Assembly (NCBI RefSeq): GCF_055900595.2 | Contig: NZ_CM148325.1 | Strand: one strand, 5' to 3' | Length of the DNA stretch: 64,000 nucleotides | In this document: positions 1 to 64,000 of the stretch, piece by piece | Position numbering within the stretch: the stretch's first letter is position 1 | How the letters are laid out: the number at the start of each line of letters is the position of its first letter | The notes under the pieces: generated by a model | Seen by the model: only the letters and a program-made list of their open reading frames with translations | Told to the model about the DNA's origin: nothing | Databases searched by the model: none | Position numbers and translations under genes: made by a program

Positions 1-83
1 TTACTACGATTGGTTTGGTTGGGTCTGGAAGGATTTGCTGTACTGCGTGAATAGCGTTTTGCTGATGTGCTGGAGATCGAATT

Positions 84-296
84 TCAAAGGTCAGTTTTTT
101 CATGACTTCCCTCTCTAACAGATTTCAGGTTATTCCACTCCGTTACCGCACTGCGATAATTCGCGGCCGCCACAGCAGCGTGGTTAGCGCAGTAGATTTG
201 GCACCCGTTCTCCATGTCGAATATTGTCGGTGATTTTCCGCATTTACATTTTTTGGCACGCGGTGCGTCTGAACACATTCCGTTAACGGTGTCCAT
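84..296 (-). CDS. Hypothetical Cys-rich small protein (nin-region position)
   Basis: 70-aa ORF downstream of replication genes, several Cys pairs; no family recognised. Confidence 0.4.
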   Translation of the reverse strand: MDTVNGMCSDAPRAKKCKCGKSPTIFDMENGCQIYCANHAAVAAANYRSAVTEWNNLKSVREGSHEKTDL

Positions 297-320
297 TAGG
301 ATCCCCCTAGTTCTTAATCC

Positions 321-350
321 AATAAAAAAGGGCTACTGTGTAAATAGCCC
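321..350 (-). terminator. Putative rho-independent terminator (tR2-like position)
   Basis: Hairpin GGGCTA...TAGCCC (330..350) followed on the minus strand by a T-run. Confidence 0.35.
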
Positions 351-381
351 CTGTTATTAGCCCAGTGATGTAGATGGTCAT

Positions 382-2262
382 TTAATACTCCGTCACGTTT
401 TCCTGTCGCCACGCCTCGTCATATTCCGATTTCGGCATATTGGCGATGTAGCTATATGGCGATCCTGATTCAAGTTGCAGGAACTGGTGCGATTGCTCGT
501 CAAGGAACAACGGGACACCACCTTCCCAACCTTCGCCGTTACGTTGTTTTTCAAGCATCAAAACAGATGCCGGAGATGCCAGTAGCTGTTCGTCCTTCTC
601 TGACATCTTTTCACCACTCTGAACTCTCTGTAACGCTCTCTCGCGAGCCTTGTTACGCCAGATGATGAAAAGGTTGTCTGTCAGGTCTGTTATCGCTCCA
701 GAGCCTTTTACGTCCATTTTCCCGGTTGGTTTTTCTTCGCTGTCTCCTTTTCGCGAGTGAGTAACGAGAATGACGTGGGAGTTTGTTTTGTTTTTGAAGT
801 CGCAAATCGAGTCAACAAACGCCTTCTGCCCGTTATAGTCATCGTCGCCTATGCCACATTTCATCAGGCTGTCGATGATGAATAACTGGATCCCGTATCG
901 GCGGCGAGCGTAGTCGAATATTTCGATCAGCCTGTCGGCTTTCGCCGTTCCGGTCAGGCCAAACACCCAGAGTCTTTCGTCATAAAATTTAAATGCAGAG
1001 TCAATTTCCAGCACTGGCGGCATCTTGCAGCACGTTGCCTGACGGGTAAGGCGCTTAAGGAGAATACCAGGCTTCAGCTCAAGTGACGCGATGCACGTCT
1101 TCACACCCTGACGCATTGCCTCAAGTGCCATATGCCCGACAACCTCCGTTTTTCCGTGACCGTTCACACCATTGACCAGCGTCAACTCGGCCTCACGGAA
1201 CTGGAATTTATCTGCCAGAGATTCCCACGGTGGATTAAACAGATACTGCTGCTTGCCGTAGAAAGCGTTGATAGTGTCCTGGTAAAACTCTCGCGCGCTG
1301 TAGAGTTCTTCAGGATCGAAGTAGGATGCCGTGCCAATGTACTGCCAGATTTCATCCTCGGTAACACCGTTCATCAGGCATTCGTTGATGTCTTTGTACG
1401 GCAGAGTAACAAGACGGCAACGATGTTCACCGAGTCGGCTTGCGATTTCCCTTGCGGCTTCACGACCAACATCATCAACGTCCATCGAGATGAATATTTC
1501 CTCAAACCTGTCGAGGTTGTGATACTCAAACTCAATCCACTGCTGCTTAGCGCCTTTCCCGCCACCAAACGGCACGGATAACGCCGAGATGCCGTATTGC
1601 GCATAGCTCATACAGTCAATTTCGCCTTCGCAAAGTACAACAGCCCTCACGCCAGCGTCCAGAGCCTGCCATCCGAACAGACAAGGTTCGCAATCACCTT
1701 CTGCCATAATGACTTTCTTCCCGTCCGGGCGCTCAGTGCTGATTCGCTTGACCTGCAACAACTCACCATCGCGTTTGTACGGAATCACCAGAGCATCCAG
1801 TTCCCGCTCTCCATTCCACACCTTGCCGCTGACAACCTCGTATCGCTTTACGATTTCTGGCGATATGCCACGCGATTGCAGGTACTCAAGATGGGATTCT
1901 GTTCTGGTAACGTAGCGGGCTATTTTCTTGCGATCAGGTCTGGAGAATTTCTTCTCACGTTTGGCATCGAAATGGTGATCGTCATCCTTGATACCGAGAA
2001 ATGCTTTCGCTTCCTGCATAGCCTGATGCAGGTTAATTCCACGACATGCCATCCACAAATCAAGCATGTCACCGCCGTCTCCCTCAGCGAAATCAGCCCA
2101 TTTTTTCTTGCCGCTAAGATTGACCTTAAGGCTGTTTCCCTTGTCACCGTTGACGTTACCGGCAACCCACTCATGCCCCTCTTTCTTGCCGTTTGGCAAC
2201 AGGTGCGGAGCCACCCTGTCAACCTGCGCCCAAAGCAGGTCGCTAAGTTCACTTGGCGTCAT
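382..2262 (-). CDS. Bifunctional DNA primase / replicative helicase (TOPRIM + DnaB-like ATPase)
   Basis: 626 aa; TOPRIM-like LCEGEIDCMS, Walker A GVNGHGKT, Walker B-like FIIDSL; sits where lambda P would be. Confidence 0.85.
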   Translation of the reverse strand: MTPSELSDLLWAQVDRVAPHLLPNGKKEGHEWVAGNVNGDKGNSLKVNLSGKKKWADFAEGDGGDMLDLWMACRGINLHQAMQEAKAFLGIKDDDHHFDAKREKKFSRPDRKKIARYVTRTESHLEYLQSRGISPEIVKRYEVVSGKVWNGERELDALVIPYKRDGELLQVKRISTERPDGKKVIMAEGDCEPCLFGWQALDAGVRAVVLCEGEIDCMSYAQYGISALSVPFGGGKGAKQQWIEFEYHNLDRFEEIFISMDVDDVGREAAREIASRLGEHRCRLVTLPYKDINECLMNGVTEDEIWQYIGTASYFDPEELYSAREFYQDTINAFYGKQQYLFNPPWESLADKFQFREAELTLVNGVNGHGKTEVVGHMALEAMRQGVKTCIASLELKPGILLKRLTRQATCCKMPPVLEIDSAFKFYDERLWVFGLTGTAKADRLIEIFDYARRRYGIQLFIIDSLMKCGIGDDDYNGQKAFVDSICDFKNKTNSHVILVTHSRKGDSEEKPTGKMDVKGSGAITDLTDNLFIIWRNKARERALQRVQSGEKMSEKDEQLLASPASVLMLEKQRNGEGWEGGVPLFLDEQSHQFLQLESGSPYSYIANMPKSEYDEAWRQENVTEY

Positions 2263-2366
2263 GATTCCCTCAGATTGAGATTTTTAAACCAGAAATCGAC
2301 AAATGAAATACTTAACCAGCCGTGGTTATAACCAGCGACCAGTAGCGATTTGATTTTTGATTTCAT
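2259..2366 (-). CDS. Possible 35-aa ORF coupled between initiator and primase-helicase
   Basis: ATG with AGGTGA SD; stop overlaps primase start (ATGA); below ORF-track cutoff. Confidence 0.25.
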   Translation of the reverse strand: MKSKIKSLLVAGYNHGWLSISFVDFWFKNLNLRES

Positions 2367-2369
2367 GGT

Positions 2370-3230
2370 TCACCTGTCGAAAAACACGTAGCCAGTTTTC
2401 GATACGGTGATTGCGGATGATGGTTTGGATTGTGGTTGAATGGTTTCTGGCTTTTCGTCGTTCCAGCGTTGACCGTTCAGGTAGCTCGATGGTAACAACC
2501 TGTCGAATCCGAACTGCTTACCATTCCTGCATGCGATGTCTTCTGCCAACATCGTGGCAAACTCGCTTGCCGTACCCCTGGTAGTTTTACGCCATTCCCT
2601 GAACTGTGTTCTGAATGCCGAAGCTGCGTTTTTCTTCCCGGCTTTCCGCATGCCTGCACACCAGAATATTTCCTCGAATGCCTTGTCGGTTTCTTCGTGA
2701 CGGTCAGGTGATTTTTCACACTCCGTCCGAACACTTTCGGACATAGTGTTTTTATTATTTCTTTTTTCTTTTGTAATAGTTTCTTTTGTGTGTCCCTGTT
2801 TTGGTGACAGCGCTGTCACCATTTTGGTGACACTTTTTGTCACCAATGCAGTGACATTATCACCAGAGTAGTGACACCCTTCGATTTGCCATTCCTCGAT
2901 GTTCTTGTTAGGCCCGATTTGCTGGCCTTCGCGAAGGATAACCTTCATCGCGATAAGCTCATTCTTGGCCTTGTTTACCTTCTGTCTTGGCAGCCTGGTA
3001 ATTTGAGCTAACTGACTATCAGAGATGCGATCCATCTTTTTACCGTAGCCGTATGTTTTACGGCATATGGCGTGGGCAACCTTGCTCTGATTTTTCGTTA
3101 AATCTGCGCCGATAAGCTCTTCATACAGGGCATTTGCAAGACGGGTATAACCATCTTCAACTTCTGCCACACGACGCTCCACAGGCCGTTGTGAAGGCCT
3201 TAAATGTGTTACGGTTGCAAGATTACTCAT
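2370..3230 (-). CDS. Replication initiator, lambda O-family N-terminal domain
   Basis: N-terminal region resembles lambda O (DGYxRL...ADLTK...KTYG...MDRIxDSQL...GPNKNI.EW); iterons lie inside the gene. Confidence 0.75.
2801..2880. repeat. Origin iterons (GGTGACA/TGTCACC repeats) with adjacent AT-rich tract
   Basis: At least 6 direct/inverted GTGACA motifs within 80 bp, flanked by AT-rich 2745..2790, in the initiator linker as in lambda ori. Confidence 0.55.
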
Positions 3231-3369
3231 GACCTTTCTCCTTCTGCATCAGCTTCACTTTTTCCAACTCAGCCCGGAATCGACCAGGCTGCTTGAAGCT
3301 GGACAGGAAGCGATCACGTAGTATGTGTTTGTGAATTTTGTCCTGGTAAGGACTGAGTTGTTTTGTCAT
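3223..3369 (-). CDS. Hypothetical basic 48-aa protein between cII and the initiator
   Basis: [18 protein letters not shown]... with AGGAG SD 6 nt upstream; 3-prime end overlaps initiator start. Confidence 0.4.
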
Positions 3370-3403
3370 AATTACTCCTGTGGATTGATCCAGTCTTTCT
3401 ACA

Positions 3404-3682
3404 TCAGGCCTCGAAGAATTCGCCGTTCTTCGGGGCTTTTTCTTTTGTCAGCATTCTGGCTACTTTCTTAGCCAGTTCCGCCAACTCCTCGTCTTCAACA
3501 CCCCATTCAAGAACAGCCAGAAGCATTCCCATTTTTGGGATGAAGCTGTCTTTCCATCGTGAAATTTGCGATTCATTAATCCCTAACGCGTCGGCCACCT
3601 TTCGCTGACCACGTACAGCAATTCGATTTAGGATGTTGCTTGTAATTGCATTCGCTTTCTTGCGAGTACTTGTAAGTTGCAT
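3404..3682 (-). CDS. cII: CII-like transcriptional activator
   Basis: Matches lambda CII core (SQISRWK...[10 protein letters not shown]). Confidence 0.8.
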
Positions 3683-3761
3683 ATGTAAGTATTTCCTTAG
3701 ATAACAATTGATTGAATGTATGCAAATAAATGCATACACCATAGGTGTGGTTTAATTTGAT

Positions 3762-3793
3762 GCCCTTTTTCAGGGCTGGGATGTGTAAGAGCG
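3762..3793 (-). promoter_or_regulatory. nutR (boxA + boxB)
   Basis: Minus strand reads boxA CGCTCTTACA then boxB GCCCTGAAAAAGGGC, between cro and cII. Confidence 0.65.
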
Positions 3794-3801
3794 GGAATGT
3801 C

Positions 3802-5154
<1,353 letters not shown>

Positions 5155-5179
5155 TCCCCACCTCAATCTCGATAACCAA

Positions 5180-5220
5180 AAACAAACTATTTTTCATTTA
5201 AAAACAATGGAGTTTGTTTT
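5180..5220 (+). terminator. Possible terminator of the immunity transcript
   Basis: Inverted repeat AAACAAACT...AGTTTGTTT followed by T-rich sequence; large loop, weak. Confidence 0.3.
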
Positions 5221-5240
5221 TCACGCCCCTTTTTACAATA

Positions 5241-5283
5241 TTTCTTGTTTACAACATACAATCTTTCTTGTAATTTTAAGCCA
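5241..5283 (+). promoter_or_regulatory. pL-like promoter with left operators
   Basis: TTTACA, 17 bp, TAATTT upstream of a lambda-pL-like transcript start; two TTTCTTGT operator repeats overlap. Confidence 0.5.
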
Positions 5284-5315
5284 TCAGCAGGACGCACTGA
5301 CCACCATGAAGGTGA

Positions 5316-5346
5316 GGCTCTTAAAAATTAAGCCCTGAAGAAGGGC
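5316..5346 (+). promoter_or_regulatory. nutL (boxA + boxB)
   Basis: GGCTCTTAA then GCCCTGAAGAAGGGC, as in lambda nutL. Confidence 0.8.
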
Positions 5347-5544
5347 AGCATTCAAAGCAGAAGGCTTTGGGATTGGATGAATGAGCAGGCTGATGCTCGA
5401 CCAATGTATAAACAGCGCTCATGGCAAGCAGTAACCAATCTGCGCCTCAAGACAGCGTCACTGGTAGTGCGGGCGCTCTAACCAGTAAGCCGGGGTTCAG
5501 CGCCGGCCATCCAATCACCAAAGCTAACTGACAGGAGAATCCAG

Positions 5545-5877
5545 ATGGATGCACAAACACGCCGCCGCGAACGTCGCGCAGAGAAACAGGCTCAATGGAA
5601 AGCAGCAAATCCCCTGTTGGTTGGGGTAAGCGCAAAACCAGTTAACCGCCCTATTCTCTCGCTGAATCGCAAACCGAAATCACGAGTAGAAAGCGCACTG
5701 AATCCGATAGACCTTACGGTGCTGGCTGAATACTACGAACAGATTGAAAGCAACCTGCAACGTATTGAGCGCAAGAATCAGCGCACATGGTACAGCAAGC
5801 CACGGAGTGAAATGGGTGTGACATGCTCAGGCCGCCAGAAGCAACGCGGAAAATCAATTCCGGCTTATTACGATTGA
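5545..5877 (+). CDS. N: Antiterminator N
   Basis: MDAQTRRRERRAEKQAQWKAANPLL..., Arg-rich motif, near-identical to lambda N over most of its length. Confidence 0.92.
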   Translation: MDAQTRRRERRAEKQAQWKAANPLLVGVSAKPVNRPILSLNRKPKSRVESALNPIDLTVLAEYYEQIESNLQRIERKNQRTWYSKPRSEMGVTCSGRQKQRGKSIPAYYD

Positions 5878-5885
5878 GGTGAGAT

Positions 5886-6137
5886 ATGGAATTTCATGAA
5901 AGTGCGATTTGTGATTTTCGCGCTAACGCAAATTCAGTAAAACCACAGCCAATTGCAGTTCTTTTTAAAACAATGGGAGCGTGGGCTGTTTTATGCTTCG
6001 CCTCTGACGACACTGATGCAAGAATGGCAATAGGCCAAGAGATGGAGATGGACCCGACAAACGATGAATTCATAATTTATGGCGCTCCATCTAATTACTT
6101 ACTTGATACCTGCAACATTTACAACAAGGCTGCCTGA
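5886..6137 (+). CDS. Hypothetical protein (83 aa)
   Basis: ORF with GAGGTGAG SD immediately after N. Confidence 0.5.
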   Translation: MEFHESAICDFRANANSVKPQPIAVLFKTMGAWAVLCFASDDTDARMAIGQEMEMDPTNDEFIIYGAPSNYLLDTCNIYNKAA

Positions 6138-6196
6138 TGGTGGCCTTTATTTTTTTGCCGTAAATAATTTCATGATTATTACAATCAAGGTGATAT

Positions 6197-6385
6197 ATGA
6201 AACGTAAATTTGAAATTTGGTTGGATTCCGGAGCAAACATTCACTCTTGCAAAAAGACAGTTGTAACACTCGATGATCTTGGCTTATCCGAGAATGAGTG
6301 GAATGAAATGGATCAGGACGAAAAAGACGAAAACATGCGTGATGTAGCATTTGAAACGCTTGATTGGGGATGGAAGGAAATTTAA
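6197..6385 (+). CDS. Hypothetical small acidic protein (62 aa)
   Basis: ORF with AGGTGA SD; Asp/Glu-rich C-terminal half; followed by a terminator hairpin. Confidence 0.55.
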   Translation: MKRKFEIWLDSGANIHSCKKTVVTLDDLGLSENEWNEMDQDEKDENMRDVAFETLDWGWKEI

Positions 6386-6390
6386 GTGAT

Positions 6391-6416
6391 GGCCGCATAG
6401 TCGGCCTTTATTTTTG
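6391..6416 (+). terminator. Rho-independent terminator
   Basis: GGCCG-CATA-GTCGGCC hairpin followed by T-run. Confidence 0.45.
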
Positions 6417-6624
6417 GCATAAACAACAGAATAAACACAGCACTGTGTATTCATTCCAACGAGTGAATACACGGAGCAATGTCGCTCGTAACTAAACAGG
6501 AGCCGACTTGTTCTGATTATTGGAAATCTTCTTTGCCCTCCGATGTGAGGGCTTTTTTATATGCATACCAATAACGCTTCACTCGAGGCGTTTTCGTTAT
6601 GCAATCAAACAGAAGGAGCATCCT

Positions 6625-6795
6625 ATGCAACAGTTCGCTATTGCAGGGGCGGCATCGGTTCGCCCTTTCAACCCGATTTTATCGGTACAGCATTCACGAA
6701 AAAATATTTTAACCGGAGCAGACTTTAAACAACCAAGAATGAAAAGTTTGCTCGAAAAGCTTTGGGATATTTTGAAACAACAAGGCCGTCCATGA
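6625..6795 (+). CDS. cIII: CIII-like protein (FtsH inhibitor family)
   Basis: MQQFAIAGA... and SLLEKLWDILKQ resemble lambda CIII; AAGGAG SD. Confidence 0.6.
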   Translation: MQQFAIAGAASVRPFNPILSVQHSRKNILTGADFKQPRMKSLLEKLWDILKQQGRP

Positions 6796-6950
6796 GTTTT
6801 ACGGATAACTGGTCAGACGAAGAATTCATTCGTCAGATGAAAGAATTAATCGGTAACGAAGGAGATATTCATGTCACTTGCAACCACAGTGAAGGAGAGC
6901 AAGTTACAGAGACGCATGTACACGCAGAAAGCTCTCTGGTATCGCCATAA
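6792..6950 (+). CDS. Hypothetical small protein (52 aa)
   Basis: ATG overlaps cIII-like stop (ATGA). Confidence 0.4.
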   Translation: MSFTDNWSDEEFIRQMKELIGNEGDIHVTCNHSEGEQVTETHVHAESSLVSP

Positions 6951-7049
6951 TGGCGACCGCGAAGGAATGCGGGTATGCCTTAATTTGTCCCGAGTCGAAG
7001 TATTAAATCAGCGTTATTTCCTTGGGCCATGTCCATTCTGAGGTGATTT

Positions 7050-7757
7050 ATGGATTTGAATAAATTCGATGAGCCATTCAGCCCTGAAGATATCGAATGG
7101 CGAATACAGCAAAGCGGTAAAACACGCGATGGCAAAGTGTGGGCTATGGTGCTGGCTTATGTCACGAACCGGGCAATCATGAAACGCCTGGACGATGTTT
7201 GCGGCAAAGCAGGATGGCGCAATGAATACCGCGATATTCCCAACAACGGCGGAGTTGAATGCGGCATATCAATCAAGATTGATTCCGAATGGGTAACCAA
7301 ATGGGATGCCGCTGAAAACACGCAGGTAGAAGCCGTCAAAGGTGGTCGTTCCGGTGCAATGAAGCGCGCTGCCGTTCAGTGGGGAATCGGTCGGTATCTG
7401 TATAACCTTGAGGAAGGTTTTGCACAAACATCTCTCGATAAAAAGCAGGGATGGCACAGGGCAAAACTCAAGGATGGAACAGGATTTTACTGGCTCCCTC
7501 CATCGCTGCCGGGATGGGCAATCCCAGCATCAGATAACAAACCATCACCAGAAAATACCAACCAGAAATCTCCATCGGTTGACTGCGAACAAATCCTGAA
7601 AGACTTCAGCGATTATGCGTCAACAGAAACTGACAAGAAAAAACTCATCGAGCGTTATCAGCGTGACTGGCAATTAATGGCTGGCAACGAGGAGGCGCAG
7701 GCTAAATGCGTTCAGGTAATGAACATCAGAGTTAACGAACTAAAACAGGCGGCATAA
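7050..7757 (+). CDS. Single-strand annealing protein (Rad52/Sak-like)
   Basis: Motif KGGRSGAMKRAAVQWGIGRYLY typical of Rad52-type annealases; sits where lambda bet would be. Confidence 0.7.
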   Translation: MDLNKFDEPFSPEDIEWRIQQSGKTRDGKVWAMVLAYVTNRAIMKRLDDVCGKAGWRNEYRDIPNNGGVECGISIKIDSEWVTKWDAAENTQVEAVKGGRSGAMKRAAVQWGIGRYLYNLEEGFAQTSLDKKQGWHRAKLKDGTGFYWLPPSLPGWAIPASDNKPSPENTNQKSPSVDCEQILKDFSDYASTETDKKKLIERYQRDWQLMAGNEEAQAKCVQVMNIRVNELKQAA

Positions 7758-8225
7758 ATGTCTCACTTGGACGGAATTATTAAAAGATTCGAGTCCAGCT
7801 ACAAAGTTAATGAAACAACAGGTTGCTGGGAGTCTACCTATTCAAAAAACAAAGGAGGATACACAAAATTTGTAGCCTTTGGCGTAACAATGCTTTCTCA
7901 TCGGGTTGCTTTTGAGCTTTATCACTCCCCCATTCCATCTGGGAAGATGGTTTGCCACAAATGCGATAACCCATGCTGCGTTAATCCTGAACATCTCTTT
8001 TTAGGTAGCGCGCAAGAAAACATGGACGACAAGATAGCAAAAGGAAGGCATCGTGGAGCCAAGAAAGGTCATGCTCATCATGGTGCAAAATTAACAGAGT
8101 GGCAGGTTATAGAAATTAGGAAAAGACTCTCTGAAAAAGAGAGTCAGTACAAGATAGCAAAAGACATGGGTGTATCTCAATCAATTATAAGCAACATAAA
8201 AACTGGCAAGAGGTGGAGCAAATGA
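7758..8225 (+). CDS. HNH endonuclease with C-terminal HTH
   Basis: HRVAFELYH...[23 protein letters not shown] motif. Confidence 0.8.
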
Positions 8226-8728
8226 GTTCTCGCGGGATAAATAAGGTGATTATTCTTGGTCGGGTAGGACAAGACCCGGAAGTTCGATACTCACCATCAG
8301 GAACAGCGTTCGCTAACCTGACAATAGCCACGTCAGAACAATGGCGAGATAAAAATACTGGCGAGCAAAAGGAATTGACTGAATGGCATCGTGTTGCTGT
8401 ATCCGGGAAACTGGCTGAGGTCGTGGGGCAGTATGTGAAAAAAGGTGATCAGATTTATTTCGAGGGAATGCTGAGAACCAGAAAGTGGAAAGACCAGTCA
8501 GGGCAAGACCGTTACACAACCGAGGTTCATGTCGGAATTAATGGTGTGATGCAAATGCTTGGCGGCATTGGCGACAGCAAACAACAAGCATCCAGCAGGC
8601 AATCACAGAAGCCACAGCAGCAATCATCACCAGCACAACACAACGAACCTCCGATGGATTTTGACGACGATATACCCTTTGCACCAGTAACTCTCCCCTT
8701 CCCTCGTCACGCTATTCACGCAATTTAA
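8222..8728 (+). CDS. ssb: Single-stranded DNA-binding protein (phage SSB) with C-terminal extension
   Basis: OB-fold N-terminus, Gln/Pro-rich linker, DDDIPF motif followed by 15 extra residues. Confidence 0.9.
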
Positions 8729-8741
8729 TCAGGAGAAAATC

Positions 8742-9035
8742 ATGCCAGCGCCTCAGTATGGTGCGGATGACCCGCGCCGCTGTTCCGGCAATTCCGTATC
8801 GGAGGTGCTGGATAAATTCAGAAAAAACTACGACCTGATAATGTCGCTACCGCAGGAAACGAAAGAGGAAAAGGAATTTCGCCATTGTATATGGCTTGCA
8901 GAGAAAGAAGAACGCGAGCGAATTTACCAGACATCAATCCGACCATTCCGCAAAGCCACATATACCCACTTCCCTGAAATTGACCCGCGCCTGCGTAATT
9001 ACCGCTCACGCTATGGCGCTATCAGTAATGACTGA
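8742..9035 (+). CDS. Hypothetical protein
   Basis: 97-aa ORF with CAGGAG SD. Confidence 0.5.
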
Positions 9036-9045
9036 GGAATTTACC

Positions 9046-9210
9046 ATGAGAGGACTTGCATACAATCCCGGCATTCTTCCGGCAGAAATGATTATTCGCC
9101 AACGCGTAAAGCCAATGCCATCGAGAGAGGAATTGCTTAAGAGAAATTCTTTTCCATCAGTGTATCAAAACAAATATCTGAATGCAATGTGGCGGAGTGG
9201 GAAGAAATGA
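9046..9210 (+). CDS. Hypothetical small protein
   Basis: Internal ATG with GAGGAA SD; start uncertain (alternative ATG at 9028). Confidence 0.35.
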
Positions 9211-9626
9211 AACAAATGTCACTAATTGAGATGGATGGATTTCTGAAAGGTAAATGCATCCCAAGTGATTTAAAGGTTAACGAAACAAACGCTGATTATC
9301 TGGTGCGTAAATTTGCTGAAGCGGAGGCCAAGTGCGCGGCGCTTGCGGCGGAGAATGAGCTGGCTCGTAAGGCAGTTCAGGCATTCTGCGATGTTGTTGG
9401 CGACAACACCGAGGTTATCGCTGAGGTGGTTGGGCGAGATGGCGTTCTGGTTATTTTGGAGGCCATGAAGGCAACAGGAAATATGCCAGCCACCGATGCT
9501 TTTCTGGCTGAAGTACGGGCGCAGGGTGTTGAATTGTTGCGCGAGCATCCTGCTATCCAGATTTGCTCTTTAACGCACGTATGCGACGAGTTCGCCGCCC
9601 AGCTTCGTCAGGGGGAAGCGGTATGA
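9207..9626 (+). CDS. Hypothetical protein
   Basis: ATGA overlap with upstream ORF; start uncertain. Confidence 0.5.
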
Positions 9627-9940
9627 GCATAGTTGATGATTCACATCTTACAGACGAAGTGGTTAACGCCGCTTTCGAAGGTACCAATTTCGGGCGCACT
9701 GATTTCCGCACCATTCTGGCAGAAACAGTTATGAAGCGTGCTGCTGGCTATCACTCTGGCTACACGGCAACGACTATCTGTATTCGCCTGGGATTGCTTG
9801 GCAAACACGATCGCCCGACAAAACTCGGCCTGACCTTCGCTTTCCATCACTACTACAGGCCATGCGTTCGCGAAGCGCTGATTTCGCATAACAGCCTTGA
9901 AGTATGGGCAAAACTTGGAGCACAGGAGTCCGCCAAATGA
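9623..9940 (+). CDS. Hypothetical protein
   Basis: ATGA overlap with upstream ORF. Confidence 0.5.
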   Translation: MSIVDDSHLTDEVVNAAFEGTNFGRTDFRTILAETVMKRAAGYHSGYTATTICIRLGLLGKHDRPTKLGLTFAFHHYYRPCVREALISHNSLEVWAKLGAQESAK

Positions 9941-10224
9941 GCAACATCAACAAACAGGCGCTGATTGCAAAAATCAAAAAGCAGGCCGAAAGCTTCGACA
10001 CAGTGGTGTTGAGAGAGGATGAAGCTAACGCGCTGCTGGATGAGCTGGAAGCAGCAGAGAAGCGGATTGCTGAACTGGAAGCGCGGGAAATACTGCTCCC
10101 GGAACGTAGCAGCATGCTTCATCGAACAGATTTTCACGATGATTACCAAACGGTAATGGCATACAAAGTTTCTGAAGTCATCGATGCAATCCGCGCCGCT
10201 GGCATTCGTATCAAAGGAGAGTGA
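9937..10224 (+). CDS. Hypothetical coiled-coil protein
   Basis: ATGA overlap; heptad-like LDELEAAEKRIAELEARE. Confidence 0.5.
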   Translation: MSNINKQALIAKIKKQAESFDTVVLREDEANALLDELEAAEKRIAELEAREILLPERSSMLHRTDFHDDYQTVMAYKVSEVIDAIRAAGIRIKGE

Positions 10225-10225
10225 T

Positions 10226-10447
10226 ATGGCTAACTCATTACTTGAAACCTGCAACAACTGGCAGATTCAGAGGGCGGAGATTTTATCTCGCAATCCAGAT
10301 ATGGCAATGACAATTGATAATCTGGACACGCTAATTGAACGGACCGTGCGTTCTGCAATTGATATAGCACATCGAGTGGATTGGGATTTCAGAGAAGCGG
10401 AGCGACTTGCTAAAGAGCAGGCGAAAGCAGCGGGTAAAGGAGAGTGA
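10226..10447 (+). CDS. Hypothetical protein
   Basis: ATG after conserved AAAGGAGAGTGAT junction. Confidence 0.45.
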   Translation: MANSLLETCNNWQIQRAEILSRNPDMAMTIDNLDTLIERTVRSAIDIAHRVDWDFREAERLAKEQAKAAGKGE

Positions 10448-10448
10448 T

Positions 10449-10646
10449 ATGGATAAAAACACCACTGCTTACTGGAGTCTTTCACTTGATACCGAATGTC
10501 CCAAATGCGGCCACAATTTCGATCTGCTTTGCGATGCTGATTTCTGGGAATTTTCTGGAGCAAAACAGGCATGTGAAGAAATAAAAGGTTACGAAACATG
10601 CTGCCCAGAATGTAACCATGAATTTAAAACAGATTTTGTGTATTGA
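10449..10646 (+). CDS. Hypothetical zinc-ribbon protein
   Basis: CPKCG...CCPECN; same AAAGGAGAGTGAT junction upstream. Confidence 0.5.
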   Translation: MDKNTTAYWSLSLDTECPKCGHNFDLLCDADFWEFSGAKQACEEIKGYETCCPECNHEFKTDFVY

Positions 10647-10656
10647 GGCATAACGA

Positions 10657-11466
10657 ATGACCACTTTTACTAAAGAACAATTAATAGAGATAATTAAGCG
10701 CAATATAACGGTTATGGATCGTTATCCTGATTTAGTAACTGCACAAATGGATCTGGAAGTATACAAAATTGCGCTGGCATCACTGGAAGCAGAACCAGTT
10801 GCTTATATTTTCAAACATCCGGCCGGGAAATTATTCTGGGCTTTAACGGATGAAAGCAATAAAGAGCAACCGGACGTTATTCCTGTTTATGCTGACTCAC
10901 CTGCGCCGGTTGTGCCGGATGAAATAGACGTAAACGATGTACCAAGGGCGGTGACATATTTCAAGACACACAGAGATTGTTACGCAGATGGCTGGAACGC
11001 CTGCCGCGCCGCCATGCTTCAGTCCGGAAACTTTCGGGAAAACAAGAATTCGTCAACCAATAATTTTCGGGAAATCGCGGAAACGTCAACCAACTATCCG
11101 GTAATTCCTAGTGAGGTGTTGTCCGCAATCCTGAAGGTTGCCAAGATTCGTGCCGATTTCGATGATTTTGACGGTGACAGGCGAGGTATCGGTGATTGTC
11201 TGGATGAGGCTGAGCAAGAGCTTATCGTTACCATTAACAAATATGCCAGTCAGTTGGCAGCAGAACCGATAGCGACTAATGACGTTCGAGAGCAAACAGC
11301 CGTTCCGCCAGTTCCTGTAATACAGGCTGATGTCGCGCAGGCAATTGAAAAACTCAAACGGAAATTAGTGGAATGCAATCGCTATAACTACTGCGCAGAT
11401 GCAGTTAAGGGCGTTGAGTATGCCTGCCACGCTGCCACGCTGCCACGCTGCCATGCTTCAGGGTAG
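10657..11466 (+). CDS. Hypothetical protein (269 aa)
   Basis: Long ORF; 3-prime end carries the CTGCCACG tandem repeat. Confidence 0.55.
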   Translation: MTTFTKEQLIEIIKRNITVMDRYPDLVTAQMDLEVYKIALASLEAEPVAYIFKHPAGKLFWALTDESNKEQPDVIPVYADSPAPVVPDEIDVNDVPRAVTYFKTHRDCYADGWNACRAAMLQSGNFRENKNSSTNNFREIAETSTNYPVIPSEVLSAILKVAKIRADFDDFDGDRRGIGDCLDEAEQELIVTINKYASQLAAEPIATNDVREQTAVPPVPVIQADVAQAIEKLKRKLVECNRYNYCADAVKGVEYACHAATLPRCHASG

Positions 11467-11857
11467 CCAACCTGTAAGCCAAACTTACAAGTTTCCAGTT
11501 AATACACCTTGCCAGGATGCGCCAGCCCATATCTGGCTGCAAACAGCTGGAGTATGGCCAGAAGATGGCGAGTTAAGCGAATTAACGTGGTGCAGCCACA
11601 ATCAGCACCATGATGACACGCTATATGTTCGAGCTGACTTGGTAAATGGCAATTCTCCGGTAACTCCGGATGGTTGGATAAGCTGTAGTGATCGAATGCC
11701 AAACGAAGAAGATGTTTTGGTTTATTGCTCAGACACTAAAGAGCAGATGGTAGGGTTTCACAAAGGTAAAGGGTTATTTCAATTCTTTTACATGAATGGT
11801 GTTGAGGGGGTATGTGAGCCGTCACACTGGATGCCGCTACCAGAGCCTCCACTTTGA
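11399..11857 (+). CDS. Phage protein with DUF551-like C-terminus; start uncertain (ATG at 11399, 11420 or 11453)
   Basis: C-terminal W.PLPEPP-type motif; no convincing SD at any candidate start. Confidence 0.5.
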   Translation: MQLRALSMPATLPRCHAAMLQGSQPVSQTYKFPVNTPCQDAPAHIWLQTAGVWPEDGELSELTWCSHNQHHDDTLYVRADLVNGNSPVTPDGWISCSDRMPNEEDVLVYCSDTKEQMVGFHKGKGLFQFFYMNGVEGVCEPSHWMPLPEPPL

Positions 11858-11953
11858 AAGCGAAGCTTATACATATCTTTTACATCAGCAATCTATTGTT
11901 AATCTCCAATCAATGTTACGTTGTCATCTCACTCATGCTTTGGAGGTAGTGAT

Positions 11954-12133
11954 ATGTCTTGTCCAAAATGCGGTTCTGGAAATATTGCAAAAGAAAAAAC
12001 AATGCGTGGATGGTCTGGTGATTATGTGTGCTGCGATTGCGGATACAACGACTCTAAAGACGCATTTGGAGAGCGTGGTAAAAACGAGTTTGTCAAAATT
12101 AATAAAGATCGCGAAGGCAACGGAAAAAGCTAA
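11954..12133 (+). CDS. Hypothetical zinc-ribbon protein
   Basis: CPKCG...CCDCG; GGAGG SD. Confidence 0.5.
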   Translation: MSCPKCGSGNIAKEKTMRGWSGDYVCCDCGYNDSKDAFGERGKNEFVKINKDREGNGKS

Positions 12134-12198
12134 TTTATTTATTCATATATGAAAACAATGTAACCAATATTCGAATTGAAGAACTGAAAGAACACCAA

Positions 12199-12220
12199 GC
12201 CGCCTGATGGCGGTTTTTTC
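12199..12220 (+). terminator. Rho-independent terminator upstream of xis
   Basis: GCCGCC-TGAT-GGCGG hairpin followed by TTTTTT. Confidence 0.45.
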
Positions 12221-12246
12221 TTGCGTGTAATTGCGGAGACTTTGCG

Positions 12247-12465
12247 ATGTACTTGACACTTCAGGAGTGGAACGCACGCCAGCGACGCCCAAGAAGCCTT
12301 GAAACAGTTCGTCGATGGGTACGCGAGTGCAGGATATTCCCTCCTCCGGTTAAGGATGGAAGAGAGTATCTGTTCCACGAATCAGCGGTAAAGGTTGACT
12401 TAAATCGACCAGTAACAGGTAGCCTTTTGAAGAGGATCAGAAATGGGAAGAAGGCGAAGTCATGA
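12247..12465 (+). CDS. xis: Excisionase
   Basis: 72 aa, MYLTLQEWNARQRRPRSLETVRRW..., lambda Xis. Confidence 0.92.
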   Translation: MYLTLQEWNARQRRPRSLETVRRWVRECRIFPPPVKDGREYLFHESAVKVDLNRPVTGSLLKRIRNGKKAKS

Positions 12466-13513
12466 GCGCCGGGATTTACCCCCTAACCTTTATATAAGAA
12501 ACAATGGATATTACTGCTACAGGGACCCAAGGACGGGTAAAGAGTTTGGATTAGGCAGAGACAGGCGAATCGCAATCACTGAAGCCATACAGGCCAACAT
12601 TGAGTTATTTTCAGGACACAAACACAAGCCTCTGACAGCGAGAATCAACAGTGATAATTCCGTTACGTTACATTCATGGCTTGATCGCTACGAAAAAATC
12701 CTGGCCAGCAGAGGAATCAAGCAGAAGACACTCATAAATTACATGAGCAAAATTAAAGCAATAAGGAGGGGTCTGCCTGATGCTCCACTTGAAGACATCA
12801 CCACAAAAGAAATTGCGGCAATGCTCAATGGATACATAGACGAGGGCAAGGCGGCGTCAGCCAAGTTAATCAGATCAACACTGAGCGATGGATTCCGAGA
12901 GGCAATAGCTGAAGGCCATATAACAACAAACCCTGTCGCTGCCACTCGCGCAGCAAAATCAGAGGTAAGGAGATCAAGACTTACGGCTGACGAATACCTG
13001 AAAATTTATCAAGCAGCAGAATCATCACCATGTTGGCTCAGACTTGCAATGGAACTGGCTGTTGTTACCGGGCAACGAGTTGGTGATTTATGCGAAATGA
13101 AGTGGTCTGATATCGTAGATGGATATCTTTATGTCGAGCAAAGCAAAACAGGCGTAAAAATTGCCATCCCAACAGCATTGCATGTTGATGCTCTCGGAAT
13201 ATCAATGAAGGAAACACTTGATAAATGCAAAGAGATTCTTGGCGGAGAAACCATAATTGCATCTACTCGTCGCGAACCGCTTTCATCCGGCACAGTATCA
13301 AGGTATTTTATGCGCGCACGAAAAGCATCAGGTCTTTCCTTCGAAGGGGATCCGCCTACCTTTCACGAGTTGCGCAGTTTGTCTGCAAGACTCTATGAGA
13401 AGCAGATAAGCGATAAGTTTGCTCAACATCTTCTCGGGCATAAGTCGGACACCATGGCATCACAGTATCGTGATGACAGAGGCAGGGAGTGGGACAAAAT
13501 TGAAATCAAATAA
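12443..13513 (+). CDS. int: Tyrosine integrase, lambda Int
   Basis: 356 aa; N-terminal arm-binding region and catalytic domain as in lambda Int; overlaps xis. Confidence 0.95.
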   Translation: MGRRRSHERRDLPPNLYIRNNGYYCYRDPRTGKEFGLGRDRRIAITEAIQANIELFSGHKHKPLTARINSDNSVTLHSWLDRYEKILASRGIKQKTLINYMSKIKAIRRGLPDAPLEDITTKEIAAMLNGYIDEGKAASAKLIRSTLSDGFREAIAEGHITTNPVAATRAAKSEVRRSRLTADEYLKIYQAAESSPCWLRLAMELAVVTGQRVGDLCEMKWSDIVDGYLYVEQSKTGVKIAIPTALHVDALGISMKETLDKCKEILGGETIIASTRREPLSSGTVSRYFMRARKASGLSFEGDPPTFHELRSLSARLYEKQISDKFAQHLLGHKSDTMASQYRDDRGREWDKIEIK

Positions 13514-13586
13514 TGATTTTATTTTGACTGATAGTGACCTGTTCGTTGCAACAAATTGATAAGCAATGCTTTTTTATAATGCCAAC

Positions 13587-13601
13587 TTAGTATAAAAAAG
13601 C
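13587..13601. other. Lambda att core (prophage-host junction, BOP-prime type) with int-proximal P-prime arm at 13514..13586
   Basis: Reverse complement reads GCTTTTTTATACTAA; flanking arm reads like lambda P-prime arm. Confidence 0.8.
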
Positions 13602-13647
13602 AGGCTTCAACGGATTCATTTTTCTATTTCATAGCCCGGAGCAACCT

Positions 13648-14931
13648 GTGAACACATTTTCAGTTTCCCGTCTGGCGCTGGCATTGGCTTTTGGCGTGAC
13701 GCTGACCGCCTGTAGCTCAACACCGCCCGATCAACGTCCTTCTGATCAAACCGCGCCTGGTACCTCTTCTCGCCCGATTCTGTCGGCAAAAGAAGCGCAG
13801 AATTTCGATGCTCAACACTATTTTGCGTCCCTGACGCCAGGTGCTGCAGCGTGGAATCCTTCCCCGATTACTCTGCCTGCGCAACCTGACTTTGTTGTCG
13901 GCCCGGCGGGTACTCCGGGTGTAACGCATACCACGATTCAGGCGGCGGTAGATGCGGCAATTATCAAGCGCACCAACAAGCGCCAGTATATTGCCGTGAT
14001 GCCTGGTGAGTATCAGGGAACGGTGTATGTCCCTGCTGCTCCGGGTGGAATTACTCTGTACGGTACAGGTGAAAAACCGATTGATGTGAAGATTGGGCTT
14101 TCCCTTGATGGGAGCATGAGCCCTGCCGACTGGCGTCACGACGTCAACCCGCGCGGCAAATATATGCCAGGTAAACCAGCGTGGTATATGTACGATAGCT
14201 GCCAGAGCAAACGCAGCGACAGTATCGGCGTTCTGTGTTCTGCGGTCTTCTGGTCACAAAACAACGGCCTGCAACTGCAAAACCTGACCATCGAAAACAC
14301 GCTGGGTGATAGCGTAGATGCGGGTAACCATCCGGCGGTGGCACTGCGTACTGATGGCGACAAAGTGCAGATCAATAACGTCAACATTCTCGGTCGTCAG
14401 AATACATTCTTTGTCACCAACAGTGGTGTGCAAAACCGTCTGGAAACCAACCGTCAGCCGCGTACTCTGGTGACCAACAGTTACATTGAAGGGGATGTGG
14501 ATATCGTTTCTGGTCGCGGCGCAGTGGTGTTCGATAATACCGAATTCCGCGTGGTGAACTCACGTACTCAGCAAGAAGCGTATGTGTTTGCACCGGCTAC
14601 GCTGTCTAACATCTATTACGGTTTCCTCGCCGTAAACAGCCGCTTCAATGCTTCCGGTGATGGCGTGGCGCAACTGGGCCGCTCGCTGGATGTTGATGCC
14701 AATACCAACGGTCAGGTGGTGATCCGTGATAGCGCCATCAACGAAGGTTTTAACACGGCTAAACCGTGGGCCGATGCGGTGATTTCCAATCGCCCGTTTG
14801 CGGGTAATACTGGCAACGTTGATGATAACGACGAAGTACAGCGTAATCTGAATGACACTAACTACAACCGCATGTGGGAATACAATAACCGCGGCGTGGG
14901 TAGCAAAGTGGTTGCAGAGGCGAAGAAGTAA
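13648..14931 (+). CDS. ybhC: Pectinesterase-family lipoprotein YbhC
   Basis: GTG start, lipoprotein signal (LTAC), 427 aa. Confidence 0.9.
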   Translation: MNTFSVSRLALALAFGVTLTACSSTPPDQRPSDQTAPGTSSRPILSAKEAQNFDAQHYFASLTPGAAAWNPSPITLPAQPDFVVGPAGTPGVTHTTIQAAVDAAIIKRTNKRQYIAVMPGEYQGTVYVPAAPGGITLYGTGEKPIDVKIGLSLDGSMSPADWRHDVNPRGKYMPGKPAWYMYDSCQSKRSDSIGVLCSAVFWSQNNGLQLQNLTIENTLGDSVDAGNHPAVALRTDGDKVQINNVNILGRQNTFFVTNSGVQNRLETNRQPRTLVTNSYIEGDVDIVSGRGAVVFDNTEFRVVNSRTQQEAYVFAPATLSNIYYGFLAVNSRFNASGDGVAQLGRSLDVDANTNGQVVIRDSAINEGFNTAKPWADAVISNRPFAGNTGNVDDNDEVQRNLNDTNYNRMWEYNNRGVGSKVVAEAKK

Positions 14932-14946
14932 AAGCGATTAACTTTT

Positions 14947-15150
<204 letters not shown>

Positions 15151-15163
15151 CACATGGCGCTTT

Positions 15164-17425
15164 TTACATCTGACGGTTTTTATTGAAGTTAATCAAACTA
15201 CCCGCCTTGATAATCTCGCGCTCTTCAGCAGTCAGACTTTCCATATAGAGCGTAATCTCTGTTACCGGCGCATCTTCATGGATCACATAACCTTTAAACG
15301 TCGTCCCCGGATTATCCAGCGCCGCTTTAATGCCAGGGATGTAAATGTAATCGCCCACTTCAAAGTTCGGTGCTTCCGCCATCTGCAGCGGTAACATTCC
15401 CCAGTTGATGACGTTAGAACGGTAGCGTTTAGTCGCGTATTCCTCGGCAATATTCGCCAGACCGCCAATCACACGCTGGCAGCTCGCCGCCTGCTCACGC
15501 GCAGAACCATCGCCTGGTTTCACCGCATAGACCATGCTGCCAATTTCAGTTTGCAGCGGATCAATATGCTCCTGACCAGCAATCTGCTTAATGCGCGCAA
15601 ACACCTCTGTCAGCTCGCTGACATTGCCCGCCAGACGCTGATTTTCCAGCTCAGCAGTCGCTTTACTTCTGCCAACATAACCTGGATCGCGGCGTGACAG
15701 GGTAAACTCCGCCAAACCAATCGGATTTGAACGATAAGAAGAGGTTTCACCGGAAGGAATCAGTTCGTCGGTGGTGGTGACTTCGTCGAGGATCTTCGAG
15801 CACACTTTGAGGACGATATTGTCAGTCAGCGCCCCCAATTCCGGCCAGTCTTTAATGTTCGGTCCGTAAATCAGCGGTTGCTGGGTCGCCCCTTTCACAA
15901 AGCCCTGATAAACACGGTTTTTATACGGCGTTACATCGAAGGCGTACTCCGGCACGTTGTCCCAGCAATCGAGTTCGCTGGCAGAGGTTAAATAGCCTCC
16001 GTTTGCCGCAGTCGCAGCAATAGAACGGGCGTCCATCAACGCCACCGCTGACATCTGACCATTAGCTGGCTTAGAGCCTTCGCGGTTCGGGAAGTTACGC
16101 GTGGTGTGGCGAATACTCAAACCGTTGTTGATTGGCGTATCACCCGCACCGAAGCATGGGCCGCAGAACGCGGTTCTGATGATTGCGCCTGCGCCAATCA
16201 AATCTGCTACCATGCCTTTTTTGGCTAAATCCATAAACACCGACTGTGATGACGGATAAACCGCCAGCGAGAAGGTGTCATTGCCACAGGATTGACCGCG
16301 CAGCGCATTCGCCGCCGCGATGACGTTTTCGTAGTTACCGCCAGAACAGCCCGCGATAATCCCCTGCTGCACTTTCAGGCGACCATTTTCCACTTTATCC
16401 AGCAGCGAGAGTTTGGCTTTACCGTGCGCCACGCGCTCGGACTCAATTTCAATCTCACGCAGAATGTCAGTCAGGTTCTGGTTCAGCATGTCGATTTCAT
16501 ACACGTTGCTCGGGTGGAACGGCAGCGCAATCATTGGTTTGATGGCGCTTAAATCAACGCTGATGCAGCCATCGTAGTACGCCATCGGTTGAGGGTTAAG
16601 CTGGCAGTAATCCTGGCCGCGACCGTGCAGCGCCAGCCAGTTATGGACTTCTTCATCAGTTTGCCAGACAGAACTTAAACAGGTAGTTTCAGTGGTCATC
16701 ACGTCAACGCTGTTACGGAAATCGGTAGAGAGCGCCGCAACACCGGGACCCACGAACTCCATCACTTTGTTTTTGACGTAGCCGTTTTTGAACACGGCAC
16801 CGATGATAGCCAGCGCCACATCCTGCGGCCCCACATACGGCGCAGGTTTTCCGGTCAAATGCACCGCAACAACTCCCGGATAGTCGATATCCCAGGTGTC
16901 ATTAAGCAGCTGTTTTACCAACTCACCGCCACCCTCACCGACTGCCATTGTCCCTAATGCACCGTAACGGGTGTGGCTGTCTGACCCGAGGATCATTTTG
17001 CCGCCGCCTGCCATCATCTCACGCATATATTGATGGATGACCGCAATATGTGGAGGCACAAAAATACCGCCATAACGCTGCGCTGCCGATAAACCAAAAA
17101 CATGGTCATCACCGTTAATGGTGCCGCCGACGGCGCAGAGTGAGTTATGGCAGTTGGTCAGCACATACGGCAGCGGGAAACGTTCCATACCGGACGCTTT
17201 AGCGGTCTGTACAATACCAACAAAGGTAATATCGTGAGAGGCTAATGAATCAAACTTAATTTTAAGTTTATCCATATTTCCGGACGTATTATGAGAAGAG
17301 AGAATAGACCAGGCAATAGTGCCTTTTTTTGCTTCTTCTTTTTTAATTTCGCCGGTGAAATGTTCTTCGGCAATTATTTCGTTATTACTGGCGAGAAACA
17401 CGCCTTTTTCAGATAACTTGATCAT
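15164..17425 (-). CDS. ybhJ: Aconitase-family hydratase YbhJ
   Basis: 753 aa from MIKLSEKG; aconitase-family size and composition. Confidence 0.85.
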
Positions 17426-17480
17426 CAAATGCTCCAGATATCTGCGCACCGTTAAGTACGCAGAAAGATAATAAATGGAT

Positions 17481-17605
17481 ATACTCTAAATAATTCGAGT
17501 TGCAGGAAGGCGGCAAGCGAGTGAATCCCCAGGAGCTTACATAAGTAAGTGACTGGGGTGAGCGAACGCAGACGCAGCACATGCAACTTGAAGTATGACG
17601 AGTAT
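17481..17605. repeat. ERIC (intergenic repeat unit) element
   Basis: Imperfect palindrome ATACTCTAAATAATTCGAGTTGCAGGAAGGCGGCAAGCGAGTGAATCCCCAGGAGCTTACATAAGTAAGTGACTGGGGTGAGCG... Confidence 0.7.
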
Positions 17606-17607
17606 AT

Positions 17608-19041
17608 TTACAGCATGTTCCAGCCGATCAGCATATTCCACCACCACACGCCGAGGGTGATATGTACCAGGAAGGTTAATATCGTCAGTACCGCACCGAC
17701 TAACCACCAGGATTTAATATCGTTATAGCCTACGCCGAAGATGACCGGACCTGCCGCACCGCCATAGTGAGTAACCATGCCGCCATAGGAGTTGGAGAAA
17801 AGCAGCGCCAGCGCAGTTAACATTAACGGTGCGCCGGAGACGTTCGCCAGCATGGCAAATACCGGTAACATGGCAACGATATAGGCACTACCGGAAGCAA
17901 AGAAATAACGCACGATGATGCTAAGGAAAATAATAACGAAGAAAGCTACGTTACCATGACCGTCAAATGCCAGGTTATTTTTAAAGACTTCAGCTAACCA
18001 TTCGAAGAATTTAACTTTCGATAATAAGGAGCTTAAGCCGATAATACCGCCGTACCAGATTAAGGTATTCCAGCCGCCTTTATTTTTCACCACGTCTTCC
18101 CAGGTAACGATCCCCAGCAGCAGCATGGTCGCCATAACAACGATTGCCACAGTGGATTCATCTACCCCGAGCGTTTTACTGAAAATCCAGCCCAACAGCG
18201 CCAGCACAAAGACACCGAGCAGCATTTTTTCGCGGATTTTCATCGGCCCCAGTTCAGCAAGGCCCGCTTTGGCGATAGTTTTGTTATCCACTTTCTTAAT
18301 TTCTGGCGGATACATGGTGTAAATCACCAGCGGAGTGACCAGCAGCATAATGATGCCCGGTAAACCAGCGGCCAGTGCCCATCCACCCCAGCTAATTTGC
18401 AGGTGCAGAATGTCGTTGATCATTTTCAGCGCCAGAATGTTCCCCGCCATTGCGGTAAAGAACATATAGCTGGTGGTTTTGGTGACCATGTAAATGGACA
18501 TCATCAGGTAATGTCCGACACGACGCGGGCTTTTTTCAGGTTCTGACCCCAAAGCCACCGCCACGCTGTTGATGATCGGTAACACAATGCCGCCCGCACG
18601 CGCGGTGTTAGACGGTGTTGCCGGAGCCAGTACCAGATCGAGGAATACCGTAACGTAACCCAGCCCCAGCGTGGTGTTACCGATTTTACCAATCAGCAGA
18701 TAGGCTATACGTTTGCCTAAGCCGGTGGTCACAAATGCGGCGCTTAAGGTAAACGCCGAGAACACCAGCCAGGTGGTACCTGAAGAGTAACCGCTTAATA
18801 CGGCGGTAGTCTTAAATGCACCAGCGGATAAATTACCGACCACCACCATTGAGGCAGCAACGGCAATTAACAGTACGACAGGTTCCGGGAAAGGCTTGAT
18901 AACCAGCCCGACGATTGCTGCCAGGTAAATACCAAAAAGCACCCACGCCAGTTCGCTTAATCCTGCCGGAGCTGGCATAAAGCCAATAATACATGGGATC
19001 GCTAATATCAGAATTAGCTTCCATAACGATTTTTTATTCAT
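17608..19041 (-). CDS. ybhI: DASS-family anion:sodium symporter YbhI
   Basis: 477 aa, polytopic membrane protein. Confidence 0.85.
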   Translation of the reverse strand: MNKKSLWKLILILAIPCIIGFMPAPAGLSELAWVLFGIYLAAIVGLVIKPFPEPVVLLIAVAASMVVVGNLSAGAFKTTAVLSGYSSGTTWLVFSAFTLSAAFVTTGLGKRIAYLLIGKIGNTTLGLGYVTVFLDLVLAPATPSNTARAGGIVLPIINSVAVALGSEPEKSPRRVGHYLMMSIYMVTKTTSYMFFTAMAGNILALKMINDILHLQISWGGWALAAGLPGIIMLLVTPLVIYTMYPPEIKKVDNKTIAKAGLAELGPMKIREKMLLGVFVLALLGWIFSKTLGVDESTVAIVVMATMLLLGIVTWEDVVKNKGGWNTLIWYGGIIGLSSLLSKVKFFEWLAEVFKNNLAFDGHGNVAFFVIIFLSIIVRYFFASGSAYIVAMLPVFAMLANVSGAPLMLTALALLFSNSYGGMVTHYGGAAGPVIFGVGYNDIKSWWLVGAVLTILTFLVHITLGVWWWNMLIGWNML

Positions 19042-19115
19042 TTAAAATCCTGTTCTTTCTGTATGACTTATACAGAAGTCCTTTGTTAATTGCCCTTATC
19101 ACGACAACGACCTTT

Positions 19116-20168
19116 TCAGGGAAGATAAACTTCACCGGAAAATATTTTTCTGGTCGTCCGAATAACAGATGCGCGTAAGGTTGTGGCATCCTGACCTTCA
19201 TTGCTTAAATGAACGTCGAGCGCACCACTGGGATGTTCAATATTGATATTGCCATATCCTACAGAAGGGACGATTTGTCGGGTGACGGTGCCTTCCAATG
19301 CACAACTACTGGAAATGGCAATAGCACCGGTTATCGCCAGCGCACGATGGCAGGAGTGCGGCATAAAATAACGCACATTAATTGCCCCGCCTTTCTGTGC
19401 TGGAGAAATAAGCACAGGCTTAGGGATAACCATATTACTGACATCACCTAAGCCCATTGCTTTACCCGCTTGTAGGCGGATAGATTCAATGCGGGCTAAT
19501 AATGTTTTGTCGGCATCCAGTTCCGCCGGTAATTCATAGCCTGTTTTACCCAAATAATCAGCCGGAATAATGACGACTGGCATCGCCATATCGATACAAG
19601 TCACTGGAACATCGTCAAAATAATCGATCTGATTATCAGTCGGGAAAACTTTTCCGGTTTTGGTTCCAGCGGCATTCAGGAAAGTGAGCGCAACCGGTGC
19701 GGCAGTACCCGGTACGCCGTCAATTCTGGTGCTACCCTCGTACTCGACAACACCATTTGGCGTTTGCACATCAGCTTCGATGAACGTACCCGTATTGACG
19801 TTGCGGATACGTACGCGGGTAACTGGCGAAGTCGCTGCAATCAAACCATTTTCAATGGCGAATGCCCCAACGCCAGACAGCATATTGCCGCAGTTAGGTG
19901 TAGTGTCGACACGTTGCTCATGGACGATAACCTGAGCAAACAGATAATCGACGTCAGCACGCGGATCGCTGGAACGGCTAATTATGGCGACTTTACTGGT
20001 CAGCGGATTACCGCCGCCAATACCGTCAATTTCCAGATCGTTACCGGAACCCATAATTGCCATCAATATTTTATCGCGCTGCGTTTGATCTTCGGGTAGA
20101 TGTTCCGCTAACAGGAACGCGCCCCTCGAGGTTCCACCTCGCATCATCACGCAGGGTATTTTTTTCAT
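19116..20168 (-). CDS. ybhH: PrpF-family isomerase YbhH
   Basis: 350 aa, PrpF/AcnD-accessory fold signature. Confidence 0.85.
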   Translation of the reverse strand: MKKIPCVMMRGGTSRGAFLLAEHLPEDQTQRDKILMAIMGSGNDLEIDGIGGGNPLTSKVAIISRSSDPRADVDYLFAQVIVHEQRVDTTPNCGNMLSGVGAFAIENGLIAATSPVTRVRIRNVNTGTFIEADVQTPNGVVEYEGSTRIDGVPGTAAPVALTFLNAAGTKTGKVFPTDNQIDYFDDVPVTCIDMAMPVVIIPADYLGKTGYELPAELDADKTLLARIESIRLQAGKAMGLGDVSNMVIPKPVLISPAQKGGAINVRYFMPHSCHRALAITGAIAISSSCALEGTVTRQIVPSVGYGNINIEHPSGALDVHLSNEGQDATTLRASVIRTTRKIFSGEVYLP

Positions 20169-20351
20169 AATAATGCCCTCAATTTAAAAACATAACTTAT
20201 TGCGATATGGTTACATTAAGGGCAAAGCATCTCTAATGACTTTAGCTCAACGATTAATAACATTTTTTCATTAATTTAAGTTGGCTAAATGCAGTTAAAA
20301 TTTTTAACGGCCTGTCATCCAAAATCGTCGCATCCATTTTTCGGAGTAATA

Positions 20352-21305
20352 ATGAAGCATGAATTATCAAGTATGAAGGCATTTGTCATACTGGCAGAGT
20401 CCAGTTCATTTAACAATGCTGCTAAATTACTCAATATTACGCAACCTGCATTAACGCGAAGAATAAAAAAGATGGAAGAGGATTTACATATTCAACTATT
20501 TGAGCGTACAACTCGCAAGGTTACGTTAACAAAAGCAGGAAAAAGGTTGCTCCCGGAGGCACGGGAATTAATAAAGAAATTCGATGAAACGCTTTTTAAT
20601 ATTCGTGATATGAATGCTTATCATCGTGGTATGGTGACGTTAGCGTGTATTCCGACCGCAGTATTTTATTTTTTACCACTGGCAATCGGTAAATTTAATG
20701 AGCTGTATCCCAATATTAAAGTGCGGATTCTGGAACAAGGCACGAATAATTGCATGGAATCGGTGCTGTGTAACGAATCAGACTTTGGCATAAACATGAA
20801 CAACGTCACAAATTCATCCATTGATTTTACCCCACTGGTCAACGAGCCGTTTGTGCTGGCCTGTCGGCGTGACCACCCATTAGCCAAAAAGCAGCTTGTA
20901 GAATGGCAGGAGTTAGTAGGTTACAAAATGATTGGCGTACGCTCCTCCCGCGGCAACCGACTGCTGATAGAACAGCAACTGGCCGACAAGCCCTGGAAGC
21001 TGGATTGGTTTTACGAAGTGCGTCATCTTTCGACGTCGTTAGGACTGGTAGAGGCGGGACTGGGGATTTCAGCGCTTCCTGGTCTTGCAATGCCCCATGC
21101 GCCCTATTCTTCCATTATTGGTATCCCGCTGGTGGAACCCGTTATACGTCGGACATTGGGGATTATTCGCCGCAAAGATGCCGTACTTTCTCCGGCTGCA
21201 GAACGCTTTTTTGCCTTGCTGATTAATTTATGGACCGACGATAAAGACAACTTGTGGACCAATATCGTCGAACGCCAGAGACATGCGTTACAGGAGATAG
21301 GTTAA
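20352..21305 (+). CDS. ybhD: LysR-family regulator YbhD
   Basis: N-terminal HTH; divergent from ybhH. Confidence 0.8.
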   Translation: MKHELSSMKAFVILAESSSFNNAAKLLNITQPALTRRIKKMEEDLHIQLFERTTRKVTLTKAGKRLLPEARELIKKFDETLFNIRDMNAYHRGMVTLACIPTAVFYFLPLAIGKFNELYPNIKVRILEQGTNNCMESVLCNESDFGINMNNVTNSSIDFTPLVNEPFVLACRRDHPLAKKQLVEWQELVGYKMIGVRSSRGNRLLIEQQLADKPWKLDWFYEVRHLSTSLGLVEAGLGISALPGLAMPHAPYSSIIGIPLVEPVIRRTLGIIRRKDAVLSPAAERFFALLINLWTDDKDNLWTNIVERQRHALQEIG

Positions 21306-21345
21306 TACTCCGGCGCAGGAGAGACTGCGCCGGGTGAATCAGCGG

Positions 21346-22377
<1,032 letters not shown>

Positions 22378-22495
22378 CTAAAATTAGTCGCTTTTGGCGG
22401 TGAATGCTGAATTAAAACGCAGAATTTTGTCCGATAGTGGTATCGGTGTACCATTCGCGCAGACGAAAATTCTTAACCTTAATCTGGAATACGCC

Positions 22496-23314
22496 ATGAC
22501 CACACGCGTGATTGCACTCGACTTAGACGGCACCTTATTGACCCCGAAAAAAACCTTGCTTCCTTCATCGATAGAAACCCTGGCCCGCGCTCGCGAAGCA
22601 GGCTATCAATTAATCATCGTCACGGGCCGCCATCACGTCGCTATTCATCCTTTTTATCAGGCGCTGGCGCTGGATACACCTGCTATTTGCTGTAATGGCA
22701 CCTATTTGTATGATTATCATGCAAAAACAGTACTTGAAGCCGATCCAATGCCCGTTAATAAAGCCCTGCAACTCATTGAGATGCTGAATGAACACCACAT
22801 TCACGGTCTGATGTATGTGGATGATGCAATGGTCTATGAGCACCCGACCGGGCATGTCATTCGCACGTCTAACTGGGCGCAAACCCTGCCGCCGGAACAG
22901 CGTCCGACCTTTACCCAGGTTGCTTCACTGGCCGAGACAGCGCAGGAAGTTAACGCAGTATGGAAGTTCGCCCTGACACACGATGACCTGCCGCAATTGC
23001 AGCATTTTGGTAAGCATGTTGAACATGAATTGGGACTGGAGTGTGAATGGTCCTGGCACGATCAGGTTGATATTGCCCGCGGTGGTAACAGCAAAGGTAA
23101 ACGCCTGACGAAATGGGTTGAGGCGCAAGGCTGGTCGATGGAAAACGTCGTCGCATTCGGCGATAATTTTAATGATATCAGTATGCTGGAAGCCGCTGGT
23201 ACAGGCGTGGCGATGGGCAACGCTGATGACGCAGTAAAAGCGCGTGCCAACATTGTGATTGGTGATAACACCACCGACAGCATTGCCCAGTTCATTTATA
23301 ACCACCTGATTTAA
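22496..23314 (+). CDS. ybhA: HAD-family (Cof-type) sugar/pyridoxal phosphate phosphatase YbhA
   Basis: DLDGTLL motif; 272 aa from MTTRVIALDLDGTLL. Confidence 0.85.
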   Translation: MTTRVIALDLDGTLLTPKKTLLPSSIETLARAREAGYQLIIVTGRHHVAIHPFYQALALDTPAICCNGTYLYDYHAKTVLEADPMPVNKALQLIEMLNEHHIHGLMYVDDAMVYEHPTGHVIRTSNWAQTLPPEQRPTFTQVASLAETAQEVNAVWKFALTHDDLPQLQHFGKHVEHELGLECEWSWHDQVDIARGGNSKGKRLTKWVEAQGWSMENVVAFGDNFNDISMLEAAGTGVAMGNADDAVKARANIVIGDNTTDSIAQFIYNHLI

Positions 23315-24373
23315 TCAGGCGGTTATCGAGACACTTTTAATTTGCGCGTATAGCCACAGGCCAGGTTTGATCGCCAGTTCATCCCTGGCCCACGGGCTTA
23401 TTCGCGCCCACAGCGTTTTACCGCCGACTTCCAATTCCACTTCCACCTGACCGTTGTCGTCATAGCTATTGACGACTTTGGCGCGCAGCACATTGCGGAT
23501 GCTGGTTTGTTGCGGCGGTTGTAAAACCAGAGAAACATCGGAAGCCTGGATGCGGATGCGTAGCGCGGCTTGCAGCGGTTCATCCAGCTTATTAACCCAC
23601 AAATGCTGATCGCCCAGCGCCAGCGCGGTCATCGCGTAATGCGGATGATGTTCCAGTACCGTTACTTTCAGAATGCTGCTTTGTTGCTCTTTCGGCAACC
23701 ATGGATTCATTACGCTACTGCCCCAGACTTCTTCCAGCGCACCGAACGCTTTCACCTGGCCGTTTTCCAGTACCATCACTCGGTCTGCCAGATGGAGGAT
23801 CTCATCCAGCGAATGGCTGACATAGAGCATTGGAATGTTGATTTCCCGCGTCAACCGTTGCAGATAAGGCAATAGCTCGCGTTTTCGCGGAAGATCCAGC
23901 GAGGCCAGTGGTTCATCCAGCAACAGCAATTCCGGTGCTGTCAGCAAAGCCCGCCCAATCGCCACACGCTGTTTTTCGCCTCCGGACAGGCTGCCTGGTA
24001 AACGGTCAAGCAACGGTTCAATGCCTAAAAGCGCCACCAGCTTATCGAACTGATCGGCCATGCTTTTCGCCATGCCGTAGCGCAGATTTCCACGTACTTT
24101 GTAATGCGGAAACAGCCGCGCATCCTGAAACACATAACCAACGCGACGCTTTTCTGGCGAAAGGCAGATCCCTTTTTCGGCGTCATTTAGTACCCGACCA
24201 TTGAGGACAATCCGCCCTTTTTGCGGACGTGTCAGCCCACTGATGGCATTAATCAGCGAGGTTTTTCCGGCACCAGAGACGCCAAAGATAGCGGTGATAC
24301 CATTGGCGGGCAGCGTTTCATTAATGGCCAGGCAATGATTGCCCAACGTCTGGGAAAAATTCAGTTCCAGCAT
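23315..24373 (-). CDS. modC: Molybdate ABC transporter ATPase
   Basis: Walker [13 protein letters not shown] signature LSGGEKQR, C-terminal TOBE domain. Confidence 0.92.
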
Positions 24374-24375
24374 GA

Positions 24376-25065
24376 TTAGCGCCCCGCCCGTTCACGGCTG
24401 ATTCTGGCCAGCCATTCAGAAATCAACAGGGAGATCATCGCCAGCGCAATAGAGATAATGCACAGTCTCGCCGCGCCACTTTCCCCGCCGGGAGTCTGGA
24501 TCAGGGTATACATGGCAGAAGGAATGGTTCGCGTTTCACCAGGAATGTTAGAAACAAAGGTTATGGTTGCCCCAAACTCACCGAGCGAACGAGCGAATGC
24601 CAGTACCGTACCGACGATAATTCCCGGTAGGGTCAGCGGTAACGTGATAGTAAAGAACACGCGCCAGCGCCCTGCCCCCAATGTTCTTGCGGCCTGTTCC
24701 AGTTTGACATCAACCCCTTCCAGCGCCAGACGAATTGCCCGCACCATCAACGGAAACGACATCACGGCGGCAGCGAGAACCGCGCCACGCCAGCTAAAGG
24801 CGAAGGTAATGCCAAACCAGTCATACAGACGTTCACCGATAAATCCGCGCCGTCCCATCGAAACTAATAACAAGTAACCGACGACCACGGGCGGTAACAC
24901 CAGCGGTAGATGCAGTACGCTATCGAGCAGAGCTTTGCCCGGAAATGTGCAACGCACCAGTAACCAGGCAAAAAAGATCCCAAACGGCAGGCTAAACAGC
25001 ACAGCCAGGGAAGAAACTTTCAGGCTTAATAAAACCGCCTGCCATTCTGGATCGGTCAGTATCAT
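24376..25065 (-). CDS. modB: Molybdate ABC transporter permease
   Basis: 229 aa membrane protein. Confidence 0.92.
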
Positions 25066-25838
25066 TACTTGGTTGTAAATCCGTAGCGTTTAAAAATTTC
25101 CGCAGCCTGCGGTCCCTTCAGATAATCATAAAATGCTTTTACTGTCGCATTGTTATGTCCTTCCACAACAGCAACCGGATATTCCACTTTTTTATGTGAA
25201 TCTTCCGGGAAGGTGGCAACCACTTTTACCCCTTTGCTGGCAACAGCGTCAGAACCGTAAACAATACCCAGCGGCGCTTCATTGCGTTCGACCAACGCCA
25301 GCGCGCCACGAACATCTTCCGCCGGAGCCAGTTTCGGGGAGAGCGTATCCCATGCGCCCAGTTTTTGCAGTGCTTCTTTTGCATAAATGCCAGCGGGAAC
25401 ATGTTCCGGATCACCAACCGCCAGGCGACCGCCATTCAGCAGCGAAGTCCAGTTGGTTTTGCTGTCAATGGAGAAATCTTTCTGCTCGCTGGCTTTCGGT
25501 GCTACAACAACCAGGCTATTACCGAGTAGAGTCTGACGCGAGGCCGTATCGATCGCTTTTTTATCAACCGCATAATCCATCCATTTCTGATCGGCAGAAA
25601 TAAACAGATCCGCAGGCGCACCCGCTTCAATCTGACGGGCCAGGGTAGAAGACGAGGCGAAAGAAGAGACGATATCTACGCCTTTCTCTTTTTTATACTG
25701 CGTAGCGATGTCCTGCATTGCGTTAGTCAGTGATGCGGCGGCGAACACCGTGATTTTTCCTTCATCTGCCAGTACATTGCCAGCAACAGCGAAAGAGAAT
25801 GCCGCCCCGGCAAACAAGTTCAACCATTTACGAGCCAT
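25065..25838 (-). CDS. modA: Molybdate-binding periplasmic protein
   Basis: Signal peptide, 257 aa. Confidence 0.92.
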   Translation of the reverse strand: MARKWLNLFAGAAFSFAVAGNVLADEGKITVFAAASLTNAMQDIATQYKKEKGVDIVSSFASSSTLARQIEAGAPADLFISADQKWMDYAVDKKAIDTASRQTLLGNSLVVVAPKASEQKDFSIDSKTNWTSLLNGGRLAVGDPEHVPAGIYAKEALQKLGAWDTLSPKLAPAEDVRGALALVERNEAPLGIVYGSDAVASKGVKVVATFPEDSHKKVEYPVAVVEGHNNATVKAFYDYLKGPQAAEIFKRYGFTTK

Positions 25839-25857
25839 TGGTAACCCCTTAATGTGA

Positions 25858-25881
25858 CGTTATGTAGGCGACAATATAACG
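25858..25881. promoter_or_regulatory. ModE operator at the modA promoter
   Basis: Palindrome CGTTATATTGTCGCCTACATAACG (reverse complement) just upstream of modA. Confidence 0.6.
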
Positions 25882-25964
25882 GCAAGTTCAGAATTTTCCC
25901 AGCAGTTATTGCTAACCTTTGTGAGGTTGATGAAAAAAATATCGGCAGGAAAAGCAGGAAGTTG

Positions 25965-25993
25965 AGAAAAAGAAAATGCCCGACTAAGCGGGC
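25965..25993 (-). terminator. Rho-independent terminator after acrZ
   Basis: GCCCG...CGGGC hairpin followed on the minus strand by a T-rich run. Confidence 0.45.
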
Positions 25994-26003
25994 ATTCAGA
26001 GAA

Positions 26004-26171
<168 letters not shown>

Positions 26172-26281
26172 TCATGAGACTATTCTAACCGCTAAGCACA
26201 GAAAAGCACTCCCCTTTTGTGCGGTCAGCTTTGCGTGGCGTTCGTTTTCCGTCACAATAAGACTTTTGCCAGGACATTGTT

Positions 26282-27070
26282 ATGCAGGCCGAAATCCTTC
26301 TCACCCTTAAGCTCCAACAAAAATTATTCGCCGACCCGCGCCGCATTTCGTTACTAAAACACATTGCGCTTTCCGGTTCCATTAGCCAGGGAGCGAAAGA
26401 TGCCGGTATCAGCTATAAAAGCGCCTGGGATGCCATTAACGAGATGAATCAGTTAAGTGAGCATATTCTGGTTGAGCGCGCAACAGGCGGTAAAGGTGGC
26501 GGCGGCGCAGTACTGACCCGCTATGGTCAGCGACTGATTCAGCTCTATGATTTACTGGCGCAAATCCAGCAAAAAGCCTTTGATGTGTTAAGTGACGATG
26601 ACGCCTTGCCGCTGAACAGCCTGCTGGCCGCGATCTCACGTTTTTCACTGCAGACCAGTGCCCGTAACCAGTGGTTTGGCACCATCACCGCCCGCGATCA
26701 TGATGACATTCAACAACATGTTGATGTCTTACTGGCCGATGGCAAAACACGCCTTAAAGTCGCGATTACCGCACAAAGTGGCGCACGTCTGGGACTGGAT
26801 GAAGGCAAAGAAGTGTTGATTCTGCTGAAAGCGCCGTGGGTGAACATTACTCAGGATGACACTGTCGCCCAGGGTGCCGACAACCAATTGCCGGGCATTA
26901 TTCGTCATATAGAGCGCGGTGCAGAACAGTGCGAAGTATTAATGGCGTTACCTGACGGGCAAACTCTGTGCGCCACGGTGCCGGTAAATGAAGCAGCTTC
27001 TCTTGAACAAGGGCAGAATGCCACGGCTTACTTTAACGCCGACAGCGTGATTATCGCTACGCTTTGCTAA
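26282..27070 (+). CDS. modE: Molybdate-responsive regulator ModE
   Basis: 262 aa, HTH plus di-MOP domains. Confidence 0.9.
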   Translation: MQAEILLTLKLQQKLFADPRRISLLKHIALSGSISQGAKDAGISYKSAWDAINEMNQLSEHILVERATGGKGGGGAVLTRYGQRLIQLYDLLAQIQQKAFDVLSDDDALPLNSLLAAISRFSLQTSARNQWFGTITARDHDDIQQHVDVLLADGKTRLKVAITAQSGARLGLDEGKEVLILLKAPWVNITQDDTVAQGADNQLPGIIRHIERGAEQCEVLMALPDGQTLCATVPVNEAASLEQGQNATAYFNADSVIIATLC

Positions 27071-27137
27071 GCGTGTTGACAATTTGTTATGAAACACGTA
27101 TCCCTGTCAGTAATCGCTGCAAAAAATGGGATATAAA

Positions 27138-28610
27138 ATGTCATCGTTGCAAATTTTGCAAGGCACGTTTCGTCTTAGCGACACAAAAACGCTGCAATTG
27201 TCTCAGCTAACGTTAAACGCGGGTGATAGTTGGGCGTTTGTCGGTTCGAATGGAAGCGGGAAGTCGGCGCTGGCCCGCGCGCTGGCGGGGGAACTTCCGC
27301 TTTTGAAAGGTGAACGACAAAGTCAGTTTTCCCACATCACTCGTCTCTCCTTCGAGCAATTGCAAAAGCTCGTCAGCGACGAATGGCAACGGAATAACAC
27401 CGATATGCTCGGCCCTGGCGAAGATGACACCGGACGCACTACGGCTGAAATCATTCAGGATGAAATTAAGGATGCACAGCGTTGTGCGCAGTTGGCGCAG
27501 CAGTTCGGCATTACCGCCCTTCTCGACCGACGCTTTAAATACCTTTCCACTGGCGAGACGCGAAAAACCCTGCTGTGTCAGGCGCTGATGTCGGAGCCAG
27601 ACTTGTTGATTCTTGATGAGCCGTTCGATGGCCTGGATGTTGCCTCACGTCAGCAGCTGGCTGAGCGACTCGCCTCGTTACATCAGTCCGGTATTACCCT
27701 GGTACTGGTGCTCAATCGCTTCGATGAGATCCCGGAATTTGTCCAGTTTGCTGGCGTGCTGGCGGATTGCACGTTAGCGGAAACTGGCGCTAAAGAGGAA
27801 CTGCTCCAACAAGCACTCGTCGCGCAACTGGCGCATAGCGAACAGCTTGAAGGTGTGCAACTGCCGGAGCCAGATGAACCTTCAGCACGTCACGCCTTAC
27901 CTGCCAACGAACCGCGCATTGTGCTGAACAACGGCGTGGTTTCTTATAACGATCGCCCCATTCTTAATAACCTTAGCTGGCAGGTGAATCCAGGCGAGCA
28001 CTGGCAAATTGTCGGGCCAAATGGCGCGGGAAAATCGACGCTATTAAGCCTGATTACAGGCGATCATCCGCAAGGTTACAGCAACGATTTAACACTTTTC
28101 GGACGACGTCGCGGCAGCGGCGAAACCATCTGGGATATCAAAAAGCATATCGGTTACGTCAGCAGTAGTTTGCATCTGGATTACCGGGTCAGCACTACCG
28201 TGCGTAATGTGATCCTTTCTGGCTATTTTGATTCGATTGGCATTTATCAGGCCGTTTCAGATCGCCAGCAAAAACTGGTGCAGCAGTGGCTGGATATTCT
28301 CGGCATTGATAAACGCACGGCTGACGCTCCTTTCCATAGTCTTTCCTGGGGACAGCAGCGTCTGGCGCTGATCGTTCGCGCACTGGTGAAGCATCCGACT
28401 TTGCTTATTCTTGATGAACCTTTACAGGGCCTTGATCCACTCAATCGCCAGCTTATCCGCCGTTTTGTTGATGTGCTGATTAGCGAAGGTGAAACGCAAT
28501 TATTGTTTGTTTCACACCACGCCGAAGATGCGCCCGCCTGTATTTCACATCGTCTTGAGTTCGTGCCGGACGGTGACCTCTATCGTTATGCGCTGACAAA
28601 AATAAACTGA
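27138..28610 (+). CDS. modF: ABC-type ATPase ModF (tandem ATPase domains)
   Basis: Two Walker A motifs (GSNGSGKS, GPNGAGKS). Confidence 0.88.
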   Translation: MSSLQILQGTFRLSDTKTLQLSQLTLNAGDSWAFVGSNGSGKSALARALAGELPLLKGERQSQFSHITRLSFEQLQKLVSDEWQRNNTDMLGPGEDDTGRTTAEIIQDEIKDAQRCAQLAQQFGITALLDRRFKYLSTGETRKTLLCQALMSEPDLLILDEPFDGLDVASRQQLAERLASLHQSGITLVLVLNRFDEIPEFVQFAGVLADCTLAETGAKEELLQQALVAQLAHSEQLEGVQLPEPDEPSARHALPANEPRIVLNNGVVSYNDRPILNNLSWQVNPGEHWQIVGPNGAGKSTLLSLITGDHPQGYSNDLTLFGRRRGSGETIWDIKKHIGYVSSSLHLDYRVSTTVRNVILSGYFDSIGIYQAVSDRQQKLVQQWLDILGIDKRTADAPFHSLSWGQQRLALIVRALVKHPTLLILDEPLQGLDPLNRQLIRRFVDVLISEGETQLLFVSHHAEDAPACISHRLEFVPDGDLYRYALTKIN

Positions 28611-28776
28611 GTCGGTAATGCTGACTGTACCGGAGGCGGCCTAAGCGCCCTCTCCGGCCTAAAGTTCGACGCATCCAGGCATGAAACCGCGACTTTTTTC
28701 AGATAAAAAGCGCAATCATTCATAAACCCTCTGTTTTATAATCACTTAATCGTGCATAAAGAACGGCTAAATTCTT

Positions 28777-28792
28777 GTGTAAACGATTCCAC
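28777..28792. promoter_or_regulatory. gal operator OE within the galP1/P2 region
   Basis: GTGTAAACGATTCCAC upstream of TTATGCTATGGTTATTTCATACCAT. Confidence 0.6.
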
Positions 28793-28870
28793 TAATTTAT
28801 TCCATGTCACACTTTTCGCATCTTTGTTATGCTATGGTTATTTCATACCATAAGCCTAATGGAGCGAATT

Positions 28871-29887
28871 ATGAGAGTTCTGGTTACCGGTGGTAGCGGT
28901 TACATTGGAAGTCATACCTGTGTGCAATTACTGCAAAACGGTCATGATGTCATCATTCTTGATAACCTCTGTAACAGTAAGCGCAGCGTACTGCCTGTTA
29001 TCGAGCGTTTAGGCGGCAAACATCCAACGTTTGTTGAAGGCGATATCCGTAACGAAGCGTTGATGACCGAGATCCTGCACGATCACGCTATCGACACCGT
29101 GATCCACTTCGCCGGGCTGAAAGCCGTTGGCGAATCGGTACAAAAACCGCTTGAATATTACGACAACAATGTCAACGGTACTCTGCGCCTGATTAGCGCC
29201 ATGCGCGCCGCTAACGTCAAAAACTTTATCTTCAGCTCCTCCGCCACCGTTTATGGCGATCAGCCCAAAATTCCATACGTTGAAAGCTTCCCGACCGGCA
29301 CACCACAAAGTCCTTACGGCAAAAGCAAGCTGATGGTGGAACAGATCCTCACCGATCTGCAAAAAGCCCAGCCGGACTGGAGCATTGCCCTGCTGCGCTA
29401 TTTCAACCCGGTTGGCGCGCATCCGTCGGGTGATATGGGCGAAGATCCGCAAGGTATTCCGAATAACCTGATGCCATACATCGCCCAGGTTGCTGTAGGC
29501 CGTCGCGACTCGCTGGCGATTTTTGGTAACGATTATCCGACCGAAGATGGTACTGGCGTGCGTGATTACATCCACGTAATGGATCTGGCGGATGGACACG
29601 TCGTGGCGATGGAAAAACTGGCGAACAAGCCAGGCGTACACATCTACAACCTCGGCGCTGGCGTAGGCAGCAGCGTGCTGGACGTGGTGAATGCCTTCAG
29701 TAAAGCCTGCGGCAAACCGGTTAACTATCATTTTGCACCGCGTCGCGAGGGCGATCTTCCGGCCTACTGGGCGGACGCCAGCAAAGCCGACCGTGAACTG
29801 AACTGGCGCGTAACGCGCACACTCGATGAAATGGCGCAGGACACCTGGCACTGGCAGTCACGCCATCCACAGGGATATCCCGATTAA
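28871..29887 (+). CDS. galE: UDP-glucose 4-epimerase
   Basis: MRVLVTGGSGYIGSH..., 338 aa. Confidence 0.95.
   Translation: MRVLVTGGSGYIGSHTCVQLLQNGHDVIILDNLCNSKRSVLPVIERLGGKHPTFVEGDIRNEALMTEILHDHAIDTVIHFAGLKAVGESVQKPLEYYDNNVNGTLRLISAMRAANVKNFIFSSSATVYGDQPKIPYVESFPTGTPQSPYGKSKLMVEQILTDLQKAQPDWSIALLRYFNPVGAHPSGDMGEDPQGIPNNLMPYIAQVAVGRRDSLAIFGNDYPTEDGTGVRDYIHVMDLADGHVVAMEKLANKPGVHIYNLGAGVGSSVLDVVNAFSKACGKPVNYHFAPRREGDLPAYWADASKADRELNWRVTRTLDEMAQDTWHWQSRHPQGYPD
28890..28905. promoter_or_regulatory. gal internal operator OI
   Basis: GTGGTAGCGGTTACAT inside the 5-prime end of galE. Confidence 0.55.
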
Positions 29888-29896
29888 GGAACGACC

Positions 29897-30943
29897 ATGA
29901 CGCAATTTAACCCCGTTGATCATCCACATCGCCGCTACAACCCGCTCACCGGGCAATGGATTCTGGTTTCACCGCACCGCGCTAAGCGCCCCTGGCAGGG
30001 GGCGCAGGAAACGCCAGCCAAACAGGTGTTACCTGCGCACGATCCAGATTGCTTCCTCTGCGCAGGTAATGTGCGGGTGACAGGCGATAAAAACCCCGAC
30101 TACACTGGGACTTACGTTTTCACTAATGACTTTGCGGCCTTGATGTCTGACACGCCAGATGCGCCAGAAAGCAACGATCCTTTGATGCGTTGTCAGAGCG
30201 CGCGCGGTACCAGCCGGGTGATCTGCTTTTCACCGGATCACAGTAAAACGCTGCCAGAACTGAGCGTTGCGGCTTTGACGGAAATCGTCAAAACCTGGCA
30301 GGAGCAAACCGCAGAACTGGGGAAAACATACCCGTGGGTGCAGGTCTTTGAAAACAAAGGCGCGGCGATGGGCTGCTCTAACCCGCATCCGCACGGACAG
30401 ATTTGGGCAAATAGCTTCCTGCCTAACGAAGCTGAGCGCGAAGATCGCCTGCAAAAAGAATATTTTGCCGAGCAAAAATCGCCAATGCTGGTGGATTATG
30501 TTCAGCGCGAGCTGGCAGACGGTAGCCGTACCGTTGTCGAAACCGAACACTGGTTAGCCGTTGTGCCTTACTGGGCTGCCTGGCCGTTCGAAACGCTACT
30601 GCTGCCCAAAGCCCACGTTTTGCGGATCACCGATTTGACCGACGCCCAGCGCAGCGATTTGGCGCTGGCGTTGAAAAAGCTGACCAGTCGTTATGACAAC
30701 CTCTTCCAGTGCTCCTTCCCCTACTCTATGGGCTGGCACGGCGCGCCATTTAATGACGAAGAGAATCAACACTGGCAGCTGCACGCGCACTTTTATCCGC
30801 CTCTGTTGCGCTCCGCCACCGTACGTAAATTTATGGTTGGTTATGAAATGCTGGCAGAGACCCAGCGAGACCTGACCGCAGAACAGGCAGCAGAGCGTTT
30901 GCGCGCAGTCAGCGATATCCATTTTCGCGAATCCGGAGTGTAA
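29897..30943 (+). CDS. galT: Galactose-1-phosphate uridylyltransferase
   Basis: 348 aa; CFLC and HPHGQ motifs. Confidence 0.95.
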
Positions 30944-30946
30944 GTA

Positions 30947-32095
30947 ATGAGTCTGAAAGAAAAAACACAATCTCTGTTTGCCAATGCATTTGGCTACCCT
31001 GCCACTCATACCATTCAGGCGCCTGGCCGCGTGAATCTTATTGGCGAACACACCGACTACAACGACGGTTTCGTTCTGCCCTGCGCAATTGATTATCAAA
31101 CCGTCATTAGCTGTGCGCCACGTGATGACCGTAACGTTCGCGTGATGGCAGCCGATTATGAAAATCAGCTTGACGAGTTTTCCCTTGATGCGCCCATTGT
31201 CGCTCATGAAAACTATCAATGGGCTAACTACGTCCGTGGCGTGGTGAAACATCTGCAACTGCGTAACAACAGCTTCGGCGGCGTGGACATGGTGATCAGC
31301 GGCAATGTGCCGCAGGGTGCCGGGTTAAGTTCTTCCGCTTCACTGGAAGTCGCGGTTGGAACCGTATTGCAGCAGCTTTATCATCTGCCGCTGGACGGCG
31401 CACAAATCGCACTTAACGGCCAGGAAGCAGAAAACCAGTTTGTTGGCTGTAACTGTGGGATCATGGATCAGCTAATTTCCGCGCTCGGCAAGAAAGATCA
31501 TGCCTTGCTGATCGATTGCCGCTCACTGGGCGCCAAAGCGGTTTCTATGCCGAAAGGTGTGGCTGTGGTCATCATTAACAGTAACTTCAAACGTACCCTG
31601 GTCGGCAGCGAATACAACACCCGTCGTGAACAGTGCGAAACCGGTGCGCGTTTCTTCCAGCAGCCGGCCCTGCGCGATGTCACCATTGAAGAGTTCAACG
31701 CTGTTGCGCATGAACTGGACCCGATCGTGGCGAAACGCGTGCGTCATATCCTGACTGAAAACGCCCGTACCGTTGAAGCAGCCAGCGCACTGGAGCAAGG
31801 CGACCTGAAACGTATGGGCGAGTTGATGGCGGAGTCTCATGCTTCTATGCGCGATGATTTCGAAATCACCGTGCCGCAAATTGACACTCTGGTAGAAATC
31901 GTCAAAGCTGTGATTGGCGACAAAGGTGGCGTACGCATGACCGGCGGCGGATTTGGCGGCTGTATCGTCGCACTGATCCCGGAAGAGCTGGTGCCTGCCG
32001 TACAGCAGGCTGTCGCTGAACAATATGAAGCAAAAACAGGTATTAAAGAGACTTTTTACGTTTGTAAACCATCACAAGGAGCAGGACAGTGCTGA
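30947..32095 (+). CDS. galK: Galactokinase
   Basis: 382 aa, GHMP kinase motifs. Confidence 0.95.
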
Positions 32096-33129
32096 ACGAA
32101 ACTCCCGCACTGGCACCCGATGGTCAGCCGTACCGACTGTTAACTTTGCGTAACAACGCAGGGATGGTAGTCACGCTGATGGACTGGGGTGCGACTTTAC
32201 TTTCCGCCCGTATTCCGCTTTCCGATGGCAGCGTCCGCGAGGCGCTGCTCGGCTGCGCCAGCCCGGAATGCTATCAGGATCAGGCCGCGTTTCTGGGGGC
32301 CTCTATTGGTCGTTATGCAAACCGTATCGCCAATAGTCGTTATACCTTTGACGATGAAACCGTGACGCTTTCGCCAAGTCAGGGCGTTAACCAGCTGCAC
32401 GGCGGCCCGGAAGGGTTCGACAAACGTCGCTGGCAGATTGTGAATCAGAACGATCGTCAGGTGCTATTTGCCCTGAGTTCAGAAGATGGCGATCAGGGCT
32501 TTCCGGGTAATCTCGGCGCGACAGTGCAATATCGTCTGACCGACGATAACCGTATCTCCATTACTTATCGCGCCACAGTTGATAAACCTTGCCCGGTGAA
32601 TATGACTAACCACGTCTATTTCAACCTCGACGGCGAGCAGTCTGACGTACGCAATCACAAGCTGCAGATTCTGGCAGACGAATATCTGCCGGTTGATGAA
32701 GCCGGCATTCCGCACGACGGTCTGAAATCTGTCGCCGGAACGTCTTTTGATTTCCGCAGCGCCAAAATCATCGCCAGTGAATTTCTTGCCGACGACGATC
32801 AGCGCAAAGTGAAAGGTTACGATCATGCGTTCTTGTTACAGGCTAAAGGCGATGGCAAGAAAGTGGCGGCGCATGTCTGGTCAGCAGATGAAAAATTGCA
32901 ACTGAAGGTCTACACCACCGCTCCGGCTCTGCAATTCTACTCCGGCAACTTCCTCGGCGGCACACCGTCGCGGGGAACCGAACCTTATGCCGACTGGCAA
33001 GGGCTGGCGTTGGAAAGCGAGTTTCTGCCGGACAGCCCAAACCACCCTGAATGGCCGCAACCGGACTGCTTCCTGCGTCCTGGCGAAGAGTATTCCAGCC
33101 TGACTGAATATCAGTTTATTGCTGAATAA
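32089..33129 (+). CDS. galM: Aldose 1-epimerase (galactose mutarotase)
   Basis: 346 aa, overlaps galK end. Confidence 0.93.
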
Positions 33130-33331
33130 CTTTAAGCCCTCGTCATGAGGGCTTTATCCTTATATTGCTCAAATCACCAGCAAACACCGACATATTTGCA
33201 ACTCAATATTCACAACAACCTTACACTGCGACACTATTTTCGCTATGGTTATGCGTAAGCATTGCCGTTGCTTCGTCACGGCAATATAATGAGAATTATT
33301 ATCATTAAAAGATGGTTTGAGGAGTAAGTAT

Positions 33332-34084
33332 ATGGCTGTAACTAAGCTGGTTCTGGTTCGTCATGGCGAAAGTCAGTGGAACAAAGAAAACCGTTTTACC
33401 GGTTGGTACGACGTGGATCTGTCTGAGAAAGGCGTAAGCGAAGCAAAAGCAGCTGGTAAGCTGCTGAAAGAGGAAGGTTACAGCTTTGATTTTGCTTACA
33501 CCTCTGTGCTGAAACGCGCTATCCATACCCTGTGGAATGTGCTGGACGAACTGGATCAGGCATGGCTGCCCGTTGAGAAATCCTGGAAACTGAACGAACG
33601 TCACTACGGTGCGTTGCAGGGTCTGAACAAAGCGGAAACTGCTGAAAAGTATGGCGACGAGCAGGTGAAACAGTGGCGTCGTGGTTTTGCGGTTACTCCG
33701 CCGGAACTGACTAAAGATGATGAGCGTTATCCGGGCCACGATCCACGTTACGCGAAGCTGAGCGAGAAAGAGCTGCCACTGACGGAAAGCCTGGCGCTGA
33801 CCATTGACCGCGTGATCCCTTACTGGAATGAAACTATTCTGCCGCGAATGAAGAGCGGTGAGCGCGTGATCATCGCCGCACACGGTAACTCGTTACGTGC
33901 GCTGGTGAAATATCTCGATAATATGAGCGAAGAAGAGATTCTTGAGCTGAATATCCCGACTGGCGTGCCACTGGTTTATGAATTCGACGAGAATTTCAAA
34001 CCGCTGAAACGCTATTATCTGGGTAATGCTGACGAGATCGCGGCGAAAGCAGCGGCCGTTGCTAACCAGGGTAAAGCGAAGTAA
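33332..34084 (+). CDS. gpmA: 2,3-bisphosphoglycerate-dependent phosphoglycerate mutase
   Basis: [10 protein letters not shown] motif, 250 aa. Confidence 0.93.
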
Positions 34085-34107
34085 ACGTCATTCGCTTAAA
34101 AATGAGA

Positions 34108-34136
34108 AAGCCGACTGCAAGTGAGTCGGCTTTTTT
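34108..34136 (+). terminator. Rho-independent terminator after gpmA
   Basis: AAGCCGACT...AGTCGGCTT hairpin plus TTTTTT. Confidence 0.55.
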
Positions 34137-34149
34137 GTTGCTAACAATG

Positions 34150-34240
34150 GAGCACATTGCCTGATGCGACGCTGCGCGTCTTGTCAGGCCTACGGTGATT
34201 CATCGGATAACCACTGTGACGGCGCATCCGACAATTAAAC
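34150..34240. repeat. REP element
   Basis: GCCTGATGCGACGCTGCGCGTCTTGTCAGGCCTAC-type palindromic unit. Confidence 0.45.
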
Positions 34241-34241
34241 T

Positions 34242-35294
34242 TTACCCGCGACGCGCTTTTACTGCATTCGCCAGTTGACGTAACAGGGCATCGGTATCTT
34301 CCCAGCCAATGCAGGCATCGGTGATGCTCTTGCCATAGGCCAGCGGTTCCCCACTCTCGAGGCTCTGATTGCCTTCCACCAGATGGCTTTCCACCATCAC
34401 GCCAATAATGGCCTTTTCGCCACCGGCAATCTGCTGGCAAACGTCAGCACAAACATCCATCTGCTTTTTGAATTGTTTCGACGAGTTAGCATGGCTGAAA
34501 TCGATCATCACCTGTGCTGGCAGGCCTGCTTTGTTCAGCCCTTCTTTCACTTCAGCAACGTGCTTCGCGCTGTAGTTAGGCTCTTTACCGCCGCGCAGAA
34601 TGATATGGCAATCGCCGTTACCGCTGGTGTTCACGATCGCCGAATGCCCCCATTTCGTTACGGACAGGAAGCAGTGCGGCGCACCGGCGGCATTAATAGC
34701 ATCGATAGCCACTTTAATCGTACCGTCGGTGCCATTTTTGAAGCCGACCGGACAAGAAAGCCCAGACGCAAGTTCGCGGTGCACCTGCGATTCCGTTGTA
34801 CGTGCGCCAATTGCTCCCCAGCTCATCAGGTCCGCGAGATATTGCGGGGTGATCATATCCAGGAATTCACCCGCTGCTGGCAGACCGCTGTCGTTAATAT
34901 CGAGCAGTAATTTACGGGCAATACGCAGACCGTCGTTGATCTGGAAGCTGTTATCCATATGCGGATCGTTAATCAGCCCTTTCCAGCCCACTGTGGTACG
35001 CGGCTTTTCAAAGTAGACGCGCATTACGATTTCCAGCTCATCTTTCAGCTCTTCACGCAGCGCCAGCAAGCGAGTGGCATACTCTTTAGCCGCGACGGGA
35101 TCATGAATAGAACACGGACCAATCACCACCAACAGGCGATCATCATTACCTTTCAGGATCTTATGGATCGCTTTTCGGGCATGGGCGACCGTATTCGCGG
35201 CATTTTCAGTAGCAGGGAATTTTTCCAGCAATGCGACAGGAGGAAGTAACTCTTTGATTTCTTTGATGCGTAAATCGTCGTTCTGATAATTCAT
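34242..35294 (-). CDS. aroG: DAHP synthase, Phe-sensitive
   Basis: 350 aa, MNYQNDDLRIKEIKELLPP... Confidence 0.93.
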   Translation of the reverse strand: MNYQNDDLRIKEIKELLPPVALLEKFPATENAANTVAHARKAIHKILKGNDDRLLVVIGPCSIHDPVAAKEYATRLLALREELKDELEIVMRVYFEKPRTTVGWKGLINDPHMDNSFQINDGLRIARKLLLDINDSGLPAAGEFLDMITPQYLADLMSWGAIGARTTESQVHRELASGLSCPVGFKNGTDGTIKVAIDAINAAGAPHCFLSVTKWGHSAIVNTSGNGDCHIILRGGKEPNYSAKHVAEVKEGLNKAGLPAQVMIDFSHANSSKQFKKQMDVCADVCQQIAGGEKAIIGVMVESHLVEGNQSLESGEPLAYGKSITDACIGWEDTDALLRQLANAVKARRG

Positions 35295-35364
35295 GTCTGT
35301 TCCAGTGTTGCCATACTTATCTTAGTGAATGCAATACTTCCAATCTATATCTTCCGTCAGAATG

Positions 35365-35382
35365 TGTAAACGGGGTTTTACA
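35365..35382. promoter_or_regulatory. Putative TyrR box upstream of aroG
   Basis: TGTAAACGGGGTTTTACA (TGTAAA-N6-TTTACA). Confidence 0.5.
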
Positions 35383-35609
35383 CTATGAACGGATTAATCC
35401 TGGAATTAGCAAGAAAAACGCCAGATTGTCGCGAAAAACGAGATCTCTCCTACAATTTCTAACTGTAACTCCTTTGTTTGTTAATTATTTCAAGATTCTC
35501 TGCTGCGTTTTATAACCTGGCTGAAATCTTAAACCATTGCCTTATATTCACCTGCAAATGCACTGTTGGAAGAGGTTATCCGACATAACGACCATAACAG
35601 GAGCATCCT

Positions 35610-35990
35610 ATGAAAATGACAAAACTGGCCACACTATTTCTGACTGCCACTCTAAGCCTTGCCAGCGGTGCCGCACTGGCTGCCGATAGCGGAGCGCAAA
35701 GCAATAACGGCCAGGCAAACGCCGCAGCTGATGCGGGCCAGGTAGCCCCTGATGCCCGTGAAAATGTCGCGCCAAATAACGTCGACAATAACGGGGTAAA
35801 TACCGGTTCTGGCGGCACAATGCTGCATCCGGATGGTTCTTCAATGAACAATGACGGCATGACCAAAGATGAAGAGCACAAAAACACCATGTGCAAAGAT
35901 GGTCGCTGCCCGGATATCAATAAAAAAGTCCAAACCGGTGATGGCATCAACAATGATGTCGATACCAAAACCGACGGTACCACGCAGTAA
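35610..35990 (+). CDS. ybgS: Secreted protein YbgS
   Basis: Signal peptide, low-complexity 126 aa. Confidence 0.8.
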
Positions 35991-36103
35991 CCCTGCGAAA
36001 TAGCCAATAATGGGAGAGCGGAGTCTCTCCCTTTTAATTTTTCCCTTCTAAAAGCAGTATGATGTCATAAAGTTAAGTGAGAATAATTAAGGGATGACTC
36101 GTC

Positions 36104-37045
36104 ATGGCGCACTCACACTCACACACGTCCTCACACCTGCCAGAAGATAATAATGCTCGTCGCTTGTTGTATGCTTTCGGCGTGACTGCCGGGTTTATGC
36201 TCGTAGAAGTCATTGGTGGTTTTCTTTCCGGTTCTCTGGCATTGCTGGCCGATGCGGGTCATATGTTGACCGATACTGCCGCCCTGCTTTTCGCCCTACT
36301 CGCAGTGCAATTTTCCCGTCGTCCTCCCACCATTCGCCACACTTTCGGTTGGCTAAGATTGACCACGCTCGCGGCGTTTGTGAATGCCATCGCCCTGGTG
36401 GTGATTACTATTTTGATTGTCTGGGAGGCGATAGAACGCTTCCGCACGCCGCGTCCGGTCGAGGGCGTCATGATGATGGCAATTGCCGTGGCTGGGCTAC
36501 TGGCAAATATACTTTCTTTCTGGTTACTTCATCACGGCAGCGAAGAGAAAAACCTCAACGTGCGAGCAGCGGCACTGCATGTCCTCGGGGACCTTCTGGG
36601 TTCGGTTGGAGCTATTATTGCCGCGTTGATTATTATCTGGACCGGCTGGACACCTGCTGACCCCATTCTCTCAATACTGGTGTCGCTTCTGGTTCTGCGT
36701 AGCGCGTGGCGACTGTTGAAAGATAGCGTGAATGAATTACTTGAAGGTGCACCGGTATCGCTGGATATCGCCGAACTGAAGCGTCGTATGTGCCGGGAAA
36801 TCCCTGAAGTCCGCAATGTGCACCATGTACATGTATGGATGGTAGGCGAGAAGCCGGTGATGACGCTGCATGTGCAGGTGATCCCGCCACACGATCACGA
36901 TGCCTTGTTAGATCAGATCCAACACTACCTGATGGATCACTATCAGATTGAGCACGCCACTATTCAGATGGAATATCAACCTTGTCATGGGCCAGACTGC
37001 CACCTGAATGAAGGGGTGTCTGGCCATTCACATCATCATCATTAA
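36104..37045 (+). CDS. zitB: CDF-family zinc efflux transporter
   Basis: 313 aa, His-rich termini, CDF TM core. Confidence 0.9.
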
Positions 37046-37761
37046 TGGGACAGCGCGCGTGAACCTCTTTCGCGTGCGCTGTTGATCCACATCCGGCTGC
37101 CGTTGAGGGCAATAAAGGTCAGGATGATGTACTCCAGAGACATGGCGTAAACGCCCTGAAGTGCAAAAATAACGACGCTAATCACGTTAATAATCACCCA
37201 CAATAGCCAGTTTTCCACATACTTACGCGTCATCAGAATCATTGCCACGATAGATAACACCATCATGCATGAATCCCAGAACGGGAAAGCGTCCGGCTGT
37301 AGTTCAGGCATCGCAACCTGTAATCCTAATGCTTGCATGATCATGACTGCCACGCGGGTCAAAAATGCAAACACCGGATTGATAAATACCGTCATCAGAC
37401 CAATCGAAACAACGCAAACCGCCAACCAGCTGAGCGCCTTCGGCAATGGCAACCAGCGAATTTTCAACTCCGCCTCGTTCTGACTGGTTTGTCGCGACCA
37501 CGCATACCAACCGTAAATATTCGCGGCAAAGAAAAACACCTGTAATAGCAGGCTGGCATACAGCTGAATCTGAAAGAAAATAATGCCAAACAAGGTGACG
37601 TTGATCAGGCCAAAGAAGTAGTTGCTGATCTTCTCCAGACTGGCAAGGCCAATACACAGCAACCCGGCGATCGTGCCTACCGCTTCGATCCATGAGAGAT
37701 CATAACCGCCTGCTCCTATTGGTATATGTACCAGGATATTCTGCACACTAAAAAAATCCAT
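37042..37761 (-). CDS. pnuC: Nicotinamide riboside transporter
   Basis: 239 aa membrane protein, operonic with nadA. Confidence 0.9.
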
Positions 37762-37798
37762 CTTTCCCCCAAAGCGTAACGTGACGCCTTATTATTAG

Positions 37799-38842
37799 TT
37801 ATCCACGTAGTGTAGCCGCAAAATCCAGCATACGATTGAGCGGCACCAGCGCCTTCTCTCGCAGCTTTTCCTCAACATGAACCTCGTGATTGCTTCCTTC
37901 CTGTTCTAATGCCTCTGCGATGGCCTGAAGGCCATTCATGGCCATCCACGGACAATGCGCGCAGCTGCGGCAGGTTGCGCCCTCACCCGCGGTTGGTGCT
38001 TCCAGTAACTCTTTATCTGGCACCGCCTGCTGCATTTTGTAGAAAATACCCCGATCGGTTGCCACGATAAGTCGCTGATGTGGCAATGTTTTCGCAGCAG
38101 CGATCAGTTGACTGGTGGAACCGACCGCATCCGCCATATCTACAATAGCTTGCGGTGATTCTGGATGCACCAGTATGGCAGCATCCGGGTATTCTTCTTG
38201 CAAGCGGGTTAACGCCTGAGTCTTAAACTCATCATGCACAATGCAGGCACCCTGCCAGCATAAAATGTCTGCGCCCGTCTGTTTTTGCACGTAACGCCCC
38301 AGATGTTTGTCGGGTGCCCAGATGATTTTTTCACCCAAACTATCCAGATGATCAATAAGTTCGACGGCAATGCTTGAAGTTACCACCCAATCTGCGCGCG
38401 CTTTTACCGCAGCAGAAGTGTTGGCGTAGACGACGACAGTACGATCGGGATGGGCATCGCAAAATGTGTTAAATTCTTCAACAGTGCAGCCGAGATCCAG
38501 TGAACATTCAGCCTGAAGTGTCGGCATCAGAATTGTTTTTTCTGGACTGAGGATTTTGGCGGTTTCTCCCATAAATCTCACCCCAGCGACTAACAATGTA
38601 GAAGCGGGATGCTTTGCACCGAAGCGCGCCATTTCCAGAGAATCAGAAATACATCCACCCGTTTCTTCTGCCAGTTGTTGAATTTCGGGATCGGTATAGT
38701 AGTGGGCAACCATCACCGCATTACGTTCTTTTAGCAAACGTTTTATCTTCTCGCGGTAATACGCTTTTTCATCAATGCTTAACGGCGTCGGCTTCGGGGG
38801 GAAAGGATAAATCGCCGCTTCAGGATCAAACATCACGCTCAT
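37799..38842 (-). CDS. nadA: Quinolinate synthase
   Basis: 347 aa, Fe-S Cys motifs. Confidence 0.93.
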
Positions 38843-38914
38843 CTTACCATCTCGTTTTACATGCTTAACGTTAACACCGACTTAAGCGTGACATTCGCTA
38901 TTATCGGCGCAATT

Positions 38915-38932
38915 TGTTTTATATGCTAAACA
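38915..38932. promoter_or_regulatory. Possible NadR operator upstream of nadA
   Basis: TGTTTTATATGCTAAACA inverted repeat. Confidence 0.35.
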
Positions 38933-39080
38933 AGATAGTCGAATGGTGAGGAAAAGTCACTCGAATTACGTATGAGATGACGAATGCCACACTTTGCGTC
39001 TTATTCCTCCGACGTAGAGTCGTTTACGCAGCAAGCGCGGAGTATGTCATCAGGGTCAGAATTGAAATTGAGAGATGCCT

Positions 39081-39432
39081 GAATAGCAAAAAAGCGCCTT
39101 TAGGGCGCTTTTTTTACATTGGTGGGTCGTGCAGGATGACTCGCTTCGCTCGCCCTTCGGGCCGTCGCCGCGAGCGGCTCCGTTGTTTCGCTACGCTCAA
39201 CTCGAACCTGCTGCAGGTTCGAATCTTTGAATATCCCAGATAGCAAAAAAGCGCCTTTAGGGCGCTTTTTTACATTGGTGGGTCGTGCAGGATGACTCGC
39301 TTCGCTCGCCCTTCGGGCCGTCGCCGCGAGCGGCTCCGTTGTTTCGCTACGCTCAACTCGAACCTGCTGCAGGTTCGAATCTTTGAATATCCCAGATAGC
39401 AAAAAAGCGCCTTTAGGGCGCTTTTTTTACAT
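39081..39432. repeat. Tandem ~156-bp repeats downstream of the tRNA operon, each with a terminator hairpin and a tRNA-Lys 3-prime-end fragment
   Basis: AAAAAAGCGCCTTTAGGGCGCTTTTTT plus TGGTGGGTCGTGCAGGATGACTCG... repeated with period ~156 bp. Confidence 0.6.
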
Positions 39433-39508
39433 TGGTGGGTCGTGCAGGATTCGAACCTGCGACCAATTGATTAAAAGTCAACTGCTCTACCAACTGAGCT
39501 AACGACCC
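39433..39508 (-). tRNA. lysQ: tRNA-Lys (UUU)
   Basis: 76-nt match to tRNA-Lys, anticodon loop CTTTTAA, CCA encoded. Confidence 0.9.
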
Positions 39509-39640
39509 CTTGCGGGATTATGCTGCTTTAATCATTCAGGATGGTGGGTCGTGCAGGATGACTCGACTTCGTCTCGCCCTTCGGGCCGTTGCTGACGCAA
39601 CGTTATCCTTCACGTTCTCTACCAGTAACCACCTTTAAAT

Positions 39641-39716
39641 TGGTGGGTCGTGCAGGATTCGAACCTGCGACCAATTGATTAAAAGTCAACTGCTCTACCA
39701 ACTGAGCTAACGACCC
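39641..39716 (-). tRNA. lysZ: tRNA-Lys (UUU)
   Basis: Identical 76-nt tRNA-Lys copy. Confidence 0.9.
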
Positions 39717-39862
39717 ATACGGGTGTTACCTGAATGATTTCTACTCGGAACCAATCTTTAAGATTAGTGGGTCGTGCAGGATGACTCGCTTCGCTCGCCC
39801 TACGGGCCGTTGCTGACGCATCGTTATCCTTCACGCTTAACATCTGAGTTTGATGTTAAAAC

Positions 39863-39938
39863 TGGTGGGTCGTGCAGGATTCGAACCTGCGACCAATTGA
39901 TTAAAAGTCAACTGCTCTACCAACTGAGCTAACGACCC
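39863..39938 (-). tRNA. lysY: tRNA-Lys (UUU)
   Basis: Identical 76-nt tRNA-Lys copy. Confidence 0.9.
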
Positions 39939-39941
39939 GAG

Positions 39942-40017
39942 TGGTGGGTGATGACGGGATCGAACCGCCGACCCCCTCCTTGTAAGGGAGGTGCTCTCCC
40001 AGCTGAGCTAATCACCC
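39942..40017 (-). tRNA. valZ: tRNA-Val (UAC)
   Basis: 76-nt tRNA, anticodon TAC. Confidence 0.9.
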
Positions 40018-40068
40018 GATACTGCGCTGGATACTACAAACTACTTCCACCGAACCCACCGTAATTAG

Positions 40069-40144
40069 TGGTGGGTCGTGCAGGATTCGAACCTGCGACC
40101 AATTGATTAAAAGTCAACTGCTCTACCAACTGAGCTAACGACCC
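40069..40144 (-). tRNA. lysW: tRNA-Lys (UUU)
   Basis: Identical 76-nt tRNA-Lys copy. Confidence 0.9.
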
Positions 40145-40146
40145 GG

Positions 40147-40222
40147 TGGTGGGTGATGACGGGATCGAACCGCCGACCCCCTCCTTGTAAGGGAGGTGCT
40201 CTCCCAGCTGAGCTAATCACCC
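40147..40222 (-). tRNA. valT: tRNA-Val (UAC)
   Basis: 76-nt tRNA, anticodon TAC. Confidence 0.9.
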
Positions 40223-40357
40223 GATACTGCGCTGGATACTACAACTAACTAGGTTAGTGGTGGGTCGTGCAGGATGACTCGACTTCGTCTCGCCCTTCGG
40301 GCCGTTGCTGACGCAACGTTATCCTTCACGTTTTACTACCGCTTCCACCTTAGCGAT

Positions 40358-40433
40358 TGGTGGGTCGTGCAGGATTCGAACCTGCGACCAATTGATTAAA
40401 AGTCAACTGCTCTACCAACTGAGCTAACGACCC
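40358..40433 (-). tRNA. lysT: tRNA-Lys (UUU)
   Basis: Identical 76-nt tRNA-Lys copy, promoter-proximal. Confidence 0.9.
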
Positions 40434-40597
40434 ACTTTTTCGTTGCTTTCGGTTTGTTTGATATCCCGTGGCAACGGCGGCATATATTACTGATTTCAGA
40501 CTTGAGCGCAACAAAAATTTCGATGCAGATCACTCAACTGCTTATGATTCGCACGACACGACCAGAAATAATGCGACTTCTGGTCGTGTGTTATGCA

Positions 40598-41389
40598 TTA
40601 CATCGCGTTCAGACGTTTTTGTGCCTGTTTAGCGCCATCAGTACCAGGGTATTTACTGATAACCTGCTGGTATACGGCTTTCGCTTTTGCGGTGTCACCT
40701 TTGTCCTGCATGATGACGCCGACTTTAAACATCGCATCTGCAGCCTTCGGTGACTTCGGATAGTTTTTCACTACCGAAGCAAAATAATACGCCGCATCAT
40801 CTTTTTTACCCTTGTTGTAGTTTAACTGACCCAGCCAATAATTGGCGTTTGGCAGGTAAGTTGAATCAGGGTAATTTTTGATGAAATTCTGAAATGCCAC
40901 CATTGCGTCATCCTGGCGGGATTTATCCTGCACCAGCGCAATAGCTGCATTGTAATCCGTGTTTGCATCACCGCTTTTCACCGGCGCGCCAGCATTCGCA
41001 GTACCAGCATCAGCTGTCGGCGTCGTTGATGCCGCCGCACCGCTATGATCGCCGCTGGTTGATTGCGCCGCTGCACCACCGCTGCTGAGGCTATCGATCT
41101 GCAACAGGATCTGCTTTTGCCGCTCCACGACCTGATTCAGTTGATACTGATTTTCCTGAATCTGACCACGCAGGGAATCAATATCGGATTGATTATCAGA
41201 GAGTTGTTGCTGGAGTTGGGTTAAAAGCTGGCTGTGAGCATTAGAAATACGCTCAAGTTGAGTGACGCGGTCTTCGACCGAGCCTGAGCCGACACTACTG
41301 ATTGGTGCCTGAGCAAAAGCGGCCCAGGGGGCCGCTATACCAACCAGTAACGACAGACTCAATAGTTGATGTCTGAAGTTACTGCTCAT
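40598..41389 (-). CDS. cpoB: Cell division coordinator CpoB (YbgF)
   Basis: Signal peptide, coiled coil, C-terminal TPR; last gene of tol-pal. Confidence 0.88.
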   Translation of the reverse strand: MSSNFRHQLLSLSLLVGIAAPWAAFAQAPISSVGSGSVEDRVTQLERISNAHSQLLTQLQQQLSDNQSDIDSLRGQIQENQYQLNQVVERQKQILLQIDSLSSGGAAAQSTSGDHSGAAASTTPTADAGTANAGAPVKSGDANTDYNAAIALVQDKSRQDDAMVAFQNFIKNYPDSTYLPNANYWLGQLNYNKGKKDDAAYYFASVVKNYPKSPKAADAMFKVGVIMQDKGDTAKAKAVYQQVISKYPGTDGAKQAQKRLNAM

Positions 41390-41398
41390 GCAATTCTC

Positions 41399-41944
<546 letters not shown>

Positions 41945-41954
41945 TTAATTATTA

Positions 41955-43247
41955 TCACAGATACGGCGACCAGGCAGGGAATTTTACCTGTCCATCAGTT
42001 GCCGGAAGACGCGCTTTGAAACGCCCATCTGTAGAAACCAAATTCAGCACGGATCCCATCCCCTGAGAAGAGCTGTAGATTACCATAGTGCCGTTAGGTG
42101 CCAGACTTGGCGTTTCATCCAGGAACGTGGACGACAGAACTTGTACGCCTCCCGTTGCCAGATCTTGTTTGGCAATGTGCTGCTGCCCACCATTGGAGCT
42201 GACCATTACCATAAATTTACCGTCGCTGCTGACATCCGCATCCTGGTTCTGCGAACCTTCCCAGGTAATACGTTGTGGCGCACCGCCGTTGATATTCACT
42301 TTATAAACCTGCGGACGACCGGCCTGGTCAGAAGTAAATGCCAGGTTCTGGCTGTCCGGGAACCAGGTCGGTTCGGTATTGTTACTGCGACCATCAGTCA
42401 CCTGGCGGATCTGACCAGAAGCCAAATCCATTACGTACAGGTTCAGGCTACCGGTTTTCGACAAGGCGAATGCCAGTTTGCTGCCGTCTGGCGAGAATGC
42501 AGGTGCACCGTTGTGACGCGGGAATGAAGCCACCTGACGTACAGCGCCATTTGCCAGCGTTTGGATGACCAGCGCGGAACGACCGCTTTCGAAGGTCACA
42601 TAAGCCAGTTTAGAACCGTCTGGTGACCACGCCGGAGACATCAGCGGCTGCGGTGAACGGTGAACGACAAATTGGTTGTAACCGTCATAGTCAGATACGC
42701 GCAGTTCATACGGGAACTGACCGCCGTTGGTCTGAACAACGTAGGCAATACGGGTACGGAACGCACCTTTAATGCCGGTCAGTTTTTCAAATACTTCGTC
42801 ACTGGCGGTATGACCAGCATAACGCAGCCACTGCTTGTTCACTTTGTACGAGTTCTGAGCAAGTACAGTACCCGGTGCGCCGCCAGTGTCAACCAGCTGA
42901 TAAGCAACATTGTAAGAGCCGTCCGGATTCGGAGTGACCTGGCCGACAACCACAGCGTCAATGCCCAGCGCAGACCATGCTGCTGGTTGTACTTCCTGTG
43001 CACTACCCGGCTGCTGTGGCAGACGAGCGCGATCTAATGGATTAAATTTACCGCTGTTACGCAAGTCAGCAGCAACGATGCCGCCAATATCTTCAGGTGC
43101 AGCACCAGGACCCGCCCACTGGAAAGGAACTACGCCAATAGGACGACCGGAATCTACACCGCTGTCGATCACAATGCGGACTTCAGCGTGCAGAACTGAT
43201 GCCCACAGTATGAGAAAACCAAATGCTACTCGTAATGCCTGCTTCAT
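41955..43247 (-). CDS. tolB: Tol-Pal system periplasmic protein TolB
   Basis: 430 aa, signal peptide, beta-propeller. Confidence 0.93.
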
Positions 43248-43379
43248 CATATCTCCCTTATCTGGACCGATGGCCCACGATAATTTAGCAGAATGTTAAC
43301 AAACTAAAATACACAAAACTACCAGAACCCCGTGTCAACCGGTGCCTGATGTTGACCGTTGGAACAATCAACATCGTGA

Positions 43380-44645
43380 TTACGGTTTGAAGTCCAATGG
43401 CGCATTTTTGAACACTTCATATACTGCCTGGCTTGGTGGTTTCGGGATCTTCGCAAGTTTAGCTGCTGCCAACGCAGCCTGACAAAGTGCGGGATCGCCA
43501 CCTTCAGGTTTGATATCCAGTAACATACCATCGGGTGCCAGTTTTATGCGCAGCGTACAGGTCTTGCCTGCATAGGACGATGCGTCATAGAACTTACTTT
43601 CGATAGCAGATTTAATCTGCCCGGCATAGTTATTGATATCGGCCCCTGATGCGCCATTGTTTTTAGTATTACCACTCCCGGCAGGCGAAGCATTGTTCCC
43701 TTTCGCCCCTCCCCCCGTTTTCGGTGCATTCTTACCAGAGCTTAGCTCACCGAAAATATCATCTGCCTCTGCGGCAGCTTTTGCTGCAGCGGCTTTTTCA
43801 GCTGCAGCTTTTGCCGCTGCCGCTTTTTTGTCTGCGGCGGCTTTTTCTGCCGCTGCTTTCTTATCAGCTGCTGCCTTTTCAGCAGCCGCTTTTTCTGCTG
43901 CTTTTTTGTCGGCTGCAGCTTTCTCTGCCGCTGCTTTCTTATCAGCTGCAGCCTTTTCAGCAGCCGCTTTCTTCTCAGCTTCTGCCTTGGTTTTTTCAGC
44001 AGCTTCAGTTGCCGCTTTTTTTCTTGCTTCAGCTGCAGCTGCTTCTGCCGCTTCCGCTTTCTTCTTCAGCGCCGCAGCGGCTGCTTCGGCTTTTTTCTGC
44101 GCTTCGGCTGCGGCTTTGGCGGCTTCTGCTTCTGCTTTTTTCTTCGCGTCTGCAGCCGCTTTCTTCGCTGCTTCTTCCGCAGCTTTTGCATCCGCTTCAG
44201 CCTTCGCTTTAGCATCTGCCGCCGCTTTCGCTGCCGCCTCTTCCGCTTGCTTCTGCTTTAACTCGGCCTGTTTTGCGGCTTCTTCAGCCTGCTTTTTCTG
44301 CTCCTGAGCCGCTAACCGCTCTTTCTCAAGTTGCTTCAGGCGTTCCTGTTCAGCCGCTTGTTTCTCACGCAGTTCTTCCGCAGCCTGCTGTTCCTTCATC
44401 TTGCGCTGCTCATCAGAACGCTTCGCGCTTGATTCCTGGCTTTGCATGCGTTTGTACTGCTCAACTACCGCACCTGAATCAACCATTACAGCGTCGATGG
44501 ACGAACCACCGCCGCCTCCGGCTGAAGCTTCTATATTCTCATCGAACGAACTCCAGATCAGCGCCGCAAATAAGATGACATGCAGCACTGCTGAAATAAT
44601 TATCGCCCGCTTGAGCTTGTCGTTTTGTTCGGTTGCCTTTGACAC
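43380..44645 (-). CDS. tolA: Tol-Pal system protein TolA
   Basis: N-terminal TM, long Ala/Lys/Glu-rich helical domain II, C-terminal domain III. Confidence 0.9.
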   Translation of the reverse strand: MSKATEQNDKLKRAIIISAVLHVILFAALIWSSFDENIEASAGGGGGSSIDAVMVDSGAVVEQYKRMQSQESSAKRSDEQRKMKEQQAAEELREKQAAEQERLKQLEKERLAAQEQKKQAEEAAKQAELKQKQAEEAAAKAAADAKAKAEADAKAAEEAAKKAAADAKKKAEAEAAKAAAEAQKKAEAAAAALKKKAEAAEAAAAEARKKAATEAAEKTKAEAEKKAAAEKAAADKKAAAEKAAADKKAAEKAAAEKAAADKKAAAEKAAADKKAAAAKAAAEKAAAAKAAAEADDIFGELSSGKNAPKTGGGAKGNNASPAGSGNTKNNGASGADINNYAGQIKSAIESKFYDASSYAGKTCTLRIKLAPDGMLLDIKPEGGDPALCQAALAAAKLAKIPKPPSQAVYEVFKNAPLDFKP

Positions 44646-44709
44646 TCTCGGTTTCCAAAAACTGTTCGCCTGTTACCCGCTCTCTTTCAAGCTAGGGAAA
44701 CGCAGATGT

Positions 44710-45138
44710 TTAGATAGGCTGCGTCATTAAACCAACCGATTTCACACCCGCACTATGTAACAAGTTCAGTGCTTTAATTATTTCATCGTAAGGCACATCT
44801 TTTGCGCCACCGATCAGAAAGACCGTTTTCGGGTTGGCCTTGAAACGGCTGGACACTTCCGCCACCACCTGCTCTGGTGGTAAACGCTCCAGGCGATCTT
44901 TCTCAACCATCACGGTGTACTGACCAATACCAGACACTTCAACAATCACTGGCGGATTATCGTTACTGCTCACCGCCTGTGATTCAGTAGCGTCTGGCAG
45001 ATCGACCTCCACGCTCTGGGTGATGATGGGCGCTGTCGCCATAAAGATCAGCAACAGCACCAGCAGTACGTCCAGCAACGGTACAATGTTGATTTCGGAC
45101 TTGAGATCGCGACGACCTCGTCCACGCGCTCTGGCCAT
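44710..45138 (-). CDS. tolR: Tol-Pal system protein TolR
   Basis: 142 aa, ExbD/TolR family. Confidence 0.92.
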   Translation of the reverse strand: MARARGRGRRDLKSEINIVPLLDVLLVLLLIFMATAPIITQSVEVDLPDATESQAVSSNDNPPVIVEVSGIGQYTVMVEKDRLERLPPEQVVAEVSSRFKANPKTVFLIGGAKDVPYDEIIKALNLLHSAGVKSVGLMTQPI

Positions 45139-45141
45139 GGC

Positions 45142-46235
<1,094 letters not shown>

Positions 46236-46384
46236 TTTACATCCCGGTAATGCAACAAAAGTTAGAGCTTTTAAACGCTGCTACTATACGCGCGCGATTG
46301 AGGTTTGGGAATGAGGGCAAGTTAAGGGAGCGTAAAAATTTATGGGCCTGAAGCGGCCCATAAATTTTTAAAGAGAATTCTGAT

Positions 46385-46678
46385 TTAAAAGAAGAAGAAA
46401 ATCAGCCCGACAATGAGAACAATATCGGCAAGCAAAGGGCAAAAAATCCCTTGCCAGAGAACCTTCTGCGGACGAAAGCCCACGCCGTGAATAACACCAG
46501 CACAGACGGCCCACATCAGCAATAAACCATGCCAGATTTCCAGTTCACTGGTCTTCGCGGCGAAACGTGACGGGTCCCAAAACATACATCCTGCTAACAG
46601 AAGCGCCATCACGAAGGAAAGCGCCCGCAGGGGGCGCTTGTCCATTACCGCATACAAGGTTGCGATAATCTTACTCAT
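46385..46678 (-). CDS. ybgE: Cyd operon membrane protein YbgE
   Basis: 97 aa hydrophobic, downstream of cydX. Confidence 0.8.
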   Translation of the reverse strand: MSKIIATLYAVMDKRPLRALSFVMALLLAGCMFWDPSRFAAKTSELEIWHGLLLMWAVCAGVIHGVGFRPQKVLWQGIFCPLLADIVLIVGLIFFFF

Positions 46679-46791
46679 CAGATGTCTTCTTGACCGGCTT
46701 TGCCTGATTCGACGTGCTCAAGCGCCAGCGCGGTGATTACCCCAAATGAACAGGCAAGAAGCGTTCCCAGAATCCATGCGAAATACCACAT
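46678..46791 (-). CDS. cydX: Cytochrome bd-I small subunit CydX (37 aa)
   Basis: Translates to MWYFAWILGTLLACSFGVITALALEHVESGKAGQEDI; below ORF-track cutoff. Confidence 0.8.
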   Translation of the reverse strand: MWYFAWILGTLLACSFGVITALALEHVESGKAGQEDI

Positions 46792-46805
46792 TTTTAGCTC
46801 CTTAC

Positions 46806-47945
46806 TTAGTACAGAGAGTGGGTGTTACGTTCAATATCTTCTTTGGTGATACGACCGAACATTTTCCAGTAGCACCAAGCGGTGTAGAGCAGAATGATCG
46901 GTACCAGAACCACCGCAACCCAGGTCATGACGTTAAGCGTCAGCTGGCTGGAAGTTGCATCCCACATTGTCAGACTTGCGTTCATCATGGTGCTGGACGG
47001 CATCACAAACGGGAACATTGCAATACCGGCAGTCAGGATGATGCAGGCCAGCGTCAGGGAGGAGAACACAAACGCCCACGCCGCTTTATCCATACGTGCA
47101 GTCAGAATGGTCAGCAGAGGCAGAACCACACCCAGTACCGGAATAGCCCACAGAATCGGCGTGTTGTTGAAGTTCACCAACCATGCGCCAGCTTCACGAA
47201 CCACTTCTTTATTCAGTGGGTTAGATGCCGCGTAATGGTCCATTGTTGATTTCACAACATAACCATCGATACCGTACATCACCCATACGCCAGCCAGTGC
47301 GAAGCAGACCAGTGTCACCAGTGCCGCCACCTGAGCCGTTGCACGGGTACGCAGGTGCAGTTCGCCCACGGTACGCATCTGCAGATAGGTTGCGCCCTGA
47401 GTAATGATCATCCCTACGCTCACCACGCCAGCCAGCAGGCCGAACGGGTTAAGCAGCTGGAAGAAGTTACCGGTGTAGTACAGACGCAGGTATTCATCAA
47501 CGTTAAACGGTACGCCCTGCAACAGGTTACCGAACGCCACACCAATCACCAGCGGCGGAACGAAGCTACCAATGAAGATGCCCCAGTCCCACATGTTACG
47601 CCAGCGGGTTTCTTCAATCTTGGAGCGGTAGTCAAAACCGACCGGACGGAAGAACAGAGACGCCAGCACGAGGATCATCGCGACATAGAAGCCGGAGAAC
47701 GCAGCGGCATAGACCATCGGCCAGGCAGCAAACAGAGCGCCACCCGCAGTGATCAGCCATACCTGGTTACCGTCCCAGTGTGGTGCGATGGAGTTAATCA
47801 TAATTCGACGCTCGGTGTCGTTACGACCGAGGAAACGGGTGAGCATGCCCACCCCCATGTCGAAACCGTCAGTGACTGCAAAACCAATCAGCAGAACGCC
47901 AACCAGCAGCCACCAGATAAAACGCAATACTTCATAATCGATCAT
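46806..47945 (-). CDS. cydB: Cytochrome bd-I oxidase subunit II
   Basis: 379 aa polytopic membrane protein. Confidence 0.93.
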   Translation of the reverse strand: MIDYEVLRFIWWLLVGVLLIGFAVTDGFDMGVGMLTRFLGRNDTERRIMINSIAPHWDGNQVWLITAGGALFAAWPMVYAAAFSGFYVAMILVLASLFFRPVGFDYRSKIEETRWRNMWDWGIFIGSFVPPLVIGVAFGNLLQGVPFNVDEYLRLYYTGNFFQLLNPFGLLAGVVSVGMIITQGATYLQMRTVGELHLRTRATAQVAALVTLVCFALAGVWVMYGIDGYVVKSTMDHYAASNPLNKEVVREAGAWLVNFNNTPILWAIPVLGVVLPLLTILTARMDKAAWAFVFSSLTLACIILTAGIAMFPFVMPSSTMMNASLTMWDATSSQLTLNVMTWVAVVLVPIILLYTAWCYWKMFGRITKEDIERNTHSLY

Positions 47946-47960
47946 TTGACGACTCCTGTC

Positions 47961-49529
47961 TTAGCGTGCCGGCTGAGTAGTCGTGGAAGACTGCTCAAAG
48001 TGATAGCGACCGGTTTTCAGGCTGCTTGGGCCGAGGCGTGCAAACTTGAACATTAAGAACAATTCTGCCACCAGGAACAGGGTATACAGGCCACAAATCA
48101 GCACCATCGAGAAGATGAGGTCGCCTGCGGTCAGTGACGAGTTCGCTACAGCTGTCGGCAGCACTTCACCGATAGCCCAAGGTTGGCGACCATATTCAGC
48201 CACGAACCAGCCCGCTTCTACAGCAATCCACGGCAGCGGAATACCGTACAGTGCGGCGCGCAGCAGCCATTTTTTCTCGCCAATACGGTTGCGGATGACA
48301 CTCCAGAAAGAGAGCGCGATGATTGCCAGCAGCAGGAAGCCACACGCCACCATGATACGGAACGCGAAGTACAGCGGCGCTACACGTGGAATGGAGTCTT
48401 TGGTTGCCTGTTGAATCTGCGCTTCAGTTGCATCCGCCACGTTTGGCGTATAGCGTTTCAGCAGCAGACCGTAACCGAGGTCTTTCTTCATGCTATTGAA
48501 CTGGTCACGAACCGCCTGGTCAGTAGAACCAGAACGCAGTTGCTCGAGCAGAGAGTACGCCTTCATCCCGTTACGGATGCGTTCTTCATGCTGCACCATC
48601 AGCTCTTTCAGGCCGATAACCGGGGTATCCACGGAACGCGTTGCAATGATGCCCAGCGCGTAAGGGATCTGGATCGCAAATTTGTTCGTCTCCTCTTCCT
48701 GATCAGGAATGCCGAACAGAGTAAAGGCAGCAGGTGCAGGTTGCGTTTCCCACTCGGCTTCAATAGCAGCCAGTTTGGTTTTCTGCACGTCGCCCATTTC
48801 ATAACCAGATTCATCACCCAGAACAATAACAGACAGAACGGCAGCCATACCGAAGCTGGCAGCGATAGCAAAGGAGCGTTTAGCAAAGGCGAAGTCACGA
48901 CCTTTCAACATATACCATGCGCTGATACCGAGGATGAACATCGCGCCAGTCACATAACCAGACGCTACAGTGTGAACGAATTTCACCTGAGCAACCGGGT
49001 TAAGCACCAGCTCGGAGAAGCTCACCATCTCCATACGCATAGTTTCAAAGTTGAAATCGGATGCGATTGGGTTTTGCATCCAGCCGTTCGCAACCAGAAT
49101 CCACAGTGCGGACAGGTTTGAACCAAGCGCCACCAGCCAGGTGACACACATATGCTGAACTTTACCCAGACGATCCCAACCGAAGAAGAACAGACCTACA
49201 AAGGTGGATTCGAGGAAGAAGGCCATCAGACCTTCGATTGCCAGCGGCGCACCGAAGATATCCCCTACATAGTGGGAATAGTAAGACCAGTTAGTCCCGA
49301 ACTGGAACTCCATGGTCAGACCGGTTGCCACACCCAGAGCGAAGTTGATACCAAACAACTTGCCCCAGAACTTGGTCATATCTTTATAAATCTGTTTGCC
49401 GGAAAGGACGTAGACCGTTTCCATAATGGCCAGCAGGAACGCCATACCGAGCGTCAGTGGCACAAAAAGGAAGTGGTACATCGCGGTCAAGGCAAACTGT
49501 AAGCGCGACAGTTCGACTATATCTAACAT
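47961..49529 (-). CDS. cydA: Cytochrome bd-I oxidase subunit I
   Basis: 522 aa from [24 protein letters not shown]. Confidence 0.93.
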
Positions 49530-49866
49530 CATGACTCCTTGCTCATCGCATGAAGACTCCGAGAGTGAACCCCGTTAGAAAGGGTCACACGCATGCCCCA
49601 ATACAAAATTATTTGCTCGCCTCTATCGCTGTCTTTTCCTCAAAAGTGGAAAAGACAATGATAAAAAAGTTACAAATATGTTAATGAATAAACCAAATTG
49701 ATCCCGTAATTATATTACGCCGCAAAATCCTTACAATAAACAGGTTTTTATTGAGCAAATTTGCATTTTTCGACAGTGATCAATTTATAGCGAAATTGTC
49801 ACGCCCCCACCAATTTGATCTACGACAATTTATCGTGTTTTGCAGATTTTTTTCAAGAATTAAAAA

Positions 49867-49880
49867 TTGATTAATATCAA
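49867..49880. promoter_or_regulatory. FNR-type box in the cydA upstream regulatory region
   Basis: TTGATTAATATCAA (TTGAT-N4-ATCAA) inside the long AT-rich cydA leader. Confidence 0.5.
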
Positions 49881-50332
49881 AATCAATCGAATATGTTAAT
49901 TATGTATAAATCATAGACCATTGGTAATTTTATTGTTAATTTATTGTGAAATATTTACGTAACACAATTATTACAATAAAAAGACATAGATAAAAAACCA
50001 GTGTTTTATTTAACAGAATCGCCTTATCAACTTTTTATAATACCAATTGATTAGAGTAGCCAATTTGTTGCTATTTTACATAACATATTTTTATCAAAGT
50101 TAATTGATTGTTGCCTTTATGAGCATCGCCGTAAGACCGCCATGTTATTGTTTCATTTGTAATAATCACCAATAAGTATCGATGAGAGAGATATCGCTTA
50201 ACAGAGGCGACTGTGTCTGCATGAACACAGGCACTTTCGTCTGATAAACGAAAAATGAGCGATTTTTGCAAGTTAGTTTTTCTATAGCCGGGTACGCTGA
50301 GCGCCTCGCTTGATTACAATGAGGTTGCTGCC

Positions 50333-51277
50333 ATGGGTCTTGATAATATAGGTTATGTTGTCAATCGCTTCTCTGGTTGGCCATCAAATGATCCTCTAAA
50401 AACAGATAACGAATCAATGACATCACCCGTGACTGTGCAGGTAATAAAGTTGATTGCCGCCATCCTTGACCCACATCGGATAGTCGTTGGTATCGATACA
50501 CTTTATACAACGCAGCGCAAAACATTTACCTCAGAGGGTCAACAACTCATTGAATCAGCATTGAAAACACTTAATGTGATGAATTTAAATAACCTGGAAA
50601 CAGATCGCGATGAGGAGGGTAACTATCTGGCTTTTGGATATAACGTTGACACTCCTGACAGAATAACCGTTTCTGCTTATAATGAAAAAAAACCTTTCTG
50701 TTATGGCCAATGTCTTTTAATACAGGATGAAGAACCAGATTTATTTAACCTGGTAAAAATTAAAACCTTTGAAGCCAGGCATAATTATGTTTCTAAATTG
50801 ATGAGCGATCCGGAATTTATGTTTAAATTCAGTTATAGCACCCAACAAAATAGATTAGAACCTCATCTTCTGGTTCCCACTTATTTCCCTCTAAAAACAA
50901 ACCAACCGGTTACGCTAGAGGATGTACTGATACTTTATCGTTTCTTTAAAATGAATGGCGATTTTAATATATTAACATCAGATGAATACATGAGTATCAT
51001 GACACCTCTGATGAAGTGTGAGCGTAGTGTCCACGACCATAACAGGTATGTGACGGGCAAAGATGCTCTTCTTCTGGACAATCCTCCGTCTGGTAACCAG
51101 ATATATTTCCATATTTCCCCTGACGAATCAGCAACACTTGTCCTTTATTTTTCAGACAATAACCTTGAATCCTTCGTCTTTGAAAATGATATTCCGAGCC
51201 AGTATCGACATTTCAAAATGTTTACCAATTTAGCACTAGTTATTGATCAGTTAACCGACGCCAATCAAATACTTTAA
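50333..51277 (+). CDS. Hypothetical protein (314 aa), AT-rich
   Basis: Long ORF with GAGGT SD; no recognised motif, TM segment or signal peptide. Confidence 0.6.
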   Translation: MGLDNIGYVVNRFSGWPSNDPLKTDNESMTSPVTVQVIKLIAAILDPHRIVVGIDTLYTTQRKTFTSEGQQLIESALKTLNVMNLNNLETDRDEEGNYLAFGYNVDTPDRITVSAYNEKKPFCYGQCLLIQDEEPDLFNLVKIKTFEARHNYVSKLMSDPEFMFKFSYSTQQNRLEPHLLVPTYFPLKTNQPVTLEDVLILYRFFKMNGDFNILTSDEYMSIMTPLMKCERSVHDHNRYVTGKDALLLDNPPSGNQIYFHISPDESATLVLYFSDNNLESFVFENDIPSQYRHFKMFTNLALVIDQLTDANQIL

Positions 51278-51356
51278 TTTTCTATACAGCCCTGTGTAAA
51301 ATATTGCTAATCAGTGCCCGGGGTTGATTTTTATTCCTCACGGTGATATTTAAATC

Positions 51357-51779
51357 ATGACCCCATCTCAGCTCTCTTTTAATACTCTTCCTGTCAATGC
51401 AACATGCACTTCAGAGATAACAGTAAACACACAAAAATTCTCTGACATCCTCTACTCAGTGGGGTATTCCCTAAAGGATCTGGCTTATCTGAGCAGATGT
51501 CTTGCATCATTACACCCGACACTCGCCAAAAACATTTATGAAACGGAAAATCTCAGCGATCAAAAATTACTTTATATAGATTGCCGTAGTACAAATGAAA
51601 TCAAGATAAATATCTTTTTTGGTCAGCAACGAGAAGGATTAATTGAAATTAGTTCTGACACAGTCATTTTTTCGATACTGTCTTCATTGATTGACTCAGC
51701 TATTTCTGAACATCGACATCAAATCACCATTAACGATTCAAATAATTCTGAACTATTTTATGAGGATTATACTGATTAA
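51357..51779 (+). CDS. Hypothetical protein (140 aa), AT-rich
   Basis: ORF directly downstream of the 314-aa ORF, same strand; no recognised motif. Confidence 0.55.
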   Translation: MTPSQLSFNTLPVNATCTSEITVNTQKFSDILYSVGYSLKDLAYLSRCLASLHPTLAKNIYETENLSDQKLLYIDCRSTNEIKINIFFGQQREGLIEISSDTVIFSILSSLIDSAISEHRHQITINDSNNSELFYEDYTD

Positions 51780-52321
51780 ATCCACTCTGTGCGAACCTGT
51801 CCTGCATTTATGCCAGAAGTATTAGAATCTTTGATTAACGTTACTCGTACTGGTAGCACCTTCATGTGCCTCTCTTTTTTACGAACAATCAAAAGAACTA
51901 ACAAAGGGCATAATTCGTATAAATCATTAACCATTTGTTATATTCAACATTTTTTTACATTAAGCAGAGATGAATTGCAGTGAAATTCAAGTTAAATTTT
52001 ACAAAATGTATTACTCATGGCTAAAAAATCTCCCCAAAATGCAAATTAGAAGTTGATCACAATTATCTCAATACATCAAATAAAGTTAATTTTAAAAATT
52101 TAACATTCATGACATTAGTTGACATAACACGCTGAATTAAAATGAGAATTTAAAAACACACTTTAAACAATCATTTCCCGAAAGACATTTTGAAAATAGA
52201 TCAATTGCAACATTACGGTCAGATAAAGACACTCCTCTGATATTAAACCTGTGCCGTTATGAACGGCCATAAATACGACGTGTGTAACTTAATTTACTCT
52301 CTGTCTTACAAAGGATTACCC

Positions 52322-52771
52322 ATGAAGAAAGCAACACTTGTGATTGGCGTTATTGGCGCGGACTGCCATGCAGTAGGCAATAAAGTTCTGGACCGCGTTT
52401 TTAGCAACCATGACTTCAGAGTCATTAATCTGGGCGTAATGGTCAGCCAGGACGAATATATTGATGCTGCCATTGAAACTGGCGCTGACGCGATTGTCGT
52501 CTCCTCTATCTATGGGCATGGCGATATCGATTGTCTGGGCATGCGCGAACGCTGCATCGAGCGTGGGCTGGGTAACATCCTGCTCTATGTGGGCGGTAAC
52601 CTGGTGGTCGGAAAACATGACTTCGCTGACGTGGAAACCAAGTTCAAAGAGATGGGATTTGATCGCGTCTTTTCCCCAAGTCATGACTTAGAAGATGTTT
52701 GTCAGCTGATGGCCCACGATATCAACCAACGTCATGACGTTGATACTCGCATTCTTGAAGAGGCAATCTGA
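52322..52771 (+). CDS. Glutamate mutase sigma (B12-binding) subunit
   Basis: 149 aa; cobalamin-binding DxHxxG motif (DCHAVG); followed by L and E subunits. Confidence 0.85.
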
Positions 52772-54159
52772 TGCAAATCGTCTCTGTCGATATTGGATCG
52801 ACGTGGACCAAAGCAGCCCTCTTCACCCGGGAGGGGGACGCGTTAACGTTGGTTAACCACGTTCTGACCCCAACCACCACCCATCATCTGGCGAAGGGGT
52901 TTTTCTCCAGCCTGGACCAGGTGTTAAACGTAGATGATGCCCTCCCCCTGTTAAACAGTGGTGAGGTTGCATTGAAGTATTCCTCCTCTGCCAAAGGTGG
53001 GCTGGCGGTTGCCGCAATGGGATTAGTGCCTTCTATCACTCTGGAAACCGCGAAAGTAACCGCTCACTCTGCGGGTGCTAAAATTGCGCAATATTACGCC
53101 TACAAGCTGAACCGCCGTGATATCCAGGCACTGGAAGAAACGCAGCCCGATATTCTCTTGTTCACCGGCGGCACCGACGGCGGAGAAGAAAGCTACGGAC
53201 TGAATAACGCCCGTGTGCTGGCAGAATCCAAACTCGACTGCGCCATTATTTATGCCGGAAACCGGGATATTCAGGACAAGGTGCAGGAGATCCTCGGGCA
53301 TAAAGACCTGACCATCGTCGACAACGTTCTGCCCGATCTTGACCATCCGAACCCTTTAGCTGCACGCCAGGCTATCTGCGACATATTCCTTAAACGCATC
53401 GTTAAAGGGAAAGGGCTGGATGTCATTGTTGATAAAACAGGCGAAGAACCAATGCCGACACCATGGACGGTCTTTGAACTGGTTAAGGCAATCAGTAACG
53501 TCGATCACAGCTGGAAAGAGTTCATGCTGATCGACATGGGCGGCGCAACCACCGATGTCTATTCCGCCTGTGCCAACACGCTCTCGCCCGACACTGTTTT
53601 ACATGGCGTACCGGAACCCTTCGTAAAACGGACGGTGGAAGGCGATCTGGGAATGCGCGTCTCGGCAATGGTGGTTGGTGAAAGTGCGAAAGAGTTAGTC
53701 AGTGTGAATTTTGCTCAGCAACCCGCACAGTTGGACGCTTTTTATCATTACCTCCGTCATCTAGTCGCTCATCCCGACTACTTACCCGCGAATGCAGATG
53801 AAAAATATTTCGATACCGTCCTGGCCGGACTGTGTGTGGGTTATGCCACCGAAAGACATGCGGGCACCAAAAAAGAGGTCTGCACCTGCGTCGGCAATGT
53901 CGATTTACAGATGGGACGTGACCTGACAACCGTGCGTAAAGTCGTGGGTTCCGGCGGATGGCTCTCGCGTGCCAGTCAGTTCGATATGCATCGCTGGTTG
54001 AAATACCGCGAGTTAAACGACGACGGTAAACGCATTCTCTTACCGACCGAATTTGAATATTACCGCGATTCCCGGGGGCTATTACCACTGCTGGCAAACG
54101 TCGCCAGAGTCGATCCGCTGGCCGCCGCGCGCACCAGTATTCAATGCTTAACCCTATAA
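52771..54159 (+). CDS. Glutamate mutase-associated L protein (MutL/GlmL-type ATPase chaperone)
   Basis: 462 aa, ASKHA-type N-terminus (VDIGSTWTKAA), between S and E subunits. Confidence 0.8.
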   Translation: MQIVSVDIGSTWTKAALFTREGDALTLVNHVLTPTTTHHLAKGFFSSLDQVLNVDDALPLLNSGEVALKYSSSAKGGLAVAAMGLVPSITLETAKVTAHSAGAKIAQYYAYKLNRRDIQALEETQPDILLFTGGTDGGEESYGLNNARVLAESKLDCAIIYAGNRDIQDKVQEILGHKDLTIVDNVLPDLDHPNPLAARQAICDIFLKRIVKGKGLDVIVDKTGEEPMPTPWTVFELVKAISNVDHSWKEFMLIDMGGATTDVYSACANTLSPDTVLHGVPEPFVKRTVEGDLGMRVSAMVVGESAKELVSVNFAQQPAQLDAFYHYLRHLVAHPDYLPANADEKYFDTVLAGLCVGYATERHAGTKKEVCTCVGNVDLQMGRDLTTVRKVVGSGGWLSRASQFDMHRWLKYRELNDDGKRILLPTEFEYYRDSRGLLPLLANVARVDPLAAARTSIQCLTL

Positions 54160-54177
54160 CAATTAAGGCTGCAATCA

Positions 54178-55623
54178 ATGGAACTTCGAAATAAGAAATT
54201 AACCCATGACGAATTCATGACCGAGCGGCAACAGGTATTGAAAACCTGGGAAACCGGCAAGGATGTTGAAAACTTTGAAGATGGCGTTAAATACCAACAA
54301 ACCATTCCTGAGCATAAACGCTTCTCTCTTGCCCTGCTGAAAGCAGACAAGGAAGGTAAAACCCTTAGCCAACCGCGCGCAGGCGTGGCGCTGATGGACG
54401 AACACATCGAACTACTGAAAACACTACAAGAAGAGTGCGATCTGCTGCCGAGCACTATCGATGCATATACCCGTCTGAATCGGTACGAAGAAGCGGCTGT
54501 AGGGATTAAAAAATCCATCGAAGCCAGAACCTCTAAACTGAACGGTTTACCGGTAGTTAACCACGGCGTCGCAGCTTGCCGTCGCCTCACCGAAACTCTG
54601 CAAAAACCGCTACAGATCCGCCACGGCACGCCAGATGCGCGTCTGCTGGCTGAAATCTCGATGGCCAGCGGCTTTACCAGTTATGAAGGCGGCGGCATTT
54701 CCTACAATATTCCGTATGCCAAGCGCGTAACGCTGGAAAAATCGATCCGCGACTGGCAGTACTGCGATCGTTTAATGGGGATGTACGAAGAACACGGGAT
54801 CCGCATCAACCCCGAACCGTTTGGCCCACTAACGGGTACGCTGATCCCGCCGTTTATCTCGCACTCTATCGCAATAATCGAAGGCTTGCTGGCACTGGAA
54901 CAGGGTGTGAAGTCTATCACCGTTGGTTATGGTCAGGTCGGTAGCCTGACGCAGGATGTTGCGGCGATCCAGTCTCTGCGGGAACTTGCACACGAATACT
55001 TTCAGAGCTATGGCTATACCGACTACGAATTAAGTACCGTGTTTCACCAGTGGATGGGCGGCTTTCCGGAAGACGAATCGAAAGCGTTCGCCATTATCTC
55101 CTGGGGTGCTGCCGTCGCGGGGATGTCTGGTGCTACCAAAGTCATCACCAAAAGTCCGCACGAAGCCTGGGGCATCCCGACTGCTGCTGCCAACATTCAG
55201 GGGCTAAAAGCCTCCCGCCAGATGCTCAACATGGTCAACGAGCAGAAATTCCCGCCGTGCCCGGCGGTTGAACTAGAAATTGAACTGATTAAGAGCGAGG
55301 TTCGCGCGGTACTGAACAAAGTGTTCGAACTGGGTAATGGTGATATTGCGCGCGGTACGGTGCTGGCATTTGAAGCGGGCGTACTGGATGTGCCGTTTGC
55401 GCCAGCCGCCTGCAACGCAGGCAAAATTCTTCCGGTCCGTGACAACACTGGCGCGATTCGCGTACTGGAGGCCGGAGCCGTTCCATTGCCAAAAGATATT
55501 CTCGACCTCCACCACGATTACGTTGCTGAACGCGCGCGCTTTGAAGGACGCCAACCGACATTCCAGATGGTTGTAGATGACATCAATGCTGTATCCCACA
55601 GTAAATTAATAGGAAGACCATAA
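54178..55623 (+). CDS. glmE: Glutamate mutase epsilon (catalytic) subunit
   Basis: 481 aa, TIM-barrel mutase signature; coupled to methylaspartase. Confidence 0.88.
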   Translation: MELRNKKLTHDEFMTERQQVLKTWETGKDVENFEDGVKYQQTIPEHKRFSLALLKADKEGKTLSQPRAGVALMDEHIELLKTLQEECDLLPSTIDAYTRLNRYEEAAVGIKKSIEARTSKLNGLPVVNHGVAACRRLTETLQKPLQIRHGTPDARLLAEISMASGFTSYEGGGISYNIPYAKRVTLEKSIRDWQYCDRLMGMYEEHGIRINPEPFGPLTGTLIPPFISHSIAIIEGLLALEQGVKSITVGYGQVGSLTQDVAAIQSLRELAHEYFQSYGYTDYELSTVFHQWMGGFPEDESKAFAIISWGAAVAGMSGATKVITKSPHEAWGIPTAAANIQGLKASRQMLNMVNEQKFPPCPAVELEIELIKSEVRAVLNKVFELGNGDIARGTVLAFEAGVLDVPFAPAACNAGKILPVRDNTGAIRVLEAGAVPLPKDILDLHHDYVAERARFEGRQPTFQMVVDDINAVSHSKLIGRP

Positions 55624-56864
55624 TGAAAATAAAACAGGCCCTTTTTACCGCTGGCTACTCCTCATTCTATTTCGATGATCAGCAGGCGATAAAAAACGGA
55701 GCGGGTCACGACGGTTTTTTTTATACCGGGGAGCCAGTAACACAGGGGTTTAACGCCGTACGTCAGGCCGGGGAGTGCGTTTCGGTTCAGTTGATTCTGG
55801 AAAACGGTGCGGTCGCCGTAGGCGACTGTGCTGCCGTACAGTATTCCGGGGCAGGTGGTCGCGATCCACTGTTCCTCGCAGAGCACTTTATTCCGTTCCT
55901 CAACGACCATATCAAGCCATTACTGGTAGGCCGCGATGTGGATGCTTTCCTGCCGAATGCCCGTTTCTTCGACAAATTGCGTATTGACGGCAACTTGCTA
56001 CATACCGCCGTGCGCTACGGATTATCACAGGCGCTGCTTGATGCTACCGCGCTGGCAACCGGCCGTCTGAAAACTGAAGTGGTCTGTGATGAATGGCAGT
56101 TGCCACGCGTGGCGGAATCCATTCCATTATTTGGTCAGAGCGGCGACGATCGATATATCGCTGTCGATAAGATGATCCTTAAGGGCATCGACGTGCTGCC
56201 CCATGCGCTGATTAATAACGTCGAAGAGAAACTGGGCTTTAAAGGTGAAAAACTGCGCGAATATGTCCGCTGGCTGTCGGATCGCATTCTGAGCAAGCGC
56301 ACCAGCGCACGCTACCACCCTACCCTGCACATCGATGTATACGGCACTATTGGTCTGATCTTCGATATGGATCCGCTTCGCTGTGCGCAATACATCGCCA
56401 GTCTGGAAAAAGAGGCGCAAGGCCTGCCGCTCTACATTGAGGGGCCGGTCGATGCCGGTAACAAGCCCGATCAAATCCGCCTGCTGACCGCGATTACCAA
56501 AGAGCTGACGCGCCTCGGTTCCGGCGTGAAAATCGTGGCCGATGAATGGTGTAACACCTACCAGGATATTGTTGATTTCACTGATGCCGCCAGTTGCCAC
56601 ATGGTGCAAATCAAAACCCCGGATCTGGGCAGTATTCACAACATCGTCGATGCAGTTCTTTATTGCAACAGCCACAGCATGGAAGCGTACCAGGGCGGCA
56701 CCTGCAATGAAACTGATGTCAGTGCCCGCACCTGTGTCCACGTCGCCCTTGCTGCTCGCCCCATGCGTATGCTGGTAAAACCAGGGATGGGCTTTGACGA
56801 AGGCCTCGATATCGTCTTCAACGAAATGAATCGTACTATCGCGCTGTTGCAGGCTAAGGATTAA
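55623..56864 (+). CDS. 3-methylaspartate ammonia-lyase (enolase superfamily)
   Basis: 413 aa; start overlaps glmE stop. Confidence 0.88.
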   Translation: MKIKQALFTAGYSSFYFDDQQAIKNGAGHDGFFYTGEPVTQGFNAVRQAGECVSVQLILENGAVAVGDCAAVQYSGAGGRDPLFLAEHFIPFLNDHIKPLLVGRDVDAFLPNARFFDKLRIDGNLLHTAVRYGLSQALLDATALATGRLKTEVVCDEWQLPRVAESIPLFGQSGDDRYIAVDKMILKGIDVLPHALINNVEEKLGFKGEKLREYVRWLSDRILSKRTSARYHPTLHIDVYGTIGLIFDMDPLRCAQYIASLEKEAQGLPLYIEGPVDAGNKPDQIRLLTAITKELTRLGSGVKIVADEWCNTYQDIVDFTDAASCHMVQIKTPDLGSIHNIVDAVLYCNSHSMEAYQGGTCNETDVSARTCVHVALAARPMRMLVKPGMGFDEGLDIVFNEMNRTIALLQAKD

Positions 56865-56867
56865 CAA

Positions 56868-58238
56868 ATGGCTCGTTCTTTTAAAGTCTTATCGCCAACG
56901 GCAATCCTCGGGTATGGATTCCCGGAAGAGAGCTTCCGCAAAGCGATGGCAGAATCGCCCGATCTGATCGCCGTTGATGCAGGCTCTTCCGATCCTGGCC
57001 CCCACTACCTCGGGGCGGGCAAACCGTTTACCGATCGCGCAGGGGTCAAGCGCGATCTACGCTATATGATCACCGCAGGCGTGCAAAATAATATACCGGT
57101 AGTGATCGGAACGGCCGGCGGTTCTGGTGCCGCTCCACACCTGGAGTGGTGCCGAGAAATAATTCATGAGATTGCCCGGGAAGAGCACCTCGCGTTCTCG
57201 ATGGCGCTGATCCCGGCAGACGTTGACAAAGCCATCGTCCACCAGGCGCTGGATAACGGCAAAATCACGGCGCTGGATTTTGTCCCGCCGTTAACCCACG
57301 ACGCGATTGACGAAAGTACGTATATCGTCGCGCAAATGGGCATCGAACCCTTCCAGCAGGCGCTGAAAGAAGGCGCGCAAGTGGTGCTGGGCGGGCGCGC
57401 TTACGACCCGGCCTGCTTTGCTGCGCTACCGATCATGCAAGGCTTTGATGAAGGTCTGGCGCTGCATTGTGGGAAAATCCTTGAATGCGCGGCAATCGCC
57501 GCAACGCCCGGCTCAGGCTCTGACTGTGCGATGGGCATCATTGATGACAACGGCTTTACGCTGAAGACATTTAATCCGAAGCGTAAATTTACCGAAACGT
57601 CAGCGGCTGCACACACACTGTATGAGAAATCCGATCCCTACTTTCTGCCAGGACCTGGCGGCGTGCTAAACCTGAAAGGTTGCACATTTAAAGCGATCAA
57701 TGATGGCGAAGTTTACGTCAGCGGTTCTAAGCATGAAGAAACGCCCTATGCCCTGAAACTGGAAGGTGCGCGGCGGGTGGGTTTCCGCTGTTTGACCATC
57801 GCCGGAACGCGCGACCCGATCATGATCGCCGGGATCGATAACATCATCGATGAAGTCAAAACCAGCGTTTCGCGTAATCTGTCCTTAGACGATGACAGCA
57901 TTCGCATCAATTTCCACCTGTACGGCAAAAACGGGGTGATGGGCGACCATGAACCGATGCAAACTGCCGGGCATGAGCTGGGGATTGTCCTTGATGTAGT
58001 TGCACCGACCCAGGATATTGCCAATAGCGTTTGCTCGCTGGTGCGCTCTACCATGCTGCACTACGGCTATGAAAACCGCATCGCTACCGCAGGCAACCTG
58101 GCGTTCCCGTTCTCCCCTTCTGATATCCAGGGCGGGCCGGTATACGAATTTTCCATATATCACCTGATTGAAGCCAACGACGCTCTGCGTTTTGATTTCC
58201 ATATTGAACAGGTGACGCCAGAAGGAGTTCAGGCATGA
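56868..58238 (+). CDS. DUF1446 (AtuA-like) family protein, function unknown
   Basis: 456 aa; N-terminal pattern recalled for AtuA-like proteins; coupled to next ORF. Confidence 0.65.
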   Translation: MARSFKVLSPTAILGYGFPEESFRKAMAESPDLIAVDAGSSDPGPHYLGAGKPFTDRAGVKRDLRYMITAGVQNNIPVVIGTAGGSGAAPHLEWCREIIHEIAREEHLAFSMALIPADVDKAIVHQALDNGKITALDFVPPLTHDAIDESTYIVAQMGIEPFQQALKEGAQVVLGGRAYDPACFAALPIMQGFDEGLALHCGKILECAAIAATPGSGSDCAMGIIDDNGFTLKTFNPKRKFTETSAAAHTLYEKSDPYFLPGPGGVLNLKGCTFKAINDGEVYVSGSKHEETPYALKLEGARRVGFRCLTIAGTRDPIMIAGIDNIIDEVKTSVSRNLSLDDDSIRINFHLYGKNGVMGDHEPMQTAGHELGIVLDVVAPTQDIANSVCSLVRSTMLHYGYENRIATAGNLAFPFSPSDIQGGPVYEFSIYHLIEANDALRFDFHIEQVTPEGVQA

Positions 58239-58552
58239 AACAGTCAATTGTCTCACTGGCGCAAGTCATTCGTTCGAAAAATGCCGGACCTTACGAACTG
58301 GTTTTAGATATTTTATTTAAAACCAAAGAAAACTATGAGCGAGTAAAATCATCAGGGCAATTAACCCCAGAACTGATTGCGCGCTTATATCATGTTGAAC
58401 CTGACTTTATTCATCGTATTGTCTGGTTTGATCCTTCTAACGCAGTAAAAATTGTCATGCCACGAGATATTATCTCCGGGAATGTAGGTGACAATGATGT
58501 CTATGGCGCACAGCAACATGCACCTTTATTAAATATGAGTTTCGATTTGTAA
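58235..58552 (+). CDS. DUF4387-like small protein, partner of the DUF1446 protein
   Basis: 105 aa; start overlaps upstream stop. Confidence 0.55.
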   Translation: MKQSIVSLAQVIRSKNAGPYELVLDILFKTKENYERVKSSGQLTPELIARLYHVEPDFIHRIVWFDPSNAVKIVMPRDIISGNVGDNDVYGAQQHAPLLNMSFDL

Positions 58553-58712
58553 AAATCCGAACACTTTTAGCCAACTGACATCCCGTCACTTATTGCAGCT
58601 CAACACTTCAGCTATTTGTAAGGTTGTTATAGCAGGTAGATGCCTGAATCTCTATTCAGGCATCCACTTCTCCTGATTCTGATTTATCGCCGTGCACCTG
58701 ATGGAGGAAAAA

Positions 58713-59993
58713 ATGAAGAAAATAAGTTTAACCACGATGATTCTTTTGGCGCTGGTACTTGGAATGATTATCGGCGTAGTGCTCAATAACACTGCTTCAC
58801 CGGAAACAGCAAAACTCTATGCGCAAGAAATATCGATATTCACGACGATTTTCTTACGACTGATAAAAATGATTATCGCTCCGTTAGTGGTCTCTACCCT
58901 GGTGGTAGGTATTGCTAAAATGGGCGATGCCAAAGCCCTTGGTCGTATTTTTTCTAAAACACTCTTTTTATTTATTTGCGCCTCATTGCTGTCAATTGCC
59001 TTAGGCTTGATAACGGTAAATTTCTTCATGCCAGGCACAGGAATTAATTTTGTTGCACACGGTGCCGAAACCACCGGAGTGGTCGCGTCAGAACCCTTTA
59101 CACTAAAAGTATTTATTTCGCATGCTTTCCCCACCAGCATTGTCGATGCCATGGCGCACAATGAAATTTTGCAAATCGTGGTGTTCTCAATTTTCCTCGG
59201 CTGTAGCCTGACGGCGATTGGTGAGAAAGGCAGCGCCATCGTTCACGCCTTAGATTCGCTGGCACATGCCATGTTAAAGCTCACTGGCTACGTCATGCTC
59301 TTCGCTCCCCTGACCGTATTCGCCGCTATTTCAGCATTGATTGCTGAACGAGGACTGGCAGTTATGGTGAGCGCCGGGATCTTTATGGGTGAATTTTATT
59401 TCACCATGTTATTACTTTGGGTGCTGCTTATCGGTCTGGCCATCGTTTATGTCGGCCCCTGCATCAGACGCCTGACCCGCGCCCTTTCTGAACCCGCCCT
59501 GCTGGCATTTACCACATCCAGTTCTGAAGCTGCTTTTCCGGGAACGCTTGAAAAACTGGAGCAATTTGGCGTTTCCCCCAAAATTGCCAGCTTTGTCTTA
59601 CCCATTGGCTACTCATTTAATCTCGTTGGATCAATGGCCTACTGCTCCTTCGCCACAGTTTTCATCGCCCAGGCCTGCAATATCCATTTATCCATCGGTG
59701 AGCAAATCACCATGCTGTTGATCCTGATGTTGACCTCGAAAGGAATGGCTGGCGTACCACGCGCCTCAATGGTGGTTATCGCCGCCACGCTCAACCAGTT
59801 CAATATTCCGGAAGCGGGGCTGATCTTGCTGATGGGCGTTGATCCGTTCCTTGATATGGGGCGTTCCGCGACAAACGTCATGAGCAACGCAATGGGCGCT
59901 GCGATGGTGAGTCGGTGGGAAGGCGAACATTTCGGCGAGGGTTGTCGGGGTAAAGCATTAAAACCCAATGAATCGAACGTTGCTCTGCCCTGA
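58713..59993 (+). CDS. Dicarboxylate/amino acid:cation symporter (GltP/DctA family)
   Basis: GGAGG SD; polytopic membrane protein with DAACS-type motifs. Confidence 0.8.
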   Translation: MKKISLTTMILLALVLGMIIGVVLNNTASPETAKLYAQEISIFTTIFLRLIKMIIAPLVVSTLVVGIAKMGDAKALGRIFSKTLFLFICASLLSIALGLITVNFFMPGTGINFVAHGAETTGVVASEPFTLKVFISHAFPTSIVDAMAHNEILQIVVFSIFLGCSLTAIGEKGSAIVHALDSLAHAMLKLTGYVMLFAPLTVFAAISALIAERGLAVMVSAGIFMGEFYFTMLLLWVLLIGLAIVYVGPCIRRLTRALSEPALLAFTTSSSEAAFPGTLEKLEQFGVSPKIASFVLPIGYSFNLVGSMAYCSFATVFIAQACNIHLSIGEQITMLLILMLTSKGMAGVPRASMVVIAATLNQFNIPEAGLILLMGVDPFLDMGRSATNVMSNAMGAAMVSRWEGEHFGEGCRGKALKPNESNVALP

Positions 59994-60100
59994 GGGGGAT
60001 CTTAAGAAATCAGAAGCCAATGACTACGCATTTTTATAAGCCGGATCATGAAGTTAGACGGCAATTAAGTAACACTAACGTTTAAGGTGAAAAGTGAAAT

Positions 60101-61753
60101 ATGTCCAAACCATTTATCTGGCAAGAACCGTTTCTACAAAATAAAGACGGTACAGAATATACATTAATTAGCGATCAACATATTACAGTAACGGAATTAG
60201 ACGGCGAAGAAGTAATAAAAATCGCTCCTGAAGCATTAACGCTGCTTGCCCGGCAGGCATTTTATGAAGCCTCTTTTTTCTTACGTTCCGCTCATTTGCA
60301 ACAGGTCGCCAGCATTCTTAACGATCCGCAGGCCAGCAGTAATGATAAATACGTTGCGTTGCAGTTATTACGTAATGCTGAAGTCTCAGCAAAAGGGGTA
60401 TTACCCAACTGTCAGGATACCGGCACCGCAACTATTGTTGCCAGTAAAGGGCAACAGATATGGACGGGAGGTAACGACGCTGAAGCCTTAAGCAAAGGCA
60501 TTTACAGTACTTTCCAGGAAAATAATCTGCGCTTTTCACAAAATGCGCCGCTGGATATGTATACCGAAGTCAATACGCAAACCAATCTTCCGGCGCAGAT
60601 TGATATCAGCGCTGTCGCTGGTAATGAGTACCATTTTCTCTGTGTTAATAAAGGGGGCGGCTCCGCCAATAAAGCTGCACTTTATCAGGAAACCAAATCC
60701 TTATTGCAACCAGAAAAACTGACCGCATTTTTAATCGACAAAATGAAATCGTTGGGCACGGCCGCCTGCCCGCCCTACCACATCGCCTTTGTCGTCGGAG
60801 GGCTTTCAGCCGATCAAACCTTAAAAGTTGCCAAGCTGGCCTCTACGAAATATTACGACAATTTGCCCACCAGCGGAAACGAGCAGGGACAAGCATTCCG
60901 TGATATTGAGCTGGAAAAAGCGTTGCTCGAAGCCAGTCAGCAATTTGGTATTGGTGCGCAATTTGGGGGTAAATATTTCGCTCATGATATTCGCGTCATT
61001 CGTCTGCCGCGTCACGGTGGCTCCTGCCCGATAGCTATGGCGCTCTCCTGTTCTGCCGATCGCAATATCAAAGCCAAAATTAACAAGCACGGTATCTGGC
61101 TGGAAAAACTCGAACACAATCCGGGGCAATATATTCCAGCCTCATTGCGGGAAGAAAATCACTCGCTACATGTACACCTGGATCTAAACCGTCCGTTGCG
61201 TGACGTGATGCAGGATCTCGCCAGATTACCGGTAGGTACCCGCGTGTCGTTAAGTGGTCCCATCGTAGTGGCGCGCGATATCGCCCACGCAAAAATAAAA
61301 GCGCGGCTGGATAGCGGCGAATCGATGCCGGATTACCTGAAGCATCATATTGTCTATTACGCTGGCCCGGCGAAAACACCGGAGAACATGGCCTGCGGTT
61401 CACTGGGTCCAACCACGGGCGGTCGAATGGACGGTTATGTCGAAACCTTCCAGGCGGCTGGCGGCAGTCTGGTAATGTTATCGAAAGGTAACCGCAGCCA
61501 GCAGGTCACCGATGCCTGTCACAAACATGGCGGCTTCAATCTGGGAAGTATTGGCGGTGCAGCTGCGTTACTGGCGCAAGAATATGTCAAAAGTCTGCGT
61601 TGCCTGGAATACCCGGAGCTGGGTATGGAGGCGGTGTGGATGATGGAAGTGGAAAATCTGCCCGCATTCATCCTGGTTGATGATAAAGGCAATAATTTCT
61701 TTAGCCAGTTTGAGCAGCAACACCGCTGCGCCAGTTGCCCTGCGGGACATTAA
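60101..61753 (+). CDS. fumD: Class I (Fe-S) fumarate hydratase paralogue, likely mesaconase
   Basis: 550 aa, strongly FumA-like along full length; name fumD is from memory of the O157 mesaconase. Confidence 0.8.
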
Positions 61754-61762
61754 GGAAAATGA

Positions 61763-62365
61763 ATGGAAGCGCGAATTTCAACTGAACGGCATGTGCAGCG
61801 CCAGCAGAAATTGAAGGAACAGGTCGATACGCGCGTCGCGGCGGCGATAGAGAAAAAAGGGATCTTGATTGTTTTCACCGGCAACGGCAAAGGGAAATCC
61901 ACTGCCGCGTTTGGTACTGTAACGCGCGCGGTGGGCCATGGCAAAACGGTGGGGGTTGCGCAGTACATCAAGGGGCAATGGGACAACGGCGAATACAATC
62001 TTCTCCAGCCGCTGGGAGTGGAGTTTCATATTATGGGAACCGGTTTTACCTGGGAGACACAGAACCGGCAAGCGGATATCGATGCGGCGAAAGAGGTCTG
62101 GTCGGAAAGCAAACGGATGCTGGCTGACAAGCGTTACGACTTAGTGGTGCTTGATGAGCTCACCTATATGCTGGCTTACCATTATCTGGATACAGAAGAA
62201 GTGATCACTTCTCTGCAAAACCGTCCGGCACAACAAAGTGTCATTGTCACCGGACGCGGTTGCCACAGTCAGATATTAAAAATGGCGGATACGGTAAGTG
62301 AAATCCGCCCCGTCAAACATGCTTTTGATAACGGCATTCAGGCCCAGCCGGGGATCGACTGGTAA
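61763..62365 (+). CDS. Corrinoid adenosyltransferase (BtuR/CobA family)
   Basis: 200 aa; P-loop GNGKGKSTAAFG; strongly BtuR-like. Confidence 0.88.
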   Translation: MEARISTERHVQRQQKLKEQVDTRVAAAIEKKGILIVFTGNGKGKSTAAFGTVTRAVGHGKTVGVAQYIKGQWDNGEYNLLQPLGVEFHIMGTGFTWETQNRQADIDAAKEVWSESKRMLADKRYDLVVLDELTYMLAYHYLDTEEVITSLQNRPAQQSVIVTGRGCHSQILKMADTVSEIRPVKHAFDNGIQAQPGIDW

Positions 62366-62368
62366 TAA

Positions 62369-62400
62369 CTGCGCCTGGCATCCCGCCAGGCGCAGGTTTT
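62369..62400. terminator. Bidirectional terminator between convergent genes
   Basis: 10-bp stem CTGCGCCTGG/CCAGGCGCAG with T-run. Confidence 0.5.
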
Positions 62401-63304
62401 ACATCTCCTGCGGTACGACCGATTTCGCCAGCAACCATTCACGAAATTGCTGCAAGTGCGGAGAGTCAGACTTCTCTTCCTGCCACGTCATAATAAAACG
62501 ATTACCGGTACGAATAGGCACATCACAGGGAATCACCATATCGCCACTATCCAAATCATGTTGAATAGCGAACCGTGGTAACAGCGCCACGCCGAGATTA
62601 GAGCGCACGGCGGCAATCAGCATTGAAAGCAAATCGAAACGTGGTCCGTTATTGACCAGCGGACTGCTAACGCCAGATAAAGCAAACCACTCTTCCCAGC
62701 CAGTAATACGGGTGCTTTGATGCAGAAGTGGTAACTCAGTAAGCAGTTCTGCCACTGACAGTTTTTGATCGGACATTGCAAGCAAACTGCCGCTGCATAC
62801 CGGCAAAATCTCCTCTTCAAAGAGATATTCTACTTCCGCCCAGGGCGCGCAAAAATTTTCGCGCATAATGACAGCATCGTACTCCCGATTAAGAAAATCG
62901 CCGTTATTAGCTAAAGAATGAATATTAACAATAATATCGGGATGTAACTTTGTGAATTCATGTAAATTTGGGATTAACCAGTGGGTACTAAAAGTAGGAT
63001 TAACGGCAAGTTCAATAACCTGAACCGTAGGCTGCCATGTCATAATCGTATTGGTATCGCGCTCCAGCTTATTTAATGTTTCTTTTACTATCCCCAGGTA
63101 ATACTTCCCTGCATCATTAAGAAAAATGCGTTTTTTAGAGTGTGAAAATAACGGAGTATGTAAAAATTCCTCCAGCGCACTTACTTGTCTGAATACAGCA
63201 CTTTGGGTTAACGCTAACTCCTCTGCCGCTCTGGTATAACTTTCATGTCGTGCGACGACCTCAAAAGTCACCAGCAGCTCCGTTTTAGGTATTTTTCCTC
63301 GCAT
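62399..63304 (-). CDS. LysR-family transcriptional regulator (likely regulator of the island operon)
   Basis: N-terminal HTH (ESYTRAAEELALTQSAVFRQV); start taken at second ATG. Confidence 0.8.
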   Translation of the reverse strand: MRGKIPKTELLVTFEVVARHESYTRAAEELALTQSAVFRQVSALEEFLHTPLFSHSKKRIFLNDAGKYYLGIVKETLNKLERDTNTIMTWQPTVQVIELAVNPTFSTHWLIPNLHEFTKLHPDIIVNIHSLANNGDFLNREYDAVIMRENFCAPWAEVEYLFEEEILPVCSGSLLAMSDQKLSVAELLTELPLLHQSTRITGWEEWFALSGVSSPLVNNGPRFDLLSMLIAAVRSNLGVALLPRFAIQHDLDSGDMVIPCDVPIRTGNRFIMTWQEEKSDSPHLQQFREWLLAKSVVPQEM

Positions 63305-63517
63305 AATGCCGTCCGTGAAAAAATAACAATTCAAAAATTATTTTATAAAAAACAGTAGCACTAATGAATATCATAATTCAAATAAACAAACCAGTCAGCT
63401 ATATGTCTAACCAGGAAAATAAAGTGACAATAATCCTAAAACAGGAATTTCACCTCAGTTATCCGCATGCAATACTTTAAAGCTATTATTGCAAGAATAT
63501 TATTCATATACATGAAT

Positions 63518-63641
63518 ATACTCTAAATAAGTCAAGTTGCAGGAAGGGAACAAATAATGAATATCCAGAAGCTTACATAAGTAAGTGACCTGGGTGAGCG
63601 AACATCGATGCAGCACATGCAACTTGAATTATGACAAGTAT
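63518..63641. repeat. ERIC element (second copy, with internal substitution/insertion)
   Basis: Shares both arms with the 17481..17605 copy. Confidence 0.65.
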
Positions 63642-63892
63642 ACAATGATAAATTTATATACCCTATGTTATATATTATCTATGTCCGGTTAAATTGAATG
63701 AGTCATAGCCTTAAAAGACTTCACAAAAGATAATTCCTCTTTAACAATAAGCCAGATTTACCACTTGTAAAACTTGCTATCGCTGCATACACTACGCGCG
63801 TTTTCTTTCCCTTTTGCTGGCTGCTGACCGGAAAGACAAAATTACCCTCGCAATACAGGGGGTTGATTAACGTCTATATTTCAGGACAGCGT

Positions 63893-64000
63893 TATGCATC
63901 ATCTTTCAAGGCTTGATAAAGCCTTTCTGCGCAAAGGGATCCAACTTTCCCGCGCCAACAATATTGTTTCATTATGTCGTCCATCAGGAGCCAGTGCCCG
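63893..64000 (+). CDS. Possible 5-prime end of an unidentified gene running off the window
   Basis: ATG with AGGA upstream and open frame to window end; not recognised. Confidence 0.25.

Follow-up and report, generated by a model that had tools for sequence, protein, structure and literature searches.

The window analysed here, a stretch of 64,000 nucleotides, contains the replication module of a lambdoid prophage; modules of this type were annotated first in phage ES18 of Salmonella. On the minus strand, the gene of an O-family initiator is followed by a micro-gene of 35 codons and then by the gene of a T7 gp4-like primase-helicase (Table 1), while a 48-aa DUF2740 gene sits between cII and O and overlaps the start of O by 8 nt. 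According to the analysis below, it is very probable that an origin lies inside the initiator gene and that the 35-codon frame is a genuine gene. The window type is common, its O gene region (2200-3300, covering both the origin and the micro-gene) being found in 169 complete E. coli genomes, counted at a coverage of at least 80% of this interval. An Rfam scan of window positions 1-6000 gave no match, and the hits of a promoter scan were no commoner than expected by chance.

Table 1. Features of the replication module, in the direction of transcription (window coordinates).
Feature	Position	Strand or length	Sequence, family or remark
DUF2740 gene, 48 aa	3223..3369	-	Pfam PF10872 (E = 9e-29)
O-family replication initiator, 286 aa	2370..3230	-	Pfam PF04492, TIGR01610
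Iteron 1 (gene order)	2858..2876		TGTCAC TACTCTG GTGATA; in register with lambda iteron 1
Iteron 2	2838..2856		TGTCAC TGCATTG GTGACA; 20-bp step from iteron 1, the lambda value
Iteron 3	2814..2832		TGTCAC CAAAATG GTGACA; 24-bp step from iteron 2, the lambda value
Iteron 4	2791..2809		TGTCAC CAAAACA GGGACA; 23-bp step from iteron 3, the lambda value
AT-rich tract, presumed DNA-unwinding element	2745..2790	46 bp	homologous to the lambda ori tract
Small dyad	2725..2742		GTCCGAA-N4-TTCGGAC; just past the AT-rich tract
O to micro-gene junction	2364..2375	-	AGGTGA (RBS-like, contains O stop), ACC, ATG
gp60-family micro-gene, 35 codons	2259..2366	-	MKSKIKSLLVAGYNHGWLSISFVDFWFKNLNLRES; PHROG 21848
Micro-gene to primase-helicase junction	2259..2271	-	GAGGGA, AATC, ATGA
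Bifunctional primase-helicase, 626 aa, T7 gp4/Twinkle family	382..2262	-	Pfam Toprim_2, AAA_25, DnaB_C

The initiator consists of two parts with different affinities. Pfam Phage_rep_O (PF04492) matches residues 20-114 with E = 1e-37, and the N-terminal domain scores 128.7 bits against a cut-off of 28.7 for this model and 105.5 against 45.5 for TIGR01610. By BLASTP, residues 1-157, which comprise the N-terminal origin-binding domain and the linker, are 49% identical to lambda O, whereas the same comparison found no similarity to lambda O past residue 157. The C-terminal domain (residues 158-286, about 2373-2759) is, judged from this alignment, unrelated to the P-binding domain of lambda O. In homologues with other N-terminal domains, such as those of 24B and the Stx2a phages, the match ends at about window position 2754, the domain junction. 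The C-terminal domain accompanies the primase-helicase in combination with at least three types of N-terminal domain, and a fourth type shares only the last ~18 initiator residues together with the micro-gene and the primase-helicase. This distribution indicates that the C-terminal domain is co-inherited with the primase-helicase.

Inside the initiator gene, at codons 119-147 of 286 and just past the Pfam O domain, lie four 19-bp dyad iterons (2791-2876) with the consensus TGTCACC-N5-GGTGACA. Each has 0 or 1 mismatches to the pattern TGTCAC-N7-GTGACA; the right half of iteron 4 is degenerate and merges into sequence common to iteron 4 of lambda. When up to two mismatches were allowed, this pattern matched seven times in the 64-kb window, against 2.07 matches expected, and four of the seven are contiguous at 2791-2876; a Poisson calculation for the whole window puts the probability of finding four of them inside 86 bp at less than 1e-6. 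The hexamer GTGACA on its own shows no window-wide enrichment (30 found, 28.9 expected), but 6 of these 30 copies lie within 2804-2876. The 20/24/23-bp steps between iteron starts are those of the lambda iterons, which start at 39034/39054/39078/39101.

The AT-rich tract flanks the last iteron on its downstream side. Its GC content is 19.6%, compared with 46.7% for the whole initiator gene, and it is strongly strand-asymmetric, being A-rich on the gene strand. In an alignment to lambda and ES18, the tract is nearly identical through ACACAAAAGAnACTATTACAAAAGAAAAAAGAAA. The small dyad that follows has longer imperfect arms at 2718-2731 and 2736-2749. Its GTCCGA...TCGGAC core is retained at the domain junction in loci whose initiators have unrelated N-terminal domains and is degenerate in other loci; because of this degeneracy, and because the dyad also codes for a conserved S-E/D..R-T motif, constraint on the DNA and constraint on the protein are inseparable here. 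The dyad may be an origin element.

The initial annotation had placed GTGACA-type iterons at 2801-2880, in the coding linker of an O-family initiator and beside an AT-rich tract, and had likened the arrangement to the lambda origin with different repeats. The repeats are real, their location in the linker directly after the Pfam O domain is confirmed, and the lambda-like architecture is upheld by the register, the spacing and the related N-terminal domain. However, they form four 19-bp dyads rather than a loose set of GTGACA motifs, and the proposed interval misses the degenerate iteron 4. The AT-rich tract is present as described, but it is more than an analogue of that of lambda, being homologous and nearly identical to it.

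A set of 64 haplotypes has 83 variable sites. Not one of them lies in the 56 half-site nucleotides or in the 46 nucleotides of the AT-rich tract (P ~ 2e-5), and the three that fall within the iterons are confined to the spacers. Relatives whose codons for the N-terminal domain have diverged by 13-15% at the nucleotide level show 0-1 changes in 48 half-site nucleotides. The iterons do encode a repetitive peptide, and the repeats could on that account be no origin at all but the by-product of a peptide motif (VT-x-x-VT) in the initiator, or else an operator for autoregulation. Selection on the peptide, however, fails to explain them because at the DNA level each of them has inverted-repeat symmetry, and the third-codon positions of the half-sites and the AT-rich tract are invariant (0/36 variable, P = 4e-4). 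The position, number and spacing of the repeats, as well as the AT-rich tract, also coincide with the experimentally defined lambda origin, whose mechanism is summarised in PMC7466680. Finally, in O relatives that are 45-61% identical, this position is occupied by other iterons (lambda-type, TGTTACC..GGTAACA, TTACCCGAATCAGGTAA), and the iteron sequence co-varies with the initiator N-terminal domain. We therefore regard a non-origin role of the repeats as extremely unlikely; by sequence and by analogy with lambda, the iterons are putative initiator binding sites of a lambda-type origin.

The likeness to lambda extends to the location of the origin between the codons of the N- and C-terminal domains and to the gene order, downstream of cro and cII. 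The half-sites differ, being ATCCCTC/GAGGGAT in lambda and TGTCACC/GGTGACA in the window. The module is also not a lambda O/P system, since the C-terminal domain of its initiator is unrelated and it is without a P gene; where lambda has P, the window has the 35-aa gene and a phage-encoded primase-helicase.

The micro-gene product matches PHROG 21848 (E = 4e-26 over 34 of 35 positions) and corresponds to the annotated proteins gp60 of ES18 and gp51 of epsilon34. In all 160 loci compared, 80 from close relatives and 80 diverse ones, the frame is exactly 35 codons long and lies between the initiator and the primase-helicase. Synonymous differences exceed nonsynonymous ones (pS 0.593 vs pN 0.213, with pN < pS in 1074 of 1081 pairs), and pN/pS is 0.36 in frame, against 1.16 and 1.86 in the other two frames. 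Nine residues are invariant, including an AGYN-G core, and the start codon is ATG except in two of 32 peptide variants, which begin with GTG or ATT. Two alleles of the micro-gene are ~78% identical to each other, while the adjacent flanks are nearly identical. These observations indicate that the micro-gene is a real protein gene under purifying selection.

At its upstream end, only ACC separates the O stop TGA (2372-2370) from the micro-gene ATG (2366-2364), and AGGTGA overlaps the stop; the 80 close relatives have either TGA-ACC-ATG (75/80) or TGA-ATC-ATG (5/80). At its downstream end, the TGA overlaps the ATG of the primase-helicase as ATGA (2262-2259), with GAGGGA 4 nt upstream, and across the 80 diverse loci the downstream start lies -4 to +3 nt from the micro-gene stop. 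Such stop-start junctions on both sides have the geometry expected for translational coupling, and from this geometry we predict that translation of the three genes should be coupled.

The tight junctions, present on both sides in all loci, would also suit a 35-codon frame that is a non-protein spacer relaying ribosomes, or an RNA structure controlling translation of the primase-helicase. The window allele does form a long hairpin spanning both start regions (-45.4 kcal/mol, z = -2.9), and the micro-gene is dispensable in some relatives: the homologous modules of Vibrio phages (primase-helicase 60% identical) and Pseudomonas phages (42%) lack it and have a direct overlap between the initiator and primase-helicase genes, and so it is not universally required. 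However, the synonymous bias occurs in the micro-gene frame only (pS 0.59 vs pN 0.21), the nine invariant residues come with a fixed length, and 22 diverse alleles yield no conserved RNA structure (7 pairs, -5 kcal/mol, almost no covariation). A conserved RNA structure over the micro-gene was rejected, since these 22 alleles have no fold in common, and we consider a spacer or RNA role of the frame very improbable.

For lambda O, a read-through product, O', was reportedly described by Yates et al. in 1977, and the micro-peptide might likewise be mainly a C-terminal extension of the initiator, made by read-through of its UGA stop. The O stop is in frame with the micro-gene in the window and in all 80 close relatives (TGA-ACC/ATC-ATG), and in one divergent lineage (L014/L015, protein P0005) sense codons replace the stop, so that the C-terminal domain and the micro-gene form a single 131-aa frame. 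The assemblies that carry this lineage, however, have initiator and primase-helicase genes that are themselves broken by frameshifts, and the fusion may therefore reflect decay or sequencing error. Moreover, the in-frame arrangement occurs in only 7 of the 80 diverse loci, whereas 43 have an ATGA-type overlap and 19 a 7-nt spacer; the micro-gene nearly always has its own ATG, and an RBS-like sequence lies upstream of it in the window-type and L016-type alleles. With the initiator stop and the micro-gene out of frame in most lineages, the read-through fusion was rejected as very improbable, and a separately started protein gene is the reading that we retain.

Searches with gp60 against Pfam, NCBIfam, PADLOC and PDB sequences gave no matches, an exhaustive protein search with the peptide gave only five hits, of which two looked spurious (repeat proteins), and 97-101-aa 'pentapeptide repeat' proteins that clustered with gp60 proved to be unrelated, a clustering artefact. 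A literature search by the peptide sequence returned nothing, and the literature yielded no experimental work on origins of this type or on gp60. The gp60 gene is omitted from the Sf101, SEN22 and 24B records and from RefSeq E. coli annotations, and it is present in Stx2a-converting phages too. AlphaFold2 models gp60 as a helical hairpin (pLDDT 84), and the protein is predicted to be a basic helical hairpin. A membrane peptide was considered and rejected, as the maximum 19-residue Kyte-Doolittle mean is 0.7-0.9 and charged residues interrupt the hydrophobic stretch. When the O C-terminal domain was fused to gp60, the domain was modelled as a helical bundle (pLDDT 74-85) with a disordered tail, and the confidence of the gp60 part did not rise above that of gp60 modelled alone; a contact between the tail and gp60 is for these two reasons unsupported by the model. 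Foldseek found no match to the fusion model in the PDB.

The third gene joins a Toprim primase and a DnaB-family helicase domain in one polypeptide. It matches PHROG 239 (E = 1e-171) and, in the PDB, T7 gp4 (5ikn and 6n7i, E ~ 1e-23) and Twinkle, and the motifs CEGEID, MDVDD and GVNGHGKT (acidic Toprim, Walker A/B) can be read from its sequence. The protein shares with T7 gene 4 and Twinkle the fusion of a Toprim primase to a DnaB/RecA-type hexameric helicase domain. Unlike T7 gene 4, it is without an N-terminal Cys4 zinc-binding domain: no Cys4 zinc ribbon was found, only one Cys and no CxxC pair occur in residues 1-100, and the PDB matches begin at query residue 165-195. The predicted origins differ as well, with an initiator-bound iteron origin for the window protein and a transcription-primed origin for T7. 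The possible 35-aa ORF and the downstream primase-helicase of the initial annotation have thus become a conserved gene and a member of the T7 gp4/Twinkle family, and its view of the module as distinct from lambda O/P holds true.

This architecture is not new, since ES18 was annotated in 2005 with the same layout, and the module is for that reason mostly ordinary; its iteron specificity is new only as a variant. The reference for gp59-gp60-gp61 of ES18 is Casjens et al. 2005. The ES18 record (AY736146) has a rep_origin inside gp59, a 35-aa gp60 and gp61 as primase/helicase, and the same three features are annotated for genes 50-52 of epsilon34 (EU570103; PMC2629481); what is said here about ES18 is drawn from the GenBank record of that phage and from the paper on epsilon34. 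Both phages have the same initiator C-terminal domain and the same 35-aa gp60 (allele A in ES18) as the window, and their primase-helicase is ~94% identical to it at the protein level. They carry, however, the iterons of lambda itself with a lambda-like N-terminal domain, whereas the N-terminal domain of the window is ~50% identical to theirs and comes with its own iterons. Phages Sf101, mEp043, SEN22 and vB_EcoP-720R6 are of the same type as the window, with no origin annotated in the Sf101 and SEN22 records. In the Stx phage phi24B (vB_EcoP_24B), the genes called 'O' and 'P' encode an initiator C-terminal domain and a primase-helicase that are, like the micro-gene, 97-98% identical to those of the window; its micro-gene is allele B and unannotated in the record. 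The phi24B initiator has an N-terminal domain of the HTH_36 winged-helix type, GGGGCAGGAGCTGCCC repeats replace the iterons, and the primase-helicase has an intein.

In the direction of transcription, the probable origin consists of the four iterons, the 46-bp AT-rich tract and the small dyad. By homology with lambda, the iterons would be bound by dimers of the initiator N-terminal domain, which would wrap the DNA to form an O-some, and the AT-rich tract would then melt. The C-terminal domain and tail of the initiator would recruit the phage's own T7 gp4-like primase-helicase, a route that would replace that of lambda P and host DnaB, and the stop-start junctions would tie translation of gp60 to that of the initiator and the primase-helicase. 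We infer, tentatively, that gp60 might be a small accessory subunit for recruiting or loading the primase-helicase. It is conceivable, though rather doubtful, that the gp60 family is an overlooked third component in initiator-dependent loading of phage-encoded gp4-like primase-helicases in enterobacterial lambdoid phages, with the initiator tail, gp60 and the primase-helicase as one co-inherited functional unit. With similar reserve, this unit could be attachable to at least eight unrelated origin-binding domains, and gp60 might possibly act as an adaptor or ring-loading factor, as lambda P does for DnaB. The co-variation of the initiator tail, gp60 and the primase-helicase could also reflect mere physical linkage.

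The module illustrates that lambdoid replication modules are assembled from exchangeable parts, namely an origin-binding domain with its iterons, a partner-recruiting domain with its tail, and a helicase cassette. It adds a further iteron specificity class, in which the half-sites are unlike those of lambda while the geometry and the unwinding element are those of lambda, and which offers a natural swap experiment on how O recognises its sites. gp60 is often unannotated although it ranks with the most tightly conserved parts of the cassette, and it presents a cheap, well-defined target for learning how a self-contained primase-helicase reaches an initiator-bound origin.

Inside the gene of the O-family initiator we found iterons and an adjoining AT-rich tract, as the initial annotation had described. 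The pattern TGTCAC-N7-GTGACA, with up to 2 mismatches allowed, matched 7 times in the 64 kb against 2.07 expected, and four iterons of this form are contiguous. The bare hexamer showed no enrichment over the whole window; the significant feature is the clustering and dyad arrangement of the iterons, for which the estimated chance probability is below 1e-6. Each iteron spans 19 bp in the register of lambda (TGTCACC-N5-GGTGACA), and their starts, taken in gene direction, lie 20, 24, and 23 bp apart, which is the spacing of the annotated lambda iterons (starts 39034, 39054, 39078, and 39101). When the window was aligned to lambda and to the Salmonella phage ES18, the repeats fell in register, and near-identity to lambda extended from the last iteron on through ACACAAAAGAnACTATTACAAAAGAAAAAAGAAA. 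The shared spacing and the half-sites TGTCACC/GGTGACA bear out a lambda-like origin layout with different repeats.

Features of the replication module and its surroundings
Feature	Position	Strand	Remarks
Primase-helicase, 626 aa	382-2262	-	Toprim and DnaB-type helicase domains
Micro-ORF, 35 codons	2259-2366	-	PHROG 21848, E = 4e-26
O-family initiator, 286 aa	2370-3230	-	Pfam Phage_rep_O at residues 20-114, E = 1e-37
Small dyad	2725-2742		GTCCGAA-N4-TTCGGAC; just past the AT-rich tract
AT-rich tract	2745-2790		19.6% GC versus 46.7% GC for the whole initiator gene
Four contiguous iterons	2791-2809, 2814-2832, 2838-2856, 2858-2876		TGTCAC-N7-GTGACA
DUF2740 gene, 48 aa	3223-3369	-	Between cII and initiator
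cII	3404-3742	-	First in the gene order of the module
Terminator-like hairpin	3406-3448	+	14 pairs, then a T-run; antisense to the cII 3' end
Immunity region	3802-4753		Presumably phage 434 cro and cI

The small dyad, GTCCGA..TCGGAC, marks the start of the C-terminal-domain codons and also codes for a conserved S-D/E..R-T motif. It is retained in the related loci L101 (as a perfect 18-bp palindrome) and L105 and others like them, including those whose initiators have unrelated N-terminal domains, and is degenerate in the PEQVRAE-type initiators.

Among 64 distinct initiator-gene haplotypes from phage and prophage contigs, 83 of the 861 nt are variable, and none falls within the 56 half-site or 46 AT-tract nucleotides (hypergeometric P = 1.6e-5); at the third-codon positions of these elements the count is 0 of 36 (P = 4e-4). 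The 3 variable positions internal to the iterons are all located in the central spacers. Relatives with 13-15% nucleotide difference in the N-terminal-domain codons carry 0-1 changes in 48 half-site nucleotides and 2-3 changes in 10 inter-iteron nucleotides. O-family relatives of 45-61% protein identity have other repeats in the same place and number and at nearly the same spacing: TCCCTC..GAGGGA, that of lambda, in ES18, the related locus L016, and others, TGTTACC..GGTAACA in Erwinia phage Midgardsormr38, and TTACCCGAATCAGGTAA in the related locus L174. In these comparisons, the binding domain covaries with its sites, as would be expected of an initiator-iteron pair.

The initiator shares 49% identity with lambda O across residues 1-157, beyond which the two show no similarity, and the gene downstream encodes a primase-helicase whose matches among solved structures are T7 gp4 (E about 1e-23) and Twinkle; the module is thus distinct from lambda O/P, as had been proposed. 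The C-terminal domain is 98-100% identical in initiators with different N-terminal domains. It is common to ES18 and Salmonella phage epsilon34, whose N-terminal domain is lambda-like, and to Stx phage 24B, which has an HTH_36 winged-helix N-terminal domain and its own GGGGCAGGAGCTGCCC repeats; nucleotide matches to these phages end at about window position 2754, where the AT tract is over. In the S107 and SI8 group, the common part is limited to the final 18 initiator residues plus the micro-ORF and the primase-helicase. The C-terminal domain of lambda O binds P (PMC7466680), and its counterpart in the window is inherited together with the primase-helicase, from which we infer that it would recruit that enzyme. 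In 24B (its 'P', L005 1505-4411), phiKp_30, and Stx2a_F451, an otherwise 98% identical primase-helicase is lengthened to 968 aa by an intein (Hint plus LAGLIDADG endonuclease) that follows the Walker A region; the primase-helicase of the window has no intein.

The micro-ORF, previously noted as a possible coding sequence, is a real gene. It is annotated with no function assigned as gp60 in ES18 and gene 51 in epsilon34, and is left without annotation in Sf101, SEN22, 24B, and RefSeq E. coli genomes. All 80 loci found via the initiator C-terminal domain have it intact at 35 codons, and so do all members of a second set of 80 more diverse loci found via a peptide motif. In every one of the latter, a large ORF (in 78 cases with a length of at least about 600 aa) begins -4 to +3 nt from the micro-ORF stop, and in all but one an upstream ORF of at least 100 aa ends within 7 nt of its start or overlaps it. 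Across 47 distinct nucleotide sequences, mean pS was 0.593 and mean pN 0.213, with pN the lower of the two in 1074 of 1081 pairs, while the other two frames gave pN/pS of 1.16 and 1.86. K6, L9, A11, G12, Y13, N14, G16, F27, and R33 are invariant in all 32 peptide variants. Two alleles diverge by 22% at the nucleotide level although their flanks are nearly identical, which places the mosaic boundaries at the ORF ends. The peptide is basic, its hydrophobicity is too low for a membrane helix, and AF2 modeled it as a two-helix hairpin (H2-15 and H20-29, pLDDT 84). In Klebsiella phage phiKp_30 (L010), an insertion of 125 nt at about 1650-1800 takes the place of the final codons and parts the micro-ORF from the primase-helicase start, the sole locus seen with a broken stop-start junction.

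An RNA structure over the micro-ORF could be suspected from the window's own allele, which folds well (z = -2.9), but 22 alleles have no conserved RNA structure. Read-through of the initiator's UGA into the micro-ORF would agree with the common frame of the two in the window's close relatives and with one lineage (protein P0005) that has no initiator stop codon; however, the two are out of frame in most lineages, and the fused lineage is drawn from assemblies with several frameshifts. As to possible packing of gp60 against the initiator tail, an AF2 model of the C-terminal domain joined to gp60 had a disordered tail and no higher confidence for the gp60 segment. In the divergent P0005 lineage (L014 1550-2053, L015 176-571), the C-terminal domain continues stop-free into the micro-ORF as one 131-aa ORF; since the initiator and primase-helicase genes of these contigs are frameshifted, the fusion may stem from prophage decay or from misassembly.

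The gp60 gene is present beside primase-helicases whose protein identity to that of the window is as low as about 59-61% (phages LMessi and EKP1), and is absent beside the homologues of Vibrio (60%) and Pseudomonas (42%), in which the initiator and primase-helicase genes overlap directly. The initiators upstream of it have at least 8 different N-termini, and their extreme C-terminal tails form two main families, one being ..SWY.P.DGSAEVFINQAAIER..RG and the other a separate 14-letter tail; divergent tails in loci L130 and L159 keep the EVF-type core of the ..SWY.P. family. Each tail family always goes with a micro-ORF allele group of its own, as would suit a tail, gp60, and primase-helicase that work as one unit, although physical linkage by itself could yield the same pairing.

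The immunity genes beside the module, which we take to be of phage 434 type, together with the replication module identify the window as a lambdoid prophage; on this reading, it joins 434 immunity to an ES18-type helicase cassette. The strong hairpin is placed and oriented as the terminator of a lambda oop-type antisense RNA would be, and Rfam returned no match for it. The DUF2740 gene is called 'tail protein' in PHROGs and in some RefSeq records, a label that is very unlikely to be right given its conserved early-right operon position.

In the 2005 annotation of ES18, a rep_origin 'similar to lambda ori' lies inside gp59, followed by gp60 and by gp61 ('putative primase/helicase; similar to phage T7 gene 4'), which is the architecture of the window. 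The epsilon34 paper revisits this layout, and origin-binding specificities differ among lambdoid phages (PMC2629481). However, the window belongs to a different specificity class from ES18, with a distinct N-terminal domain and TGTCACC/GGTGACA iterons. The same class occurs in the published phages Sf101, mEp043, SEN22, and vB_EcoP-720R6, and 169 complete E. coli genomes carry the window-type O gene region (2200-3300) at 80% coverage or more. The literature covered, which included few subscription papers, held no description of these iterons and no study of gp60. Therefore, the initial observation is confirmed and its interpretation supported: the iteron specificity is new, the architecture is well known, and the microprotein was already annotated.

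Follow-up and report, generated by a model that had tools for sequence, protein, structure and literature searches.

The cII-initiator region and its small gene

The locus described here lies in a 64,000-nt stretch of contig NZ_CM148325.1 (RefSeq assembly GCF_055900595.2; 'the window' denotes this whole stretch), in which a cII gene, a 48-aa ORF and a replication initiator with a lambda-O-like N-terminal domain follow one another (Table 1). Downstream of the initiator lies the gene for a 626-aa primase-helicase (Toprim plus DnaB-like), and the iterons within the initiator gene are laid out like the annotated origins in lambda O, P22 gene 18 and HK620 O. The preliminary description of this DNA had reported a basic 48-aa ORF with a well-spaced AGGAG, situated between cII and the initiator and overlapping the start of the latter. 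The sequence bears out these particulars: 5 nt separate the AGGAG from the ATG, the computed pI is 10.09 (about +5.8 at pH 7, for a product of 5.8 kDa), the flanking genes match Phage_CII (upstream) and Phage_rep_O (downstream), and the two reading frames have 8 nt in common.

Table 1. Features of the cII-initiator region, with coordinates counted from the first nucleotide of the window.
Feature	Coordinates	Strand	Basis and remarks
cII gene, upstream neighbour	3404..3682	minus	Pfam Phage_CII, E 1.8e-42, full-length match
Oop-like antisense RNA (predicted)	about 3380..3447	plus	Terminator scan; 5' part homologous to lambda oop
Shine-Dalgarno AGGAG of the small ORF	3375..3379	minus	Followed by 5 nt (TAATT) and the ATG; inside the lambdoid block ATCnACAGGAGTnATTATGAC
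oop promoter pO (putative)	3344..3372	plus	Homology with the P22-annotated pO and lambda alignment; -35 TGGTAA 3344-3349, 17-nt spacer, -10 CATAAT 3367-3372
48-aa ORF (DUF2740/orf48-type CDS)	3223..3369	minus	ORF list and Pfam PF10872; ATG 3369-3367, TAA 3225-3223, 48 aa plus stop
5' arm CGUGAUC of the proposed long-range mRNA helix	3312..3318	minus	R18, D19 and first base of R20; MFE and ensemble folds, RNAalifold
Shine-Dalgarno AAGGAG of the initiator	3238..3243	minus	7 nt before the ATG; corresponds to small-ORF codons K43-E44
3' arm GGUCAUG of the proposed helix	3228..3234	minus	Pairing with the 5' arm; contains the initiator start codon
Stop/start overlap ATGAGTAA, 8 nt	3223..3230	minus	Initiator ATG 3230-3228, ORF stop TAA 3225-3223
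Replication initiator, lambda-O-like N-terminal domain, 286 aa	2370..3230	minus	Phage_rep_O, E 1.2e-37; PHROG 'replication initiation O-like'
Four iterons of about 19-20 nt (TGTCACC-N6-GGTGACA type), probable origin	2791..2876		Repeat finder; inside the initiator gene, adjoining an AT-rich stretch

With 103 ORFs of at least 30 aa in the first 8 kb of the window, an ORF of such size is not significant on its own. What takes it beyond chance is a match to Pfam DUF2740 (PF10872) that spans positions 1-43 of the 43-position profile and scores 99.4 bits where the cut-off is 27 (E 8.9e-29), together with its recovery from 127 phage records (tblastn) and an excess of synonymous changes among its relatives. 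All 54 database relatives carry PF10872, and the sequence is present in 399 of 5,426 complete E. coli genomes, in which its PGAP name is 'DUF2740 family protein'. The family is narrow (18 matches at E <=0.001 when 1.84 billion representative proteins were searched in full with the HMM), and its named sources belong to the Enterobacterales (E. coli, Salmonella, Citrobacter, Klebsiella, Pluralibacter and an Erwinia phage). Judging from these comparisons, the small ORF is a genuine protein-coding gene.

Its protein is 100% identical to the products of HK620 hkaW, HK022 orf48 and VT2-Sakai H0097 and to those of many Stx2 phages, 85.4% identical to that of P22 orf48 and 58% identical to that of an Erwinia phage gene. 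Orthologues are annotated at the equivalent slot in P22, HK620, VT2-Sakai, CP-1639, HK630 and an Erwinia phage, and the annotated gene orders (c1-orf48-18 in P22, cII-hkaW-O in HK620, cII-H0097-O in VT2-Sakai) correspond to the one in the window. As P22 orf48, HK022 orf48 (gp53), HK620 hkaW and VT2-Sakai H0097 share family, length, slot and the 8-nt overlap with the initiator, and nothing substantive sets the orthologue group apart from the window ORF, the latter is, by homology, this lambdoid-phage gene, already catalogued and not new. Its downstream surroundings differ: the ORF of the window precedes a PF04492-type initiator and the 626-aa primase-helicase, whereas those of HK620 and VT2-Sakai precede an HK022-type O and a DnaB-like P. 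The existing names (P22 orf48, HK620 hkaW, DUF2740) had escaped the preliminary description.

The layout cII-oop-'orf'-O-P has been described, with the remark that lambda 'is naturally missing' orf48 (Hayes et al. 2012, PMC3349717). A literature search for 'DUF2740' returned no paper and one for 'hkaW' unrelated text matches only; in the orf48/P22 papers searched, the gene figures solely as a map feature in cloning descriptions, with no function assigned, and the searched literature contained no experiment on an orf48/DUF2740 gene. NCBIfam and PADLOC contained no model matching the protein. An equation of orf48 with gnarl1 (Silas et al.) was considered and discarded: gnarl1 is an unrelated gene of Klebsiella phage KpV79, and the motifs of the window protein are absent from the supplements.

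An initiation site shared with lambda O

The initiation region of the window was aligned with those of lambda, P22, VT2-Sakai and an Erwinia phage, and the block ACTGGATCnATCnACAGGAGTnATTATGAC is present in lambda, P22 and VT2-Sakai as well as in the window. The Shine-Dalgarno sequence, the ATG and the 5' region of oop thus belong to the same block in lambda and in the window, and in this alignment the initiation site of the small ORF is the very site that lambda uses for O. In lambda it starts O directly; in the window it starts the 48-aa ORF, and the initiator begins about 139 nt later with a second Shine-Dalgarno sequence. The strong ribosome-binding site had been noticed before, though not that it is the shared lambdoid initiation site. 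The earlier statement that the ORF occupies a position that is intergenic in lambda is imprecise: there is no long gap there in lambda, from which the ~139 bp are absent altogether.

The same nucleotides appear to serve the opposite strand as well, as the complement of ATTATG at the ORF start is CATAAT, the -10 element of the oop promoter pO, which has been described for lambda and P22 (PMC3349717). In the window pO was placed by homology only, and a generic sigma-70 consensus scan did not call it. The oop-like RNA predicted from this promoter region would be complementary to the 3' end of cII and would end in a strong terminator, a hairpin at 3406-3438 followed by a U run, whose fold has an energy of -27.9 kcal/mol (z -4.95); an Rfam scan of positions 2000-5000 for oop or other RNAs gave a sub-threshold chance match only. 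As the predicted 5' end of this RNA adjoins the Shine-Dalgarno sequence of the small ORF, the oop-complementary region would end one base upstream of it.

In HK97 the slot is filled by a different ORF, gp53 (53 aa), which has the same initiation block, is likewise basic and overlaps the start of O by 14 nt. Its first 11 residues are similar to those of the window protein; the remainder is unrelated to DUF2740 (hhalign probability 1.7%). We therefore rejected gp53 as a member of the family, as the only residues that align are encoded by the part overlapping the conserved pO DNA. Since both lambda and HK97 do without DUF2740, O-type initiators as a class do not need the protein.

Linkage to the initiator and constraint on the protein

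In order to describe the genomic context of the family we gathered 173 loci from phage records, IMG/VR contigs and metagenome or genome contigs. A first IMG/VR scan yielded 100%-identical copies only, which are informative on flank diversity and not on divergence, and a second scan, for which distant members served as seeds, supplied the diversity that was analysed afterwards. Across the 173 loci the small ORF always abuts the initiator, and wherever the downstream gene is present (169 loci) the stop of the former overlaps the start of the latter, by 8 nt in 166 cases, as ATGA in two and with an extra upstream ATG in one (an Erwinia phage). The initiator ATG is embedded in the last codons of the small ORF (GGT CAT GAG TAA), and the resulting junction, cATGAGTAA, persists where protein identity has fallen to about 45% and is the same before initiators of two unrelated families. 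One of these matches PF04492 (window, P22, the Erwinia phage and PhiR12), the other is of the HK022/HK620 type and has no Pfam match; all initiators nevertheless start with MSN, because the codons concerned form part of the conserved junction. The genes that come after the initiator vary, and encode a DnaB-like helicase, a protein of lambda P size (233 aa) or a primase-helicase.

The upstream side of the small ORF is less constant. In about 30 loci a ParB-HTH-like, a 178-aa or a 249-aa gene is inserted between it and cII, and in these loci the small ORF overlaps the stop of the inserted gene and stays joined to the initiator. That it can be separated from cII, and never from the initiator, argues against a cII-linked role. 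A cIII-like inhibitor of FtsH, which we had considered on account of the small size and the proximity to cII, was rejected, given that the gene travels with the initiator and not with cII; in addition, no BLASTP alignment at E <=100 was obtained against lambda cIII, and no Lambda_CIII match appeared in the Pfam scan at E <=1. As the identical protein accompanies two unrelated initiator families, its target is, in our inference, likelier to be a host factor or nucleic acid than the initiator itself. Taken at the level of sequence comparison, the gene is real, conserved and joined to the initiator throughout, and the overlap between the two is conserved with it.

The preliminary description had suggested looking for conservation of the ORF in related prophages; it is kept in related and in distant ones, where it is under purifying selection. 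Between divergent DUF2740 members the pairwise dN/dS (Nei-Gojobori) comes to 0.25-0.44, synonymous sites being saturated or close to it. The central codons (20-42), which are free of known overlapping nucleotide signals, show a pooled pN/pS of 0.33, and conserved residues in them are spelled in many ways (six codons for L22, five each for R30 and R32). The N-terminal codons 2-12, which lie opposite the oop promoter, have a pN/pS of 0.64 when pooled and above 1 in close pairs, and few synonymous changes, which points to a constraint on the DNA rather than on the protein in this part.

The protein itself is predicted to be a small basic helical hairpin. AlphaFold2, run on a 21-sequence alignment, gave two helices (residues 7-23 and 28-44) with a mean pLDDT of 79, and each helix carries a motif retained to about 45% identity (HK[NH]I[LI]RD in helix 1, R.R.E[LW][ED].VK in helix 2). 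Foldseek of the predicted hairpin against the PDB found no match, and a profile search of PDB sequences matched de novo designed helical proteins only. Rop-like hairpin dimers came to mind as a hairpin fold here adjoins an antisense RNA gene; a four-helix-bundle homodimer, modelled as a tandem fusion on a paired alignment, came out poorly (pLDDT 46.6, pTM 0.26) and lent this idea no support.

A predicted mRNA helix at the initiator start and the readings of the locus

We folded the mRNA from the start of the small ORF to position +60 or +90 of the initiator start. In the minimum free energy fold of the window, CGUGAUC pairs with GGUCAUG and the initiator start codon is thereby predicted to be enclosed in a long-range helix. 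In the folds of P22, HK620, PhiR12, the Erwinia phage and three further loci (L007, L009, L010) these codons likewise pair around the initiator start, the register differing slightly, and the helix, of six pairs, is kept in the RNAalifold consensus of 60 unique sequences. The predicted probability that the initiator AUG is unpaired is 0.013 in the window and 0.001-0.084 in ten representative mRNAs. For O the corresponding figure is 0.41 in lambda and 0.36 in HK97, so that no strong sequestration of the start is predicted for HK97, unlike for the window. When the interior of the ORF was dinucleotide-shuffled, the mean was 0.24-0.49 for nine of the ten mRNAs and 0.08 for that of L010, in which the Shine-Dalgarno sequence rather than the AUG is sequestered; the fraction of shuffles as low as the observed AUG value was 0-0.14, which is only moderately significant for any single sequence. 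Arg18 is encoded by CGT in all 60 unique sequences, whereas R20, R30, R32 and L22 make use of three to six codons, and the third base of the R18 codon would pair with the A of the initiator AUG.

The helix is almost without variation (98.3% of its cells are paired), and on that account covariation says nothing either way: one compensatory cell was counted in 420, and the shuffle control was not exceeded. Its arms encode conserved residues (R-D on one side, H-E/Met on the other), which alone would be able to explain the complementarity. The initiator moreover has an AAGGAG of its own, replaced by purine-rich equivalents in homologues (AAGAGG, AGAGGT) and predicted to be about 50% unpaired, with which it could start independently. 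We infer the translational coupling of the two genes and consider it, from these models, moderately likely; what limits this judgement is the lack of covariation in the helix and the Shine-Dalgarno sequence that the initiator has of its own. The 'translational-coupling leader' of the preliminary description is retained for its coupling part, in favour of which the overlap in 169 of 169 loci and the AUG predicted as paired in 10 of 10 mRNAs speak indirectly; a mere leader, on the other hand, it is unlikely to be, because its amino-acid sequence is selected (pN/pS 0.33 in the central codons).

The explanation that we favour overall, with a probability of roughly 0.6, is that of a genuine orf48 gene which forms the first cistron of the replication block, is coupled through the helix to the initiator and encodes a peptide maintained by selection. 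The small ORF would be an early gene transcribed from pR, and would be translated from the strong conserved site just downstream of cII and oop. Ribosomes terminating at its stop would be placed on the initiator start by the cAUGAGUAA overlap, while the initiator AUG is probably held by the long-range pairing of codons 18-19 (CGUGAU) with GUCAUG. Ribosomes translating the small ORF would open this helix, which would make the synthesis of the initiator dependent on that translation and subject it to the controls that act on the small-ORF site, possibly including the oop antisense RNA, whose 5' end adjoins the Shine-Dalgarno sequence. The peptide, being under purifying selection, presumably acts in trans in connection with the initiation of replication.

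Selection on the peptide would also be expected if the ORF encoded a small protein acting in trans on its own account, one that modulates replication, for example, or a host factor or the choice between lysis and lysogeny, with the overlap reflecting the compact packing of phage genes, the initiator using its own Shine-Dalgarno sequence and the RNA pairing arising as a by-product of conserved codons. We regard this as possible rather than probable. The AAGGAG 7 nt upstream of the initiator, predicted to be about half unpaired, and the lack of covariation in the helix agree with it, and overlaps of 4 or 8 nt are common between neighbouring phage genes, including O/P and ParB-like/DUF2740 in the same loci. 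Less easily accommodated are the junction cATGAGTAA, kept through the divergence of the family and before both initiator families, the invariant Arg18 codon amid other conserved Arg and Leu codons that vary freely, and the initiator AUG that is consistently predicted as paired, unlike those of lambda or HK97. At the opposite end, a purely cis-acting leader or spacer with a functionless peptide would owe its conservation to overlapping nucleotide signals (pO, the initiator Shine-Dalgarno sequence and AUG, mRNA structure), and much of the ORF does coincide with such signals: pO overlaps codons 1-9, the proposed helix is made up of codons 18-19 and 46-48, and the initiator Shine-Dalgarno sequence and start fall within codons 43-48. 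The near-neutral evolution of the protein at codons 2-12, the different ORF (HK97 gp53) that fills the same slot and the leader peptides of plasmid rep genes such as R1 tap, the sequence of which is unimportant, fit this reading too. We nevertheless deem it very improbable, in view of the low pN/pS and the abundant synonymous change in the signal-free codons 20-42, the motif retained to about 45% identity and the confidently predicted hairpin fold.

Two further readings can be given next to no credence. One follows from the label of PHROG 1913, according to which the product is a virion tail protein and which has been copied into the RefSeq records of P22, Sf101, mEp043 and others. The original depositors, however, wrote 'unknown' or 'hypothetical', Pfam and PGAP say DUF2740, and no tail-related similarity emerged from any search, solved tail proteins included; as the gene invariably lies in the early replication region (a 48-codon member of the early-right operon, placed in every locus between cII and the initiator), the label is almost certainly an annotation error. 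The other, a chance ORF behind a fortuitous Shine-Dalgarno sequence, might draw on the abundance of short ORFs in the window, and is refuted by family-level conservation, synteny and dN/dS.

The coupled arrangement that we favour has parallels among plasmid initiators, in which coupling to a leader ORF is controlled by antisense RNAs (tap-repA with CopA in R1, a leader peptide with RNAI in IncB/IncI). As in R1 tap/repA, a short ORF lies directly upstream of the initiator with stop and start overlapping (by 8 nt in the window), and the initiator start is placed in a predicted helix that translation of the leader would open; as with CopA of R1, the oop target in the window would end beside the leader Shine-Dalgarno sequence, a likeness of predicted geometry. 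Oop itself is known to regulate cII, and is not known to act on the initiator. The window differs from R1 in that its peptide, unlike that of tap, is under purifying selection (dN/dS and central codons as given above), in that its initiator, unlike repA, has an accessible Shine-Dalgarno sequence of its own, and in that its coupling is a prediction. A dual device, in which the helix would allow the initiator to be made only when the small ORF is translated and would bring it under oop control, while the basic hairpin would act in trans on a shared host or nucleic-acid target, is a tentative extension that we consider rather unlikely; if true, it would be the phage counterpart of the plasmid CopA/tap/repA circuit.

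As a finding the gene is ordinary, being annotated in P22, HK022, HK620 and Stx phages, included in a Pfam family and named routinely by the NCBI pipeline. What the present analysis may add is its strict linkage to two unrelated initiator families, the observation that its initiation site coincides with that of lambda O and with the -10 of pO, and a conserved complementarity that may hide the initiator AUG; it also flags a 'tail protein' mis-annotation that is propagating. Some value lies in a strictly conserved, uncharacterised small gene within the very well-studied cII-oop-O regulatory region, present also in medically relevant Stx2 prophages. If the helix is real, translation of the small ORF, and perhaps oop as well, would gate the synthesis of the initiator in many lambdoid phages (P22 and Stx2 phages among them), and models of the switch between lysogeny and replication would be refined accordingly.

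Gene neighbourhood in the window

The gene that follows the lambda-O-like replication initiator is here a primase-helicase, as opposed to a lambda-P-type loader or a plain DnaB-like helicase, and the 107-nt gap separating the two holds a short ORF. Within the initiator gene itself, four palindromic iterons and the AT-rich stretch that comes next on the mRNA strand make up a probable replication origin. Opposite the 3' end of cII we predict an oop-like antisense RNA that has a strong terminator hairpin (no Rfam family matched the region), and the -10 element of its promoter is the complement of the DUF2740 ORF start. The two left-operon ORFs of the table were judged by eye: one is a putative lambda-like N (MDAQTRRRERRAEKQAQWKAAN...), and the other, starting MQQFAIAG..., looks like cIII.

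Features of the window and of compared loci (positions with L-numbers are internal to loci of other phages or contigs)
Feature	Position	Strand	Remarks
Left-operon ORF	6623-6795	+	Judged by eye
Left-operon ORF	5545-5877	+	Judged by eye
Oop-like RNA	3380-3447	+	Predicted
Oop-like RNA promoter	3344-3372	+	-10 = CATAAT
Oop-like RNA terminator	3406-3438	+	-27.9 kcal/mol
Iterons	2791-2876		Four, ~19-20 nt; TGTCACC-N6-GGTGACA
AT-rich stretch	2765-2789		Two TTTCTTTTGT repeats
Short ORF	2259-2366		35 aa
Primase-helicase	382-2262	-	626 aa; Toprim + DnaB-like; PHROG 239
DUF2740-DUF4752 fusion	L006:1501-1908		135-aa product; Salmonella phage PSP2-22 (ON886116, UNVERIFIED_ORG)
HK97 gp53	L015:1221-1382		53 aa, basic
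Insert	L121:662-1483		273 aa; ParB-HTH-like
Insert	L118:934-1470		178 aa; weak DNA-polymerase-III-beta-like match (E 0.003, below threshold)
Insert	L009:3255-4004		249 aa; no Pfam match

Substitutions, insertions and aberrant forms

In HK97 the slot of the DUF2740 ORF is occupied by a different ORF, gp53, which is read from the same initiation block (the conserved SD/ATG site) and overlaps the O start by 14 nt. The likeness of the proteins is limited to residues 1-11; gp53 had no Pfam-independent family match in NCBIfam or PADLOC. An extra gene sits between cII and the DUF2740 ORF in ~30 related loci (the three kinds of insert are tabulated), a site that seems able to take up cargo genes.

Phage PSP2-22 carries DUF2740 codons 1-45 joined in frame to a DUF4752 protein, with the replication initiator absent downstream; it looks as though the replication genes had been deleted or the sequence misassembled. 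Among the database variants of the family (P0058, 152 aa; P0001, 58 aa; P0012, 59 aa) are a fusion by read-through from cII into DUF2740, a duplication of 10 residues inside the protein, and calls extended at the N-terminus; frameshifts, faulty assembly or artefacts of gene calling probably account for them.

Naming of the DUF2740/orf48 family

PHROG 1913 names the family 'tail protein', a label that has passed into the annotation of many phage genomes, both in RefSeq and from Pharokka (RefSeq records NC_002371 of P22, NC_027398 of Sf101, NC_019706 of mEp043 and others). For an ORF of 48 aa that lies in the early operon, flanked by cII on one side and the replication initiator on the other, this naming looks like a propagating mis-annotation.

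Follow-up and report, generated by a model that had tools for sequence, protein, structure and literature searches.

Among the genes of the lambdoid early-left operon, ral, kil, cIII and the recombination genes are familiar, and most of the others have no assigned role (PMC8022706). Two small genes standing directly after the antiterminator gene N of a lambdoid prophage raise the question of what such genes encode and how they came to occupy this site. We addressed this question in a 64,000-nt stretch of contig NZ_CM148325.1 (NCBI RefSeq assembly GCF_055900595.2), hereafter the window, which over the region tested is 100% identical to the E. coli EC332 chromosome NZ_AP039429.1, where the prophage adjoins ybhC. 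The initial annotation had described an 83-aa and a 62-aa ORF between N and a cIII-like gene, called both unrecognised and one of them strongly acidic, and proposed the acidic one as a DNA-mimic-type anti-defence protein. Both ORFs (hereafter ORF83 and ORF62) are indeed found at the coordinates it gave, directly after a lambda-type N and 5' of the cIII-like ORF, and each is preceded by the good Shine-Dalgarno sequence ascribed to it. The terminator reported after ORF62 is likewise present, and a second one, which had been missed, follows ORF83 (Table 1).

Table 1. Features of the early-left region, in window coordinates.
Feature	Position	Strand	Remarks
cI-like repressor	4121-4753		Heads the early-left operon in window orientation
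Signal-peptide ORF	rexAB position		Between the cI-like repressor and nutL boxB in early-left order
nutL boxB hairpin GCCCTGAAGAAGGGC	5332..5346	+	Sequence reading and hairpin scan; marks the pL transcript 5' of N
Antiterminator N, 110 aa, lambda type	5545..5877	+	Pfam N36 E=1.6e-26; phrog_271; RefSeq annotation N
Shine-Dalgarno GAGGTGAG of ORF83	5876..5883	+	Overlaps the N stop codon; read from sequence
ORF83, 83-aa acidic cytoplasmic protein, phrog_2471	5886..6137	+	Positional allele of orf28-ral
Intrinsic terminator T1	6126..6157	+	Hairpin 6126-6147 plus T7; 9-bp stem; TGAT loop contains the ORF83 stop; -13.9 kcal/mol
Direct repeat GGCCTTTATTTTT, 13 bp, left copy	6142..6154	+	Bounds the 261-bp slot-2 insertion
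Conserved slot-2 5' flank	6158..6196	+	Also precedes the phrog_3054 cassette in HK633 and 30 IMG/VR loci
Shine-Dalgarno AAGGTGA of ORF62	6187-6193	+	Within the conserved slot-2 5' flank
ORF62, 62-aa acidic protein, DUF7167 (PF23768) / phrog_8831	6197..6385	+	
Terminator-like hairpin T1' (GGCCG-catagt-CGGCC) and T-run	6391..6416	+	Stem-loop 6391-6406; closes the slot-2 cassette
Direct repeat GGCCTTTATTTTT, right copy	6403..6415	+	Bounds the 261-bp slot-2 insertion
Conserved non-coding block, ~160 bp	6403..6562	+	Near-identical to the lambda sequence just 3' of ral
cIII-like 56-aa ORF	6625..6795	+	RefSeq: hypothetical protein; likeness to lambda CIII judged by eye only
Rad52-family annealase, HNH endonuclease, SSB, anti-RecBCD gene			3' of the cIII-like ORF, early-left operon

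The hairpin that marks the pL transcript 5' of N carries what we take to be the lambda nutL boxB sequence. At the other end of the region, the cIII-like ORF has no match in Pfam or NCBIfam, and an Rfam scan of positions 5200-7100 returned no match.

ORF83 and ORF62 are genuine genes under strong purifying selection (dN/dS 0.065-0.23). Pairwise comparison with homologues that are 48-99% identical puts dN/dS at 0.065-0.10 (ORF83) and 0.08-0.23 (ORF62); in the distant pairs synonymous sites are nearly saturated. RefSeq annotates both genes (WP_000394302 and WP_033802347), and their Shine-Dalgarno contexts are alike, AGGTGA(T/G)ATATG. Both proteins belong to families already on record. ORF83 matches the phrog_2471 profile over its full length (residues 1-83 of 83, E=2.9e-61) and has no Pfam family match. 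ORF62 scores 34.7 bits against Pfam DUF7167 (gathering threshold 24.4), with residues 3-62 aligned to profile positions 1-58 of 60; it also matches phrog_8831 (E=1.3e-32) and is named DUF7167 family protein in RefSeq. Neither protein matched an NCBIfam model or a PDB sequence. The word "unrecognised" is therefore apt for the function of the two families, to which no role is assigned, and wrong for their membership. Similarly, ORF62 is as acidic as had been claimed (26% D+E, net charge -8, pI 4.4), and singling it out understated the case, as ORF83 is acidic too (net charge -7, pI 4.2). The main result here is the anatomy of the locus.

To define that anatomy we aligned the window with lambda, HK544, mEp234, HK633 and a DUF7167-bearing E. 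coli contig. The non-coding block of ~160 bp is near-identical in all five sequences aligned; within it lie a hairpin of 14 bp (6443-6474) and another terminator (6535-6552 plus T-run). Directly after N lies a 5' junction made of the RBS and ATGGAA, (T)TGAGGTGA(T/G)ATATGGAA, also given as TTGAGGTGA(T/G)ATATGGAA, which is common to orf28-ral of HK544, to ORF83 in the window and in mEp234, and to the DUF7167 genes of loci L220-L226. The 3' junction is equally sharp: ral of lambda and HK544 and ORF83 all end with AAC AA(G/A) GCT GCC TGA (N-K-A-A-stop), and these codons form the 5' arm and loop of T1. T1 is the same terminator as that found 3' of ral in lambda and HK544, and the mEp234 record annotates it as a rho-independent terminator. 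Across ral, ORF83 and DUF7167, both junctions, the terminator and the lambda block 3' of it recur. Cassette for cassette, ORF83 exactly replaces the orf28-ral module of lambda and HK544, at a site that we call slot 1.

ORF62 occupies a second slot nested at the end of the first. In the window, a 261-bp segment comprising the Shine-Dalgarno sequence, ORF62 and a hairpin lies within the T-run of T1. Identical flanks in HK633 and in 30 IMG/VR contigs enclose the gene for a two-TM protein, phrog_3054, which occurs in forms of 121, 140 and 149 aa whose ends are conserved while the middle varies; the 3' flank is the same after the DUF7167 and the phrog_3054 cassettes. The comparison shows that slot 2 usually holds the variable membrane protein and that DUF7167 usually sits in slot 1 of other phages. 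As it stands, the region is a case of ordinary lambdoid mosaicism with two cargo genes.

We then counted the occupants of the slots. None of the 80 IMG/VR loci with ORF83 carries Ral or DUF7167, and none of the 80 IMG/VR loci with Ral carries ORF83 or DUF7167; the phrog_3054 cassette is present in 10 loci of each set. Ral, ORF83 and the phrog_3054 cassette are all absent from the 20 DUF7167 loci. ORF83 is found in 402 of 5,426 complete E. coli genomes and the E. coli subtype of DUF7167 in 30, and the two stand in tandem in a single genome of the 5,426, which is EC332 itself. Ral, ORF83 and DUF7167 are thus mutually exclusive in the sampled loci, and among the complete E. coli genomes the arrangement in the window is the one exception. 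The region resembles the "accessory regions" of Silas et al., in which variable small genes lie between conserved flanks together with the counter-defence gene ral, and its resolution into two nested slots with base-pair junctions goes beyond that earlier definition.

The position of the terminators bears on when the two genes are expressed. A sequence scan from nutL to the end of ORF83 found no intrinsic terminator before T1, so N and ORF83 should be transcribed together on the first pL message, which does not depend on N. ORF62, on the far side of T1, should, we infer, need N-mediated read-through. The promoter scan returned one 9-of-12 promoter-like site against 3.4 expected from shuffles; being below chance expectation, this site does not indicate independent expression in the lysogen.

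Such close linkage to N could mean that ORF83 is a regulatory partner of N, acting in antitermination, on N stability or on the use of the nut site. ORF83 begins 8 nt after N, its Shine-Dalgarno sequence overlaps the N stop codon, co-transcription and translational coupling are likely, and the first intrinsic terminator stands 3' of ORF83 and not of N. In addition its position right after N is constant in the inspected phage and prophage loci (mEp234, VT2-Sakai, Citrobacter), the exception being locus L012, where no N was recognised, and different N types precede it. This last observation also counts against a dedicated partnership, as at least three unrelated N types (lambda-like, HK97-like and Sakai-like, for example in mEp234, VT2-Sakai and Citrobacter prophages) are followed by the same ORF83, the Stx-phage and mEp234 copies being 98-99% identical to that of the window. 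Moreover, Ral and DUF7167 can take its place and, as the genome count above indicates, most lambdoid phages do without it. We regard a role as N partner as highly improbable.

Our preferred reading, to which we give a probability of roughly 0.45, is that ORF83 and ORF62 are independent accessory cassettes in the ral hotspot, whose soluble, acidic products are made early and bind a host or competitor factor. The two cassettes of the pL operon would have been exchanged horizontally and independently of each other, ORF83 in the N-proximal slot 1 as an alternative to orf28-ral and ORF62 in the slot 2 made by the 261-bp insertion. With N and ORF83 on the first N-independent pL transcript ending at T1 and ORF62 reached by read-through, both small products would appear as soon as lytic growth begins. 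The proteins would most likely be stoichiometric binders that neutralise a factor of the host or of a resident element, serving counter-defence or host interference and not phage core functions. Since the gene that separates N and DUF7167 varies by locus, ORF83 and ORF62 are not a functional pair.

Ral, a type I restriction alleviator, is the only characterised occupant of slot 1, and by position only this supports an early host- or defence-directed role for the cargo of the slot. The view of this site as an anti-restriction position is strengthened by the exact replacement of orf28-ral by ORF83 and by the DUF7167 genes that elsewhere start at the same junction. Position remains circumstantial for function, as kil, cIII and exclusion genes lie in this operon too. 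Lambda Ral (PF11058), with orf28 upstream of it, is the closest known system, with the same slot, 5' and 3' junctions, terminator and downstream block and a similarly small, soluble early product of pL. Ral differs from ORF83 and ORF62 in being rich in Cys and lacking their acidity. BLASTP did not align ORF83 with HK544 Ral at E<=100, and neither ORF83 nor ORF62 matched a Ral model in Pfam.

A close relative of ORF83 has already been screened. Silas et al. synthesised 200 accessory genes and screened them in about 20 E. coli hosts (bioRxiv 10.1101/2023.04.06.535777; PMC12373910), mainly with T-phages and P1 (bioRxiv 10.1101/2023.04.06.535777). Their UDP0060/orf60 is AFM76313.1 of mEp234 (Supplementary File 3; bioRxiv 10.1101/2023.04.06.535777) and is a single residue away from ORF83; it belongs with VT2-Sakai orf20 and mEp234 gp34 to phrog_2471, the same family as ORF83. 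The same gene list contains a phrog_3054 protein (UDP0047) and HK544 Ral (UDP0087/orf87, named ral in the text) (bioRxiv 10.1101/2023.04.06.535777). The genes of this region chosen for the screen were accordingly orf47, orf60 and orf87; orf57, a match to a 67-aa ORF 3' of DUF7167 in locus L220, is probably another. DUF7167 itself is absent from the screened set. The log of the MG1655/lambda screen reads "ardA, ral, ocr are hits" (bioRxiv 10.1101/2023.04.06.535777), and the new counter-defence genes validated were orf48, 63, 92, 116, 126 and 148 (bioRxiv 10.1101/2023.04.06.535777; PMC12373910). Neither the preprint nor the Nature Communications text names orf60 as a hit for EcoKI alleviation, counter-defence or cell death. 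The screen is mild evidence against ORF83 as a Ral-like EcoKI alleviator and is compatible with other targets.

The two families differ in breadth. The relatives of ORF83 form a narrow group, all at least 69% identical, in prophages of Enterobacteriaceae (E. coli, Enterobacter, Citrobacter and Klebsiella), and its carriers include many Stx phages, among them medically important Stx-converting phages (VT2-Sakai, PA series). DUF7167 is broad: an exhaustive profile search at E<=1e-3 gave 186 cluster representatives, nearly all of them 55-75 aa long. Phage records with a member comprise the P22-like/lambda-like coliphages IME10 and mEp043, Salmonella phage UPF_BP1, Aeromonas phage AsC4_1, Vibrio phages of 130-140 kb and Synechococcus phage S-CBWM1, so that its range extends to marine virulent phages. 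The mEp043 copy is frameshifted, from which it follows that the gene is dispensable. Prophages of Enterobacter, Ewingella and E. coli have DUF7167 either immediately 3' of N or with one gene in between, as is also the case for a 48%-identical homologue, and in the virulent Vibrio phages and cyanophages it is found among small genes near nucleotide-metabolism genes. The neighbourhoods in eight contigs and five phage records revealed no constant neighbour gene.

Members of DUF7167 share a W-x-D/N-S-G-A-N-x-H-S loop, a central E-E-W and a C-terminal D-W-G-W/Y, which ORF62 contains as W8, D10-S17, W35 and W57-G58-W59. Conservation is highest at W8, in the D/N-S-G-A-N-x-H-S loop, and at W35 and G58; column frequencies in a 118-sequence alignment are 72% for W8, 85% for A13, 88% for N14, 85% for S17, 91% for W35 and 86% for G58. 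Acidity is family-wide, with a mean net charge of -9.4 over the 118 members and acidic columns at 26-27, 32-34, 40-42, 44-45, 49, 56 and 61. The D-S-G-A of ORF62 brought to mind a retropepsin-like peptidase, a candidate that we rejected: column 10 is Asp in 74% of members only (Asn in 16%), the ~62 aa of DUF7167 compare with ~90-100 aa for the fold, and no peptidase Pfam family matched at E<=1. Homology between ORF83 and ORF62 was rejected as well (hhalign probability 2.3%). As a separate observation, D10, A13, N14, S17 and K19 form an N-terminal motif that is in register in the two proteins.

The initial annotation had favoured a DNA mimic. Taken as a protein of the Ocr/ArdA/Arn type, ORF62 would present a carboxylate surface resembling the backbone of DNA and so inhibit type I R-M, BREX or similar DNA-binding defences; this would be a special case of the preferred reading. 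Like Ocr (T7 gp0.3), Arn (T4) and ArdA, ORF62 is a small, strongly acidic, early phage protein of comparable net charge density, and judged by composition (26% D+E, net -8) it would reach the acidic density of DNA mimics. Composition and the family's acidity at fixed columns are, besides position, the one fact in favour of mimicry; as to position, DUF7167 in other phages occupies the slot of the anti-restriction gene ral. Tandem-duplicated members (P0080 and P0111) suggest in addition that the single-domain proteins may act as dimers, as many mimics do. Unlike in Ocr, Arn and ArdA, conservation in DUF7167 falls on aromatic and loop residues, with no charge ladder. Alignment of ORF62 with Ocr and with Arn gave hhalign probabilities of 0.2% each. 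The AlphaFold2 model of ORF62 (strand, loop, three helices, strand) has a pLDDT of 63.9, and comparison with known DNA mimics yielded no fold or sequence match: a fold search of PDB and BFVD with this low-confidence model gave no match, and a sequence and profile search of PDB gave none below E=0.04, a resemblance to the KRAB domain being weak and below significance. As the models of the two proteins are of low confidence (pLDDT 54.7 and 63.9), no binding surface can be described. The interpretation first offered for this locus is therefore partly supported, with a strong argument from position and a mimic mechanism that lacks structural or sequence support, and we consider mimicry by ORF62 improbable.

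Other searches placed neither protein in a characterised family. All relatives brought up by the word-based and exhaustive protein searches were unannotated, no defence-protein model of PADLOC-DB was matched by ORF83 or ORF62 at E<=1, and the literature searched contained no mention of DUF7167, the WP accessions or the phrog identifiers. An HU inhibitor (PF25723, SPO1 Gp46-like) was also tried as a candidate for ORF62 and rejected, as ORF62 has no match at E<=1 and the tandem member P0080 alone scores 16.1 bits against a threshold of 27.

That sub-threshold score touches on the main rival to the preferred reading, in which the two proteins modulate host physiology as Kil, CIII and the SPO1 HU inhibitor Gp46 do, each binding a housekeeping protein (a protease, a division or nucleoid protein, or a nuclease) in favour of lytic growth or of the lysis-lysogeny decision. 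The weak score of the tandem protein falls in a compositionally biased helix, which detracts from it. In favour of this rival, the operon is shared with kil, cIII and anti-RecBCD genes, unrelated temperate phages repeatedly have DUF7167 just 5' of a recombination module (ERF/SSB, RecT, Rad52), and its neighbours in virulent phages belong to nucleotide metabolism. The ORF83 homologue without a counter-defence phenotype in the published screen fits this alternative as well. However, no conserved partner gene was found, and a patchy distribution that is mutually exclusive with ral is more typical of arms-race cargo. Modulation of host physiology is in our view unlikely, though it deserves to be weighed ahead of the other alternatives.

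A further alternative is that the genes are morons, cargo that benefits the lysogen through superinfection exclusion or anti-phage defence expressed from the prophage. The DUF7167 gene of Aeromonas phage AsC4_1, a lone opposite-strand gene among tail genes, has the classic moron layout, the usual cargo of slot 2 is a polymorphic two-TM protein that resembles an exclusion factor, and each cassette ends in its own terminator. The lambdoid copies, on the other hand, are on the pL strand, 3' of the repressed pL, and have no convincing promoter of their own, given that the single 9-of-12 site compares with 3.4 expected. Both proteins are soluble and lack TM segments, the PADLOC comparison was negative, and DUF7167 is also present in virulent phages. 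A moron function is accordingly quite improbable.

Returning to early soluble binders as the preferred reading, a more far-reaching version would treat the two genes jointly. DUF7167 might be a widespread acidic counter-defence family, possibly of dimeric nucleic-acid mimics, found in temperate lambdoid and in large virulent Vibrio and cyanobacterial phages, and ORF83 a second ral-replacing counter-defence gene of Stx phages, directed against a defence absent from the screened hosts; the shared D10/A13/N14/S17/K19 might then reflect a common target. We hold this combination to be speculative and rather improbable. Should either protein prove to be a counter-defence factor, the few anti-restriction and anti-defence genes listed for temperate coliphages would be joined by a further family. 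The slots themselves allow a simple harvest of further candidates, namely the cargo lying between the RBS-ATGGAA junction and the AAGGCTGCCTGA terminator, and between the duplicated GGCCTTTATTTTT repeats.

The cargo position directly after N (slot 1) is occupied in the window by ORF83, an 83-aa acidic protein of phrog_2471, in place of orf28-ral. The 28-aa orf28 protein is itself extremely acidic (MEEEFEEFEEHPQDVMEQYQDYPYDYDY). The first codons, ATGGAA, are common to orf28, ORF83, the DUF7167 cassettes and the phrog_3054 cassettes, which puts the predicted recombination junction within the opening codons of the gene. On the upstream side, the C-terminus of N in the window reads …VTCSGRQKQRGKSIPAYYD and differs from the common lambda-type ending of related loci, …VTCVGRQKIKLGSKPLI, which points to a mosaic junction within the final ~15 codons of the N gene, a short way upstream of slot 1.

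ORF83 and ORF62, the 62-aa acidic DUF7167 member in slot 2 (an insertion into the terminator after slot 1), have an N-terminal motif in common, with D10, A13, N14, S17 and K19 in register. In each of the two families, D10, N14 and S17 rank with the most strongly conserved residues. The match may be due to chance, since hhalign of the two proteins gives a probability of only 2.3% (pairwise E=0.02).

Coordinates of the features discussed (window positions unless a locus or record is named)
Feature	Coordinates	Remarks
orf28	HK544 locus L024:1377-1463; lambda record 34271-34357	precedes and overlaps ral
3' end of N	5800-5877	
N-terminus, ORF83	5886-5945	
N-terminus, ORF62	6197-6256	
Slot 2	6158-6416	
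phrog_3054 gene, slot 2	HK633 locus L002:2214-2579; IMG/VR loci L025-L054	two-TM protein
DUF7167, mEp043	L225:4001-4185 and L226	protein P0013
DUF7167, AsC4_1	L006:4001-4189	opposite strand
Non-coding block	6403-6562	~160 bp
Hairpin in block	6443-6474	
~134-aa ORF	4750-5154	phrog_2651
52-aa ORF	6792-6950	phrog_2123
Rad52-family annealase	7050-7757	
HNH endonuclease	7758-8225	
SSB	8213-8728	

In other phages, slot 2 carries instead of ORF62 a polymorphic phrog_3054 protein of 121, 140 or 149 aa, corresponding to orf47/UDP0047 in the screen of Silas et al. (bioRxiv 10.1101/2023.04.06.535777). Its N- and C-termini are conserved and its middle is hypervariable, as might be expected if diversifying selection acts on a protein of exclusion or immunity.

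In phage mEp043 the DUF7167 copy carries a frameshift close to the 5' end, and the database entry is the 58-aa product of the frameshifted gene. Loss of the gene is tolerated by a viable phage, which fits a dispensable accessory role. Aeromonas phage AsC4_1 has a lone DUF7167 gene flanked by tail genes, a moron-like placement that contrasts sharply with lambdoid and large virulent phages, where the gene belongs to the early operon.

The non-coding block is near-identical in lambda, where it lies downstream of ral, in HK544, in mEp234 and in the P22-like prophage of the window. Within it, a perfect 14-bp hairpin (-18.8 kcal/mol, z=-6.5) lacks a T-run and is followed by a separate terminator; the block has no match in Rfam. 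That it is so well conserved while the adjoining cargo varies greatly suggests either a linker for recombination or an RNA element of a new kind.

Among the neighboring genes, the ~134-aa ORF occupies the lambda rexAB position between cI and pL, has a hydrophobic signal-like N-terminus and resembles Sf6 gene 38; it is likely a prophage-expressed moron of unassigned function. The strongly acidic 52-aa ORF (net -9) overlaps the stop codon of the cIII-like ORF (ATGA). Its family is labelled 'recombinase', although the ORF is far too small for a recombinase; phage records have probably inherited the label as an annotation artefact. The HNH endonuclease gene fits tightly between those for the annealase and SSB, its start and stop codons abutting its neighbors, and has the look of an insertion into the recombination module in the manner of a homing endonuclease.

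Follow-up and report, generated by a model that had tools for sequence, protein, structure and literature searches.

The ssb gene considered here lies within a lambdoid prophage that adjoins ybhC and carries N, a cI-like repressor gene, int and xis. Throughout, the window denotes the whole stretch of DNA that was analysed, i.e., 64,000 nucleotides of contig NZ_CM148325.1 (RefSeq assembly GCF_055900595.2). The ORF is located on the plus strand at positions 8,222-8,728 and comprises 168 codons, with an ATG at 8,222 and a TAA stop codon at 8,726-8,728. It is 100% identical over the gene to the copy in Escherichia coli strain EC332, which is named ssb by NCBI's pipeline. The gene stands between a strand-annealing gene and an anti-RecBCD gene in the early-left operon, which is the position of the lambdoid SSB-1 genes. 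The annealing protein of the window is 98.7% identical to gp32 of phage HK75, and the ssb gene shows 99% identity to that of HK75 gp31 over nucleotides 17-507 (97% over the whole gene). In HK75 the stop codon of the annealing-protein gene is directly followed by the ATG of ssb, and the HNH_3 gene that is inserted at the ssb start codon in the window is absent; beside this insertion, the first six codons of the window ssb are recoded. The HNH_3 gene belongs to another family than the tip-targeting HNH genes treated below. The window gene is an intact phage SSB gene of the lambdoid HK75-type recombination module. The coordinates of the features are summarized in Table 1.

Table 1. Features of the ssb locus and of the surrounding recombination module (raw pN/pS values were determined from nine divergent genes)
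Feature	Position	Strand	Evidence
Rad52/Rad22-type single-strand annealing protein (start of the module)	7050..7757	+	Pfam PF04098, E = 5e-26
HNH_3 endonuclease gene, inserted at the ssb start codon	7758..8225	+	Pfam PF13392, E = 1.1e-13
SSB OB-fold domain, residues 1-112	8222..8557	+	PF00436; AlphaFold2 pLDDT; raw pN/pS 0.19
SSB Gln/Pro/Ser-rich disordered linker, residues 113-142	8558..8647	+	pLDDT <50; raw pN/pS 0.56
SSB acidic tip, residues 143-153, internal here	8648..8680	+	raw pN/pS 0.10
SSB 15-codon tail and stop codon	8681..8728	+	conservation in homologs; synonymous variation; raw pN/pS 0.41; predicted disorder
Putative insertion site of a tip-targeting HNH gene, between the Phe and Ala codons; empty in the window	8680..8681	+	Huey, Sf6, Salmonella L017/L018
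abc2 anti-RecBCD gene (end of the module)	8742..9035	+	Pfam PF11043, E = 4.9e-64

Residues 6-104 of the SSB match the Pfam SSB family PF00436 (E = 1.7e-36). AlphaFold2, run with a 63-sequence alignment, predicts a beta-barrel OB fold with a pLDDT of about 90 at residues 8-114, and predicts residues 117-168, including the tail, to be disordered. The linker differs in length and sequence between homologs, and the acidic tip has the same sequence as the tip of E. coli SSB (PDB chains 1EQQ/4MZ9). By fold, tip and gene position the protein belongs to the OB-fold SSB family and to lambdoid SSB-1. It has the OB fold, linker and tip of a canonical SSB, but not the placement of the tip at the extreme C-terminus with a free alpha-carboxylate on its Phe: the Phe codon of the DDDIPF tip occupies 8,678-8,680, and 15 more codons (8,681-8,725) precede the TAA. 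A re-reading of the ORF confirmed the coordinates, the DDDIPF motif and the count of 15 extra residues given in a preliminary description made from the sequence. A frameshift that would restore DDDIPF-COOH was considered and rejected when the junction was read by eye, as the +1 frame leads to ...IPLHQ followed by a stop and the -1 frame has no nearby stop. Docking of the tail in cis on the OB fold of the SSB was likewise rejected, since the AlphaFold2 monomer leaves the tail disordered. A profile search of the PDB found no solved chain with the tail.

A random reading frame stays open for 15 codons about half of the time. An open extension of this length is thus unremarkable by chance, and what matters is its conservation. 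The alignment with related SSBs that the preliminary description had proposed as a check answers in favor of conservation: a tail of exactly 15 residues is found in about 105 of the 120 best matches from a search of 5.8 billion proteins. Tail-bearing homologs among these 120 come from eight enterobacterial genera, including Klebsiella, Citrobacter, Enterobacter, Salmonella, Kluyvera, Pluralibacter and Phytobacter, and also from uncultured phages. The extended ssb is annotated in phages HK75, mEp235 and mEpX2 (99% identity) and in epsilon34, g341c and NM-3 (89% identity); a second lineage of extended SSBs, annotated in ECP1, CP-1639 and HZ41, shows about 73% identity. Among 5,426 complete E. 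coli genomes, 407 yielded an ssb match, and in 301 the match covers at least 80% of the gene including the tail.

The tail of the enterobacterial subfamily follows the pattern [AS]-P-[VIA]-[TG]-L-[PQ]-[FY]-[PSG]-[RK]-H-x-[IV]-[HY]-[AVL]-[IL]. In codon alignments its conserved residues are encoded by different synonymous codons (Pro by CCA, CCG or CCT; Leu by CTC, CTG, CTA or CTT; Arg by CGT, CGC or CGG). Because of these synonymous changes, together with the raw pN/pS of 0.41, the tail is regarded as constrained as a peptide. The most constrained segment of the SSB by the same measure, in the nine divergent genes, is the internal acidic tip. The genes around the tailed ssb vary: upstream lies a gene for either a Rad52-type or an AAA_24/Sak4-type annealing protein, and downstream lie abc2, an Rv2179c-like exonuclease gene or genes of no assigned function. 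The possibility that the tail is merely a conserved upstream region of abc2 was rejected, as the tail is retained in epsilon34 and at the loci L011, L014, L015 and L016, where different genes lie downstream.

The chance that the extension is an artefact or a recent accident, in which a sequencing error or a lost stop codon causes read-through into meaningless downstream sequence, is practically negligible: 15 open codons are likely enough by chance and the tip of a canonical SSB is normally terminal, but the same extension recurs in phages that were sequenced independently and in about 300 complete genomes of E. coli, has the same length in most of the best homologs across genera, and retains its conserved residues despite synonymous changes. 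Of the two options weighed in the preliminary description, loss of a stop codon is rejected because the extended form is a widespread, conserved and endonuclease-free allele. A sequencing artefact is rejected as well, because the identical extension is present in independently sequenced phages and hundreds of genomes. That description had also named a finding that would overturn its reading, namely that the extension is conserved in a known subfamily of SSBs whose partner binding is normal; the part on conservation holds. Judged by the alignments, the 15-residue tail is the normal, endonuclease-free state across a large subfamily of SSBs from temperate phages of enterobacteria.

Certain close relatives appear canonical because an HNH gene inserted after the Phe codon supplies the stop codon of ssb, whereupon the HNH ORF itself continues through the tail. 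The final 46 nt of the window ssb recur without a mismatch (100% identity) at the 3' end of an HNH gene of phages Sf6, IME10, N7 and Huey. The SSB of Huey is the HK75 protein, but it stops at ...FDDEIPF, and a 155-residue HNH gene that ends in the tail comes next; the insert is a 468-nt HNH gene placed exactly between the Phe and Ala codons of an HK75-like ssb. Sf6 has the same layout, with an ssb that stops at the tip and an HNH ORF that ends in the tail, and in Salmonella prophages the ssb also stops at the tip and the HNH ORF retains all 15 tail residues. The last approximately 30 nt of the Huey ssb, beside the insert, are recoded (PPMNFDDEIPF, which differs from HK75), and this is what co-conversion during homing would produce. 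Among the approximately 400 E. coli genomes that carry the tail, about 300 have it on ssb with no HNH gene. The Sf6-type HNH gene was found in 98 complete genomes and was left unannotated by NCBI's pipeline among the full-length matches listed. The GenBank record of Sf6 already remarks that gp26 has 14 residues in common with an 'E. coli SSB'. Neither the link to an endonuclease nor the tail on unrelated phage proteins (see below) was foreseen in the preliminary description.

Comparisons of the HNH genes show to which gene the tail belongs. The nearest HNH homologs elsewhere lie directly behind ssb and end without the tail (Yersinia phage vB_YenM_30.14, 62% identity; Vibrio phage vB_VpP_1). 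The HNH proteins of Sf6 and Huey are 48% identical, whereas their tails are 100% identical in nucleotides and match the local ssb alleles. The Salmonella loci L017 and L018 differ by one base through ssb and the HNH gene; their divergence starts inside the tail, with four synonymous changes, and past the stop codon the two are unrelated. The tail is therefore a part of the ssb locus rather than of the endonuclease gene. A native C-terminus of the HNH protein was accordingly rejected as an identity for the tail, given the HNH homologs without it and the difference between L017 and L018 from the tail onward.

Viral contigs were scanned with an alignment of five members of the HNH family, which yielded 573 relatives, and the best 80 loci were surveyed. 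In 75 of these 80 the HNH ORF is located directly behind an ORF that terminates in ...PF, at a distance of 3-106 nt downstream. The upstream tips at the surveyed loci read ...DIPF, ...DLPF, ...DVPF, ...DAPF and ...DMPF, and they belong to OB-fold SSBs as well as to quite different proteins. HNH ORFs that end in the tail are, among the best 80 of the 573 loci, of the enterobacterial lambdoid type only. The HNH alignment contains an invariant HH-D-Y ... W-L-C ... H-x-E-W-H block and matched no Pfam family at E < 0.01. Presence and absence at one precise site between near-identical flanks were observed in the pairs Huey/HK75, L017/L018 and L023/L026, the last of which is described below. Because of their position and this presence/absence polymorphism, we conclude that the members of the family are putative homing endonucleases specialized on the tip-coding ends of ssDNA-binding protein genes.

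A related arrangement is found in a chimallin-encoding jumbo phage, where a single 90%-identity cluster of a non-OB protein contains alleles that stop after ...DFDQDIPF and alleles that stop after ...DIPF-APIGLQYGKMSLYALA. In the tailed allele L023 an uncalled 138-residue HNH gene of the same family lies right behind the tail. It ends on the same TGA that follows the Phe codon in the tail-less allele L026, and the flanks of the two are about 97% identical; tail and HNH gene of L023 are thus one insertion/deletion, bounded by the Phe codon on one side and the stop codon on the other. In the lambdoid phages the HNH gene precedes the tail; in L023 and L124 it comes after the tail. From the indel between L023 and L026 it follows that the endonuclease can bring the tail to a gene that lacks it, or take it away. 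Carriage with the endonuclease offers a possible mechanism for the spread of the tail among unrelated genes, and the tail might partly be a passenger of the endonuclease.

A profile of the last 30 residues of the SSB was searched against 1.84 billion representative proteins. The two-part ending of tip and tail was found on unrelated proteins, including a Pseudoalteromonas SSB, and the endings recovered include ...APIGLQYGKMSLYALA, ...APVGLQYNNAWIHCV and ...APYGLQYPNLLLSC. The carriers of the tail fall in the PHROG families 44 and 743 (SSBs) and 3284, 4477 and 2544 (no assigned function), and in all five the family profile ends with the tip. When viral contigs were scanned with a degenerate DNA pattern for DIPFAPxGLQY, 39 matched; in 37 of them no HNH gene lies within 1.3 kb downstream of the GLQY-type tail, and the neighborhoods of the GLQY-type tails are enriched in recombination genes (RdgC, 9; ERF, 3; YqaJ, 2; Rad52, 1). 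Regarding ORFs with FDDDIPF in viral contigs, 76 of the 106 among the matches listed, which are a non-random sample, stop after the Phe, 21 continue into a tail of 14-16 residues and nine have shorter extensions (e.g., APLHHLAGA). The Phe is therefore buried by an extension of some kind in 30 of the 106, and extended tips are accordingly common in phages as far as this non-random set of listed matches goes. The wider consensus of the tail is F-[AS]-P-[VI]-[GT]-L-[QP]-[YF]-x3-hydrophobic-x-small-hydrophobic-COOH. On the strength of these shared patterns, the enterobacterial tail is seen as a member of a wider class of short extensions after DDDIPF-type tips, which occur on unrelated phage ssDNA-binding proteins and mostly in recombination modules.

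These observations also bear on the possibility that the tail is a scar or passenger, i.e., the leftover 3' (or 5') end of an HNH cassette that became fused to ssb by deletion or came along by co-conversion and is tolerated with no role in the SSB. Such an origin would account for a common tail on unrelated tip-bearing genes, and it fits the HNH ORFs of Sf6, Huey and Salmonella, which end in the same 14-15 residues, the jumbo-phage family, in which tail and HNH gene are one indel exactly between the Phe and stop codons, and the occurrence of tailed and tail-less alleles within one 90%-identity protein cluster. We nevertheless consider it unlikely: HNH homologs behind tail-less SSBs terminate without the tail, the tails of Sf6 and Huey follow the local ssb alleles and not the divergent HNH proteins, and L017 and L018 differ only from the tail onward. 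Moreover, the HNH gene is missing at nearly all of the GLQY tails and in about three quarters of the tail-carrying E. coli genomes (the 37 of 39 and approximately 300 of 400 given above), tail length is fixed, and the pN/pS of the tail is below that of the linker.

Each partner of a canonical SSB receives the terminal Phe and its carboxylate in a hydrophobic pocket with a basic rim. When one Gly is appended to E. coli SSB, binding of chi or DnaG is no longer detectable and complementation in vivo is poor (PMC3045619, PMC3632105), which bears out the premise of the preliminary description that a free C-terminal Phe matters. Since one added Gly abolishes the binding of chi and DnaG, a tail of 15 residues should, by analogy, block canonical docking of the phage SSB. 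An altered mode of interaction, the second option of that description, is the reading that the evidence favors, and the tail probably serves as a two-part linear motif by which the phage SSB is insulated from host partners, directed to another partner, or both. In the proposed mechanism the tail would take away the free alpha-carboxylate of Phe needed by chi, DnaG and other host partners, and the tailed phage SSB would not enter the host SSB-partner network in the canonical way. The acidic tip, the A-P turn, the hydrophobic-x-aromatic element and the hydrophobic C-terminus would together make up the two-part motif. This motif may reserve SSB-coated phage ssDNA for phage annealing, away from host nucleases, helicases and RecA loaders, or it may recruit a different partner.

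Simple inactivation of the tip agrees poorly with its pN/pS of 0.10, which marks the strongest constraint in the gene. From this extreme conservation we argue that the tip is still read by something. Sf6 and Huey are viable although the tail has been lost to the endonuclease ORF, and the tail is therefore dispensable for growth. In an AlphaFold2 chimera (beta clamp, linker, annealing protein, linker, tail) the clamp was modelled at a pLDDT of only 40-70 and the tail peptide at less than 50, and the tail was not confidently placed on the cognate annealing protein; with its clamp part poorly folded, the chimera was not informative. Taken as a whole, the explanation with a conserved tail, canonical-looking alleles made by HNH insertion and a phage SSB rewired via a two-part motif stands, in our estimate, evenly poised between right and wrong. 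A bolder version is possible but rather doubtful: tail and internalized tip would form a portable module that rewires phage ssDNA-binding proteins off the host network, or tightly blocks a host nuclease, helicase or RecA loader, and that has been spread by a tip-targeting homing endonuclease dragging the tail along.

Other functions can be proposed for a conserved terminal peptide. The hydrophobic C-terminus (..HAIHAI, ..IYAL, ..LYALA, ..LLNCM) might be a portable degron for an AAA+ protease (ClpXP in a MuA-like manner, Lon or FtsH); we regard such a turnover signal as quite unlikely, and the same applies to its proposed effect of holding a potentially toxic SSB low in lysogens. Like degrons, the tail is always extreme C-terminal, disordered and portable between unrelated proteins, and its endings presumably resemble those of MuA (..RRKKAI) and ssrA (..YALAA). 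Its best-conserved part, however, is the N-terminal half (P-x-x-L-x-[FY]) and not the last residues, and there is no apparent reason why a degron should always abut an SSB tip.

A sliding-clamp tether, in which P-[VI]-[TG]-L-[PQ]-[FY] mimics the beta-clamp hexapeptide and links ssDNA coated with phage SSB to the clamp, is highly improbable. The disordered terminal peptide does place hydrophobic residues at motif positions 2, 4 and 6, and we take its hexapeptide to be comparable to the beta-clamp-binding motifs of Hda (QLSLPL) and epsilon (QTSMAF). Against this, the near-universal Gln at position 1 is replaced by a Pro that is invariant in all tails, the conserved residues past the hexapeptide are left unexplained, and a jumbo phage that forms a nucleus has the tail as well. 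In the AlphaFold2 chimera the tail did not dock on the clamp, but the clamp part was itself poorly folded, so that this outcome carries no weight.

The tail could also be a pro-peptide that a protease removes after the Phe, exposing DDDIPF-COOH at the right time, and this we hold to be very remote indeed. The strong purifying selection on the tip and a junction that is nearly always F-[AS]-P would suit such processing, but the conserved motif within the tail would then be superfluous. A Pro at P2' disfavors many proteases, and to our knowledge no cytoplasmic protease with specificity for an F-[AS]-P junction has been described.

The tail-bearing sequences are already public, and the evolutionary anatomy set out above is well supported. 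The free C-terminal Phe of SSB is treated as the universal docking point through which more than a dozen genome-maintenance proteins locate ssDNA. A class of proteins that buries this Phe under a conserved extension would amount to an experiment of nature on the SSB hub. Such proteins may reveal how phages shield recombination intermediates from the enzymes of the host, or may lead to a new partner. HK75, with the tail on its SSB, and Huey, with the same SSB and the tail on the endonuclease, are an existing natural pair. The tail is also relevant to recombineering, where the matching of SSB tip and annealing protein limits portability between hosts. An HNH family specialized on the last codons of tip-bearing genes would be a clean new example of a selfish gene that exploits a conserved protein motif. 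The papers that the literature search covered neither spell out the junction sequence nor describe the tail as conserved, its occurrence on other proteins or a tip-targeting endonuclease at the 3' end of ssb.

Among known systems, the canonical SSBs of E. coli and of phages and plasmids (PF00436) share with the window SSB the OB fold, the disordered Gln/Pro-rich linker and the acidic tip, that of E. coli being identical; they end at the tip, whereas the tip of the window SSB is internal and its Phe has no free carboxylate. The lambdoid SSB-1 proteins (Sf6 gp27, ES18 gp48, HK75 gp31) are products of the same gene in the same place, between the annealing protein and Abc2. HK75 gp31 is tailed like the window SSB, whereas those of Sf6 and ES18 end at the tip because an endonuclease gene follows. 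A survey of lambdoid phages from 2025 describes the 'HK75-type Rec module' and notes that SSB-1 was 'not studied experimentally'; the extension is not mentioned there (PMC12315714).

A precedent for phage-specific use of an SSB tail is provided by phage HK620, in which the last six residues of the cognate SSB-2 are required to stimulate the neighboring annealing protein Sak4 (PMC5928155). Like the window SSB, SSB-2 is encoded beside an annealing protein, but it is not homologous to the window SSB and ends in a free NDYPPF without an extension. Free-standing phage HNH homing endonucleases (e.g., T4 mobE, PMC2790892) share with the family of Sf6 gp26 and Huey the presence or absence at a precise site, the recoded flank and the conserved coding target. 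Unlike the T4 mobE type, the putative endonucleases of Sf6 and Huey appear to target the last codons of genes for tip-bearing ssDNA-binding proteins, and in lambdoid phages the tip-targeting HNH ORF borrows the last 15 codons of its target gene. In E. coli SSB with the added Gly (PMC3045619, PMC3632105) the Phe is likewise non-terminal. That extension, however, is artificial, one residue long and a loss of function, whereas the window SSB carries a natural, conserved extension of 15 residues with a motif of its own.

In 75 of 80 loci (viral contigs L028-L107, the best 80 of 573 relatives), the member of the Sf6 gp26/Huey HNH family (putative homing endonucleases) was located 3-106 nt downstream of an ORF with a terminal ...PF tip of the SSB type, and the phages hosting these pairs differ greatly from one another. 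The family yielded no Pfam match at E < 0.01, and no annotation lay under the full-length HNH matches listed for 98 complete Escherichia coli genomes with an Sf6-type HNH. A chimallin-encoding jumbo phage has a non-OB protein of PHROG 3284 whose acidic tip resembles that of SSB; one allele ends in a 16-residue APIGLQY... tail and another lacks it. The two alleles (L023 6001-7283 and L026 3001-3765) are a single indel apart, and this indel includes an uncalled 138-residue HNH ORF, the end of which is the original stop codon.

In phage genes (viral contigs L147-L261) DDDIPF is also followed by other, shorter extensions. The most notable is a nine-residue family, APLHHLAGA, APLPYLAGA and APHHHLNGA; tails of nine residues accounted for 26 of the 119 matches listed, which were retrieved with an AP-biased pattern; APEWR, APAFGG and APYFDGQF were also found.

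In marine and other phages a fusion protein of RdgC and FtsK-gamma is often encoded downstream of the tail-bearing SSB (RdgC in 9 and FtsK_gamma in 7 of the 91 neighbouring ORFs of loci L108-L146). In a number of prophages of Salmonella, Phytobacter and Pluralibacter, an inserted gene for an Rv2179c-like 3'-5' exonuclease separates the tail-bearing ssb from abc2 or from the gene in the equivalent position; here the site right behind the stop codon of the tail is a variable gene slot. The coordinates of these features are summarized in the table.

Coordinates of endonuclease genes and of genes neighbouring tail-bearing ssb
Feature	Locus	Position	Strand	Remark
HNH_3 endonuclease gene	window	7758-8225	+	Pfam PF13392; exactly at ssb start codon
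Sf6 gp26/Huey-family HNH	L001	2067-2546		
Sf6 gp26/Huey-family HNH	L004	2462-2929		
RdgC fused to FtsK-gamma domain	L024	6594-7733		downstream of tail-bearing SSB
Rv2179c-like 3'-5' exonuclease	L003	3000-3548		epsilon34 gp34
Rv2179c-like 3'-5' exonuclease	L011	4514-5065		
Rv2179c-like 3'-5' exonuclease	L015	3403-3951		

The window (1-64000; L025) represents a lambdoid prophage whose integration site adjoins ybhC, with genes for an N antiterminator, a LexA-family (cI-like) repressor, cII, a replication protein, a toprim-domain protein, NinB, xis and int. Downstream of its recombination module, the annotation treats several ead/Ea22 and DUF551 genes as truncated pseudogenes. In P0122 (120 aa), the product of a chimeric ORF from the profile search, an Ead/Ea22-like N-terminus is followed by the C-terminal ~40 residues of the window SSB (39 protein letters, not shown); the chimera is probably a deletion product inside a related prophage.

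In phage HK75, the ATG of ssb immediately follows the stop codon of the annealing-protein gene, whereas in the window the HNH_3 endonuclease gene begins at that ATG, displacing the ssb start 468 nt downstream, and the first six ssb codons are recoded (MSSRGINK in the window, MASRGVNK in HK75). Both the 5' and the 3' end of ssb are therefore insertion sites for putative mobile endonucleases.

Follow-up and report, generated by a model that had tools for sequence, protein, structure and literature searches.

What the lambdoid "ea" and exo-xis genes do, in the stretch from the recombination genes to xis, has been an open question for decades. The "ea" region of P22 comprises abc2, orf56, eaE, orf45, eaF, eaD, eaI, eaA, eaG and eaC, and the equivalent regions of HK620 (hkaJ-hkaD) and HK629 (gp38-gp32) occupy the same operon position as the block described here. 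P22 Abc2 binds RecC and alters RecBCD, and its P68 engages PpiB (PMC9836394). The positional equivalent in lambda and Stx phages, the exo-xis region, is early-transcribed, non-essential and mosaic; there, lysogeny is promoted by Ea22 and lytic growth by orf60a, orf61, orf63 and ea8.5 (PMC7093339, PMC3824215, PMC10834534), and for the lambda genes a link has been drawn with the choice between lysis and lysogeny, not with defence (PMC7093339, PMC10834534). Not until July 2026 was an anti-defence activity reported from this slot, when Oad2 (HK446 gp27) was shown experimentally to inhibit the P2 OLD defence nuclease directly (bioRxiv 10.64898/2026.07.10.737580). The same preprint labels the recombination locus of HK75 and HK446 an anti-defence hotspot, reports their gp33 as an OLD trigger, and finds no inhibition of OLD by the HK75 homologue gp28, which is 54% identical to Oad2 (bioRxiv 10.64898/2026.07.10.737580). 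Since this homologue is inactive against OLD, neither membership of the family nor similarity to Oad2 predicts activity.

Here we analyzed a block of small genes in a 64,000-nucleotide stretch of DNA (the window) that carries an HK629/HK75-like lambdoid prophage integrated at lambda attB. The block, which an initial annotation had presented as ten ORFs of unknown function, is in itself an unremarkable mosaic built from catalogued phage families and is recognizable as the P22/HK620 "ea" gene set; very probably it is an accessory segment of that type at the distal end of the N-antiterminated early-left (PL) operon.

Organization of the early-left operon

Upstream of the block, the operon carries the following features:

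5332..5346, + strand, nutL boxB, with an upstream boxA-like GGCTCTTAA; N-utilisation site of the early-left operon
5545-5877, N protein, 93% identical to lambda N
6792..6950, + strand, gp33 homologue, 52 aa, 92% identical over 52 aa to HK75 gp33
7050..8728, + strand, recombination module (annealing protein, HNH endonuclease, SSB)
7050-7757, + strand, Rad52/Erf-type annealing protein (Pfam PF04098), 99.6% identical to HK75 gp32
7758-8225, + strand, HNH endonuclease (Pfam PF13392)
8222-8728, + strand, SSB (Pfam PF00436), 98% identical to HK75 gp31

The nutL region is identical to that of lambda except for one boxA base. As in the HK75/HK446 hotspot, an HK75-type annealing protein, SSB and gp33 homologue are present, whereas HK75 has no HNH gene between the annealing protein and SSB. 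The gp33 homologue is without annotation in the near-identical strain EC332. The block itself and its downstream boundary contain:

8742..9035, + strand, ORF1, abc2 (anti-RecBCD protein 2), 97 aa (PF11043, phrog_656)
9046..9210, + strand, ORF2, DUF2737 protein, 54 aa (PF10930)
9207..9626, + strand, ORF3, member of the EaE / HK97 gp37 / Oad2 family, 139 aa (phrog_614)
9623..9940, + strand, ORF4, 105 aa, its model weakly winged-helix-like
9937..10224, + strand, ORF5, putative short Ead/Ea22-type protein, 95 aa, with a leader, short coiled coil and C-terminal domain
10226..10447, + strand, ORF6, 73 aa (phrog_10585, E 1.2e-42)
10449..10646, + strand, ORF7, four-cysteine zinc ribbon (CPKC, CPEC), 65 aa (phrog_4173)
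10657..11466, + strand, ORF8, 5' part of a split EaA-like gene, 269 aa (phrog_14306, phrog_60)
11424..11457, no strand assigned, octanucleotide tract (CTGCCACG)3CTGCC (Tandem Repeats Finder: period 8, 4.2 copies)
11453..11857, + strand, ORF9, 3' part of the split gene with a C-terminal DUF551 (PF04448)
11954..12133, + strand, ORF10, EaG, zinc ribbon, 59 aa (phrog_2945)
12197..12234, + strand, terminator plus cII box (terminator scan: hairpin 12197-12216, then a T run)
12221-12234, + strand, cII box TTGC-N6-TTGC of the pI promoter, directly after the terminator and upstream of xis

The run of same-strand small ORFs occupies 8742-12133, with ssb (8222-8728) on one side and xis (12247-12465) on the other. 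Of its + strand, 97.8% is taken up by ORFs of 55 aa or more, against a mean of 22.4% (sd 9.6%, maximum 50.9%) in 500 shuffles, and all ten ORFs match a PHROG family with E-values of 1e-27 to 1e-80, which confirms the annotated run between ssb and xis; antisense ORFs of 82-134 aa gave no matches. The description of most junctions as ATGA overlaps was overstated, as these occur at three of the nine (ORF2/ORF3, ORF3/ORF4 and ORF4/ORF5). Two more junctions have the form TGAnATG (ORF5/ORF6 and ORF6/ORF7), and the others consist of two 10-nt gaps, one 96-nt gap and the ORF8/ORF9 junction, which is a frameshift artefact (see below). A 21-nt junction, AAAGGAGAGTGATATGG, occurs at two gene boundaries.

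The terminator scan placed terminators ahead of the block and at 12197 but nowhere else; for the elements at 12197-12234, the phage 434 record OL657226 gives the annotations terminator, pI and cII site. Lambda-type DNA starts near 12160, and a 25-aa remnant of the lambda orf55 C-terminus was located at 12130-12204 by tblastn of lambda proteins. Promoter-like matches in the scanned region 4000-13700 did not exceed their number in its shuffles, leaving no internal promoter signal above chance, and Rfam returned no RNA in the region. From this layout, N acting at nutL would allow transcription from PL to continue past the upstream terminators, across the recombination module and the block, and on through the terminator before pI and xis, and translation of eight of the nine genes would be coupled via short gaps, overlaps and Shine-Dalgarno sequences.

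The block matches the P22 order abc2, orf56, eaE ... eaD, eaI, eaA, eaG, xis, and the HK620 and HK629 order as well; the junction that joins Eag to lambda xis-int has 99% identity to HK629. It differs from P22 and HK620 in the middle of ORF3, in a putative Ead gene cut to 95 aa, and in a frameshifted EaA-like gene whose intact form, at 402 aa, is longer. Furthermore, P22 eaF, eaI, orf45 and eaC are absent from the block, and none of P22, HK620 and HK446 has an equivalent of ORF4, ORF6 or ORF7. The closest genome is that of EC332. The whole arrangement occurs in one of 5,426 complete E. coli genomes, and pieces of it in 1,651.

Abc2 and the Oad2-family protein

The claim that none of the ORFs has an assignable function was wrong for ORF1, which by sequence is the anti-RecBCD protein Abc2. 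It matches PF11043 over its full length (213 bits, cut-off 25, positions 1-97 of 97) and phrog_656, 'abc2 anti-RecBCD' (E 1.2e-54), and is 94% identical to P22 Abc2 and 91% identical to chain A of PDB 8B1T, the P22 protein solved on RecBCD; Pro68 within IRPFRK is conserved. As established for the P22 protein, ORF1 would bind RecC and turn host RecBCD into a helper of the phage annealing protein and SSB. ORF2 matches PF10930 with 103 bits (cut-off 25) and is 98% identical to HK620 HkaI and 74% to P22 Orf56. Its ATG at 9046 is preceded by AGGA 8 nt upstream; an alternative start at ATG 9028, six residues further upstream, lacks a Shine-Dalgarno sequence.

ORF3 is joined to ORF2 by an ATGA overlap at 9207-9210, and a DUF2737 gene followed by an overlapping phrog_614-family gene next to abc2 is also found in HK446, HK75, HK620 and P22; ORF2 and ORF3 are this conserved DUF2737 and EaE/Oad2-family pair. 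The top PHROG of ORF3, phrog_614 (E 2.6e-46), is also that of Oad2, HkaH and P22 EaE, and ORF3 is 47% identical to Oad2 (pairwise E 6e-30) and 52% identical to HK629 gp35. As with Oad2 in HK446, it lies directly after DUF2737 and downstream of abc2. In the alignment, ORF3 and Oad2 share the N-terminal 38 aa, an EAKC..AAEN coiled coil, a 13-letter motif and a QLRxG tail. However, the two are not colinear from end to end. First, the middle segment of ORF3 is unrelated and gave no alignment to Oad2. Second, ORF3 has 139 aa compared with 175 aa for Oad2 and spans positions 27-148 of the 214 in phrog_614, such that about 60 profile positions (149-211) are missing.

By analogy with Oad2, ORF3 would most likely bind and block a host immune protein that senses interference with RecBCD, for example an OLD-type ATPase-TOPRIM nuclease. 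We regard a defence inhibitor of some kind as a tentative assignment, somewhat short of an even chance, and P2 OLD itself as an improbable target. ORF3, ORF4 and ORF6 had no match in PADLOC or Pfam, and PADLOC assigned no defence-system family to any of the ten ORFs (E up to 0.01). The initial annotation had regarded the early-left region as a site at which lambdoid phages gather host-takeover and anti-defence genes; the general idea is supported by Abc2 and by the position of ORF3 in the Oad2 slot with its phrog_614 match, but an assigned anti-defence function is confined to ORF1.

At the level of the operon, a bolder reading, to which we give rather low credence, is that it combines provocations and antidotes for immunity that guards RecBCD. 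The gp33 homologue and Abc2 would trigger OLD-, retron- or Gabija-type sensors, ORF3 would be an Oad2-family inhibitor with a new target specificity conferred by its unique middle, at least one of the DUF2737 protein, ORF4, ORF6, ORF7 and EaG would be a further inhibitor, and the octanucleotide tract may switch another such factor. The prophage holds a natural Oad2-family variant with a swapped middle segment beside a gp33-type trigger and Abc2, and is thus a test case for the determinants of inhibitor specificity.

Small modules between ORF3 and the EaA-like gene

ORF4 to ORF7 and ORF10 are putative, individually exchangeable small modules that probably bind host factors. A winged-helix fold is weakly suggested for ORF4 by its model. 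Across Enterobacterales the ORF4 family shows strong conservation, and relatives are also present in Klebsiella and Serratia prophages, in early-right regions of the "nin" type, so the family is not specific to the recombination locus. ORF5 carries an MSNINKQAL leader and the EAAEKRIAELEA motif, and over its last 63 aa it matches the C-terminus of HK620 HkaG with 90% identity, but about 140 aa of the centre are missing. Pfam was silent on ORF6 even at E 5. ORF6 and ORF7 are found together in APEC 102026, and the ORF7 family is narrow, comprising E. coli and one Klebsiella phage. Two CxxC pairs are present in each of ORF7 and ORF10, in agreement with the annotation of two zinc-ribbon proteins.

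These modules bear on whether the block modulates the lysis-lysogeny decision instead of countering defence, which we consider possible but doubtful. The block shares the exo-xis position from the recombination genes to xis, ORF5 is a putative Ead/Ea22-type protein, and the partners fused to ORF4-family proteins are of this type. However, although the block is followed by a terminator, pI, xis and int of lambda type, tblastn of lambda proteins against window 4000-13600 matched only N, xis, int and the orf55 remnant, and none of the cassette proteins orf60a, orf61, orf63, ea22 and ea8.5 was matched at E up to 0.01. In addition, ORF5 falls under the Pfam Ead/Ea22 cut-off (PF13935, 18.7 bits against 27) and is without a long coiled coil, and the predicted role of ORF1 clearly lies in recombination and anti-RecBCD activity. 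The lysis-lysogeny and anti-defence readings can both hold.

A split EaA-like gene with a repeat tract

ORF8 and ORF9 are one EaA-like/DUF551 gene broken where one copy of an 8-bp repeat has dropped out, so the block contains nine genes and not the ten counted initially. In EC332, which is 99.9% identical to window 6500-13600 (a 7.1-kb query) and differs only by one CTGCCACG copy and one base in int, the two ORFs are a single 402-aa ORF. Residues 1-84 of ORF8 resemble the P22 EaA N-terminus; ORF9 matches DUF551 (PF04448, 69.1 bits, cut-off 22), and its C-terminus resembles those of P22 EaA and HK620 HkaE. The sequence ahead of the ORF9 ATG contains no Shine-Dalgarno sequence, and the top matches in a representative search were 412- and 418-aa proteins that are 77% identical. 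The copy number of the tract sets the reading frame: the gene is read through with one full unit (18 IMG/VR loci) or four (EC332) and truncated with two (a plasmid) or three (the window and strain 90-1). The gene is off here through slippage in the octanucleotide repeat, and the tract may be a reversible on/off switch. For a functional screen, the nine genes now include one that is explained, one with a specific hypothesis and one with natural on/off alleles.

The frameshift also raises the question of whether, abc2 aside, the block is mostly decaying cargo, namely recombination remnants of ea modules from which selection has gone. PGAP calls ORF5 a pseudogene with a missing N-terminus and flags part of ORF8 as one, so some members may be decaying, and ORF5 resembles an internally deleted Ead protein. 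The orf55 remnant, the presence of the arrangement in just one other complete genome, and one synonymous versus five non-synonymous differences between EaG and its P22 counterpart, albeit small numbers, point the same way. We nevertheless judge general decay unlikely, given the 97.8% coding density, the start codons, Shine-Dalgarno sequences and coupling that are intact for eight genes, and the recurrent phage family matched by every ORF. The conservation of the ORF4 family, the in-frame EC332 form and the 412/418-aa relatives of the split gene also argue against it, as does a third-codon-position bias of substitutions in ORF1, ORF2 and ORF7 (for ORF7 against APEC 102026, six synonymous and two non-synonymous codon differences).

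EaG and the Lar family

ORF10 is 92% identical to P22 EaG and 95% to HK620 HkaD. It invites comparison with RalR (Lar) of Rac, a restriction-alleviation protein and type I toxin that is likewise a small zinc ribbon between recombination genes (recT) and xis, and to which EaG shows weak similarity (30% identity, pairwise E 0.001). On that basis the block might protect the lysogen through defence, exclusion or toxin-antitoxin functions expressed by the prophage, which we consider very improbable: PADLOC found no defence family, the genes sit in a repressed early operon, and neither an above-chance internal promoter nor an Rfam RNA was found. No RalA-like antisense RNA was detected, in contrast to the Rac system. 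Assignment of EaG to the Lar/RalR family (PF14354) was rejected, as EaG reaches 23.2 bits where the cut-off is 28.6 and its homologues score 14-23, all sub-cut-off, compared with 53.5 for RalR itself; the HVO_2753 and TFIIB zinc-ribbon models score EaG the same as the Lar model.

The block as a P22-type early-left segment

The block between ssb and xis (window 8742-12133, + strand) is a genuine finding of an ordinary kind: it adds one more mosaic member to the P22-type ea regions already known, and it offers one characterised gene, one timely testable lead and one gene switched off in nature. The prophage that contains it is lambdoid and integrated at lambda attB, and its early-left operon runs along the + strand; after int and xis comes the host gene ybhC. 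A 7.1-kb query spanning the block (window 6500-13600) is 99.9% identical to the chromosome of E. coli EC332. Upstream of the block lie a LexA-family repressor gene, a nutL that equals lambda nutL apart from one boxA base, and a gene for an N protein with 93% identity to lambda N; from nutL, the 5'-to-3' order is N, terminator-like hairpins, recombination module, and then the block.

Features of the prophage segment (window coordinates; the ten ORFs are on the + strand)
6126-6592, several terminator-like hairpins
6792-6950, 52-aa ORF, gp33 homologue, 92% identical to HK75 gp33
7758-8225, HNH endonuclease gene with HTH tail, between the annealing-protein and SSB genes
8742-9035, ORF1
9046-9210, ORF2
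9207-9626, ORF3
9623-9940, ORF4
9937-10224, ORF5
10226-10447, ORF6
10449-10646, ORF7
10657-11466, ORF8
11453-11857, ORF9
11954-12133, ORF10
12197-12216, terminator hairpin, counterpart of a terminator annotated in phage 434
Directly after that hairpin, TTGC-N6-TTGC box, counterpart of the cII site / pI promoter annotated in phage 434
12247-12465, xis, 98.6% identical to lambda xis
12443-13513, lambda-type int, 99% identical to lambda Int

Open reading frames of 55 aa or longer account for 97.8% of the + strand in the block, far above shuffled controls (n=500; mean 22%, maximum 51%), and all ten ORFs match PHROG families (E 1e-27 to 1e-80) while the antisense ORFs match none; therefore, the run of small ORFs described in the initial annotation is real. 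Two zinc-ribbon proteins had also been listed there, and these are ORF7 and ORF10, with two CxxC pairs each. Most junctions had been described as ATGA overlaps; as read from the sequence, the junctions from ORF1 to ORF10 are, in order, +10, ATGA, ATGA, ATGA, +1, +1, +10, -14 and +96 nt, only three being ATGA. A Shine-Dalgarno sequence is found at eight starts, and none precedes the ORF9 start. An alternative-frame ORF of 118 aa (window 11796-12152) overlaps the end of ORF9 and the whole of ORF10 (EaG) and matches the EaG PHROG (phrog_2945) with 60 bits; HK620 keeps this frame open as well, and P22 does so in part. We set it aside as a gene and take it as a mis-called frame within the EaG family, because the DNA is ~95% conserved and the Shine-Dalgarno sequence and the cysteine motif occur in the EaG frame only. 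The wrong frame was probably called in some phage annotations, and a true overlapping gene is the less likely reading.

The block forms one co-directional unit without an internal terminator, downstream of the lambda-type nutL and N, and we infer from this arrangement that it would be expressed at an early stage of infection or induction, at the far end of a transcript that starts at PL and is antiterminated by N. No RNA family was detected by Rfam in 8742-12250, and promoter predictions in 4000-13700 showed no excess over shuffles. A role in the lysis-lysogeny decision, like that of the lambda exo-xis region, would be compatible with this account; the lambda exo-xis cassette itself (orf60a, orf61, orf63, ea22, ea8.5) was searched for and is absent, leaving only the last 25 codons of orf55 (window 12130-12204, 68% identity). 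At this remnant the P22-type eaG segment was joined to lambda-type DNA by recombination.

Gene identities

The gene order of the block is that of the P22 ea region and its HK620 and HK629 counterparts. ORF1 is Abc2 (Pfam PF11043, 213 bits, full length), with 94% identity to P22 Abc2 and 91% to its chain in the RecBCD-bound structure (PDB 8B1T). Abc2 binds RecC and steers RecBCD to phage recombination, and its Pro68, which is kept in ORF1, goes into the PpiB active site (PMC9836394); by analogy with this 91-94% identical protein, ORF1 would bind RecC and redirect RecBCD in the same way. ORF2 is DUF2737, the equivalent of P22 Orf56 and HK620 HkaI; our literature search found no paper mentioning the name DUF2737. 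ORF3 is a member of the EaE / HK97 gp37 family. In ORF5 the Ead leader (MSNINKQAL) is followed by a short coiled coil, EAAEKRIAELEA, and by a domain whose 63 C-terminal aa have 90% identity to the HkaG C-terminus; it falls below the Pfam cut-off and is labelled a pseudogene by PGAP, and judged by its sequence it is probably a miniature Ead/Ea22 protein. The N-terminus of ORF8/9 and the DUF551 domain at its C-terminal end are shared with P22 EaA and HK620 HkaE, and ORF10 is EaG, with 92% identity to P22 EaG. Neither P22 nor HK620 nor HK446 has a counterpart of ORF4, ORF6 or ORF7.

The possibility that EaG is a Lar/RalR homologue was rejected, since every homologue tested scored below cut-off and the likeness is generic to zinc ribbons; a PDB sequence search with EaG gave only marginal zinc-ribbon matches (best E 0.044). 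NCBIfam returned noise-level matches only, and permissive Pfam searches (E up to 5) returned none for ORF3, ORF4, ORF6 and the gp33 homologue. That the block encodes a prophage-borne defence system seems doubtful; a PADLOC scan of all ten ORFs gave no match.

An EaA-like gene broken by an octanucleotide repeat

Across the 7.1 kb, the window and EC332 differ twice: one base is changed in int, and the tandem tract at window 11424-11457 is one 8-bp unit (CTGCCACG) shorter than in EC332. With the extra unit, EC332 reads straight through ORF8 and ORF9 as one ORF of 402 aa. Its best matches in a representative search were proteins of 412 and 418 aa (77% identity), and it had no match in a PDB sequence search. 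Since the two frames are joined in EC332, the repeat is polymorphic and homologues have comparable length, ORF8 and ORF9 are one gene broken by repeat slippage, and the block contains nine genes rather than the ten ORFs counted initially. In the sequences read, from E. coli genomes and from phage contigs, the tract has 1, 2, 3 or 4 full units.

Tract length and reading frame
1 full unit: 18 IMG/VR phage contigs; read-through >140 codons in the 16 loci of sufficient length
2 full units: one ~100-kb plasmid; stop within 17 codons
3 full units: window and strain 90-1; stop within 17 codons
4 full units: EC332; read-through >140 codons

In a 301-bp search of E. coli, most full-length matches had the one-unit tract length (285 bp), and 20AR1039 was a second genome with the EC332 tract length. 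Strain 90-1 carries the 3-unit allele in a different, degraded prophage, so the frameshift cannot be put down to an assembly error in the window alone. The number of units decides whether the EaA/DUF551 gene has an intact or a shortened reading frame, and the tract could be a contingency-type switch or a plain mutational hotspot. Gene decay is a doubtful explanation of the block. ORF8 also carries an imperfect 33-nt tandem duplication (window 11029-11093), encoding NFRENKNSSTN / NFREIAETSTN.

ORF3 as a candidate inhibitor of an immune sensor

HK75/HK446 gp33 is reported to trigger the P2 OLD abortive-infection nuclease, and Oad2 (HK446 gp27), to which P22 EaE is related, to bind OLD directly and inhibit it, while the HK75 homologue of Oad2 (gp28), at 54% identity, is inactive (bioRxiv 10.64898/2026.07.10.737580, July 2026). 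In HK446 and HK75 the gene for Oad2 or its homologue comes after DUF2737, downstream of abc2, and ORF3 occupies the same slot. The top PHROG is phrog_614 for ORF3, Oad2, HkaH and EaE alike, and ORF3 and Oad2 align with 47% identity (E 6e-30), having in common residues 1-38, an EAKC..AAEN coiled coil, a 13-residue motif and a QLRxG tail; the middle segment, about residues 39-93, is unrelated between ORF3 and Oad2, and ORF3 lacks ~60 profile positions. Family and position make ORF3 a candidate for inhibiting a host immune sensor that responds when RecBCD is interfered with. The remaining small proteins might, more speculatively, bind host factors.

The rest of the recombination locus is of the HK75 type, its annealing protein and SSB being 99.6% and 98% identical to the HK75 counterparts. 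In HK75 these two genes stand side by side; therefore, the HNH gene between them, with flanks otherwise 98-99.6% identical, looks like a homing-endonuclease insertion. The gp33 homologue, which has an ATGA overlap with the stop of an upstream 56-aa ORF, is not called by PGAP in EC332. With it and ORF3, the prophage has both a homologue of the reported trigger and a member of the reported inhibitor family.

Mosaicism of the block

The whole arrangement occurs in EC332 only among 5,426 complete E. coli genomes, 1,651 of which contain fragments of the ORF3-ORF7 segment. The ORF4 family is well conserved in Enterobacterales, its members being stand-alone or the N-terminal domain of Ead/Ea22-like proteins, and the closest viral structural neighbours of ORF4 are uncharacterised proteins. 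Relatives in Klebsiella and Serratia prophages lie in early-right nin-type accessory regions, where their neighbours are genes for Ead_Ea22, DNA methylase, dATP/dGTP pyrophosphohydrolase and Lar-like proteins. Thus the recombination locus is not the only setting of the family, and the same small modules circulate between both lambdoid accessory hotspots. ORF6 and ORF7 travel as a pair that also occurs, with 97% identical DNA, in a non-lambdoid genomic island of APEC 102026 (NZ_CP087290.1, 3014-3434 of the locus examined), which also has a gene for an STY4528-family replication protein, DUF2786/DUF2857 genes and Ead/Ea22 fragments.

The 21-nt junction AAAGGAGAGTGATATGG, which covers the codons for a C-terminal KGE, the stop codon, the ribosome-binding site and the ATG of the following gene, is repeated at the ORF5/6 (10213-10233) and ORF6/7 (10436-10456) boundaries, with a shorter copy at the EaG start (11948-11959), and an AAMLQ linker sequence is repeated within ORF8/9. 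It is plausible that modules are exchanged at these repeats.

Just past ybhC, a naRNA4 (REP-type) cluster is located at window 14936-15144, with one element at the Rfam gathering score (71.9 bits). Farther along, G+C falls to 36% in 50001-52000 compared with ~50% elsewhere in the window, which suggests a further horizontally acquired segment.
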